From contig OX597823.1 in the NCBI GenBank assembly GCA_951406725.2, positions 87,172,001 to 87,236,000 on the forward strand: 64,000 nucleotides of DNA, read 5' to 3'. The number at the start of each line of letters is the position of its first letter. Position 1 is the stretch's first letter. The notes beneath the pieces are model-generated. The model searched no databases and was not told where the DNA came from. It saw only the letters and a program-made list of their open reading frames with translations. Below, piece after piece: positions 1 through 64,000 of the stretch. The position numbers were made by a program, and so were the translations under genes. This DNA comes from Octopus vulgaris (lineage: Eukaryota).

Positions 1-30
<30 letters not shown>

Positions 31-31
<1 letters not shown>

Positions 32-186
32 GTTTAAATTAAACAGATATATTGACCAAAATTAGATAGAAATACCTTGACATACTAAAGAGAAAATTTA
101 ATTAATAAAATCGCCATTCGCTTCAACCACGGCCTCCAGACAACTTCGGAATGTCCTGCAACTCTTCTGAATGGTCTCTTTGTATA
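31..186 (-). mobile_element. Tc1/mariner-superfamily transposase C-terminal remnant and element end
   Basis: The minus strand reads KETIQKSCRTFRSCLEAVVEANGDFIN*, which matches the typical Tc1/mariner C-terminus (RF.SRLEAVVEA.G.FI). It is flanked by microsatellites. Confidence 0.65.
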
Positions 187-467
187 TAGATAGATAGATA
201 GATAGATTGATAGATAGATAGAGGGATAGATAGATAGATACATACATACATACATATATACATAAATACATACATATAGATATATACATATATATACATG
301 CATATATACATACATTCATATATATAGATATATGAGTGCATATACATATATACTTATGAATAAATATGTACGTATATGTATATGTATACGCGTATATATA
401 TAGATATATGAGTGCATATACATATATACTTATGAATAAATATATACGTATATGTATATGTATACAC

Positions 468-506
<39 letters not shown>

Positions 507-523
507 CACATATTTATACAGAT

Positions 524-578
<55 letters not shown>

Positions 579-1435
579 CATAGATAGATACATAGATTGA
601 TAGACATGTACGTGTGTGCATGTAGCTACGTAAGTATTTGTGAATGCATGCGTATGCAATTCCTTCAAATAGCTGCATTGTATTTCTCATAAGCACCTTT
701 ACAGCATCTAATGTATATAAGTAAAACATTCAATGCCTATGACATTTAGGAACAGCAACAACGCACTTTGAATATGACGTCGCTTTATGCCTCTGATCTT
801 TTCCATCACTCTTTGTAGACATCTGCTGTTCCCTAAAGAATAGCTAATAGATAAGAGTTTACGTTTGAAATAATAGAAAAAATGTTGTACGATAAGATAC
901 GTGTTCCTAGGCTTTATACACAAACTGTACTTCTGATGATACTCTATGACAGGGAAACATTTCCATTCCCAAGTCATACATTTATGTGTATACAGATGCT
1001 GGGACTGAGTTCCATTCAATATTACAATCATGGCATAGTTTCAAGATATTGGCTAAACCTAATGTTCTTTACGTTTTAACAAATTTGTGTGAATTTGTAT
1101 ACAGTTGTTTCGTAAGTAGCAGATGCTCAGCATTTTTCCTAATTGTAATCAGCATTTAATTGTAATGGTTGTCCAATATATATGTATGCCTGTATGTATT
1201 TATGCATATATGTATGTTTCTATATAGATAAGAAAATAGATAGAAAGATAAATATACATATGTATGAATATATAGATGTGTGTATGTTTATGTATATGTA
1301 GGTATATATATATATATAATTATATGTATATATTTATATACATATATATACACACAAAATTTTGATATATGGTAAAATTTTAAATATATATATGCATATA
1401 TATGTGTGTATGCATGTTTATACATTTATACATTT

Positions 1436-1481
<46 letters not shown>

Positions 1482-2425
1482 GTTAATATACACATATATA
1501 CATATATTACAAATATATTTGTTTACACATGGATATATATGCATATAGACACACACACACATATGAATATATATGTATGTATGTATGCATGTATGTATGT
1601 GTGTATGTAATGTATTCACACAGACATTCATAACATCACATAATAAAGAAATGCTAAATGCTTTTTAAAGCGGTGTCGCAAAAAATATAAAAAAAGAGTC
1701 ACGGTGTCATATTCAAACTTCTCTCTACCCAGAAATATTATTCTTACAGTTGAACAGAGGTCACTAAAAGAGGAAGACGGTCCGGTAAAAGAGACTACAA
1801 TTATCTCACAAAATGTAGCAAAACGTATGAATTTTTTACCACTATATTTTTTACAATATGTTCTCAATATCTTTTTACACTTATTCAGTTTCGTTATTCA
1901 TTCTATTTCATCTTTAAGATTTCTTATGTCTTTTTTTTCCTCTACATCATTTCATTTTACTTCTCCAAGGAGTCACTTTCAATCGAAAATAGAAAACTGA
2001 AAACCAGCGTATTTTTTAACTTTATTTCTTATCTCTCCATCTATTTTGTTGTTATTGATGATACCTTAGAAACTATATAACTATACCTGTCATATTCACT
2101 TACACTAAGAAGCACTTTTCTATTAAGTGGGACCCGATTCAACAGCTTTTCATGGAACATTTGTCGTTGACTTCTTAAAAGTTTTCATTTCCATTCTTTT
2201 TTTTTTCTTTGCACACTTCCATTTCAATGTATCTTTCCAGTATTTTGAACTCGGATGATAAAACTAATTTTTGCCAGATTATCCGCGAAAAAAATTTGAA
2301 CAACCCAATACCAAAGACATACTTCAAGAAAAGTTATTGAACATTCAAACAATTATTTCTTTCGTATTTTTCAGAAAATATCCCGCATTGGAAGCCTTTG
2401 TATTATTATCACTGTTGCTGTTGTT

Positions 2426-2585
2426 AAGGCATCGAACTGTCTGAATCGTTAGTACGCCAGTCAAAATATTTGCAATTTCTCTAGCTTTTTACGTTCTGCG
2501 TTCATATTCCGCAGATGACAACTTTGACTTGCATTTTTCGGGGTCGATAAATTAAATAACAATAAAAATTTCAGGCCTTGTGCTC
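2426..2585 (+). mobile_element. Degenerate tRNA-derived SINE, family B
   Basis: Diverged match to the family B head and core seen at 32411 (gaatcgttagtacgcc...cggggtcgataaattaa). Confidence 0.6.
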
Positions 2586-2621
2586 TTAGTTGAATGTATT
2601 ATTATCATTGTTATCATTCTT

Positions 2622-3167
2622 GAGTGAGAGAGCAGTGTATGCTATCAAAGTGACAATGGGGTACAAGTATATGAAGCCTAGTATTAACATCACGACTACA
2701 CGTCTGATAAGGGTACAATAGGCACATGCATCACAAACATATGTGCACGACATGGCGATCGAGATAGACACTGCATGACCGTAAAGTTGGGGACCAGCTA
2801 GAATGTTCTTCAGGCCTAGTAGCCCATCCCCTCAAAAGGTCCCTGAATATGGGTTGTTTAAGGATGTTGAACGAAACTCGCATGTTGCCAACAGTGAATT
2901 ATTCAAACCCCAAAGGTATCCTCTTAACACATGGCTATGATGCGCCCCCACTACTTATGCTCGGGATCAGAGATGCGCATATCGTCAGCCAGTAAGTGAC
3001 AAGCTCAACTGGTTAAGGTCAAGCAGCTTGCAAGAAAACATGTCATACTGAGTAGAATATTCGCTGTATCCGATCTTGTACACCTAGAAAAAACATTTAC
3101 ATGATAACACTTCCCATCAGTTAAGATCAGACTCCATGTGAGCTACTGCCTGATACTGCATTAGGGC
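2622..3167 (-). mobile_element. ~550-bp non-coding TAA-associated repeat, copy 1 (near full length)
   Basis: Homologous to 24140-24692 and five other copies. It is bounded by ATT-rich tracts, and the strand is assigned from the TAA-reading orientation. Confidence 0.85.
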
Positions 3168-3199
3168 TTTCATTATTATTATTATTATTATCATCATCA

Positions 3200-3278
<79 letters not shown>

Positions 3279-3280
<2 letters not shown>

Positions 3281-3860
3281 TCTCCATGTTTCTTACAATC
3301 ACTTTCCGAGTCACACCCAGCATCCTGAGGTGAGTGAAAGATACGTGATGTTACAGTATGGCTGAAAGCTTGGGGAGGGCAAGTGTCAGGGGCAGTAACG
3401 AAACATCTTCATTTAATACAACACACTAATTTAAACGCATAGTGATATTCTAAGTATGCGGACAGTGTTGTCAGCACAATCTTTATTTTTTTTTATTTCT
3501 CTGAGATATGGTTTTCCTGGTATCTTATATAGATGTTTTTGACATTCATTTTTTATCATATTTAGGAACCTACAATAACAGGAATTCTATAACTTTTTTA
3601 TTTCAATTTCCAGGTCTTTATATTTAGTTAATTTGTCAAATTCCTTTATACATATATTTTTATCAACGGGAACACATTTATTAGTCTACAACTGCCCCGT
3701 CTTTAATAACTATGTCTGGTCGATTATCCTGTATCGTTCTATCAGTCTTCTCCGGAAAATCCCATGGATAGTGACATTTTTACCTTCAACGGCTTGTTCA
3801 GGATGATATTCATAGCCGTAAGTAAGAGTGCTAATTTTGTAGTGTCTTCATATTTTTCAA
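3279..3860 (-). mobile_element. Degenerate R4/Dong-type LINE 3' end (REL endonuclease remnant)
   Basis: Minus-strand remnants WDFPEKTDRTIQDNRPDIVIKD and KEFDKLTKYKDLEIEI. The element ends in (TAA)n at 3171-3278. Confidence 0.75.
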
Positions 3861-4280
3861 TATGAATAATGTCCTACACTATCGTGAAGATTTTTATATT
3901 CTTAAACTACACCCACCTCAAATTACTGACATTACGCCAGAATTTGAAACCGATATTATATGTACATTAGTATTCTCAACTTCACCGTCATCACCATCTT
4001 CTCCGTACCCTTTTCTACCTCCTCATCCCCACCCTCATTATTTTAATCCTCTACCTAATTTTCTGTTTCTTCATTGCTCTTCTTCTTATGATATCTGGTG
4101 ATGACGGGCCCATTATTTTAATTAAATAAATGACGTATTGCCCACGAATTGGGTATATAAGCACATGCACACACACACACACACCACACCACACGCACAT
4201 ATATATATACATACACATACATATGCATATAAATATATCTATATATATAAATGTATATGTATACATAATTATACACACAC

Positions 4281-4317
<37 letters not shown>

Positions 4318-4614
4318 TATATATATATACGTGTATATATATATATTTATATATATACATACATATATATATGTATATATATATATATAATAATATATTA
4401 TTATATAGATATATATAATATAATACATATATATATGTACTTACATATATATATTATGGCTGCCCCCTCGTTATCGAGTATGACCATTGCACGAAGCTTA
4501 ACTGTTACTGGTGCTGTGATCGAATGTGACATTTTAGCCCAGCCAAAGTTCTACAATGTCTTGTACAGAATTGGCAACGCAAACCTTTACTGGTAATAGC
4601 CGGCTATAGTTGTA

Positions 4615-4688
<74 letters not shown>

Positions 4689-5939
4689 CAAATATATATA
4701 TCTATATATCATTCAACTACGGTAGTGGTTGAATAAAACTCTTAAGGCCGCAATTTACTCACACGCAGCATTTTTCTGAGCTTGTTACTAATTCAGTTCT
4801 TCACCAAATTGAATACTGTTACCATTTGTGAAGACGACTAGTCCCTAGCTATATTTAAGCATAAAATAAGTGGGCATGGCATGATGCATTAACACCTGAT
4901 GCAATGCACGGTGCAAAAGTACCATTTCATGTTTCACGAGACTTGAACTGCTAGAATCTCTCACCATATAGCTTGAGGCGAATTCGAAATGTAAATTTCG
5001 CTAAGCATATTATGTTACCTGAAGAGGCTCTTTTGCACTGTGCATTGTATCTGGTGTTATTGCATCGTTCCACGCTCAATAGGGAGCAGTGCAATATGAA
5101 ACCGAAAAGGCTGTTGATGAAAGGCCAATCCACCTTGGCAGAATTTGAACTAGTTATTTCCTTAGCTCCGAATAGACGAAACGCAAAATTGCCCTCGGCA
5201 GAATTTGAACTCGTAACGTTCTGAACTCAGCTAATAGTTGAATATTATATTCGTGATGGTAATTATTTTTTAATTAATTTCACCACAACGTTTTCTAATC
5301 TCACCATACATTCAAAATAATTTTTTGTCACAGAACCCCTTCATCACAGCTACACTCTTAAAGTGATATATATTTCGATTATTGTAAATAGTTTCTGAAG
5401 TTCCCATCTAAATTTGTTAATTCACTTCTCCTGCATTCTTATAATAATTATTATACTTTATCATTATTGGATTAGATACAGTATTGATATCAATAAATAT
5501 ATTTTAGGTCTTTATCTAATTATTTTTTAATACTAAATTAATGCACCTATGATATTTATTCCTGAGATTTTCTTGCGCATGTTGTACTATACCGTATTCA
5601 TTAATGTCGTTTAAAAAGCATTTAAATTGATTTCTTTTTCTTCTTTTCTTTTACGAATATTAACACCTCGAAGCAATTATCCACTTAATTACTTAACGCC
5701 TCTTACAACAAATCGTAAATAAATGTTATTTCTAGCAGTTAGAATACTTTAAAAAATCACAAGTTTATATCACTTAATTTCATAAGTGAGAATGACAACT
5801 GAATTTTAATGAAATTACTGATGTTAAATACTCGGGTAAGAGACTGAAGATTGTTCGAGACAAATCGCTGGTCCTGATTCTACATTTCGGTATCAAATCA
5901 TTGCTTATAGTTTATGATATGAAAGGTCATCACTAGTAT

Positions 5940-6100
5940 AAGCTCAGACGTGGCAGTGTGATAAAAAGTTCGCTTCCCTAGTACACGGTTTCAGGTTCAG
6001 TTCCACTGCGTGGCACCATGAGTAACGGTCTTCTATTTAAGCCCTGAGGCCTATGAAACTCTTGTAAGATGCGGTAGACGAAAACTAAAAGAATACCGTT
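5940..6100 (+). mobile_element. SINE family A, head portion, diverged
   Basis: Contains ggttcagttccactgcgtggcacc and ggtagacgaaaactaaaagaa, similar to the copies at 11215 and 30471. Confidence 0.7.
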
Positions 6101-6720
6101 ATATATATATATATATAAACAGACCTCTATTACTGTTCACAGAGAGGTCGTAATTTTACGTACAAATAACAGTAATGGACGACTCGACTGGAGCCGTGAA
6201 TTTTTTTCAAGTCGTTTGAAAATTTAATTTATAAAAGGTGAAACTTCTTCAGCAACATACGCCAATTTAGGTTTTGTTATGTAGCTTAAACGGAAGTTTA
6301 TACGGTGAGGCATATAAATTACCACAGGTATTATTGACAAAGCTTCTGCACACTTGTTGACTCTTACTGATTAGTAACGATGTGATTGCAAATATTAGCA
6401 ATGTGACTAACCAGCGAACTGGCAAGTAATATGAACAATAAATGTCGAATCGATGCAATAACATTATAGCTAGTGCACAACATGTACGAGTGATTTGCTA
6501 ATGTATATTTGTTAGGAGAAAGAAAAGAAAAAAGAGAGAGAGAGAGAGGAGGACCATCAAGAAGGGACTAATATGTATATGCATACATATGTATACTTAC
6601 ACATAACACACACACACATGTATATACATGCATATATCTATATGTGTATTAAGGTTTATATGTGCGTGGTAAGTGTGCCGCCGGGGCGTACATGGGTCTG
6701 AGTGAATCTGTGCATTTGCG

Positions 6721-6753
<33 letters not shown>

Positions 6754-6884
6754 GTATATATGTGTGTGTGTGTGTGTGAGTATATATATATATGTAAATT
6801 AAAAACAATGAAAATCAGCAACCCATGTTAATAAGGGTAATGATATACGTGTGTACACACTCACACCAAATATATATTAATTCT

Positions 6885-7075
6885 TTTCAACTCTAGGCAC
6901 AAGGGCCGAAATTTGGGAGATAGGGGGCCAGTAGATTAGACCGATCCCATTATGCAACTAGTACTTAATTTATCGACCCCGAAAGGATAGAAGCAATGTC
7001 GACTTCGGTGGAATTTGAACTGAGAACGTAATGCGGCTAAGCGTTTCGCCCGGCGTGCAGACGTTTCTGCCAGAT
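6885..7075 (-). mobile_element. SINE family B
   Basis: Reverse complement of the family B core (gtacttaatttatcgaccccgaaaggat...gaatttgaactgagaacgta). Confidence 0.75.
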
Positions 7076-7088
7076 CACATATATGTAC

Positions 7089-7158
<70 letters not shown>

Positions 7159-7487
7159 TTATATATATATATGTAATTATATATATATGTATATAAATGT
7201 TTATATATATGTGTATACATGTATAATTATATAAATATATATATGTACACATATATATATGCATGTATATATGTAAACATATGTACATATATACATATAT
7301 ATACATATATACATATATATATATGCATACATATGTACATATATATACATATATCTATATGTAAACACACACACACACATATAAATATATATATACATAA
7401 AATTCACATCTAATGTAGGATAAAAATTTTTCGAAAAAATTTCTATCAATGGCCAGCATATTAAAAAATACCTTTAAAGGTTAAATT

Positions 7488-7624
7488 TATAAACAATTTA
7501 TAAATAAGGGCAAAAGAAAAAATTCCTAATGCCAAAATGGTTACATGGTTAATCACGTTATGTCTCTTTTCGGCATATTTTGGCATTAGAATATTTTTTC
7601 TTTCGCCCTTGCTTATAAATTGTT

Positions 7625-7628
<4 letters not shown>
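7488..7628. repeat. Inverted repeat, ~51-bp arms, 38-nt spacer
   Basis: tataaacaatttataaataagggcaaaagaaaaaattcctaatgccaaaat pairs with attttggcattagaatattttttctttcgcccttgcttataaattgtttata. Confidence 0.85.
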
Positions 7629-7673
<45 letters not shown>

Positions 7674-7714
7674 TTATGTATATGTATATATATATGCATA
7701 TATATATATTTGTC

Positions 7715-7745
<31 letters not shown>

Positions 7746-7969
7746 ATGTGTGTATGTGTGTGTATATATATATCTGTAAAGAAAAAAATAACGGAGAAAT
7801 AAACATATCACATGTTTATATGAAAAATATATATAAGTCTGTGTATTATTGTCATAATCAATGTCTATAGTTATATTATATAATTATAATGATACAAAGT
7901 ACTGCATTAATCCTCCCTTCTATACACATCTAATACATATGTACCTATGAGTATGTTTGAGACGAATTA

Positions 7970-8043
<74 letters not shown>

Positions 8044-8409
8044 CATAACTATGTGTGTGTATATATATATATATATGTATGTTCCTCATGTGTATGCAGT
8101 TTTATTCTTACATAACTAAAATAACTTTAAGATACATAGATTTTATAAATTACAATATTACTCCTCTTATAAGTTTCTCATACCTCTGTTTATATCTTAT
8201 CTAATATGAAAAATCTAATAATAATAATAACAATAATAATAATAATGATAATTGATTCTTTTGTATGCATATACATACAAACTTGCATGTACATTTAAGT
8301 GTAGGTATATATATATATTTATGTTTATTGATGTATATGTATGTATATGTATAAATATGTATATGTCTGTGTATTTATATTTATAACATTACCTTATTTA
8401 CTTTCTAAA

Positions 8410-8535
8410 ATCTCTGGCGAAGCCTAGAGAAACACCCATGTACCTCAATTTCATCTACAAATTACTTAAGTCCACTGGAGGTATAAATGAAGAATGAGGT
8501 ATTTTTCTGCCTCTTAACTGAAACAGCTGTAAGAT
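8410..8535 (+). ncRNA. Hammerhead-ribozyme-like motif (variant core, long stem II) in a probable Penelope terminal-repeat remnant
   Basis: atct-CTGGCGA-[long insert]-GAAAC-agct-GTA-agat: stem I atct/agat, palindromic stem III loop, GUA triplet. The core deviates from CUGANGA. Confidence 0.45.
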
Positions 8536-8936
8536 ATTATCCTAATTTCTATTCCTGGATCTTATATATTTTAATAATTACTGATATCTTTATACACTAT
8601 AATATTATAATATATGTAAAGCATAATATGTTATACATGTATGGATATTGTTATAATTGGCCTTTTAGTAAATAAATAAATTGACATAATATAATGTCTA
8701 AATGTTGATGAATACCACCTATTGATCCCCTCCATATTCTTATCGCTCTATAAATTAAGGGTAAAATAACTGTTTACCTTCACCCATTAACTACACTCGG
8801 TAATCTAATTGCAATGCAACAAAAAACACACTTGAGTATTAATAATTGGGTATTCTACCAGCAGTATATTGGATAGATACTATCCCTTAGTTGGCTGAAT
8901 TCATAAACTTAAACTTTCTTGGAATATATATATATA

Positions 8937-8975
8937 GGCGCAGGAGTGGCTGTGTGGTAAGTAGCTTGCTAACCA
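8937..8975 (+). mobile_element. SINE family A, 5' 39 bp (left piece of an interrupted copy)
   Basis: ggcgcaggagtggctgtgtggtaagtagcttgctaacca equals the 5' end of the intact copy at 19247-19615(-). It continues at 11215. Confidence 0.9.
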
Positions 8976-9673
8976 GACATGCGCAGTTAGTCGGTTGCTT
9001 CCTGTTGAGCTAGAGTGGACGTGAGTAACAAACTCCTTCCAACTAAAGAAAAAAGACCAAAAACGGAAAGTTGTCGAGGTAAGTGATTTTGTTTATTGTG
9101 AGTTGGGCATAATTTATTGCGTGCCAATTATTATTTCAGTAGGTTGTGTCCAACTCTGAGACAATTTCGCCTGCGCTAGGCGGCTGCCGTTTTTGTGTTC
9201 ATTGAAAAAAAAAAAAAAAAAAAAACAGTGGAGGGGCGTATCCTCAGAATTCAATACAGTTACCGTTAAAATCACCGTTGGCGGTAGCCAGTGCTGTGTT
9301 TGGATTTGTTGAATTTATTCCCTTGTCAGAGTACTTCGCAAGAAAAGTATAAAAATAAGCCACTATTGGATTACCTTTCGGACCTTTTTGTGGAGGTTGT
9401 GTTACAGTTGCGGTGTTCCAGGTTCAACCCAGGCCGGGAGTACCGCAAGGCCAGAATATTTTTGCTGTGTTTTTTCTGTTTATTAACTTTCTTTTGAACT
9501 TCATTTACCCCCCCCCCTTTTGTTTTTTCTTTATTGCGACTTTCCGTTAATTTCTTCCCTTCTGTTGTGCTTTCTCCTTTTTGTTTTTTCAAAAATCTAT
9601 CAAATTTATTTAGACTTTTGAACTTTTTTCTTCCTGCTTTTGAGTCTAATTTGAATATAATTTTTTAAAAAAC

Positions 9674-10918
9674 ATGGCAATGAAAAATAACAAAGTTTTG
9701 GAGTGGGAAATCATACTACCCAAAAAGTGGTTGAAGGACCGTGAAGATAGGACGGTGGTGTTGAGAACCTACTCCAAGGCACTTGACACCATCGCCCTAT
9801 TCGAAAAGACGGCAATTGAGGAGGAGTTGGAGGAATATTTGCCAACAATTAAATTCATTTCCAGGGGTGTCAAATATGGAACGGTGTGGTTGCTGTTTGA
9901 CACCCCTGAAGAGGCTTGCAAATTTGCTAGCGAACCCTTGGAGGGTAAGGAAATCTTATTCCTGCCCACTTACAAAAAAAAGAAATTGATGAAAGCTTGG
10001 ATCTGCGGACTGCCACCCGACATAGAACCCGAGTGGATAGAGGAGACTATCCGCCGGGGTCTGGGTGACAGCGAAACTAAGCTCCTCAATGTAAAAGTTC
10101 TTCCTGCGGCTGCTTGGGTTGGCTCGAAAGCAGTTTTGACCCTGTGGACCCAATCAGCCAATCTGGTTTTTCCAGATTTTTTGAAAATGGCCGGGTGCAG
10201 GTACCCGGTGATGCTTGAGGGTCGCCCCCCTAAGTGTCATCGGTGCTTGGAGTCCGGCCACATAAAGAAGAACTGTCCTCGGGAACAAAATAGGATCCCG
10301 GAACAGTTAAGTAAAACCCCTCTAGAAGAGGGAACGATAACGGCCGAGAAAGCAGAGGACTCCTCAAGCAGAGGCCGAAAGAGGAAGGTGAGCAACAATG
10401 GGTGCTCACCAAAGGATAATAGGGATGAGGAGAGGAGGGCGAATCTTCCAGCCACGGAGGAGACGCACCCTCCCTCAGTTGAAAAGGGAAAAAAAAAAAA
10501 AAAGAGGAAGAAAAACGGGACGTTGCCGGCTGTCAGTGTGGCACCGGAATGTCGCGGAACTACGTCGGTTGGGGTTGTGCCACCGACAAGAGAAGGAATA
10601 CCGTTGGCGGAAACTGTGCCGCCAACGAAAGAACTGAATGTATTGGTCCTCTTCTATAGAGGAGGAGAAATTGAAAAAGTGATGGAAGAGCACTACAAGG
10701 GAGCACCTTTAGCCTTCACACAGGACCCCGAATGGCCTCCGCAGGTAGCTGTGGAGGCCGTGGCGTTCGACGTGACGCTAGGGCTAAAGGAGCTCAATGA
10801 AGACTATAACTTGGTCCCGGGCGACGCGAACTCGGAACTTGACTACGTTCTGAGGGAGGCGTGGTTGATGGTGGAGGGCGCAGGCACAAGCTATTTCGAG
10901 GACGATATGTATTATTAG
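9674..10918 (+). CDS. L1/Tx1-type ORF1 nucleic-acid-binding protein (RRM-like region, CCHC zinc knuckle), 414 aa
   Basis: Uninterrupted non-repetitive ATG ORF. It has WICGLPPDIEPEWIEETI (RRM-like), VMLEGRPPKCHRCLESGHIKKNCP (CX2CX4HX4C) and a basic KKKKKRKK segment. Confidence 0.85.
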   Translation: MAMKNNKVLEWEIILPKKWLKDREDRTVVLRTYSKALDTIALFEKTAIEEELEEYLPTIKFISRGVKYGTVWLLFDTPEEACKFASEPLEGKEILFLPTYKKKKLMKAWICGLPPDIEPEWIEETIRRGLGDSETKLLNVKVLPAAAWVGSKAVLTLWTQSANLVFPDFLKMAGCRYPVMLEGRPPKCHRCLESGHIKKNCPREQNRIPEQLSKTPLEEGTITAEKAEDSSSRGRKRKVSNNGCSPKDNRDEERRANLPATEETHPPSVEKGKKKKKRKKNGTLPAVSVAPECRGTTSVGVVPPTREGIPLAETVPPTKELNVLVLFYRGGEIEKVMEEHYKGAPLAFTQDPEWPPQVAVEAVAFDVTLGLKELNEDYNLVPGDANSELDYVLREAWLMVEGAGTSYFEDDMYY

Positions 10919-11044
10919 TAATGGACTTAAGTCCAAAAATTGAAAAATTGTAAGAGGATTAATACCTCGTTTTGTATTAATAATGGACTGCTAAGCCCAA
11001 AATTGGAAAAATTGTAAGAGGTTTAATACCTCGTTTTGTGTTAA
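10919..11044 (+). repeat. Two tandem ~62-bp units at the start of the 3'UTR
   Basis: taatggact..aag.ccaaaa.t.gaaaaattgtaagagg.ttaatacctcgttttgt.ttaa occurs twice. Confidence 0.85.
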
Positions 11045-11214
11045 TCTTTTTAAAAAGAACAATGTTTTAGAGAAGCAAAAGTCGGCGGGCGCTTTCTGTC
11101 TTCTCCCATCCTTATCATCTTTCTTTCATTATCATTCACCTCATTAATGTCCTCGTCCAGCCCGCAAAGCTAACTTAATCTGTGTACTGCCTTTATGGCA
11201 AATGTTTTGAAATA

Positions 11215-11597
11215 AAGTAGCTTGCTAACCAACCACATGCTTCCGGGTTCTGTCCCACTGCGTGGCATCTTGGGCAAGTGTCTTCTGCTATAGCCCCGGG
11301 CCGACCAATACCTTGTGAGTGGATGTGGTAGACGGAAACTGAAAGAAGCCTGTCGTATATATGTATATATATATATGTGTGTGTGTGTGTTTGTGTGTCT
11401 GTGTTTGTCCCCCTAGCATTGCTTGACAACCGATGCTGGTGTGTTTACGTCCCCGTCATTTAGCGGTTCGGCAAAAGAAACCGATAGAATAAGTACTTAC
11501 AAAGAATAAGTCCCGGGGTCGATTTGCTCGACTAAAGGCGGTGCTCCAGCATGGGCGCAGTCAAAATGACTGAAACAAGTAAAAGAGTAAAAAGAGT
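11215..11597 (+). mobile_element. SINE family A, remainder of the interrupted copy
   Basis: B-box-like ggttctgtccc, CORE-like cttgggcaagtgtctt, internal (TA)/(TG) tract, and tail ggcggtgctccagcatgg...gactgaaacaagtaaaagag. Confidence 0.9.
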
Positions 11598-11619
11598 ATA
11601 TATATCTTTATATACATAA

Positions 11620-11665
<46 letters not shown>

Positions 11666-11722
11666 GTTGGCGATAATCCTCTCCACGACCTAGAAAAAGT
11701 AGACGCCTAATGACGCTATATA

Positions 11723-12707
11723 TTTATATATATAAAACTGAGAATGTGTGTCTGTCTGTGTGTTTCCCTAAAACTTGAGAACTACACAACCAATTTCATT
11801 CAAATATTACACATGCCTTACTTAGGGTCCGGGGAGTGTCATCGGCAAAACAAATTTTGAACTTTTTGCCTAGGGCGAGCCCACAGCAATATCATATCTT
11901 CTAAAACTTGAGAACTACACAAACAATTCCATTCAAATTTTACACATGCCTTACTTAGGGTCCATGTAGTTTCATGGGCAAAAAAATGTTCAACTTCTTG
12001 CCTAGAGCGAGCCCATAGCAATATCATATCTTCTCCACTATTTCAGTATTACGTGTTAAAAGTGAAGCAAAAACGTTTCTCTATTTTATGTCATATACTT
12101 TCACTGTAACAATAAAAGTAATAATAACAATTAAATTTTTAAATAAAAAATTAAATTTAAAAAAAGTCTATTGTCTATAAACCATACAATGTAGAGAAAA
12201 AAGAATATTTGAACACATGGAGGAAAGCAACTTCGAAAAGTATCTTGGTGCAACTATGAAAGGTATCTAATCAGAGGCGGTAAATTCACCACAATAGAAG
12301 CAAGGTTCGAGTCAACGGAGCGTGCAAGGGAGTACTCGACTCGAACTTGCTAAGTGGAAATATTTTATTCTTACCTTTATATCTGGGACGTAGGACGTCC
12401 CGCAAAAAAAATTTTATGACCCGCCCCCCCCGCCGAAGTAGAGGCAGGCTGGATTGTAACCACACTTCTATACAAGAGGGAGGACAAGATACAATTGATC
12501 GAAATTACAAGTGACGGGCTAACAATTCCAGTCTGTTATATATTTTGAGTAATGTTATCACTAGCGATATTAAGATATAACTTTGTATTTTGTATTTTAT
12601 GTGTAGATGTATATATATAGATGTACATGTAATATGTACACATATATATATACACATATATACATGCACTAGCACTATGATCCGGCAACGAGGGGTCTTT
12701 AATGCTA

Positions 12708-12708
<1 letters not shown>
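11723..12708 (+). mobile_element. Non-autonomous Helitron-like element with an internal 133-bp tandem duplication (11768-12032)
   Basis: Starts t(t)tatatatataaaa...gtgtctgtctgtg and ends in a GC-rich hairpin remnant (ccggcaacgagggg) followed by ctag then t. Two copies of ctaaaacttgagaactacac... lie 133 bp apart. Confidence 0.55.
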
Positions 12709-12751
<43 letters not shown>

Positions 12752-12814
12752 GTGTGTGTGTGTGTGTGCACAATATAATTTAATATAATCACATGTGGAT
12801 CATTGGCAAGTCTT

Positions 12815-13000
12815 TCCTCCGTCTTCCTTTTCTCTTGGACATTCCTCCATCTCCAGTTTTTAACAACGAGCCTTGCTCGAATTGTAAAACTGTATTTCTT
12901 TCCTTCGCTGAGCGTCTTCTAATACTTTGTATGAACTATGGCCTTGCTTTGTTGTTTTTTTCTTGTTGTGTTTCTTCTTTTTTTTTATTAATTATATATA
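12815..13000 (+). mobile_element. Probable Penelope terminal-repeat fragment, decayed homologue of 54490-54665
   Basis: Colinear similarity (cctccgtcttcc...gagc.ttgctcgaa...ctgagcgtc..taatact). The ribozyme-like core at 12856-12890 is mutated. Confidence 0.5.
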
Positions 13001-13150
13001 TAAATCTATAAAATATGGGGTTTAGTTCACAGGCGATCTAAACGACTAGGTACGCTAGGTAAGTGCTGTAACGGATTACTAGGGCTCCAGGGTTATAGCC
13101 GACAGAGTAGTTTTTATGAAGCTATTGCAGATTTACGTTTCAGCAGATAT

Positions 13151-13499
13151 ATAATTGTTAAAGAGAACAACAAACGTTAAGGCAAGGCAAATATCTTAAG
13201 TCATATATTATTGGAAAACAATTCAATGTCTTACAGCAGTTTCTATGATATCCAAGAGCGTGGGATATTCCGTCATCAGAGACAAATAGGGAAGATGACG
13301 ACATATAGTTCAAGTATAAAGGAATAAGGAGATGAAGAAAGAGAAGGGAAAAGAAGCATAAAAGTTCACAGTTCAACTTCCCAATCGTGTAGAAGTAAGT
13401 CCGTAAGTCCTTAGGCACAATCCTTTTCCAATAATAATAATGTATATGACTTGAGAGGTCTGCCTTGCCTTAACGGTTATTGTCCTCTTCAATAATTAT
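13151..13499 (-). mobile_element. ~350-bp element with ~70-bp inverted ends enclosing a hammerhead motif (Penelope terminal-repeat-like)
   Basis: 13151-13218 and 13424-13499 are imperfect inverted repeats sharing cgttaaggcaaggca, aagtcatata and ttattggaaaa. Confidence 0.7.
13227..13284 (-). ncRNA. Type I hammerhead-ribozyme motif
   Basis: Minus strand: tgtct-CTGATGA-cgga atatcc cacgctctt ggatat cata-GAAAC-tgct-GTA-agaca. The core is canonical, stem I has 5 bp, and the base of stem II is imperfect. Confidence 0.65.
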
Positions 13500-13639
13500 A
13501 TATAAATCTATGCATAATTGTGTGTGTGTGTGTTTGTTTGTATATGCATATTTGTGTGTGTGTATGTGTATGCATATAAATATATGCATATTCGTATGTG
13601 TCTTTGTGTATATATGTACATGAAAATATCTATATATAT

Positions 13640-13682
<43 letters not shown>

Positions 13683-14705
13683 TATGTATATATACATATA
13701 TATGCCTATATGCGCACATACATATATACATACAAATATATATATATATATATATATACGCGCACCATAAGCGCACAGATATATATGTGAGTCGGCGTAA
13801 GTATGCATATGTATGTGGATATCAATATTTTTTTTATCTGATTCTAGTTTTGTTTTAAATGGCGTGCATTGTTTGGAAGGAAATAGGGAAAAAATGTTAA
13901 TAAAAACATAGTTTTTGTACATTAAAACAAAATATAATGAAACAAAATAAGATCGTTTTTTTCAATATTTTTGCTAAAAATTTCCATAGTTACCCTTGTT
14001 CTTTTCTTGTTTTTTTTTTCATTTTAAGTATCATTGTAAATATAATCTGATATATAAATATCGTCGTTTTGTTACAACGTAAGTATGTGCCGTCCTTAAC
14101 GAGACTAGGAAGAGATGTGCTTATAAATAAATAAATTCAGATAAGATGATCGTTTTTGTTGTTACTATAGTTGCTGTGTTTGTTCTTGAGGCTGTCTCTC
14201 TTCCCGTTCGTATGTATGTTCGTGTGTTTTAAGACGCATATACACATGAATAGCTCCTTGCTTTGTTATCAATTAAATGATCTCCCATTTTGTTGCGTTT
14301 CATATTATGATAGTAACAAACGATGAACAGTCAACTCTAAATGACAAGACGTTGATTACAGCAGAGAGCTATTTTGCGAAATAATAATAATGATAATTAT
14401 TGCTTATTTACTTTTTTATTTATTTATTTTTTTACTTATTTATTTGTATATATATTCGTTGGTTTGCTTATTTTGTGATATTCTGTCTGTGTATTGCTGT
14501 AGATATAAGTACTGTTGTAAGTATGTATTAACAGTATTCCCATGTACGAATGAATATAGAGAGGTTGATAAATATATAGATAGACAAACGAAGATAGATT
14601 GATAGGTAAGTAGAGAGTTATATATATATATATATATATATATACATGCATACATATATATAAATGTATAGTGTATATATGTATGTATATTCACACCCAC
14701 CCACT

Positions 14706-14785
<80 letters not shown>

Positions 14786-14873
14786 ATATAAAGTGAGAGA
14801 GAGAGAGAAATAGATAATAGACAAATAGTTAGATAGAAAGATAGATAGATATATAGATAGATTAATGGAACTA

Positions 14874-14963
<90 letters not shown>

Positions 14964-15046
14964 AAGTGAGAGAGAGAGAGAAATAGATAATAGACAAATA
15001 GTTAGATAGAAAGATAGATAGATATATAGATAGATTAATGGAACTA

Positions 15047-15094
<48 letters not shown>

Positions 15095-15816
15095 CTGTAA
15101 ATGTGCCTACGTGCACTAGACTTCATACATGCGTAGGCTGAAATAACATATATACATACATAAATACATACAAACATACATACATACATAAATACATACA
15201 AACATAGATACATATACATTCACATACATAAAAACATACAAACATACATACATATATACATTCAAACATTCATATATACATACATACATACATACATACA
15301 TATAAACATACACACATGCAAACAAAGAGTTTGACATGCGAAGGTAAATGGAATGTTAAAGAGCTTAAACCGATGGTGGCTACCAAGACTCATCTTTTAA
15401 TGATCAGTTACAACTGCTGGGACGACGGTGGCGACGACGACGATGACGACTGCTACTACTACTACTACTACTTCTACGACGACAACTGCTGCTGCTGCTG
15501 CTACTACTACTACTACTACATGTACCTCCATCATCATCACTAACGTCAACTCCACGACCGTTATTTCTGCGAGTTTCTCTAACTGTTTTTGCCCAACACA
15601 CATGCTCTCATACGCTCTTGGTCCTTTTCTTTCTTCTATATTTTATTCTGCCAGCATAAAGAAAAACTAGGAGAAATACAAGTTCACCATAGTCGTTCTG
15701 CTTTCTTTCATATCATGTTTTTTTGTTGTTGTTTTCTTTTCATTTCATATACAATATTAAAACATAAACCAGATTTTAAAAAGAGCAATTTTATATTTTG
15801 TTTTCCCATTTACTTT

Positions 15817-16092
<276 letters not shown>

Positions 16093-16624
16093 AGAAAGGC
16101 AGGCACACATTGCCATATTTCTCTCCTCAAGAACTACGAAATAAACAAAATATCTCAGGAAAAAGCAAAAGAATGGCAAAAGTCTTGAAACATTTGTTGC
16201 CCCATTCCTTTACTTTCCATTCCCTTATAATTCTTCACGTTTTGTTCGTTTATAAATCAATTCCTTTATTCATATTATTCCTTTCATTCGACAATACCTC
16301 ATTTTTTTTTTCAATTGTGGCTTAACATTGTTCTCTCTGATTTTTTTCTCTCTCTATCGGTTTGTTTCTTTACTTGGTGCGTGTGCGTGTGGGTGTATGT
16401 GCGTGTGCGTATATATACATAAGCGCAGGCGGATCCTACATGCATACACACGCGCACGCACGCACACACGCGCGCACACACACACACACATTCACACACA
16501 CACCATATTTCCCAGTTTATTATGTGTTTTTCTATATGTTTCAAATTCACTTCCCTTATTCGTTTCTTTCTCTATCTTTCTCACTCTGTCTCTCTCTCTC
16601 TCACACACACACCCTCTCCCCTTC

Positions 16625-16657
<33 letters not shown>

Positions 16658-16679
16658 TATGTATAACTATATATATATG

Positions 16680-16737
<58 letters not shown>

Positions 16738-16773
16738 AATATATATGAATGCAGGAATGCATATATGTATGTA

Positions 16774-16847
<74 letters not shown>

Positions 16848-16859
16848 TAGATATACATA

Positions 16860-16895
<36 letters not shown>

Positions 16896-17569
16896 TATAT
16901 ATATATGTATATATTTATGTATGTATGTATCTATGTATGTTTGCATAAGCATATATGTATGTCCAGGTTCTACTTCGCGTGCTTATCCATCCTTCTGCCC
17001 ATCATTTCGTTCTTCCTCCACCTTTCCGTCTTTCCCCTCACACTGTCCCTCTATCTAACTCTCCCCATCTATCTATCTATCTATCATCTAACTATCTATC
17101 TATCTATCTATCCATCTATCTACCTATCTATCTATCTCTCTCTCTACCTACCTACCTATCTCTATCTCTCACTCAGTCTCTGCCTGTCTCTCATAGTTCT
17201 CTCATTCTACGTTTTCCTCCTGCATATCTTTTGCGTATTCTTATTCATATATTTATATTTACACTTTGTTTTGTTTTGTTCCACATTTTCCTGATAACCT
17301 TATTGAGCAGTGTTTGTTTTCATGTGTGAGTATATACATTGCCTACATGTTTACTCATGTATAGCGATATCTCCCATCGCTGTGTATCTGATTACAATGC
17401 ATGCTTCTGCCTATGTGTTTTACTTTGTGCAATTTTATCAAAATATAATTGTAATAAATCTACATAAAATTCCATAAGAAAATAATGAAAGTCCTTCTTT
17501 CCATACACTGTGATGTAGCCATACATTAATACACACGCACAAACGTACATACATACGTACATACATACA

Positions 17570-17628
<59 letters not shown>

Positions 17629-17667
17629 ATATATATGTGATATAAATATACATATACGTATATTATG

Positions 17668-17706
<39 letters not shown>

Positions 17707-17725
17707 GTATGTATATGCATATCTG

Positions 17726-17771
<46 letters not shown>

Positions 17772-17822
17772 GTATATCTATATATGTATATATATATATG
17801 TGTGTGTATATGTATATACGTA

Positions 17823-17868
<46 letters not shown>

Positions 17869-18695
17869 GTGTGTATATATATATGTATATAAATGTATAT
17901 ATATATATGTATATATGTATATATACATATATGTATATACATATGTACATGCGCGTTTATATATATATATATGTGTGTATGTAGTGGGATGTTTGTGTAT
18001 TAAATATTTACATTATGCTACCAAAAGCAGAGCAGTTTGTTTTTTAAAAAACATAAAAGTCATGTATTCTTTTTCTTTTACCTCATTTTTTTTTACATTT
18101 CTTTTTTTTTTTTTTTTTCCTAATTTAGCTACGAAAATGTTTTGTGAGTTTGTAGATAACCTACTTGAGTTTTCTATTTAGAACTGTTCTTTTAAATATG
18201 ATATAAAAGACTCATTATCCACGAAATAAAACTCAACTCTCTTTCCTTTTTATTCTTCAATTCTTGTGTATCTCATTATATTATCAGAACCGTCTTGTTT
18301 CTTTTGTTATGCCACTTTGTTTTGAATATTCGTTATCAAAGTAAATCGCTTTGTGCTTTCTTCTTTTAAAGTTTGACATTTTCTCCAGACTTATTATCGT
18401 AAGCAATATCTCAATAACTTCCAGTTATGATTAGGGGCCCCGAAAATGCTTGTGTAGACTTTATAGTTTGGCAAGCACAAACAATATCAAAACGCTGAAT
18501 AAAAAGATTCGGTTGCAAGAAGAAAGACATGGGAAAGTTCAATATTGTCTTTGAATGAAAAACAAACTTGAGCCAAACAAAGAACAATTAATTCTTTTCA
18601 GTTAGGTTTCTTGGAGGAGTTTACCAGAAGAAAAAGCAAACATCTTGAAAATCTCGAAGTTTCTTATTACCTGCTAGGCAAAATTTAAATTAGCA

Positions 18696-18696
<1 letters not shown>

Positions 18697-18750
<54 letters not shown>

Positions 18751-18840
18751 AATATATGTATATATATATATATTTATATATATATATGTGTATATATATA
18801 TGTATATATATATGTATATATATTTATATATATATATAAA

Positions 18841-18895
<55 letters not shown>

Positions 18896-18980
18896 ATATA
18901 TATATGTATATATATATATATGTATGTATATATATATGTGTATATATATATATATATATATGTATGTATATATATCTATG

Positions 18981-19014
<34 letters not shown>

Positions 19015-19066
19015 TACATATATATGTATATATATATACATATATATATATGTATATATATATATG

Positions 19067-19118
<52 letters not shown>

Positions 19119-19246
19119 TATACATATATATACATATAAATATATATGTACATATGCATATACATATATATGAATATTATATATATATACATATACTTAC
19201 AAATATATAGGTATATGTATACATATATATGTATACATATATATAT
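18697..19246. repeat. Long degenerate (TA)n/(TATG)n microsatellite, representative of dozens in the window
   Basis: Direct reading. Such tracts are the source of the YIYI-type spurious ORFs. Confidence 0.95.
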
Positions 19247-19615
19247 ACTCTTTTACTCTTTTACTTGTTTCAGTCATTTGACTGCGGCCATGCTGGAGCA
19301 CCACCTTTTAGTAGTTATTCTATCGGTCTCTTTTTGCCGAACCGCTAAGTGACGGGGACCTAAACACACCAGCATCTGTTGTCAAGCAATGCTAGGGGGA
19401 CAAACACAGACACACAAACACACACACACATATACATATATATACATATATACGACAGGCTTCTTTCAGTTTCCGTCTACCAAATCCACTCACAAGGCAT
19501 TGGTCGGCCCGGGGCTATAGCAGAAGACACTTGCCCAAGATGCCACGCAGTAGGACTGAACCCGCAACCGTGTGGTTGGTTAGCAAGCTACTTACCACAC
19601 AGCCACTCCTGCGCC
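19247..19615 (-). mobile_element. SINE family A, complete 5' end, small internal deletion
   Basis: Reverse complement of 8937-8975 plus 11232-11597. It provides the uninterrupted reference for the insertion site. Confidence 0.9.
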
Positions 19616-20408
19616 TATATATATATATATATATATATATATACTAATGATTATTACGAAGTGGCATAGCATTATCTTTAATTCTTTTTTATATATACAT
19701 ATATATCTGTATATGCATATATACTAATACATATTTATATATACATGCATGCATATATATGTGTGTGTGTGTGTCTTTTTGCGCGCGTGTGTGTTTGCGT
19801 GTGCGTTTACAAATATTCGAGTTATTCACGTTATGTTCGTCACTAGTACCTTCGGATAGGGATTCCTGTCTCAACATCACACTATCTCGTTGTTTCGAAT
19901 GTTTCTCATAATTTCTAGCATTTCAAGAAAGGTTGGGAACAGGCAAAATCCTTGCTGCACCGAATAACATGCTTAGCAGTATTTTCCTCAGATTCTTTCA
20001 CGTTCTGAGTTCAAATGCAACCGAGACCGACTTTGCATTTATCTTTCGCGATCCATAAAAACGGGTACCATTTCAGAACTGGAGTCGATGCAATCAATTA
20101 ATGACTTTCCTCTTAAAATTGCTGGCATTGCGCAAATATTAGAAATAATTATAAATATTTTGTCTTTAATCACTTAATTTCATCGTTGCGCCGTTTATCC
20201 AACAACGTTGCGCTTAATAATCCTTTCTGTTATAGGCGCATGGCCTGAAATTTCTTGGGAGGTTGCAAGTCAATTAGATCGACCCCAGCACGCAACTGGT
20301 ACTTAATTTGGCGATGTCCTGCAGTCATATATGCACACATATTATTTATTATTATTAATTGATCGTCACGCATCCATTTCCAAGTATATATATGTCTGTG
20401 TGTGTATA

Positions 20409-20479
<71 letters not shown>

Positions 20480-20507
20480 GGGCATATATATGTATATATA
20501 TATATGC

Positions 20508-20922
20508 ACTAAACCCGGAACCCTATGGTTCGTAAACAAGCGGCTTGCTTAGCAACCACATGGTTCCGGGTTCAGTCCCACTGCGTGGAACCTTCGGCAA
20601 GTGTCTTCTAATATAGCCTCGGGCCGACCAAAGCCTTGTGAGTAGATTTGTTAGACGGAAACTGAAAGAAGTCAGTCGTATATATGTATATGTATATATA
20701 TATATGTATGTGTGTATATATGTTTGTGTGTCTGTCTGTCCCCACAACATCGCTTGAAACCGATGCTGGTGTGTTTACGTCCCGGTAATTTAGCGGTTCG
20801 GCAAAAGAGAAGGATAGAATAAGTACTAGGCTTACAAAGAATAAGTCCTAGTGTCGATTTGCTCGACTAAAGGCGGTGCTCCAGCATGGCCACAGTCACA
20901 TGACTGAAACAAGTAAAAGAGT
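20508..20922 (+). mobile_element. SINE family A with an inverted 5' segment
   Basis: The body at 20543-20922 matches family A. 20508-20541 is an inverted diverged copy of 20543-20576. Confidence 0.85.
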
Positions 20923-20935
20923 ATATATATATGTG

Positions 20936-20977
<42 letters not shown>

Positions 20978-21249
20978 TATATATATATATACATATTTAT
21001 ACATATGATAAGAAAATGGAGATTGGCACGTTAATAATTGTGAAGATGACCAGTGTGTTGTTAATAACAAACAATCGTTAGCTTTCTAATCTTTATTTTC
21101 TTTACTTCTTTTAAATGGCTATAACCTATACGCTTTATATGTACCTGTTGTTTTGAGCGCATTATATTCTCCCAAAATACTAGGTATTCAGCTAATATTT
21201 CCTTGGAGGCAACCATCCCTTCATGAGGTTAACATATCCTCTAATTAAA

Positions 21250-21400
21250 TATTGGTTGGTGCATAATTTTTGCGGCTCTTTTTCAGCAAATTTCATTCAG
21301 CAAAAACAATAACAATATTTAACAAAATCATCTCTAAATGACTGTCTGACCGTGTGCCAAGCAAATGGGAAGCAGTAGATAGTGAGTAAAAGATAAACTT
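21250..21400 (+). mobile_element. Possible mariner-derived MITE fragment
   Basis: tattggttggtgcataatttttgcgg resembles mariner TIRs (tattaggttggtgca...ttgcgg), and DRVPSKWEAVDS resembles a transposase C-terminus. Confidence 0.4.
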
Positions 21401-21545
21401 GGACTAATCGATGGGCTTTTTTAAATATTGTTTTTCTAAATGCATGTGTGTGCTATTCAGTCCAGAAAGAATATAAGAGACGTCATGACAAAATAGCAAG
21501 GATTGTCCACTGGACACTTTGCAACAAGTATAGACAGAGCAAGAA

Positions 21546-23990
<2,445 letters not shown>

Positions 23991-24058
23991 GTACGGCAAA
24001 CACTCGGCGAGAAACGGAAGAAAATTTGAAGAAACAAGGAAAAAATAATAATAATAAC

Positions 24059-24120
<62 letters not shown>

Positions 24121-24139
24121 TAATAATAATAATAATAAA

Positions 24140-24692
24140 TGCCTTGATGCAGCACCAGGCACTGGCTCTCGTGGCTTCTGATCTTGGCTGATTGGAAGTG
24201 TTATCATGTACATTGTTTTGTCTTGGTATAAAAGATGGGCTACAGCAAATATTCTGCTCAATACCACAGATTTGCTTGTCAGATGTTTGACCTTAACCAG
24301 TTGAGCATGTCCATTTGTGTCTGACGATATGTGCATCTCTGATCACGAGCAGAAGTAGTGGGGAGCATCATAGCCATGTGTTGAAAAGTATTCTTAGGGG
24401 TTTGAATAATTAATCTTTGGAAATATGGGTGTTTCGTTCAACATACTTAAACAACCTTTATTCAAGGCCCTTTTGAGCAGGATGGGTTACTCGACCAGAA
24501 GAATAGTCTAACTGGGCCCCACCTGCAAGGTCATGTGCTGTATATCTTGATATGGGATCACCAAGTCACGCACATATGTTTGTGATGCATGTGCCTTGTG
24601 CACCCTTATCAGACTGGTTGTCATGATGGGTATACTGGGCTACGTATATTTTACCCAGTATCACATCGATGGCATGCACTGCTCTCTCACTC
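24140..24692 (+). mobile_element. ~550-bp non-coding TAA-associated repeat, copy 2 (full length)
   Basis: (taa)n-tgccttgatgcagcaccagg...ggcatgcactgctctctcactc-(aat)n. Confidence 0.88.
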
Positions 24693-24887
24693 AATAATGA
24701 TAATAACAATAATAATAACAATAATATTGCATGCGTCGGAAACTTTAGTCTCTCTTACAGAATGATTTGTACTTGAATCAATTTATTTATGTTCATTCTT
24801 TAAAACCATAATCTAAAAAACATTATCGGAGATTTAGTTGGAGCTATATGTAATAGTCAATATTTTAATAATTTATAATTTTCTGTG

Positions 24888-25100
24888 AAGGCGGCGAACT
24901 GGCAGAATCGTAAGTACACAAAATTCTTAGCTACATTTCGTCCGTGTTCACGTTGTAAGTTCAAAATTCTACCGGGATCGACATTTCCTTTCAGCATTTC
25001 GGGGGTCAACACAATGGGGACCAGTTGGATACTGGAGGATCATGTAATCAGCTTTTCCCTTTCCTTGAAACTGCAGGCATTGTGTCAAAAATTTGCAACC
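24888..25100 (+). mobile_element. SINE family B, diverged
   Basis: aaggcggcgaactggcagaatcgt...agttcaaattct...ttcgggggtc. Confidence 0.65.
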
Positions 25101-25645
25101 AATATGTATCATTTGCTTTACGTTATGTGTTATCGGATCGAAAATATCATACTGAGTGAATGGTTTTCGATTTTGAATAAAAGTTTGAACTTGTATATTG
25201 ATTTTAAATCTATTTGTTATTTTTAATATTATCTAACATAATATTTATCTTCGGTTCCATTGTTCTCTCATAATACTACGCATTTCTTTAGATCATCGGC
25301 CTCAAGAGATTCTCGACGGTCGTCTGGATGACGTCTTGTTCGAAAGCAATCAAAATTCCTATCAGAATTCATTGGTTTTGATTTTTCTTTGATTATAATC
25401 TTTGGATTCTTCCCTTTGATCTTCTTGGCAGTCTGGATATGCATAACCCAAAGTAACGTAGACATATTGATGCATAAAAGACATGTGCAGGCTTGTATTT
25501 ACCATATTCAGTATTCTTTTGGCAGTGTGGGCATAACGCCCAATGGATACACACACACGCATATTCCCAAGCTTATATGTAAGTTTGTGTGTGCGTGTCT
25601 ACATACACACACGTATATAACTCTGTCTATCTATCTACCTATCTA

Positions 25646-25702
<57 letters not shown>

Positions 25703-25784
25703 CTACTACTACTGCCCACAGGAACATATATAAAGGAGAAAAGACAGGCAGTCAACCACAGTTGAAACACTCCGGTCACAACCT

Positions 25785-25828
25785 GGGACCTTGATGACTG
25801 CTATAATACAAGAAAGTATACTAGTCCC
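25785..25828 (+). ncRNA. Hammerhead-like motif (degenerate)
   Basis: gggac-c-TTGATGA-ctgctataatacaa-GAAA-gtatac-TA-gtccc: stem I gggac/gtccc, palindromic stem III, one extra base in the core. Confidence 0.45.
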
Positions 25829-26254
25829 TTAATATTTAATAATTTATATTCAACATATCATCTATTCAAAAAGACAATCAATACTTCATTTTATCTTACT
25901 ATATATACTATTTATGCTATATATTCTATATTCTACATTAATATTATAAAGAATATAAATAAAACATAAAAAACAGAGTTGGGATTGCTTTGAATAATAT
26001 ATATGTGCGCGCACTTCGTGCTGCATCTCTTCGTGCAGTACGAATCTTTGTCAGTGAACAGGTCGCGGTCTCAAAGCGACGAAAATATTTTAGAGGCTGA
26101 CTGTTTAAAATACGGTTTTCACCAATCCGAATGCAGTTTAAACATCATGGTTTGCCAGGTCTTCCGATAATCTGTAATTTGTTTATATTCATATGCTAGA
26201 GATATTTTCTAATCCACATCGTGAAATGGTTGTTATAGTATTGTTGGTATTTCT

Positions 26255-27372
26255 GTTCAGATTAGATTTGAACATTTTATAAACCGTTTTTCTTTCATAT
26301 CTCTTCCAATCTCACTTGTGTCATGTTTTTGGAAAGGAAACATTAGAAGCATTTTTTTACCACCTGTCTGTATATGTTCCCTCAATGGAATTTGAGGAAC
26401 ATTGGTGTTCCGTATTTGTTATCTGTGTGGACTCGTGAGCGTTCTAATAATGCATTCCCTGTCTCGCCTATATATATAGTTCCGTGCAATTCGGGCATTT
26501 AATGCAGTAGATCAAATTTCTGCTTTTGCAGTTCATATCTGCATTTGCGAAAATCTGTCCAATTTTTGTTCTAATAGATCTACCAGTATACATGTATTGA
26601 CACGTTCCTCTCCTTTTATCATTACACTTGCGTACTGTAAAAGTTTTACTCTGTTTTTTAATGCACAATTATCCCTTTGTTAATACTTTCTTTTGGTTAT
26701 GTAGTTGCCGTTTTGCTTAAAATAAGTGTCTGATTAGCTATTAAGTTGTTTTTTTTTTTAATTTTTCAATTTGTTTTATGATTAGCAAATTTGTTTTGAT
26801 GGTGTTAAAAATGTTTTGGTGATGCGGAGTGTGTTGCTAGAAATGGTATTGTCTTCCTTCGATGGGTTCGTCTTTTTTGTGTTGCCTTAAGTTGCTCGTT
26901 GTATGCTATTTTCTATAAGTAGGTAAGGATAATTTTGCTTGAGCAGAAATCCTTTGAGTTTTATAAGTCGTGTATTTCTGGTATTTGGATCGGCGACTAT
27001 AGTACAAATCATCCTGGCTAGACAGTACGGGATATTGCGTTTTGTGCGTGTTGGGTGGCATGATTTGAAATTTAGTTACTGGTGTGTATCTGTGCTTATT
27101 GTAATAAATATCAGTAGTGATTGTGGTGTTGATTTTAATCATGCTTATGTCAAGAAATTGTGTGTTGCTCATTTATCTTGTGAATTTGAGACTAGGTTAT
27201 AGATTTTTGAGGAGGGTACCGAATTCTTCCAGATTTTAAAAGGATTTGGTTCAGATTAGGAAACAGTCATTGAGGTATCTTTTCCAAGTGTCCTCTATAT
27301 GTCTCTTAAATGCCATGCCGTAGTTCTCTTCAACTTTTATATAGGTTTTGTTCCAAGTATCCCAATACTGAG
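26255..27372 (-). mobile_element. Degenerate Penelope-like element (RT C-half + GIY-YIG endonuclease)
   Basis: Minus-strand remnants LGYLEQNLY, WKRYLNDCFLI, QFLDISMIK..TDIYY and NCKSRNLIYCIKCPNCTELYI(GETG), with many frameshifts. Confidence 0.82.
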
Positions 27373-28012
27373 TATATATATATATACCACCCAGCGAACT
27401 TCCACCATGGGTCATCACAATTGCTTAAGGTAAAAATGAATTCCTCGCTCTTTCGGAAACATCAATCTTCTGTATTGACCGCTTTCCACCACTTTGATCT
27501 GTTTTTTGTATTGAATACGTATCGCCACCGTGGGCCACTGCATCGAACACTTTGAACATATACTTCAAACTATATATCAACTATACATGAACTATATATC
27601 AACTATACATGAACTCTAAGGTGTCTGACTCCGTTGTGTATTATAAATGAATTTCTTGTGTTTGACGGCATGAGCTGTCTTTTTTTATATATAACTTTTT
27701 TTGATAAGGTTCATTTCAGGAACTGAAACATGTTATAATGTATATATAAAAATTAAAAATTGTATAATACAGCAGCATTTTCGAACTTCATTTTTTACAA
27801 ATATATATATATATATATTGTAGAATTCGACGTAGATGTCTGAGACAATATGTATGCTAACAGTGGCTCAGCGACCATTGTGGAAGCAGAAATAGGCTGC
27901 TCATTTGAGCTTATAAGGCATCACAATCTAGTTATAAATAAATGTGTTATAATATTTTTATAAAGAGCTAACAACCATTAGCTGTACACTAGGAAACCAA
28001 CGGACGTATATA

Positions 28013-28335
28013 TGAAGGCGCGTATCTTAGTGTTAAAGATATTCGGCTCACGAGCGTACGACCGTGAGTTCAATAACCAGTGGTGCCTTGTATCCTTAAG
28101 CAAGACACTTTATTTCACATTGTTCCTGTCCACTCACCTGACAAATATGAGTAGTACCTATAGTTGAAGGAGGCAGCTTTGTAACATTCTTTGTCAAGCT
28201 GTCTTTCTTAGAACAACGTTAAGGGTATGCGTGTTTGTGGGGTACTCAACCACTTGCGCGTTAATTTTACTATCAAGCTTCTCCCTTGATCGGATCAACT
28301 AGAACATGCGTCATCATAACCGACGGAATACCAGT
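28013..28335 (+). mobile_element. tRNA-derived CORE-like SINE, family C
   Basis: gaaggcgcgt..ttagtg...gagttcaata...tccttaagcaagacactttatttcac. Homologous to 34945-35222 and 41150-41455. Confidence 0.7.
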
Positions 28336-28826
28336 TATTCTCTGCGTATATCAGTTTTAAATTCTAGGTATAGGTGTTCGAGAATCGGTGGTTAGATTTC
28401 TCGTTTTAGCGTAGATTCCATTTTGTAGCAAATAGTCTGATTTTCACTTGTATTTTTAGAACGTTCTACATTATTTAGAATGTTTTATTTTATGTTATCT
28501 TGTAGTATTTAGTTTTAGTTCTGACTTGAACTCAGAACTATAACTAAATACCGCAAGGCAGTTTATCTGATGCTTAAACGATTTTGCTAATCCACCCTCC
28601 GAAATAACGGCTTCAAATTTTGACACGTGGCCAGCAGTTTTTGTGCAGGTGGTGTTAGTCGTTTACATCGACTCCAGTACTTGACTGGTACTTATTTTAT
28701 TACCCAAAAGGATAAAAGTCAAAGCCGACCTCGGCAAAATTTGAACTCAGAACATAAAGACAGATGAAAAGTCATTAAGCTAATGGTCCTGCCAGTTCAC
28801 CACCCTTATCCACCCCAGCCCCAACC

Positions 28827-29285
28827 TCTAAATATTAATTTCGTAGGTACAAGGCCAGACTTTTACAACAAAGATTAATTCGATCTAAACGTCCCAGATT
28901 TTGGCTTGAACTTTTATTTTATCAAGACTTCAATGAGGTTTGAAATCAAATCATAAACTTGCAGAACAAACCACCGTGGCATTTTGGTCACCGCTCTAAG
29001 TGTATCGACAATCCAAAATGTAATACTCTGAGAGCGATATGTCAAGCAGTTCAACTTCTAAATATTATTTTCTTGGGTACAAGGCCAGCCGTTTACAACA
29101 AGGGTTAATTCGAACTAACCGTCCCAGTTTTTGGCTTGAAGTTTTATATTATCAAGACTTCGATGGGGTTTGAAATCAGATCTCAAACTGGCAGAACAAA
29201 CCACCGTGGAATTTTCTTCACCGCTCTAAGTATATCGACAAGCCAAAATGGAATACTCTAAGGGTGATATGTCAAGCATTTCAAC
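28827..29285. repeat. Tandem duplication, 2 x ~230 bp
   Basis: The units start tctaaatatta...ggtacaaggccag at ~28827 and ~29057, and both end gatatgtcaagca.ttcaac. Confidence 0.85.
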
Positions 29286-30470
29286 CGATCCTCTGTAATT
29301 CGACCAAAACAATAACGTTATATTTGGTGCAGAGAACTAAATTTCTAATATATGCTTACTTTGTTTGGATTTTTTCTTTCTATATTCCAAGATAGATTGG
29401 CATTACTTATAAGAGGAAATAATAATTCCTACTTCATGAATTCTATTTCAATATTTTTAACATATATTCTTGATTTTTACCATTATCTCATCAAGTTTAT
29501 CAATTTTATTTGTCACTCACTCATTTTCTCTCCTGCTATATTATGATTCTATCAACCCCATTTCTCTTCCATTAACTTACAAAAAGCTTTCTTTTCTTCA
29601 AATTTAACCTCTCTATATCTAAATCCGTTCCTATTGGCCGTTCATTTACGGAAAAAATTTGTAGTCTACTTTTATCTTTCACTCTTCTTTCTGTCTTCCT
29701 TTTCACTATTGCTCTGTCTCTCGCTTCTTTCTCGCGTTATCGTTCTCTCTGTTTCTCTCGTCTTACAATAGCATACTATTACCTCCATTAATTTGCAAAA
29801 ATTTTCTACCCTTCTGGTTACATAACCTATTCAAGCATTTCAATTTGATTTATCAGATGATGAAATTTCTATTACAGCAAACTAACTCAATTATTTCCTA
29901 TAAATCCTATTCTCACATTGAATTATAAATGTATTTATTACATTTATTATTTGGTATAATTATTAGTATTTTCTTTATAATTTAATGGAGTGAAAATAAC
30001 TTCGATATTAAAACATACATATTTAAGGAGAGAGAGAGAAAGAAGAAAAAAAAACAATATATTCGCAATAGTGGTGGGGGGGGAGAAAAAGAGATAGAGA
30101 GAAGCAGAGCGGGATACAGAGAGACAAAGAAATAGAGGAAATAAAACGGTAAAGATGTAAAGAGAACAGAGAAACAACGACGAAGAAAACGAACAAAAGT
30201 TAAAGAAGATGGAAAGAGAGAAAATTAACATGGATGTGTGTGCAGCAGAACAAGAGGTAAGTTAAAAGTAGAAGGAAATATCGATGAGGGTTCAATACAC
30301 ATCTGAACCTATATAAATGTTGCTACAAGGACAGCAATCTCGGTTGAATGGATAAATAGATAACATCCATCTAGTGTTCAACTTGAATTTATTTTATGGA
30401 ACCAGAACAAAAGACAAAGGTCGACCTCAGTGGAAATTGAACACATGTAAAATTAAAAGAAATGCTGCTA

Positions 30471-30664
30471 AGCATAGGAGTGGCTGTATGGTAAGTAGCT
30501 TGCTTACCAAACACATGGTTCTGGGTTCAGTCCCACTGCATGACACCTTGGGCAAATGTCTTCTACTATAGCCTAGGGCCGACCAAAGCCTTGTGAGCGG
30601 ATTTGGGAGACGGAAACTGAAAAAATCCCGTCGTATATATATGTATATATATACATACACACAA

Positions 30665-30742
<78 letters not shown>

Positions 30743-30960
30743 GTTTGTGTGTCTGTGTTTGTCCCCCCAACATCGCTTGACAACCGATTCTGGTGTATTT
30801 ACGTCCCCGTAACTTAGCGGTTCGGCAAAAGTGACCGATAGAATAAGTACTAGGCTTGCAAAGAATAAGTCCTGGGGTCGATTTGCTCTCGACTAAAGGC
30901 GGTGCTCCAGCCTGGTCACAGTCAAATAACGGAAACAAGTAAAAGAGAGTAAAAGAGAGT
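30471..30960 (+). mobile_element. SINE family A, full length
   Basis: Head, CORE-like segment, internal microsatellite and tail as in the other copies. Confidence 0.9.
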
Positions 30961-31032
30961 AAGCATTTTGTCCGGCATGCTAACGATGTAGGCAGATCGT
31001 CGACTTAAACGTCAGGCATTATTTTGTTCATT

Positions 31033-31480
31033 AAAGGTGACGAACTGGTAGAATTGCTAGTGCGTCGGACAAATTGCTTTGCGGCATTTCATCCACCTTT
31101 ACGCTCTGAGTTCAATTCCGCTGAAGTCGACTTTGCCTTTCATCCTATCAGGATCGATAAAAAGAGTATCATTTTAGCACTAAGGTCGATGTATTCGACT
31201 TATCTCCTCCCGCGAAATTGCTGGCCTTGTGCCAAAATTTGAAATTGTTATTCTTGTTCATTAAAGGCGACGCGCTGGTAGAATTGTTAGCGCGTCGAAC
31301 AAAATGTATAACAACATTTGTCTTAGCTCTTTACATTCTGAGTTCAAATTGTGCCGAGTTCAATGTGGCTTTTTATTGTTTCGTGGTCGTTAATATAAGT
31401 ACCAGTTATACACTGGTTTCAAAGAAATCGATTAACCACTTTCCACTAAAATTGCTCGTTTGTGCTAAAAATTTGACACC
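31033..31480 (+). mobile_element. Two tandem diverged SINE family B copies
   Basis: ttgttcattaaagg.gacg..ctggtagaattg.tag.gcgtcg occurs at ~31024 and ~31254. Confidence 0.75.
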
Positions 31481-32410
31481 ATTATTCTCGGTGTAGTTTC
31501 TTCTTCCTCCGCAAAGTGCAGGTGAGTAACGGAAGACAGAGTTACAACTCTGATAAGCCACGTGTTTCTTTCTATATTCCTTCTTGTTCCTAACAATATA
31601 ATGAAAGATGTTTAGAATACTACGTTTCTGCGTTATTTGTTCCTAGTAAAATAAAATTGTGCTTTTTCTGTGTCAAGCAAGAAACTAATGACGCTCTTAT
31701 AAAGAAGATATTTAAAATGTCCTGCGAAGGGATTTTTATTTGATATTAGTATTAAACTTTATATGAATCAGTTCGAGAGCTATAAAAGAAACATATTAAA
31801 GTGATAGAATTCCAACCAGATACATGGTACATGCTTGGATGTCAGAAGACACATTTATCTCTTGCTTCTAACATTGGATTGTGTACTGTATAATAAAATC
31901 TGCATCACCATCGTAGCGATTGACCTATAAATAAGACATGTAGTCTTGTTAATAATTTTCTAACAGGATGTAGTAATTGTTGCCAATAAACATACTACAG
32001 TCATTGATACGGTGGAGCTTCTGGCTAATGGGTCACAACAATGTCTAAACATCAGTTGCCCCAGAATCCCTTGTACTATAGAATAGAGTGTGTTATGAAC
32101 ACAGATCCGTCATAAAGAAGTTCTTGTTCTGTAGTAAAGAACACCAGCGATTAGGACATCCACATTCGAATCTGCCGGAACGTATTAACAATAAATACGA
32201 ATGTTAATCGAACAGATATACAGTTATACATATTTTTATGAATTTAGTTATTTCTTGCCACATTCTTCCAGTACTGCTTCATATGTGACATGTCCATTGT
32301 TTCGCTGCTGCGTCTCTTCATGTTGATCTTAGCATTAACTAAATATTACGGAGAAGAAATAAAAATGTATTAGTGTGTGTGTGCGTGGTAGTCTCAGAAG
32401 TAAAACGTCA

Positions 32411-33189
32411 AGGTGGTGAGCTAGCAGAAACGTTAGCACGCCGGGCGAAATGCTTATCGGTATTTCGTCTGTCTCTACGTTGTGAGTTCAAATTCCGCCG
32501 AGGTCGACTTTGCCTTTCATCTTTTCGGGGTCGATAAATTAAGTACCAGTTACGCACCGGGGTCGATGTAATCGACTTAATACCTATGTCTGTCCTTGTT
32601 TGTCCCCTTTATGTTTAGCCCCTTGTGGGTAATAAAGAAATAGGTATTTCGTCTGCCGCTACGTTCTGAGTTCAAATTCCGCCGAGGTCGACTTTGCCTT
32701 TCATCCTTTCGGGGTCGATTAAATAAGTACCAGTTACGCACTAGGGTCGATATAATCGACTTAATCCGTTTCTCTGTCTTTGTCTCCTCTGTGTTTAGCT
32801 CCTTGTGGGTAGTAAAAAAATAGGTATTTCGTCTGCCATACGCTCTGAGTTCATATTCTGCCGAGGTCGATTTTGCCTTTCATCCTTTCGGGGTCGATAA
32901 ATTAAGTACCAGTTACGCACTAGGGTCGATGTAATCGACTTAATTCCTTTGTCTATCCTTGTTTGTCCTCTTTGTGTTTAGCCCCTTGTGGGTAGTAAAG
33001 AAATAGGTATTTTCTCTACCGTTAAGTTCTGAATTCAAATTCCGCCGAGGTCGACTTTGCCTTTCATCCTTTCGGGGTCGATTAAATAAGTACCAGTTAC
33101 GCACTGGGGTCGATATAATTGACTTTATTCGTTTGTCTGTCCTTGTTTGTTCCCTCTGTGCGTAGCCCCTTGTGGGCAGTAAAGAAATG
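32411..33189 (+). mobile_element. SINE family B tetramer (one head + four ~183-bp units) with TSD
   Basis: The units start ggtattt at 32459, 32643, 32823 and 33006. The flanking repeat agaagtaaaa(c/t)gtcaag lies at 32396-32412 and 33190-33206. The core gcctttcatcctttcggggtcgataaattaagtaccag resembles the Meta/MESC SINE domain (from memory). Confidence 0.9.
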
Positions 33190-33481
33190 AGAAGTAAAAT
33201 GTCAAGCCGTTAAAAGCTAGAAAATAGCAAAAGACTTTTACCCGCTTCAGTCACTAAACTGCGGCGAAGCTGGAGCACTGCCTTGAAAATTTTTTAGTCG
33301 AATGAATCAACCCCAGAACTATTTTATTTTCGCCTTGTACTTCTTTTATCGGTCTTCGTTTGCTGAACCACTACCTTACAGAGACGTAAACACACCAACA
33401 CCGGTTGTTAAACAGTGGTGGTAGACAAACACAGATGAAGTCACACACACACATGCAAGTGTTTCTGTGTTTGTGTCTGTG

Positions 33482-33538
<57 letters not shown>

Positions 33539-34397
33539 ATATGTAAATCTATTAAATGGATATTTTAGAAGAGATATTTCGTCAATGAATATATTATGTA
33601 AAATGTAAAATATCATAAAATATAAAATAGAATTATTAAGTTTGTAAACGGAGAGATCAAATGGATACACATTAATTTATTAATTAATTAACATCTTCAC
33701 CTACAAACTTTTCATTTCACATTCAATTTAAGCTACAAAACATATATAAATATATAATCGTGCATTTCAAAATACCCTGGGTGAAATATTCTGAGTATAT
33801 TGGAGTATTCCAGCAGTTCGTAGAGTACTCCTTGTATTGTCCTTTTTCATGCACTGATTGTCCTTGTTTGTCCTCTCTGTGTTTAGCCCCTTGTGGGTAG
33901 TAAAGAAATAGGTATTTCGTCTGCCTTTATTTTCTGAGTTCAAATTCCGCCGAGGTCGAATTAAGTACCAGTTATGCACTGGGATCAATCTAATAGATTG
34001 GTTCCTCCTCCAAAATTTCCGGCCTTGTTCCTAGAGTAGAAAACTCTAACATAGGCAAATTCCTGAAAATTCAATGGAACGGTTATTCGATTGATTCTCG
34101 AACCGTCCATGAATAATACTGAATTGAAAGGAAAACCCAAAAGACACTCTAGAGATACTACCATCGGCAGTAATAATTACTTCAAACTTTTGCCACATAG
34201 GAAGCTTGGGTGAGGTGTTCCACTGGTACTTATTTTATCAACCCCAAAAGAATGGAAGGCAAAGTCGAGCTCGGCGGTATCTGAACTCAAAACGTATGTC
34301 AAGATGGACGAAATACCGCTAAGCATTTTGCCCGGCGTGCTAACGATTCTGCCAGGTTCACGCACACACACACGCGCGCGCACGCAATATATATATA

Positions 34398-34612
34398 CAT
34401 GAAGAGGTACTGAAATGTCCTAGTTTTAAAGCTATTGCGAAAGGCCTGGTTGAAGGCTCAACCCTCCGAGTTCTTTTACAGGTCTTAAAAGACATGAAGG
34501 ACTGCTGCAGTAAATGTGTTTATTGGAGCGGGGAATATGTTGTATAAATCAATAATTAACTGATTCGCCTATATTTCCTTTTACACAAACCCAGGAACTT
34601 TTCAGTCCCTGC
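34398..34612 (+). mobile_element. Mariner-derived MITE
   Basis: The ends gtactgaaatgtcctag and ccaggaacttttcagtcc are imperfect inverted repeats. Internal CSKCVYWSGEYVV* resembles the mariner C-terminus KCVELxGEYVE*. Confidence 0.65.
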
Positions 34613-34840
34613 CCCCAAAACACGCACACATATATTTTCACTCTTCCTTGTTTCAGTCATTAGACTGAGGCCATGCTAGGGGATAACGTATAGCCCCTCC
34701 TATTAAAGCACAGTTCTTATTCTATCGAGGCTTTTGCTTAACTCCAAGACGTAAGCACGCCGACACCGATCCTTAAGTGGTGTGGGGTAGAAATACACAA
34801 ACACAGACACACACAGAAATATATATATATATATAGATAA

Positions 34841-34926
<86 letters not shown>

Positions 34927-34944
34927 GGATGTAGTCATTGCGGA

Positions 34945-35222
34945 AGAAGCTCGTAAGATTAACGTGCAAATGGCTGAGCACTCCACAGACACGCGTGCTC
35001 CTTCACATACGTCTCAGGAAGATTCAGCGCGACACAGTGTCACAAAGCTGGACCCTTGAAATACAGGTACCACTCATGTTTACCGGTTAAGTGGGCTGCA
35101 GCTACGTGATATAAAGTGTTATGCTCAAGAACACAATGCGCCGCCGGGAATCGAACTCGCGACCCTACGAGTTAAAGTATTCGCGCAGCGAATACCCTAA
35201 CCACTAAGCTACGTGCCTTCAC
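34945..35222 (-). mobile_element. SINE family C
   Basis: Reverse-complement homologue of 28013-28335. Confidence 0.7.
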
Positions 35223-35973
35223 CACGGTAAAATAAGTACCAAACTAAAAAAAAAAAGAAAACGAAAAATTATAATAGTAAGTACCAGGGATCGACTTGTT
35301 CGGCTAAACTGTTCAAAGTGGTGCCCCATCATGGCCGCAGTCCAATGAATGAAAGAAATAAAGCGTATAAGGTATTCAATGCCAGTCATATACTGAGATT
35401 GGTTTAATCAATCACCACACCTTTTAACCCTGTGCCTGTGGAAAACAGGCATAATAAGCATTACCATTATGTCAAGATTTCTTGATAACGGCTTTTGGTT
35501 AACAAGTGCATTTGTAGCGCCTGTACGGACGTACGTATCTGCTTGCAGCAGACTCTGTGTGAGAGACTGAGAGAAAGTATGTGTGTTTAATTCCCTCTGT
35601 TAGTGGGTGTATGTCTGTATGTACGTATATATATATATATGTATATATGTATATGCGTGTGTATGTATGTATGTATGTATGTATGTATGTACCTGTGCGT
35701 CCAGTTGATTGTGCGCAAAATGGTTTGTTTGTCAGGAGAATACATATTTAGCGCGAAAAACACGGCCGTGCGATGAGTGCGGTGGGAATAGAACTACAAA
35801 ATAGAAAAAGTGAAAATGAAAGTAAAGACAAAAAAGAAAAAAAATATAATAATGAACATTCATATCGATTTAAGGATGTTTTAAGTTCTGTTTTTGTTCA
35901 GCGATAAACACAGCGATGCATTTAATATAGGCAAAATTATTTCCCGCCTCCTTACCGCCCTTTCCGTATACAA

Positions 35974-36031
<58 letters not shown>

Positions 36032-36121
36032 ATACGCACATATGCATACGTATACATATATATATATGAATATATATATATGTGTGTGTATACATATATA
36101 CATACATACACACACGCACAC

Positions 36122-36167
<46 letters not shown>

Positions 36168-36550
36168 TGTATCTGTCTCTTTCTCTCTCTCTCTTTCCCT
36201 TTTCCTCGTTTAGCCTCGCTTCTTAGCCCGTGTTTTTATATTAAATTGAATTATGGCGCACAATTTTTCTTAATTGAGACAGAATAGTTCTCGTGAACAA
36301 TTTGAGTCTATTTGCGTTTATTTGCCTTTTGAATTAGGTGACAAATAACATTGACATTCTACGAAGGCAGATGGTTTCTGATTAACGAAGACAGGTTTTC
36401 GTTTAATTTACCGCCATTAATGAAGTTAAGGCGTCAATTTACGGCTAAGAGCAAGCCTTGAATCCCGTGGGAGTGTTCGGGTATCACCATCTGGTGGGGA
36501 AGCATATTATTATGTACTGTTATTGGTCGAAGAGAGGGGATAAGTAAAGG

Positions 36551-36604
<54 letters not shown>

Positions 36605-36824
36605 TATATATACACACACACATATATATATATACACATATATAAATACATACAAATATATATATACACATATATATAGACACATCGAGACAAAAATTGA
36701 AGTCCAATCTATGCTGGTGGTGGGGAGATATATATTAGAGCGGGGTGTTGGTTTGGCTGTGTTAAGGATGGGAGATAAGATTGTCCAAGGGTGCTTCCGG
36801 AAGTAATAATACTTCTACGAAAAC

Positions 36825-36977
36825 CAATAATGATGGTGCTGGCGATAATAATGATAATGATAATAATGGTAATTATAATAATAATAATGATAATAATGAT
36901 AATAATAATGATAATAATCATAATAATAATAATAATGATGATGATGATGATGATTACTATCATTATTATCATTATTA

Positions 36978-37035
<58 letters not shown>

Positions 37036-37144
37036 CATCATCATCACCATCAAAATCGTCATCATCGTCATCATCAACCTTGTCACCATTATCATCATCA
37101 CCATCATCATCATGAATATTATCATCAACAGCAGCAGCAGCATC

Positions 37145-37198
<54 letters not shown>

Positions 37199-37881
37199 TC
37201 TTATGTAGATGCAAATAAAATATAACTGGAGCAACTGTATTAGAAAAGAGAGAGAAAGAGAGAATCTCAGACAGTGAGAGAAAGAGAGAGATACAGGGAG
37301 AGCGAGAGAGAGAGAGAGAGACAGAGAGAGAGAGAGAAGGAGTGAATGATAGTGGGTGGTGAGGATTGATGATGCCGAAGGGAAATATGGTGAGAATGGG
37401 TACATAAAAACATCAGCGGGGGTGGCCATTAATGGCCGAATAAACGAAGATGCAAAGAAATAAAAGAAAACGACGTTGATATTGAGGTGGTTGCGTGAAA
37501 ATGCGTAATCTGGACAAGTAACGTTGATGTTGTTTTTGTTGTTGATGTGATAGTAATGGTGGTGGTGGTGGTGATGGTGGTGGCTGGGGTGGAGGTAGAC
37601 TGGTTCAAAAATGGCTGCTGCGAAAACTGTGTTAAACAGTGTGCGGTAGTTGCGGTGTTAATAAATTTGTTGTAGCTGCCGGTCATGGTGGCTGGGATGG
37701 AGGGTAGTAAGAGGTGATGTTGACGTTAGTGGTGGCAGTGGTGATGGTAGTGATGGTGGTAGTGGTGGTGGTGCTACTGCTGCTGTTGATGACGATGTTG
37801 ATGATGGTGGTGGCAATAGCGTTGCATGTGGAGATGGACTGGGGCTCGATGATGAAGGTGGTGCTGTTGTTACTGTTGTTG

Positions 37882-37913
<32 letters not shown>

Positions 37914-39525
37914 GGTGGTGATATTAGTATCGATGGTGGTGGTAATGGTGGTAATGTTAATTATGGTAGTGGTAGTGGTGACAGTGGTAGTCACAGTGAC
38001 GCTGGTGGTGGTGGTGGTGGTGGTGGTGGTGGTGGTGGTGGTGGTGGTGGTGGTGGTGGTGGTGGTGGTGGTGGTGGTGGTGGTGGATGTGGTAGTGGTG
38101 ACCATGGTTCAGGGGGTAGTGATGGTGTTGGTAGTGGTGTTGCTGTTGAAGGTGATGGCAACGGTGCTGGTTTTGGTTCTGGTGATGAAGTTTCCGTTGA
38201 TGTTAATGGCAGTGACGATGGTAAAGATGGCGGTTATGGAAAGAAGGCCTTGCACGATGCAATGTTTTACGAGATGAGGAGGTGGGCGTGAGTGTTGATG
38301 CTAAGACGAGAAGGGAGAAGTGGGAAGGGTCTGATGACGTTTAGCCGTACACAAAGGGCCACTGAATTCTTAGCCCTTATCAACCTTTATTCTATTTAAA
38401 TGGTAACATTTAGTGGTAAAATATTTCCACAATATTTCAGAGTCAAGATGGATAATTCAATTACTTTTAACAGTGTCAGCACCGCTTTGCTGCTAATCTC
38501 CATCTTTATTCGGTGTTGTAAAGATTGGTGCTGTTGTTGTTGTTGTTGTTGGGGCCGTTTATGTTGTTGTTGTTGTTGTGGTGGTGGTGGTGGTGGTGGT
38601 GGTGGTGGTGGTGGTGGTGGTGGGTATTGTTGTTCTTGTTTATAATTGCTGTTGCTGCTGCTCTCGGTATTGCCGGCATCGTTGTTGTTTTTCTTCTAGA
38701 CCATTTTGTCTTTTTTCTTTCCATTATCAACATCATCATCATCATCATCATTACCGTCATCATCATCTTGTTGTTGTTGTTGTCCTTCTTCAATTTCTCC
38801 TTTTTTTCTTTTTCTTATCCTTTCCTCCTCCTCCTCCTTTTCTTCTTTTCTTGTTTATCATTTCATCTTCCGATTCCTCTTCTCCTCCTTCTCCTTTTTC
38901 TCTTCTTCTTCCTCTTTCTTTTTTATTCTTATCCTCTACTCCTCCTCCTCCTCCTCATTCACCTCCTTCTCTTTTCCTTCTTTTCCCCTTTTCTAATTTT
39001 ATATTCTCATGCCTCTCCTCCTTTCTTCTTCTTCTTCTTCTTCTTCTTCTTCTTCTTCTTCTTCTTCTTCTCCTCCTCCTTCTTCTTTCTTCTTCTTCGT
39101 TGTCGTCGTCGTCCTCATCCATTCATATTTCATGTATGTATGTATATTTTTTCCTTCTTGGTTGATAACAACGGCAGTCATATGACAATGAAAATGATTA
39201 TTATTATACTGATGATGATGATGATGATGATGATGATGACGACGACGACAAGGAGGTGTAGGAGGAGGAGGAGGAAGAGAAGGACGAGGAGGACAACAAC
39301 GACGACAACGACGACAGCGACGATGATTACAAAGATGATGATGATGATGATGATGATGACGATGATGATGATGATGATGAAGATGAAAATGATAATGGTG
39401 GTGATGATGATAATGGTGATGAGGACGACAACCCATCAAGATCATAGATCATCATCATCGTCATCACTGTCTTACCGTTTGTTATAGTATTCGTTATCAT
39501 TATTATTATCATTATTATTGTTATT
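36825..39525. repeat. 2.7-kb compound trinucleotide low-complexity cluster (ATT, ATC, AGT, GGT, GTT, CTT, GAT)
   Basis: Direct reading. The ORFs here are homopolymeric amino-acid runs. Confidence 0.9.
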
Positions 39526-40237
39526 TATTTATTTATTTAGGTATTTATTTCGTATTTTGTATGTTTGTTTATTTCCCCCACATACCCCCCCCCCCACAAC
39601 GCCACCCCGACACTTCTTTATCTGTTTACCTCTTTATTTGCCTTGTAATATATAACGCCCATTTAATTGTATAATGTGTTCTTATATTGCTCTTAAGGCC
39701 GATAAAGACATCATCAGCATCCGCATCATCAGCATCCGCATCATCCGCATCATCATCAGAACCATCACTGACATCATTGTTTGTATTATCACTGCTGCCC
39801 ATTCTTGTATTTTGCGTCCCTATGAATATTTATAATCCCCAAGGCAGTGTCGTGGGACGAATAAGAAGAAGATACTTGATGTAAATTAACGAAGTGCATT
39901 CTGGGATTTATACATTGCCACAAACTACCTTCCGAGTTCAAATCCCGCCACGGTCGGTTGTTTGAGCCTTTTATCTCATCGGAGCAATCATTGTGTAGAT
40001 TGATGAATTATCCTCGTTTATTTTGAATATTTATGGAATATTTGTGGGAATGGTCAAACCAAAGAATTTTGAAATAAATGCCTCTTCGGCTGTTATGTTC
40101 TGGGTTAAGGTTACGGTCAGGATGTTATGTTTTGCGCTATACTACTCTAAACATTCTTTTTTTCTTTCGCCTATGATCATTATTTTCAATAAAGGATCAT
40201 TTTTGTTGCATCTGAGCAGAAAACCGAGTGTGGAAAT

Positions 40238-40600
40238 ACAGTCAGATCAGATGTAGAGAAACACCCCCGTTGCAGCGCATTACTGCATTCACCACTTTTT
40301 TGTTAGTATATTCTCCTGTCTCGAGCGACCCTCAGAGTAGAGTCCCCATCTCCATGAGATATCTCCTCAGCCGTAACCATCTGGCAAGTAGTCGACCAAC
40401 ACGAGCCGACAACCCAATCTGATCCTCACTGAAGAAAGCACGGAAAGGAGTGTTTAACTCGAAAAATAGAGTTACATGGCCCAACATTCTGAGCTGGCGT
40501 TTCCGAAACATGAATGTAACTGGACGCATACCAGTTTCTGACTCGAGTCGTTTGTTGGGCACGAAATGCGGCCCATTAAGTTTTTTCCTTTAATCATGAG
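40238..40600 (-). mobile_element. RTE-clade LINE 3' fragment, degenerate
   Basis: RKRQLRMLGHV...RVGRLLARWL resembles the RTE RT C-terminus (RQLR.FGHV.R...RGRP...W). It has a short atctg-type tail. Confidence 0.65.
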
Positions 40601-40688
40601 GTATACAAACAACGTAGTTCTGAATCCAGCTGTTTTTAAAACGCTCGTATATGATTCGTGGAGTGTCATGCGATATCTTGTAACATAT

Positions 40689-40903
40689 ACTCTTTACTCT
40701 TTATTCTTTTACTTGTTTCAGTCATTTGACTGCGGCCATGCTGGGGCACCGCCTTTAGTCGAGCAAATCGACCCCGGGACTTATTCTTTGTAAGCCCCAG
40801 TACTTATTCTATCGGTCTGTTATTGCCGAACCGCTAAGTGACGGGGATGTAAACACACCAGCATCGGTTATCAAGTAATGCTAGGGGGACAAACACAGAC
40901 ACA

Positions 40904-40993
<90 letters not shown>

Positions 40994-41146
40994 TACGACA
41001 GGCTTCTTTTAGTTTCCGTCTACCAAATCCACTCACAAGGCATTGGTCGGCCCGGGGCTATAGCAGAAGACACTTACCCAAGATGCCACGCAGTGGGACT
41101 GAACCCGGAACCATGTGGTTGGTAAGCAAGCTACTTACCACACAGC
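40689..41146 (-). mobile_element. SINE family A, near full length
   Basis: High similarity to 19247-19615. Confidence 0.9.
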
Positions 41147-41149
41147 TGT

Positions 41150-41455
41150 TTGTACAATTGGCACTCCATCGATTGCGACGACGAGGGTTCCAGTTGATCA
41201 TGAAATAAGTGTGCAAGTGACTGAACACTCCACAGACACACAACTACACTTAACGTAGTTCTCAGAGAGATGCAGCGTGACACAGAATGTGACAAGGCTG
41301 GCCCTTGCAAATACAGGTACAGCTCATTTTCCCCAGCTGAGTGCACTGGAGCAACATGAAATAAAACGTCTTGTTCAAGGACTCAACGCACCACCGAGAA
41401 TTAAACCCACGACCTTACGATCGCGAACCGAAAACCGTAACCACTAAGCCACGCT
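41150..41455 (-). mobile_element. SINE family C, apparently inserted near the 5' end of the family A copy
   Basis: Homologous to 34945-35222 and abuts cttaccacacagc of SINE A. Confidence 0.7.
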
Positions 41456-42051
41456 CCTGTTTGTCCAGTCTCCTGTGCAAATGTGTGACTGGACGCCAAT
41501 GCAAAAAATCTTTACCTTCTTTCACCATTACAGAGTATTCGTAAAACAGTAGAAATGTCAGGCACGTACGATATATGTTGTATAAAAATTCGTTCGATAG
41601 AACACACTCTGTATGTTATTCCTTTATTCTTTTATTCTTTGGCCTTTTTAAGTCATTTGACTGCGGCCATGATAGAGCACAAAATTTACTCGAGCAAATC
41701 GAGCCCCAGGACTTATACTTTGTAAGTCTAGTACTTATTCTATTGGGTCTCTTTTACCGAACCGCTAAGTTACGAGGACGTAAACAGACTAGTATCGGTT
41801 GTCAAGCGATGGCAGACGACAAACACACACACATATATATGTATTTATATGTATATATGTATATATATATATATATATATAATTAATTGTTATCGCCATA
41901 TTAATATGGCAGTCTTATAGATATAAGACTAAAAGCTGTCGCTGATTAGCTCCATGAGGCCATCGCCTTAAGATAGCTATCTGACACACAAACTGTGTCC
42001 ATTATAACCTTCGAACAAGGGAGGTCAGCCGTTCACACTGCTAGTCAGACA

Positions 42052-42094
42052 GCTACAGACGTGTTTCAGGGTATTTGCCCTTTGTCAATGTAGC
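42052..42094 (-). ncRNA. Decayed hammerhead motif in a probable Penelope terminal-repeat fragment (41880-42095)
   Basis: Minus strand: gctaca-TTGACAA-aggg caaata ccct-GAAAC-ac-GTC-tgtagc. Stem I (6 bp) and stem II (4 bp) are intact, and the core has two substitutions. Confidence 0.55.
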
Positions 42095-42164
42095 GCTTCT
42101 TTCACTTTCCATCAACCAAATCGGTTGTCAAGCGGTGTTAAGGGGACAAACACAAACACAACAC

Positions 42165-42248
<84 letters not shown>

Positions 42249-42272
42249 GTATCTATATATATATATATATAT

Positions 42273-42326
42273 ATACTTTATAATTAGGGTTCAGCAAATA
42301 TTTGCTGAACCCTAATTATAAAGTAT
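42273..42326. repeat. Perfect 54-bp palindrome
   Basis: atactttataattagggttcagcaaat|atttgctgaaccctaattataaagtat. Confidence 0.95.
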
Positions 42327-42420
42327 TACTTAAGTTTACCGTGAAATGGCCCTTTTTCATGCCGAATTCTACTTGGTGAAATTATTGATTACTTTTTAAT
42401 TAATTAATTAAACCCTTTGT

Positions 42421-42487
<67 letters not shown>

Positions 42488-42490
<3 letters not shown>

Positions 42491-42650
42491 GTCAGGCTTC
42501 TTTCAGCTTCCGCCTACCAAATCCATTCACAGGGCATTGATCGGCCCAAGGCGATAGCAGAAGACACATACCCAAGGTGTCACACAGTGGGATTGAATCC
42601 GGAACCATGTGGTTGGTAAGCAAGCTGCTTACCACACACAGCCAATCCTG
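42488..42650 (-). mobile_element. SINE family A head (tail pieces at 41620-41832 and 42120-42160)
   Basis: Matches the family A head. Confidence 0.8.
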
Positions 42651-43846
42651 CGATCCTGCGATGCGTACATGTTTTATACATCATTGTTTAGACTCTAAAC
42701 TTTAGAGTGTAGTTAAAGACGCTAGTCAAACATGAAGGTCTCAGCAGAAAAAGTAGGACTGTCTTCCATCAGTTTCAGTCATAATTGCAACACCTATTTT
42801 GGTCCTAAGATGGACAAACATATCTTGACTATTGTAATAGATACATTATTATTACATGTTCAGTTTTCTTAGTTATGATTTTTTTTTTAAATTGATATAT
42901 GCAAAGGAACCGAAATTCACCTTACTCAGAGAGCCGCCAGACCTAGAACTGGCCCTGTTAAACCATTCTATCGAAATGTATGTTCTTGTGAGTTTTGCAG
43001 AAAAGGATATTAGTAGTTAGCTCAGAATATAAATATGTATGTATATTTATACATACACACACACACACACACACACATACACACACACATATATATAACA
43101 CATTCCTGTACAAATAGACATGATCACAAGCATATATCCTCACAAGCACATGCACACACACACACACACATACACACACACATACACACACACACACATT
43201 CACACACACATACACACACATACACACACATACACACATACACACATACACACACACACACATACACACACACACACACACACACATACACACATGCGCG
43301 CTCGCACATCACACTTCGATGGTAACAAACGCCATATCGGAAATAAAGTCTATTTATGAAGTAAAATACATTCAGAAGGGAAGGACATATTTTGCCGGCT
43401 GAATGAATGCTGGAAAAAATACCTAACGTAGCGACTTGTTTTGACTGTATTTTACCTCATACATGCATACATGCATACATACACACGTACATACATACAT
43501 ACACACATACGTGCATACATCTCTATCAATCCATGCTACATACATATATACATACATGCATATATAAATACATATACACATTGCATATGTAAATGTATAT
43601 ACGTATGCATAGACATAAATATATGTATGTATCTAACTATCTCTTTCTCTTCCTCCCTCTCTCTTTCTCTCTCTCTCTATATATATATAAAAACACACTC
43701 ACACACACAACACATACACACACACACACAAACATATATATATATACATATATACATATATACATACATATATACATATACATACATATACATACATATA
43801 TGTAAATGTATATATGTATATATAGACATATATACGTATGTATGTA

Positions 43847-43892
<46 letters not shown>

Positions 43893-43932
43893 AATACTCA
43901 CACACACATACTCACACACACAACACATACAT

Positions 43933-43986
<54 letters not shown>

Positions 43987-44670
43987 GTACATATACATAC
44001 ATATACATACATATACATACATATACATACATATATATATATATATTTACTGTATTTGAGTATTTTATGAAATTGCTAAATTGCATTAAAATTACCGAAG
44101 TTTGATCTTTTAACCTTATAAATACTTAACCAGTTGATATTAGTATCATGTTGACAGAGATGAGGTAATTTATTTCTAAAAATCGTGACCAAGAACTTGG
44201 CAAACAGCCAAGTGTCCTGGAATCCTGCAAGCAGCATTCATTTTTGCCTTTTCTTCGCAAGCCGGTTAAACACCTCCCAGCAGTATAATCTCAAATTATA
44301 TATGTATTCCGATAAAACCGATGCGTAAATGAATAACTGGTACTGTATCTCTGCAAAAAGATATAAGAGATCAAGAGAATAAGTTATTAAGTCTTGGCGA
44401 GAACAAGCAGCAAGAGAAAAAGATGGGCTGGCGGCTGGAAAAGGTTGACTAAGAGCAGCGGATTTTCGCTGCTGTTGGAACAGAAGTAGTCACGATGATA
44501 TCGTTGTATTAAAGCCGGAGATAAAATTGTGGCTGTGAAAACTATTTCAATTCGTTAACAGAACCTCAGGCAGTATGTTGTTTGTGGTGATTTATGATCA
44601 AAATATATTCCATCTTAGATAAAGCAATCTTATGTCTTGGTTTATAAAAGTATTTCTATGCATCTAGAAA

Positions 44671-44733
<63 letters not shown>

Positions 44734-44767
44734 CATTATTATCATTATTATTATTATTATTATTATT

Positions 44768-45280
44768 GAATGAGAGCAGCGCATGCTATCAAAATGACAC
44801 TAGGGTAAAATATACGAAGCCCAGTATACACTTCATGACTACCCGTCTGATAAGGGTACACCAGGCACATGCATCACAGCCATATGTGCGCGACATGGTG
44901 ATCTCATGTCAAGATAAACAGCACATGACCTTCTAAAATTTTCTTCTAGTCGAGTAGCCTATCCCGCTCAAAAGGTCCCTGAATAAAGATTGTTTAAGGA
45001 TGTTGAACGAACCACCCGTGTTTGCAAAGAGGAATTATCCAAACCTCTAAGAATTCCTTTCAACACATGGCAATGATGCTCCCCAACTATTTCTGCTCGT
45101 AATCAGAGATGCACATATCGTCAGCCACTAAGGGACATGGTCAACTGGTTAAGGTTAAAGAACTGACAAGCAAATCTGTGGTATTGAGCAGAATACTTGC
45201 TGTAGCCCATCTTTTATACCAAGACAAAACAATGTACGTGATAATACTTCCAACCAGTTAAGATGAGAAGCCATGAGAGC
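44768..45280 (-). mobile_element. ~550-bp TAA-associated repeat, copy 3 (slightly 5'-truncated)
   Basis: Homologous to copy 2, with long (ATT)n on both sides. Confidence 0.88.
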
Positions 45281-45281
45281 A

Positions 45282-45430
<149 letters not shown>

Positions 45431-45458
45431 CATTATCATTTTCATTATTATCATTATT

Positions 45459-45535
<77 letters not shown>

Positions 45536-45549
45536 CATCATCATTATTA

Positions 45550-45605
<56 letters not shown>

Positions 45606-45754
45606 TTGCTTTTTATCTCACAAGATATTGTAGTTTGAAGTTTTTACATTGCTTAAGTAATGTAATTTAACTAAAATTGTGAAGAATTATTCGACAGTTT
45701 CAGAGGCCATTGTTTTACATTTATTAATCATTTATCTTTTATGCTTCATCTCTT

Positions 45755-46426
45755 ACCTTCTACTTGTTCCAGTCATTAGAATGCGGCCACTCTGGGGCAC
45801 CGCCTTGCTGTATTTTCGCCTAACCTATTGATCCCTGTATTTATTTTTTAATCCTGGTACTTTTTCTAACAGTCGTTTTTGTTGAGCTGCTAAGTTACGA
45901 GAACGTTAACACACCAACGCCGGTTGTCAGACTGTCAGACACAAAAGCACACACGCATACACACACAGGTGTGTATGTATAGATATACAGGTGTATATAT
46001 ATATGTGTGTGTGTGTGTAGATATATATGTACGTATGTATGTATGCATGTATGTATGCATGTATGTATGTATGTATGTATGTATGTATGTGTGTATGTCT
46101 GTCTGTATGTATGTATGTATGCCTGTCTGTATGCATGAATGTATGTATGTATACAAATTTATATACACCAAAAATGGATACCGGAAAAGAATACATAAAA
46201 TCTGAACATGTTTCCTACCACGGAGCAAAGACTTCTAAACCAAAATAATTTTTCGTTAGAAGACAGTGGCTATCCCAGTTCGAACTGGAAGAGATCCCCC
46301 AGTATATACGTTTTGGTCGGTCTGAGGTTGTAGTAGAAGCTACTTGGCCAACATGCCACGCAGTGAGACCGAAGCCGGAGCCATGTGGCTGGGAAGCAAA
46401 CTTACTCTCATAGAACCACGCCTGCC
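45755..46426 (-). mobile_element. Diverged SINE family A (tail 45755-45960, head 46252-46426)
   Basis: Tail and head motifs are separated by an expanded (TATG)n tract. Confidence 0.65.
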
Positions 46427-46542
46427 CATTTGGGTAAACATATTTTGTATCACTGTTTTAGCTACGACAGATCATTGATGTGTTTCGTAGCCTATTAACA
46501 TTGGAACTTTGAGGTGTCGAGCTGGCAGAAGCGTTAGCACGG

Positions 46543-47484
<942 letters not shown>

Positions 47485-47498
47485 TGATGATGATGATG

Positions 47499-47559
<61 letters not shown>

Positions 47560-47567
<8 letters not shown>

Positions 47568-47775
47568 TATTCAGACAAATACATAACAAAAACACCAGGA
47601 CTTACAAACACATATAACATACAGAAAATTGCACTACTAGGCACTGCACACATCCTACGCAGAACACTTTCCATACAATAACCATCAGAGCATCACAACA
47701 AATCACAGCACATACCCAAGGCACACAGAGCTGCGCTCGGTAGTGAAGTGAAAGCACACTATAAAAATAAAACTA

Positions 47776-47780
<5 letters not shown>
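47560..47780 (+). mobile_element. R4/Dong-type LINE family C, extreme 3' end
   Basis: IQKIALLGTAHILRRTLSIQ* plus a distinct 3'UTR, with (TAA)n on both sides. Confidence 0.85.
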
Positions 47781-47859
<79 letters not shown>

Positions 47860-47860
<1 letters not shown>

Positions 47861-49364
47861 GAAAATAAAGTTGGGGTATGATCTGGGAAGGGGTAAAGGA
47901 AAACTGAACCACTTTCTATTCATGGACGACCTGAAGCTATTCACAAAAACTGAGGCAGAACTGGACAACCTATTCCAGTCTGTGCAGATTTTCTCCAGTG
48001 ATATTAAGATGGAGCTTGGACTCTCAAAATGTACCACGATGGTGATGAGACAAGGAAAGCTTGTCAAGACAGAAGGCACAAGGTTGACAAGTGGTGCAAT
48101 GATGAAGTGAATTCAACCTCAATCCAACTATAAATATTAGGGAATACTTGAGGCAGATGGAATCAAACTTAACATGAAAGAAAAGAAAAAAATAGTATAC
48201 CTGCAGAGAATGAGTAAAGTATTGGCTTCAAAACTGAATGCCAAAAACGAAATTTCGGCTATAAACTCGCGCGCAATCGCAGTAGTTCGGTATGGCGCTG
48301 GAATTTTGAAGTGGATAGAGGAGGAGCTAAATGAGATGGACAGGAAGTCAATTAAGTTTCTAACGATGCATGGAGCCCATCATCCACTGCAGACACTGAT
48401 CGCCTATACATAAAGAGACAAATGGAAGAGGGTCGATAAGTTTGAAAGACTGTGTGCGTATCGAACTCGAGAGTTTAATGAGATACCTAGCCCAAAGTAG
48501 GGAAACCTTGCTAGTGACAGTTAAGAACGAGGGAGTATTGAGAGCCGAGGAAATGGGAAAACAAAATACCATGAGGACAGGAAGAAGAATTTCGCAACAA
48601 GGAACTACACAATCAATTCCATGTAGCCACTGCAAAAGTTTCTGAAAAAGATGGGTGGGATTGGCAGATGAAAGGAAGACTAAAAAAAGTGACCGAGAGC
48701 ACTATAATGGCAGTGCAAGACCAAGCTTTTGCTACGAACTGAGAGGGATCAACCTGAGGAATGAGCAAATGTCTCCGCTGCACCGCATCTGCAATAGTGT
48801 TAATGAAACTTAGACTTACCCAAAACCACTACAATTTGTGGCGACACGATCAGGTAGTGAAAGTACTACATGAGAAACTGCGGAAAGTGGAGGCTGGAGA
48901 GAGGTATAAGCACAAGCCGCAGAGAATGGCGGTGTCTGTGACTAGGGAAACCTTCTGAGATATCCCAATCCAAATCAATCAGGCGCTAGAGCATAGCAGA
49001 CCGGTCCTAGCAGTGGTGGACAAGATGCATTGCGTATGCTATATAGTTGATGTTGCATGCCACTTTGACCCTCAAATAATCAAGAAGTTAAGCGAAAAGA
49101 TAGATAAATATAACACTCTCAAGTCGGAAATAGCCTGGTTATGGAAAATGAAAAAAGTAAAAATATTACCAAATATTGTTGGGTCCTTGAGAACAGTGTT
49201 AGAAGGCATCCAGGAGAATATAAAGGAAATTGAAATAGAGTGCCCAGTAGAACTCAGCCAGAGTAATCAGGAAAGTATTAGATAGCTGAACAGAACGAAT
49301 AGCATGGTGCAGTTGGCTGCAGGTAGCAAGCCCAGGATTTCCAACAAAACTTGTGATAAAGAGA
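47860..49364 (+). mobile_element. R4/Dong-type LINE family D, 5'-truncated, degenerate
   Basis: LNHFLFMDDLKLF, ELGLSKC, AINSRAIAVVRYGAGI, RHDQVVKVLH and YIVDVACHFD..EKIDKY, with (TAA)n on both sides. Confidence 0.85.
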
Positions 49365-49414
<50 letters not shown>

Positions 49415-49470
49415 CAACAACAACAACAACAACAACAGCAACAGCAGCAGAAGCAGCAGCAGCAACAACG

Positions 49471-49906
49471 CAAGATGGGCTACAGCAAATATTCTGCTCA
49501 ATAGTACAGATTTGCTTGTCAGTTGTTTGACCGTAATCATTTGAGTATGTCCCTCAATGGCTGACGATATGTGCATCTCTGATCACGAGCAGAAGTAGCG
49601 GGGGAGCATCATAGCCATGTGTTGAGAGGAACTTTTTGGAGTTTGCATAATTCACCTCTGGAAACATGAGTGCTTTGTTCAACATCCTTAACCAACCGTT
49701 ATTCAAGGAACATTTGAGCGGGACGGGCTACTTGACCTGGAGAAAATTCTAACTTGGCCCCACTTGCAAGGTCATGTGCTGTTTGTCTTGATATGTGATC
49801 TCCATGTCGCGCACATTTGGTTGTGATGCATGATCCTAGTGTACCTTTATCAGACCTGTAATCATGATGGGTATACTAGGTTTCGTATATTGTACCCCAG
49901 TGTCAC
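49471..49906 (+). mobile_element. ~550-bp TAA-associated repeat, copy 4 (truncated at both ends)
   Basis: Homologous to 24232-24665. Confidence 0.85.
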
Positions 49907-49912
49907 TACAAT

Positions 49913-50232
49913 TTGATACTTTCCTGATTATTCTGGCCGTGACAAGGAGGCAAACCTTTTGTAACAGCTCTACTGGGCACTCTATTTCAATTTCTTTTAT
50001 ATTCTCCTTGATGCCTTCTGATACTGTTCCCAAGGACCCAACAATATTTGGTATTATCTTTACTTTTTTCATTTTCCATAGCCGGGTTATTTCGTTCTTG
50101 TGAGGGTTGTATTTATCTATCTTTTCGCCTAACTTCTTGATTATTTGAGGGTCAAAGTGACATGCAATATCAACTATATAGCATACGTGATGCATCTTGT
50201 CCACCACTGCTAGGACCGGTCTGCTATGCTCT
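49913..50232 (-). mobile_element. Inverted duplicate of the REL domain of R4 family D (48988-49283)
   Basis: EHSRPVLAVVDKMH.VCYIVD.ACHFDPQIIKKL.EKIDKY is shared with the + copy. Confidence 0.88.
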
Positions 50233-50233
50233 A

Positions 50234-50698
50234 CTTTCAGCTCGAGTGTTATGGCCATGCTGGGGCACCGCCGTTAGATGTGCTACACTTTAATTGAAAC
50301 CTCCACTGATATGTGGTATTTGACGATTGAGGGAATTTGATGTTGCTGCACTCATTTCCATTTCATACATCGAAGCAAGTTTTTTCCAGAACTACTGACA
50401 GGAGGAGATCCAGTTACATCGTGAAGATACCTACATCCACACTATGAAGATCTGTCATGCGTTTTGAGAGATAACTGAAGCGCTGTGGATCCTTGAAATC
50501 CAAGCTGTTTCCAGTATCAAGTCCTGCAATTTGATGATACTGTTGGGATGATATCTTGCACTATGCAGTGGCGCCTCTTTATGCTGTTTGAGTGACGTTC
50601 AATGCCGTAATCTGGTACGAGTCCTTCCAAGATCTCCCAGATGAATGACACGGTATATCTTTCCCACCATCACTCCAGATGGCTAGTCTTAACTTCCT
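50234..50698 (-). mobile_element. CR1-group LINE 3' fragment, degenerate
   Basis: Minus-strand remnant WERYTVSFIWEILEGLVPDYGI resembles RRERY.II..WKILEGLVPN.GI. The 3' tail is ggcggtgccccagcatggcc...gctgaaag. Confidence 0.65.
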
Positions 50699-50973
50699 AA
50701 TAATAATAACAGCAATAATAACAACAACAACAACAACAACAACAACAATAATGTTCCGTCTTTTACTGAATACCTAACGATTCGTAGAATATACACAGGT
50801 GTATCCAAATTTGTTCACACTTACGTAGTTTTCGTGAAGGCTTCAAATATATATATACATCTATATGTTTGTATGTATGAATGTATATATATATGTATAT
50901 TTATATGTACATATATGTACGTATATATATATATGTACATATGTACATATATGTACACACACACACATACACA

Positions 50974-51060
<87 letters not shown>

Positions 51061-51771
51061 GTACTCGAATGTTCGTTTAAATACATCGATAGATCCAATA
51101 CATTTATACACACATAATCTCAAAGTAAATATAGTCGCATTGAAACGAGTGAACATTGGGAAAAAAAGGGGCTTTCTATACAAAATATTGTATAATGTAT
51201 CTATGTACAACTCAATGTAAATAAATCCTGCCTATTACTTCGTTGTGCAAGCGAATATTTACCTAAATACCGTTATATGAATACGTACGTGCGTACGTAT
51301 ATCTCTCTCTCTATATATATATATATACACACACACATACATTATTAACTGTGAGTATTGTAAAAAAGAATGACTAGGCGGCGTGTGCTAATATATAATG
51401 TGTATAGAAAAGTTGGTTGCTAATTTCATATTTCAATGTACTTAGCAAACAATGATAGTATTAAACATCCTTGAAAGTTGGAAAACGAAAAGAAAACGAA
51501 AGCATCCATTTTATTTTTGCTTTCATTTTATGTATCTTTTTGGTTGAGTTTTTTATGTAGCATTTTCTGAATATATATATATAAAAAAAAAAGGATTTTC
51601 CACTAGAAACCTAGGAGCTACTGGTGTGTATCGCTTGATGGGGATTGAATTAGAAGATCTTGTTTAATTCACATTGGCAGAAAACTGTTTTGCTTTCTAT
51701 TTTGTAGGCTTATTATTCGCAGAATATTTTGTTATTTCGTTAAATGCGTAACAAAAATGTAAATATATGTG

Positions 51772-51857
<86 letters not shown>

Positions 51858-51904
51858 TATACACATATATGTACATAAATATACACATATATTATAGATA
51901 TATC

Positions 51905-51961
<57 letters not shown>

Positions 51962-52036
51962 GTATATGTATATATATATATTCATATATGTATATATATA
52001 TATATATGTATATGTATATGTATATATATATATTCA

Positions 52037-52079
<43 letters not shown>

Positions 52080-52124
52080 ATATATATATATATGTATCTA
52101 TGTATGTTTGTGTGTGTGCATATA

Positions 52125-52162
<38 letters not shown>

Positions 52163-52217
52163 TACACCTGTATGTAAACATATTTATATATGGTAACATA
52201 TACATTCATATATTTGA

Positions 52218-52252
<35 letters not shown>

Positions 52253-52478
52253 ACTTTGTGTGTGTGTGTGTGTGCGTGTATCTGCGTATGTGTCTGTGTA
52301 TGTATAAAGCCCCACTACAACACTTACTCGGGCTTCTTTTCACTGTTAAAAGAAAATTTTCTCGTTCCTCTCAACTACTTTGAATAATTCGCATTCGTAA
52401 CGTACCTTACTTTTTCCTTTCTATTTTTTCATTCATTCATTCCTACATTTACTTGCATATATATACATATATACATAA

Positions 52479-52546
<68 letters not shown>

Positions 52547-52548
52547 AG

Positions 52549-52580
<32 letters not shown>

Positions 52581-52595
52581 GTGTGTGTAAGTATG

Positions 52596-52633
<38 letters not shown>

Positions 52634-53195
52634 TATATCAGTACTTATATATCTTTTCATTTGTTCTCTTCTTTTTCAGATCATATCCTTCTTTGATGAT
52701 CAGCATCAACAACGATAACAAGAAGAAAAATATAATCCACCTAGTCTTTCGTTGTCGCCGCACGTCCCTTCAAACCTGCTGTTAGGTGTAATAAAAAATA
52801 TAGAAAAAAAAGTAAAAGTATAAAATAAAAATAAAAAAGAGTTTACTATGTAATTAAATTCAGTAGGATTTCGGAATGTCCTCTGAATGGTCTTTCAGGT
52901 GACATCACAAACACCTGCGCATTTTTTTTTCTGTTTGCTGGTGTTTTTTTCTTTTTTTTTTTTCCCCTTTTTTTCTTTTTTTCATTTTTTTTGGCAATAG
53001 ATTTAGAGGAGAATTTTCTAGAGCTGAAATCACATACACAGATACAAATAAATATGTACAAACGTATATATACATTGCCACGCACACACGACGATTCGCT
53101 CAGAAGATACAATTGGTTACACACAATAATATAAATTCACACGTGGGCATACACTCCTAAATAGACACACACACAAACATACTTACATATACATA

Positions 53196-53247
<52 letters not shown>

Positions 53248-53701
53248 ACAGTAGATTTCTTTTCCCTTTTAATGTTGTCAGTAAGCTAAAAATATTCGAC
53301 GATAAGAATAAAACTGACATTATACAAGGATATGAAGTGATTTCAACATACATGTACACATATATGCTTACGCTTATCGCCGCTGCGCTGACACAGCATA
53401 GACGTCGTGTATAAACGGAAGGAGACGCATACTCAGTTATTCTTAAATAAGTGTATATATATATATATACACTATATATATATATAGTCACATTCAAAAA
53501 CCATGCCCATGCTCACTCTCAAAAACGTGTATGGTTATGCGTATGTTTCTGTATAAATATATATGCGTACATAAAAATATGCATTTATGCGTACATAATT
53601 TTAAAATATATTCGATAGGTATGTGTATGCGTTTGTGTAAGACAATATACATACATGCATGCATGTGTACATACATATATATATAATGCGTGGATATATT
53701 C

Positions 53702-53762
<61 letters not shown>

Positions 53763-53806
53763 ATAATTTAGAAAGATATATTTATGTTTGCCTGCTTGTG
53801 TGTGGG

Positions 53807-53882
<76 letters not shown>

Positions 53883-54273
53883 TGTGTGTGTGTATGTATC
53901 TACGTCCTTGAATATACAGCTTACGGGTTTTATTTACTTATTTATTTTTTTGTTCACAACGTTATTTCGACAGAAACCGACAAATTAATATGAGGAAAAA
54001 CGATATGTACACGACTGTAATTTCATAAAAGAAAAATGAAAATAAACAATGTAAAACATACGTAGAGCCGACTTTATGTATATACATATATCCATACACA
54101 CACACACACACACACACACACATAAATGCTTCTTTGCCGTTTAGACAAATATGTATATAGATTCTTTAAAGAAACGTATACACAGCTTAGACTCACGCTT
54201 CACTAAACATTTATTATGAACTTCCTCTTTATTCCGTGTATATACAGTAGGGAGACTGGTTTACCAATACCAC

Positions 54274-54323
<50 letters not shown>

Positions 54324-54489
54324 TTACATATATATATACATATACACTGCGTCCATACACACACACACATATATATATATATACATACATACATATATAC
54401 ATATATACATGTATGTATGTACGTATGCCTATATAAATAAATATATATATGTACACACAGAGAGAAACACGGATATATATATATATATT

Positions 54490-54665
54490 TCCCTCTGTCT
54501 TCCCTTCTCTGGATCTTTCCTTCTCCTATGTTTCCGACGAAGAGCTCCGCTCGAAACGTTAAACCCCTTCTTTACTTCTTTCCTGAGCGTCCAGTAATAC
54601 TATATTTGTTCCACGTCCTCGCGTTATTGTGTTTTTTTGTGCTTTCTTGTTTGGATTAACTTTAT
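54490..54665 (+). mobile_element. Probable Penelope terminal-repeat fragment inserted in (TA)n
   Basis: ~175 bp between TA tracts. It contains a minimal hammerhead-like motif and has a homologue at 12815-13000. Confidence 0.6.
54530..54564 (+). ncRNA. Minimal hammerhead-like motif
   Basis: gttt-CCGACGA-a-gagc tcc gctc-GAAAC-GTT-aaac: U4 to C variant, with a loopless palindromic stem III (aacgtt). Confidence 0.5.
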
Positions 54666-55445
54666 ATATATATATGTATATGTACATATACATACATATG
54701 TATATGCACATACATAGATACAGACATGTATACACACAAATACACACATATTTATATGAAAATATATATAGCTACATATATATATGCATGTATGCGTATG
54801 TATAGATAAATAGATTCGTATAGATATGTGTCTTTGTGCGTGTGTGTGTTTGTATACGTGTATGTGTGTATCAGTGTGCTTCATGTATGTGTATAAATAT
54901 TTGTATACATATATGTATATGTGTGGGGTGAATGTAAATGTAATATAGATTTAAATATATACACGCAGCCGCGCGCTCACACGCAAGTATGTATATAATT
55001 TGTTCACATATGACTGAGAATGTCCTGTAACAAAAACTATAGCTGCTAGATCAGTTCAATTTTTGTTTACACATTGGAAATATAATATATTATTGTTGCA
55101 GTTATTGTTGTTTTTCTTCCCCATTTCCTCTTCTCCTACTAATCTCCTACTTCTTCCACTTCTTCTCCTCTACTTCCTCTACTTTTTCTTCTTCTACTTC
55201 TTCTCCTTGTCCTACTTCTTCTCCTCCTCCTCCTCCTCCTTCTCCTCCTTTCTTCTTCTTTTTCTTCTTCCACTTCTTCTTCTTCTTCTTCTTCTTCTTT
55301 TTCTCCTTCTTCTTCTTCTCTACTTCTTCGTTTTCTTATTCTCCTATTCCTTCTTCCTCTTCTTCTCCTCTACTTCATCGTATTCTTCTTCTTCTCCTTT
55401 TTATTCTTCTTTTTCTCCTTTCTCTTCTTCGACTTCTTCTTCTTC

Positions 55446-55537
<92 letters not shown>

Positions 55538-55553
55538 GTAATTTTTATTATTA

Positions 55554-55762
55554 AGGCGGCAAGCTGGCAGAATCGTTAGCAGGCCCGGCGAAATGCTTAG
55601 CGGTATTTCGCTCGTCGCTACGTTCTGGGTTCAATTCCTCGGAGGTTGACTTTACCTCAATTTCGGAGTCGATAAATTAAGTACCAGTGCAACACTGGGG
55701 TTGATATAATCGATATTCCCCTCACCCAAAAATGTCTGCCCCTGTGGCAAAATTTGAAACCA
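55554..55762 (+). mobile_element. SINE family B, monomer
   Basis: aaggcggcaagctggcagaatcgttagc...ggttcaattcc...gtcgataaattaagtaccag. Confidence 0.85.
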
Positions 55763-55794
55763 TTATTATTATTATTGTGCTTATTATTATTATT

Positions 55795-56220
55795 ATCAAA
55801 GTGACACTGGGGTAAAATATACGAAGCCCAGTATACACATCATGACTACCTGTCTGATAAGGGTACACCAGGCACATATATGTGCGCGACATGGTGATCT
55901 CATATGAAGATAAGCAGCGCATGACCTTGCAGGTGGGCCTCAGTTAGAATTTTGTTCAGGGCGAGTAACCCAAAAGTTCTTGAATAAGATTTGTTTAAGT
56001 ATGTTGAACGAGGTGAATTATTCAAATCCCAAAGAGTTCCTCTCAACACATCGTTATGATGCTCCCCACTACTTCTGCTCGGGATCAGAGATGCACATAT
56101 CGTCAGCCTCTAAGGGACATACTCAACTGGTTAAGGTCAAGCAAATCTGTGGTATTGAGCAGAATATTTGATGCCGCCAATCTTTTATACCAAGACAAAA
56201 CAATGTACATGATGACACTC

Positions 56221-56221
<1 letters not shown>
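55795..56221 (-). mobile_element. ~550-bp TAA-associated repeat, copy 5 (internally deleted)
   Basis: Homologous to copy 6, with ATT flanks. Confidence 0.85.
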
Positions 56222-56311
<90 letters not shown>

Positions 56312-56841
56312 GAGTGAGAGAGCAGTTCATGCCATCAAAGTGACACTGGGGTAAAATATACGAAGCCCAATATACCCATCATGACTACCCGTCTGATAAA
56401 GGTACACCAGGCACATGCATCACAACCATATGTGCGCGACATGGTGATCTCATATCAAGATAAACAGCACATGACCTTGCAGGTGGGGCCCAGTTAGAAT
56501 TTTCTTCAGGTTGAGTAGCCCATCCCGCTCAAACGGTCCCTGAATAAGGGTTGTTTAAGGATGTTGAAAGAACCACCCATGTTTCCAGAGGTGAACTATT
56601 CAAACCCCAAAGAATCCCTCTCAACACATGGCTATGATGTTCCCCCACTACTTCTGCTCGTGATTAGAGATGCACATATCGTCAGCCACTAAGGGACATG
56701 CTCAACTGGTTAAGGTGAAACAACTGACAAGCAAATCTGTGGTATTGAGCAGAATATTTGCTGTAGCCCATCTTTTATACCAAGACAAAACAATGTACAT
56801 GATAACACTTCCAATCAGTTAAAATGAGAAGCCATGAGAGC
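56312..56841 (-). mobile_element. ~550-bp TAA-associated repeat, copy 6
   Basis: gagtgagagagcag...gccatgagagc between (ATT)n tracts. Confidence 0.9.
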
Positions 56842-56842
56842 A

Positions 56843-56905
<63 letters not shown>

Positions 56906-56923
56906 ATTGTTATTATTATTATT

Positions 56924-57249
56924 GGATGGTACCTGTCTAAGTGCTGACCTTTGAGTCGGAGAGAAGGAATTGGAGAGGGCCCTTGCTCCTGTTGTTTCAG
57001 AGAAATAACGGACAGTGGGGTTCCTCGATTATCCCTAGAGGCCTTCCTGTATCAGGAAGGCCGCATCTCTATCACCCTCCTCGCCAGTCGTTTTATTTTT
57101 CATATCTAAAATTTATTTTATTTTATTTATTTTATTTTTTAACCTTTGTAACCTTTGTAACCTTTTACACTTTCTTTCTTTCATTCATTTTTAAAAAATC
57201 ATTTTGTATTGTCCCCCTCATCCTTCACCCTTGTGGCAAATAAAAGAAA

Positions 57250-57250
<1 letters not shown>
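56924..57250 (+). mobile_element. Probable 3'UTR of a 5'-truncated L1/Tx1-type element inserted in (ATT)n
   Basis: Unique sequence with hairpin ggccttcctg-tat-caggaaggcc (57040-57062) and a T-rich stretch. It ends cccttgtggcaaataaaagaaa plus an (AAT)n tail opposite in sense to the host tract. Confidence 0.55.
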
Positions 57251-57341
<91 letters not shown>

Positions 57342-57342
57342 G

Positions 57343-57395
<53 letters not shown>

Positions 57396-57423
57396 GCTGT
57401 TGTCGTTGTCGTTGTCGTTGTTA

Positions 57424-57473
<50 letters not shown>

Positions 57474-58023
57474 GAATGAGAGAGCAGTGCATGCCATCAA
57501 GATGACACTGGGGTGAAATATACGAAGCCCAGTATACCCATCATGACTACCCACCTGATAAGAGTACACCAGGCACATGCATCACAGACATATGAGCGCG
57601 ATATGGTCATCTCATATCATGATAAACAGCGCATGACCATGCAGGTGGGGCCCAGTTAGAATTTTCTTATGGTCGAGTAACCCATCCCGCTCAAAAGGTC
57701 CCGGAATAAAGATTGTTTAAGGATGTTGAGCGAACGACCATGTTTCCCAAGGTGAATTATCCAAACCTCTAAGAATTCCTTTCAACACACGGCTCCCCCA
57801 CTACTTCTGCTTGCGATCAGAGATGCACATATCGTCAGCCACTAAAGGACATGCTCAACTGGTTATGGTCAAACAACTGACAAGCAAATCTGTGGTATTG
57901 AGCAGAATATTTGCTGTAGCCCATATTTTATACCAAAGGTGAATTATCCAAACCTCTAAGAATTTTTTCAACACAGGGCTATGATGCTCCCCAACTACTT
58001 CTGCTCATGATCAGAGATGCACA
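57474..58023 (-). mobile_element. ~550-bp TAA-associated repeat, copy 7, with an internal ~85-bp re-duplication
   Basis: aaggtgaattatccaaacctctaagaatt...cagagatgcacat appears at ~57749 and ~57936. Confidence 0.85.
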
Positions 58024-58050
58024 TCATCATCATCATTGTCATTATCATCA

Positions 58051-58133
<83 letters not shown>

Positions 58134-58134
58134 T

Positions 58135-58407
58135 TATGTTTGACTTTTGCTTTATATTTGTACAAGTTGGCTCCAAGTCTCACCCAGAGACCTCAAGAGA
58201 CAACAGGTTGGAAGTTCATGTTGTTGTTATGCCTAGTGTGCCATATATTTGGGGTTCTTTTTGGTGTTGTACTAGTAAATGTCTTTAAAAAATTTTTTAA
58301 ATAAATAAATAAAAAAAGAAAATTATGTTTGTTTTAAACTTGAGATTACATAGAAAGTATTTTGTGTAGGATATGAGCAGTTCCCATGAGCACTATCTTT
58401 TGAATTT
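58135..58407 (-). mobile_element. R4/Dong family A, short 3'-end copy
   Basis: Near-identical to 58512-58785, with ATT tracts on both sides. Confidence 0.9.
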
Positions 58408-58423
58408 ATAATAATTTATAATA

Positions 58424-58511
<88 letters not shown>

Positions 58512-58512
<1 letters not shown>

Positions 58513-61078
58513 TATGTTTGACTTTTGCTTTATATTTGTACAAGTTGGCTCCAAGTCTCACCTAGAGACCTCAAGAGACAACAGGGTTGGAAGTTCATGT
58601 TGTTGTTATGCCTAGTGTGCCATATATTTGGGGGGTGGTGGTGTTGTACCAATGAATGTCTAAAAAAAAATTTTTTTTTTTTTTTTTTTAAAACGAAAAT
58701 TATTTTTGTTTTAAACATTGAAATTACATACAAAGTATTTTGCGTAGGATATGAGCAGTTCCCATGAGCACTATCTTTTGAATTTCTGCCATTTTGGGGT
58801 TTCCTGGTATCTGAGTTAGGTAGATATATGCCCCTTTTGCTATCATTCCCAGGGCACCTATGACAACAGGTATTGTTTTAGTCTTCAGCTTCCACATTTT
58901 GCTGATTTCTATTTCAAGATCTTTATATTTGCTCAGTTTTTGGTAGGTCTTGACAGATACGTTTATATCGATTGGGACAGTCATATCAATGAGGAGGCAT
59001 GTTCTTTGTTTGAAGTGTTTCAATATGATGTCTGGCCTATTTGCATCTATCTTTCTGTCAGTTTGAATGGCGAAGTTCCAGAGGAGTGAGATGTGGTCAT
59101 TTTCAAGCACTGGGGGTGGTTTGTGTTCCCACCAGTTTTTTTCGTGGGGCAAATCCAGGTTTTTACAGATTCTCCAGTGAATATATCGTGCCTGTTGAGA
59201 TACTCTGTAGGCACTAGAAGACTGCACTTGGAGACCACATGGTCAATGGTTTCATTTTGTTGCTTGCATACACGACACGTTGGACTGCTTCTGATCTTTA
59301 TATGTTGGCCTGGTAGTTTCTTGTTGGTAGGCATTGATCTTGAGCTGCTATGATAAACCCCTCTGTTTCAGATTTTAAGCCAGAGGCCATTAGCCATTGT
59401 TGGGTCAGGGCTTTGTCAACATCTGCATTATTTGCTCTCTTTGGGTATTTGCCATAGAGAGGTTTTTCTTTCCATTTATCATTCAGAATATCTAAGACCG
59501 CAGATTTAGCACGGGTTTTCATGCGCTTAGCTTTTTCTGTGCCTGTTTCTTGTATGTCTATCTCTAATTCCGAAATTTGTTGTATTCGGAATTCACTTAG
59601 ATATTCCTTTGCCTGTTTTGTTACTGAGTATGATGCTTTCTTGTTTTCATGTTTTGAGACAAGTTTTAACATCCAGTCCTCAGAGTTTTTCAGGTAGGTG
59701 TCTAGGCCAATTGTAGCAATCTTCATTGTTATTGCCAGTTGTAAAAGTCCACGGCCTCCTCTTTTCTTGGCAGATAAAGTCGTTCTGTATCTGCCTTAGG
59801 GTGGTGCATTCTATGCATTGTCAACAGTTTTCGTATTTTTCTGTCAAGATTACATATTTCAGTAATTGACCAGTTAACGATACTGAAACTGTAAGTCACG
59901 ACTGGTATGGCTAATGCATTGATCGCTTCGATCCTGTTTCTCGCATTCAGCTCTGTCTTGAGTATTGCTCTTACTCTGCGATAACATTCTCTCCTGATCC
60001 TTTCCTTCATCTCTGAATGCCTTATTCCTTCTCCTTCAATTACCCCTAGATACTTGTAGTTCTCTGCTGGGTCTAATTCTTTTATGACATTCTGCTGGTC
60101 AAGGTTAACGTTAGATGTTTCTGTCATTTTTCCTTTGATAAAGGTAGCTTTTGCGCATTTATCGAGGCCAAATTGCATTCTGATGTCATCACTGAATTGT
60201 TTGACAATCGCTAGTAAGCCCTTGAGTTGTTGGTCATTTTTTTGCAAAGAGCTTTAAATCATCCATGTAAATGAAATGATTTATATTTTTATCAAACATT
60301 TTATATCCGTACTGCGCATCATTGAGCAGTTTTGAGAGAGGTATTAAGGCTAAACAGAAGAGGAGCGGTGATAGTGAGTCACCCTGGAAAATGCCACATG
60401 AAATTTTTACATCACCAGCATTTAGAGATTTATTGTCACTGTTCAAAGTTAGTGTGGTTCTCCATGATCTCATACTTACAGACAAAAAGTTTCGCAGAGC
60501 AGGTGCTATCTTATACATTTCTAGGCATTTATTAATCCAGCTATGTGGTAGGCTATCAAAAGCCTTTTTATAGTCTATCCAAGCTATTGATAAGTTTTTG
60601 TGTCGTTTGTGACAATCTTCTAAGATCATCTTATTGACGAGTAGTTGATCTTTACAACCGTAGGATCCACGTTTACATCCTTTCTGTTCATTAGGGAATA
60701 TGCTGCTGTCTGTCAAAAAACTATAGGTATATTCCGTCAGGACAGATGTTAGTGTTTTATACATAGTTGTTAAGCAGGTTATGGGTCTATAGTTTTTGGG
60801 TTCATTTGTTTCTTCACTTTTTGGAAGCAGGAATGTTAACCCATTAACTAGCCAAGGAGGCATCCTACTAGGGTTTTGCAAAACATCATTGTAAAGTTCT
60901 GCTAGCAGTTCATGGCTCTCTGGGAAGGCATTCAACCAAAAGTTAGGGATTTTATCCTTTCCTGGAGACTTCCATTTGCTTGACCTCCTGAGAGCAGATC
61001 TTATATCTTCTACCTTGACACCCTCCCACTTTTGCTCTTCTAAGGAGTCCAGTTCTTTAGATATTCTATCAATCCATC
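58512..61078 (-). mobile_element. R4/Dong-clade LINE family A, 5'-truncated 2.57-kb copy, few frameshifts
   Basis: WKSPGKD, NYRPITCL, QKGC, DYKKAFDS, QGDSLSP, YMDD, CCHC and RPDIILK..LIDMTVP..KLSKY, with (TAA)n at both ends. Confidence 0.93.
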
Positions 61079-61079
61079 A

Positions 61080-61123
<44 letters not shown>

Positions 61124-61769
61124 TATTATTATTATCATCATCATCATTATTATTATTATCATCATCATCATTATTATTATTATTATCATAATTATTACTA
61201 TTATTATTATTATTGTTATTATTATTACTATTATTATTATTATCAGCATATACACACTATTACATGGTATTTGTGTGTGTATGTATGTGTGCTTAAAGAA
61301 CTATATTTCAAATCGTATATGGAATTGTGTAAAGATGTATAGGTAGTTAAATGGGTATACATATGTTTACCTGTTCAAATGTATAAATATTTCTATGTGT
61401 GCGCATGTGTAGTGTTCGTTGAGGTATTTTATATATACGTGTTTATGCCTCTTCTTCACTAACTGTTTGTATTTGTGCTCATACAACTGTGAATGTGTGA
61501 ATAGATTTGTACACATAAAAGGCATATATGCATATATATATGTATGTGTGTGTGCTTTTTCTGTATGTTCGTATGTATGCGAGAGAAAGTGAGAGAGGTA
61601 GATAGAGAGAAAGAGAGAGAGGGGGATATTTTCAGACATTTTTTTGTGCATATGTTACAGAGTGCACGTGTGTATATGAGTAATTTTTTATAATTACATA
61701 CGCGTGTGAGTGTGTGTGCGTGTCTTTGTGTATGTGTGTGTAATCATGCACATAGATTCTGACACATGA

Positions 61770-61834
<65 letters not shown>

Positions 61835-61876
61835 GAGACAGACGGAGAGATACAAACATACATACATACATAAAAT

Positions 61877-61908
<32 letters not shown>

Positions 61909-62075
61909 TTTACGTATGTAGGTATATATACATGCACACATACAAATATAACCATCATATTTATTCATATATGCATATATCTATATGTATCTTTATAAGT
62001 ATATATATATATATATATATGTATATGTATATATATATATATGTATATATATGTATAAAGATATATATATGTATA

Positions 62076-62122
<47 letters not shown>

Positions 62123-62208
62123 GTATATAAATATATATATATGTATGTATATATATATATGTATATATATGCATATAAGATATATATATGTATATATATA
62201 TATGTATA

Positions 62209-62249
<41 letters not shown>

Positions 62250-62943
62250 CTATATATATATTTATACATATATATATATATGTATATATACATATATATA
62301 GATATATATATATATACATATGTATGTATTTATGCCTGTACGTATGTATGTGTGCATATATATGTCATATATATATATATGTGTGTGTATGTATGTATGT
62401 ATATATGTATGCGTACATGCGTGTAAGAGCATATATCATATTCATACATGCATACATACATACATACATACATACATACATACATACATACATACATACA
62501 CTCATACACACATACAAACACACATACATACATAACAGAGACCGACATCTTAGCACATAAACGACTTCAGATTGATTGACTTCTAGGTATTTCAGCATAT
62601 AAATATTTTTTTTTCTTTAAAGGGAAATTCTTTTGAAGAATCAGTCCATTGTACGAAATATTTCTTCCCTTAGTATTCAGTAAGCTATCATATCTTACAA
62701 ACCAGTATCTACTTCACAGCTGGTTTAATAGTGGAATATTCATAAACTATTTGTTAAGTTTTTGGAATTTTCTTTTTGTTATATTGTTGCACATATTTTT
62801 CAGCTGTGATATTGCGACCGTGATATGATAGGGCGCTGACTTTGTACTTATAGCCTTACTTACACGCATAGAGAGAGAGAGAAAGATAGAGAAAGAGGGA
62901 GAGAAAGAGAAAGAGAGAGAAAGAGAGAGAAAGAGAGAGAGAA

Positions 62944-62974
<31 letters not shown>

Positions 62975-62994
62975 TAAGTATACATGTATATAGA

Positions 62995-63303
<309 letters not shown>

Positions 63304-63539
63304 TTACATTCACTTTATATATCTATATTATTTGCTTCAAGAATATACGTATGTATGACATAAAGAGATATGCACAGGACTCTATGCTCCGTGTGCAGTT
63401 CTTTGACTGCAATCATGGTGATAGAATCAGAGTGCGCAGGAAAAGAATAAAGGCGTTAGGTGACACCATAAGTAAGGGCGTCAGGAGAACCTGACATCGA
63501 TACATTGGCTAACATTGAAACATAATATAGAGAATTAGT

Positions 63540-64000
63540 GATAAACATATAGTATAAACACGTGGTTCAACACAGGGATATTTCAAGAGGTAATATTTGC
63601 AGAACGTACGTCATATGGGGAGTTCTCTCACAGGCTTAAGAAAGCTATAAAGGAAGCTAAACTCAGCATTAAAGTTGTAGAAAAATCAGGGACATTTCAC
63701 AAGACCATGTGTACTGATAGTAACTACACTGTATGTACCTTTAACCCTAGTATTAACTCGAAGACCGTGAATGTAGCCTACCGTGTAAAATACATAAAAG
63801 GTGATTGTAGGATCCACAATACGGCATATATAGGGGAGACTTCTAGGAGTTTAACGGAGTGGCTAAATGGACACAGGCGGGAGTATAACGAGAGGAAACA
63901 GTCGTCGATAACCTACGAACATTGTGGTATGCTGAGTCAAAATAGTATCGAAATTTTGTCTGAACACCCGAGAGAATTGTTGTGAGGGCTGATACGTGAA
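63540..64000 (+). mobile_element. Penelope-like element, GIY-YIG endonuclease region, degenerate, runs off the window
   Basis: WFNTG..EVIFAERT..IKVVEKSG followed by NVAYRV..C....AYIGETSRSLTEWLNGH. Confidence 0.8.

Follow-up and report, generated by a model that had tools for sequence, protein, structure and literature searches.

The window, a stretch of 64,000 nucleotides of Octopus vulgaris DNA, contains an insert of 2239 bp lying between two exact copies of a 17-mer, at 8959-8975 and 11215-11231 (2256 bp apart). The insert splits a SINE copy, as the original prediction had stated, with the SINE head (8937-8958) on the left and the SINE body on the right. A 19-mer spanning the insertion site was observed at six places in the window (at most 3 mismatches) against none expected, namely the two junctions of the element and four other SINE copies. 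Contigs from four sequencing runs, with three organism labels, cover 30 of the 30 bins of the locus, and SINE reads swamp the joints. The features of the locus are listed below in window positions; subfamily A' and the partner, an autonomous element at the same target, are described further on.

8937..8958, + strand: 5' head (22 bp) of the host tRNA-derived SINE; the same head lies left of 27 of 30 element copies
8947-8957, + strand: A-box-like stretch of the SINE head, from weakly aligning tRNA genes of this genome
8959..8968, + strand: left target-site duplication (TSD), about 9-10 bp, from junction variants clustering at target positions 8-10
8968..8975, + strand: target-like 5' end belonging to the element itself (11 of 11 informative copies; similar on A' and the partner)
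8976..9673, + strand: 5' UTR of the element, whose first 356 bp are swapped for another 5' end in subfamily A'
9674-10918, + strand: ORF1, 414 aa (longest frame of the window, knuckle match, structure prediction, ORF1 homology)
10913..11045, + strand: tandem duplication of 64 bp where the 3' UTR begins, present in nearly all family copies examined
11164..11177, + strand: stretch of the 3' UTR similar to the target in reverse complement, degenerate in this copy, with a 6-nt exact core
11188..11214, + strand: 3' tip with a small predicted hairpin (4-bp stem) and an A-rich end; best nucleotide match to the partner
11215..11224, + strand: right TSD, from comparison of junctions across copies
11215..11597 (end approximate), + strand: remaining host SINE (body, microsatellite and tail), from similarity to intact SINE copies
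11246-11256, + strand: B-box-like stretch of the host SINE, within its right-hand part

The element does not end in a poly(A) tail. The terminal AATAA(A) noted earlier is present as AATAAA at 11211-11216, but its last two bases belong to the target. Elsewhere in the window, broken copies of an unrelated LINE (RT and C-terminal pieces) were found at 21709-23334 (+), 58724-61076 (-) and 49836-50273 (-), possibly R4/Dong-like by its motifs. Two tandem arrays, at 32459-33188 and 28822-29286, have units of 184 bp and 230 bp, and the 184-bp unit looks like part of a second SINE family.

ORF1 encodes 414 aa from its ATG (422 from stop to stop), which bears out its description as the longest ORF of the window, the other long non-repeat frames being pieces of retroelements. 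An RRM-like region had been proposed; an RRM fold is indeed predicted, but as two domains and not one, and the CX2CX4HX4C knuckle was found directly downstream of them. The parts of the protein are as follows.

Residues about 15-102: predicted RRM1 (structure model)
Residues about 103-185: predicted RRM2 (structure model)
Residues 188-201: CCHC knuckle (motif; Pfam match below the cut-off)
Between the knuckle and the C-terminal region: low-complexity basic linker
Residues about 320-410: small conserved C-terminal region

The structure model of residues 1-210 has a mean pLDDT of 84.6, and Foldseek searches with it retrieved tandem-RRM proteins (best E 3e-5); against single RRMs the model gave Z of about 7-9 and an rmsd of 2-3 Å over 70-80 residues. 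The knuckle matches Pfam zf-CCHC with an E of 0.008, which is below the curated cut-off. The N-terminal half of the protein aligns with ORF1 of two-ORF elements of the same genome (24-34% identity, best E about 5e-29), and a protein search of limited sensitivity returned two matches only, both labelled Octopus sinensis. Downstream of the stop codon lie 296 bp, in agreement with the approximately 300 bp of non-RT sequence counted previously, and tblastn of two ORF2 proteins against the element detected no ORF2 remnant (best E 0.7). Of the 30 best copies, 15 retain an open frame, and the breaks in the others are mostly indels in homopolymer runs; a frameshift at codon 186, seen in eight copies that were selected for that break, lies in a C6 run.

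To define the family, we searched the 2.8-Gb genome with the insert alone as a SINE-free query and scored 40 of the 3295 candidates. Thirty of these 40 were full-length copies, 95-100% identical, which supports the multi-copy structure anticipated for this element, and the other 10 aligned only to positions 357-2239 of the query, lacking the first 356 bp (subfamily A'). In all 30 best full-length copies the element stops at one and the same base of the SINE, so the flanks are not random; on the left, 27 adjoin the SINE head and three the 3' end of a related element. All 30 share the 2.2-kb structure without ORF2, in line with the HAL1-type (ORF1-only) organization claimed earlier, and the locus is thus no one-off deletion. 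The ORF has at least 150 genomic matches. Among 217 exact genome-wide matches to the last 26 bases of the family, the target hexamer follows in 212, leaving five 3' ends without the exact hexamer, and reversed-pattern controls gave 0. Thirty 3' ends sampled in genome order were all within the SINE, with few 5'-truncated copies. Some family copies at the SINE site (L137/L335 and L344) have large internal deletions with both ends kept, and in one internally deleted copy only 46 bp remain at the 5' end and 43 bp at the 3' end. The ORF1-only element is a young, multi-copy retroelement family, with about 200 copies at one exact base of the SINE.

The exact 17-bp repeat at the locus had been read as a perfect 17-bp TSD; the repeat is real, but the true TSD is about 9-10 bp. 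In copies whose host SINE differs from the element at target positions 11-14, the left side carries the letters of the element in 11 of 11 cases (35 of 37 copies could be parsed). A change specific to one host at target position 7 is duplicated (L003), junction variants with extra bases cluster at target positions 8-10, and in subfamily A' the duplication is 9 bp in eight of nine copies, the ninth being followed by another A' unit. All these observations place the TSD at 9-10 bp, and the locus shows an apparent 17 bp because its host SINE happens to match the 5' end of the element. The remaining 7-8 bases of the 17-mer are the target-like 5' end of the element, which rebuilds the target at the left junction. 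The 5' end of the partner is likewise target-like, and short passengers without such an end have apparent duplications of 9-17 bp, as judged by eye.

The host is a tRNA-derived SINE, with a tRNA-like head, A and B boxes and high copy number. Its head shows weak alignment with tRNA genes of the Lys/Glu/Ala type in this genome. Within the window, ARAGORN detected no tRNA genes, and Rfam did not match one of the SINE copies to any tRNA. Insertion into the anticodon loop, as first suggested, does not agree with these weak tRNA alignments, which put the 3' junction immediately past the GG of the D-loop, on the A-box edge; the anticodon loop is reached only by the apparent 17-mer. The 7-mer core of the target is absent from 25 distinct tRNA sequences of this genome (30 loci fetched), and none of three inspected, overlapping sets of 30 copies (two of the element, one of the partner) contained a copy in a tRNA gene. 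Genome-wide, an exact 30-mer of the empty site has 72,641 matches, compared with 589 exact filled 3' junctions, or about 0.8%.

The SINE site is used by at least five related ORF1-only types, and mixed arrays of up to four units were observed. The ORF1s of the other types are 61-68% identical to the one studied here. In a tree, 11 ORF1-only ORF1s, in a clade including the O. sinensis protein, were separated from 10 other ORF1s (9 from two-ORF loci and 1 of undetermined context) with support of 100/100. Over the two RRMs, dN/dS was 0.09-0.30 in 55 of the 55 pairs of these 11 ORF1s, values that are imprecise since dS exceeds 1 in many pairs and that come from non-independent pairs. The dN/dS calculation proposed for this ORF thus reveals purifying selection, and, as judged from these sequences, the ORF1-only elements are an old lineage of half elements.

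Arrays and other insertions were also seen in the genome. At L065 (G000:C4:151498000-151507500), four or more ORF1-only units from different families lie head to tail with the target core between them. A second SINE family is sometimes located at the same SINE base (L161-L182, e.g. L164-L167, L170, L175, L180 and L181); its insertions there are in many cases 5'-truncated and show apparent duplications of 9-17 bp, and in its tail it is similar to the 3' ends found in other L1/Tx1-type families. Just past the ORF2 3' UTR at L092, a different two-ORF member lies antisense in the same SINE family, near the B box. At L111-L113 (G000:C2:73040000-73069900), a different two-ORF element is repeated in tandem at intervals of about 5.4 kb, and several of its ORF2s, of 1140 aa, are open. 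Another two-ORF group (L105, L120, L121 and L123) has a common 3' flank, which suggests a second specific target.

An autonomous partner of the ORF1-only family could be located via junction patterns only. A zf-RVT search yielded many two-ORF elements, and none of those in 30 loci and 20 further regions occupied the SINE site in sense orientation. When 65 filled sites were taken in genome order and the last 1.5 kb of each insert was examined, ORF1 was found in 32, ORF2 in 13 and neither in 20. The main ORF2-bearing family at the site is 5.45 kb long, with an ORF1 of 467 aa and an ORF2 of 1133 aa, and ORF2 contains an endonuclease (PF03372), an RT (PF00078) and a zf-RVT domain (PF13966), all above the cut-off. 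Among solved structures, human L1 ORF2p is its best relative (E 1e-66). The partner thus has the Tx1-type architecture, with two ORFs and an ORF2 carrying an APE endonuclease, an RT and a C-terminal zinc motif. It is probably best described as an L1/Tx1-type two-ORF LINE, Tx1 being a provisional label, as the homologs retrieved carry no Tx1 names.

Forty partner copies were about 99% alike with a query that contained 26 bases of SINE. When the query was SINE-free, 30 of 30 partner ends were at the target: 28 adjoined the SINE body, one adjoined a further partner copy and one (L284) was directly followed by the 5' end of the ORF1-only family. Among 20 full-length copies, nine have an open ORF2 and three have both ORFs open. 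From its sequence, the partner looks recently active and precise. A partner without a working ORF1, dependent on the half element, was considered and rejected, as the breaks in its ORF1 are mostly scattered one-base indels at homopolymers and the frame is open in 5 of 25 copies. In an ORF2 tree of 28 rows (one short row left out, and built without a named Tx1 reference), five ORF2s from the SINE site form one clade with support of 99/98. A protein of Argonauta hians (P0025), which has 63% identity to the partner ORF2 across half of the region searched, falls outside this clade, and the match indicates that the wider lineage occurs in other octopods.

A search for an autonomous element with a common 3' end had been proposed, and the partner inserts at the same target and has a 3' tip like that of the element. 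At the nucleotide level, the two match best in the last 37 nt (78% identity, E 0.04), and the ORF1 proteins are only 28-29% identical, so the ORF1-only element is no recent deletion derivative of the present partner. For the same reason, the pairing of element and partner rests on the common target, the junctions and the age. Moreover, autonomous elements with at least three types of 3' end occupy the SINE site, and the actual donor ORF2 is therefore not fixed; the partner is a candidate for it.

Could the copies have arisen by a single insertion, after which the SINE and its insert were amplified as one unit? The junctions are common to all copies, and few of the 30 copies taken in genome order are 5'-truncated, as this scenario would predict. 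We compared 43 copies (44 were taken and one, adjoined by another element, was dropped) and found a mean difference of 1.45% in the last 1880 bp of the element and of 9.1% in the next 150 bp of SINE. Among 223 element pairs no more than 0.5% apart, the SINEs differed by 9.3% and no pair was identical. Element and SINE distances are weakly and borderline correlated (Mantel test, rho 0.19, p 0.053), in the direction expected of a joint amplification; this signal may reflect age or subfamily preference. Host SINEs that are about six times more diverged than the elements, and that carry different subfamily variants, demonstrate that the insertions were independent, and the host-specific change duplicated in the TSD of L003 also speaks against a composite unit. 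So do the many diverged families, the two-ORF LINEs, the second SINE family and the mixed arrays at the same base, and we give amplification as a unit very little credence. According to another idea, the ORF is a retrogene copy of a ZCCHC3-like RNA-binding gene, either domesticated or derived from the host; this draws on atlas neighbours that include clusters of ZCCHC3 RNA-binding domains at 0.89-0.91. The question of a host retrocopy or a LINE ORF1, posed with the original prediction, is answered in favour of the latter by homology: the whole N-terminal half aligns with ORF1 of the two-ORF LINEs of this genome, and the at least 150 genomic matches, the fixed junctions and the lack of poly(A) do not fit a retrogene, whose probability we regard as practically negligible.

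Targeting may alternatively depend mainly on proteins bound to the SINE promoter (TFIIIC/TFIIIB tethering) and not on DNA read by the endonuclease. The site is at the A-box edge of a Pol III promoter, tethering through ORF1 has been proposed for TRE5-A in the accessible text of PMC3159450, and only about 0.8% of exact sites are filled, so that access may be limited. Insertion is nevertheless exact to one base and in one orientation, rebuilt targets between two array elements are also hit, and neither the inspected copies nor the tRNA sequences gave any sign of insertion in tRNA genes or of the target core there; tethering as the main cause thus appears quite improbable to us. Taken together, we consider it highly probable that this is a young ORF1-only family inserted at one SINE base and likely moved in trans by a two-ORF LINE that uses the same base; for the movement in trans, the common target, the 3' tip, the age and the mixed arrays are the grounds.

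The 3' UTRs provide a further possible element of this specificity. A match of at least 6 nt to the complement of the target was found in 28 of 36 end types at the SINE site and in 0 of 15 other end types, whereas shuffles gave a mean of 8 matching end types and a maximum of 16; one of three control motifs (the unreversed complement) matched in 24 of 36. The partner 3' UTR contains an exact 9-mer that is the reverse complement of the TSD, 80 nt from its end, with a chance probability of about 8e-4 before correction for choices, and in the ORF1-only passengers the complementary stretch is about 45 nt from the end. As the end-type families are related, the complement may represent a single event, and no convincing covariation of the 3' UTR with the target was seen in other L1/Tx1-type families. 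That this guide-like stretch, complementary to the target's top strand, helps the RNA to open or read the target during target-primed reverse transcription is in our opinion unlikely, though worth stating: it would mean RNA-assisted targeting in an APE-type LINE, kept in both the autonomous partner and its ORF1-only passengers.

For the ORF1-only family moved in trans, we propose the following cycle. The element would be transcribed from its own 5' UTR, and its ORF1 product, with two predicted RRMs and a knuckle, would coat the RNA from which it was made, acting as a chaperone in cis. The partner ORF2 would bind the common 3' tip and, if its endonuclease recognizes the sequence, nick the bottom strand opposite a T/A step at the end of the SINE A box, from which reverse transcription would be primed. 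A second nick 9-10 nt downstream would produce the TSD, and the target-like 5' end likely helps the joining of the 5' junction and rebuilds the target. Later elements can, since the target is rebuilt, stack head to tail at the same site. The SINE may serve as a safe harbour.

The system would then have three levels: a SINE offering more than 70,000 exact targets, a LINE lineage precise to the base and, likely, several long-lived ORF1-only lineages, which keep their own ORF1 under purifying selection though it is 28-29% identical to that of the partner. It opens to natural sequences the question of why non-autonomous elements keep an ORF1, and that of how an APE endonuclease, perhaps helped by RNA, becomes sequence-specific. 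The apparent precision and recent activity of the partner are of interest for site-specific gene insertion. In searches of the open literature, we found no account of a SINE-head target or of ORF1-only passengers in cephalopods. In the accessible parts of the octopus repeat papers PMC13282606, PMC8967140 and PMC9115989 and of PMC11203168, L1-Tx1/Tx1 appears only at the family level or is absent (absent in PMC9115989), and in those of PMC4641428 these and related terms are absent. These families may be contained in the PMC13282606 repeat library, in Repbase or in Dfam.

Comparison with known systems shows where the octopus element belongs. HAL1 (half-L1), as described in the available text of PMC5753468, is a non-autonomous, multi-copy element of the L1 group with ORF1 only. 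The element described here is similarly ORF1-only, has an ORF1 homologous to those of the L1 group and forms a family with TSDs. Unlike HAL1, it is strictly site-specific, lacks poly(A), encodes an RRM-RRM-CCHC ORF1 and represents an old lineage that resembles its likely partner hardly at all in nucleotide sequence. It is probably best called HAL-like, outside the mammalian HAL1 families.

Tx1-clade LINEs, in the portion of PMC4494074 available, include Xenopus Tx1 in Tx1D, crocodilian Tx1-Mar with its SINEU passengers, Keno, Kibi and Koshi, and target specificity is defined there as more than 20% of flanks in one sequence class; the partner (30 of 30 ends) and the ORF1-only family (212 of 217) both exceed this value. 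The octopus elements resemble these LINEs in having fixed sites inside repeats or RNA genes and passengers with a common target, and tandem SINEU-3 insertions sandwich the TSD there, as in the stacking seen here. The targets in that text are DNA transposons, LTR elements, snRNA and 5S genes, satellites and microsatellites, whereas the target here is a SINE head, and ORF1-only passengers, which are present here, are not mentioned in it.

In Dictyostelium, according to the accessible text of PMC3159450, TRE5-A.2 is moved in trans by the ORF2 of TRE5-A.1, ORF1 shows cis preference, and a heterologous ORF1 of 25% identity gave no retrotransposition; TRE5-A provides an experimental precedent for movement in trans and for ORF1 action in cis, but the last result is also a caution for the cycle proposed here. 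TRE5-A.2 is, like our element, ORF1-only and adjoins a Pol III promoter, and it needs an RNA element at its 3' terminus. It is a deletion derivative of its partner, whereas the ORF1s here are just 28-29% identical, and it lands about 50 bp upstream of tRNA genes, for which tethering has been proposed, in contrast to a single base within a SINE. Half elements, Tx1-type targeting of repeats and passengers are each known from these systems, and the novelty of the octopus elements is their combination.
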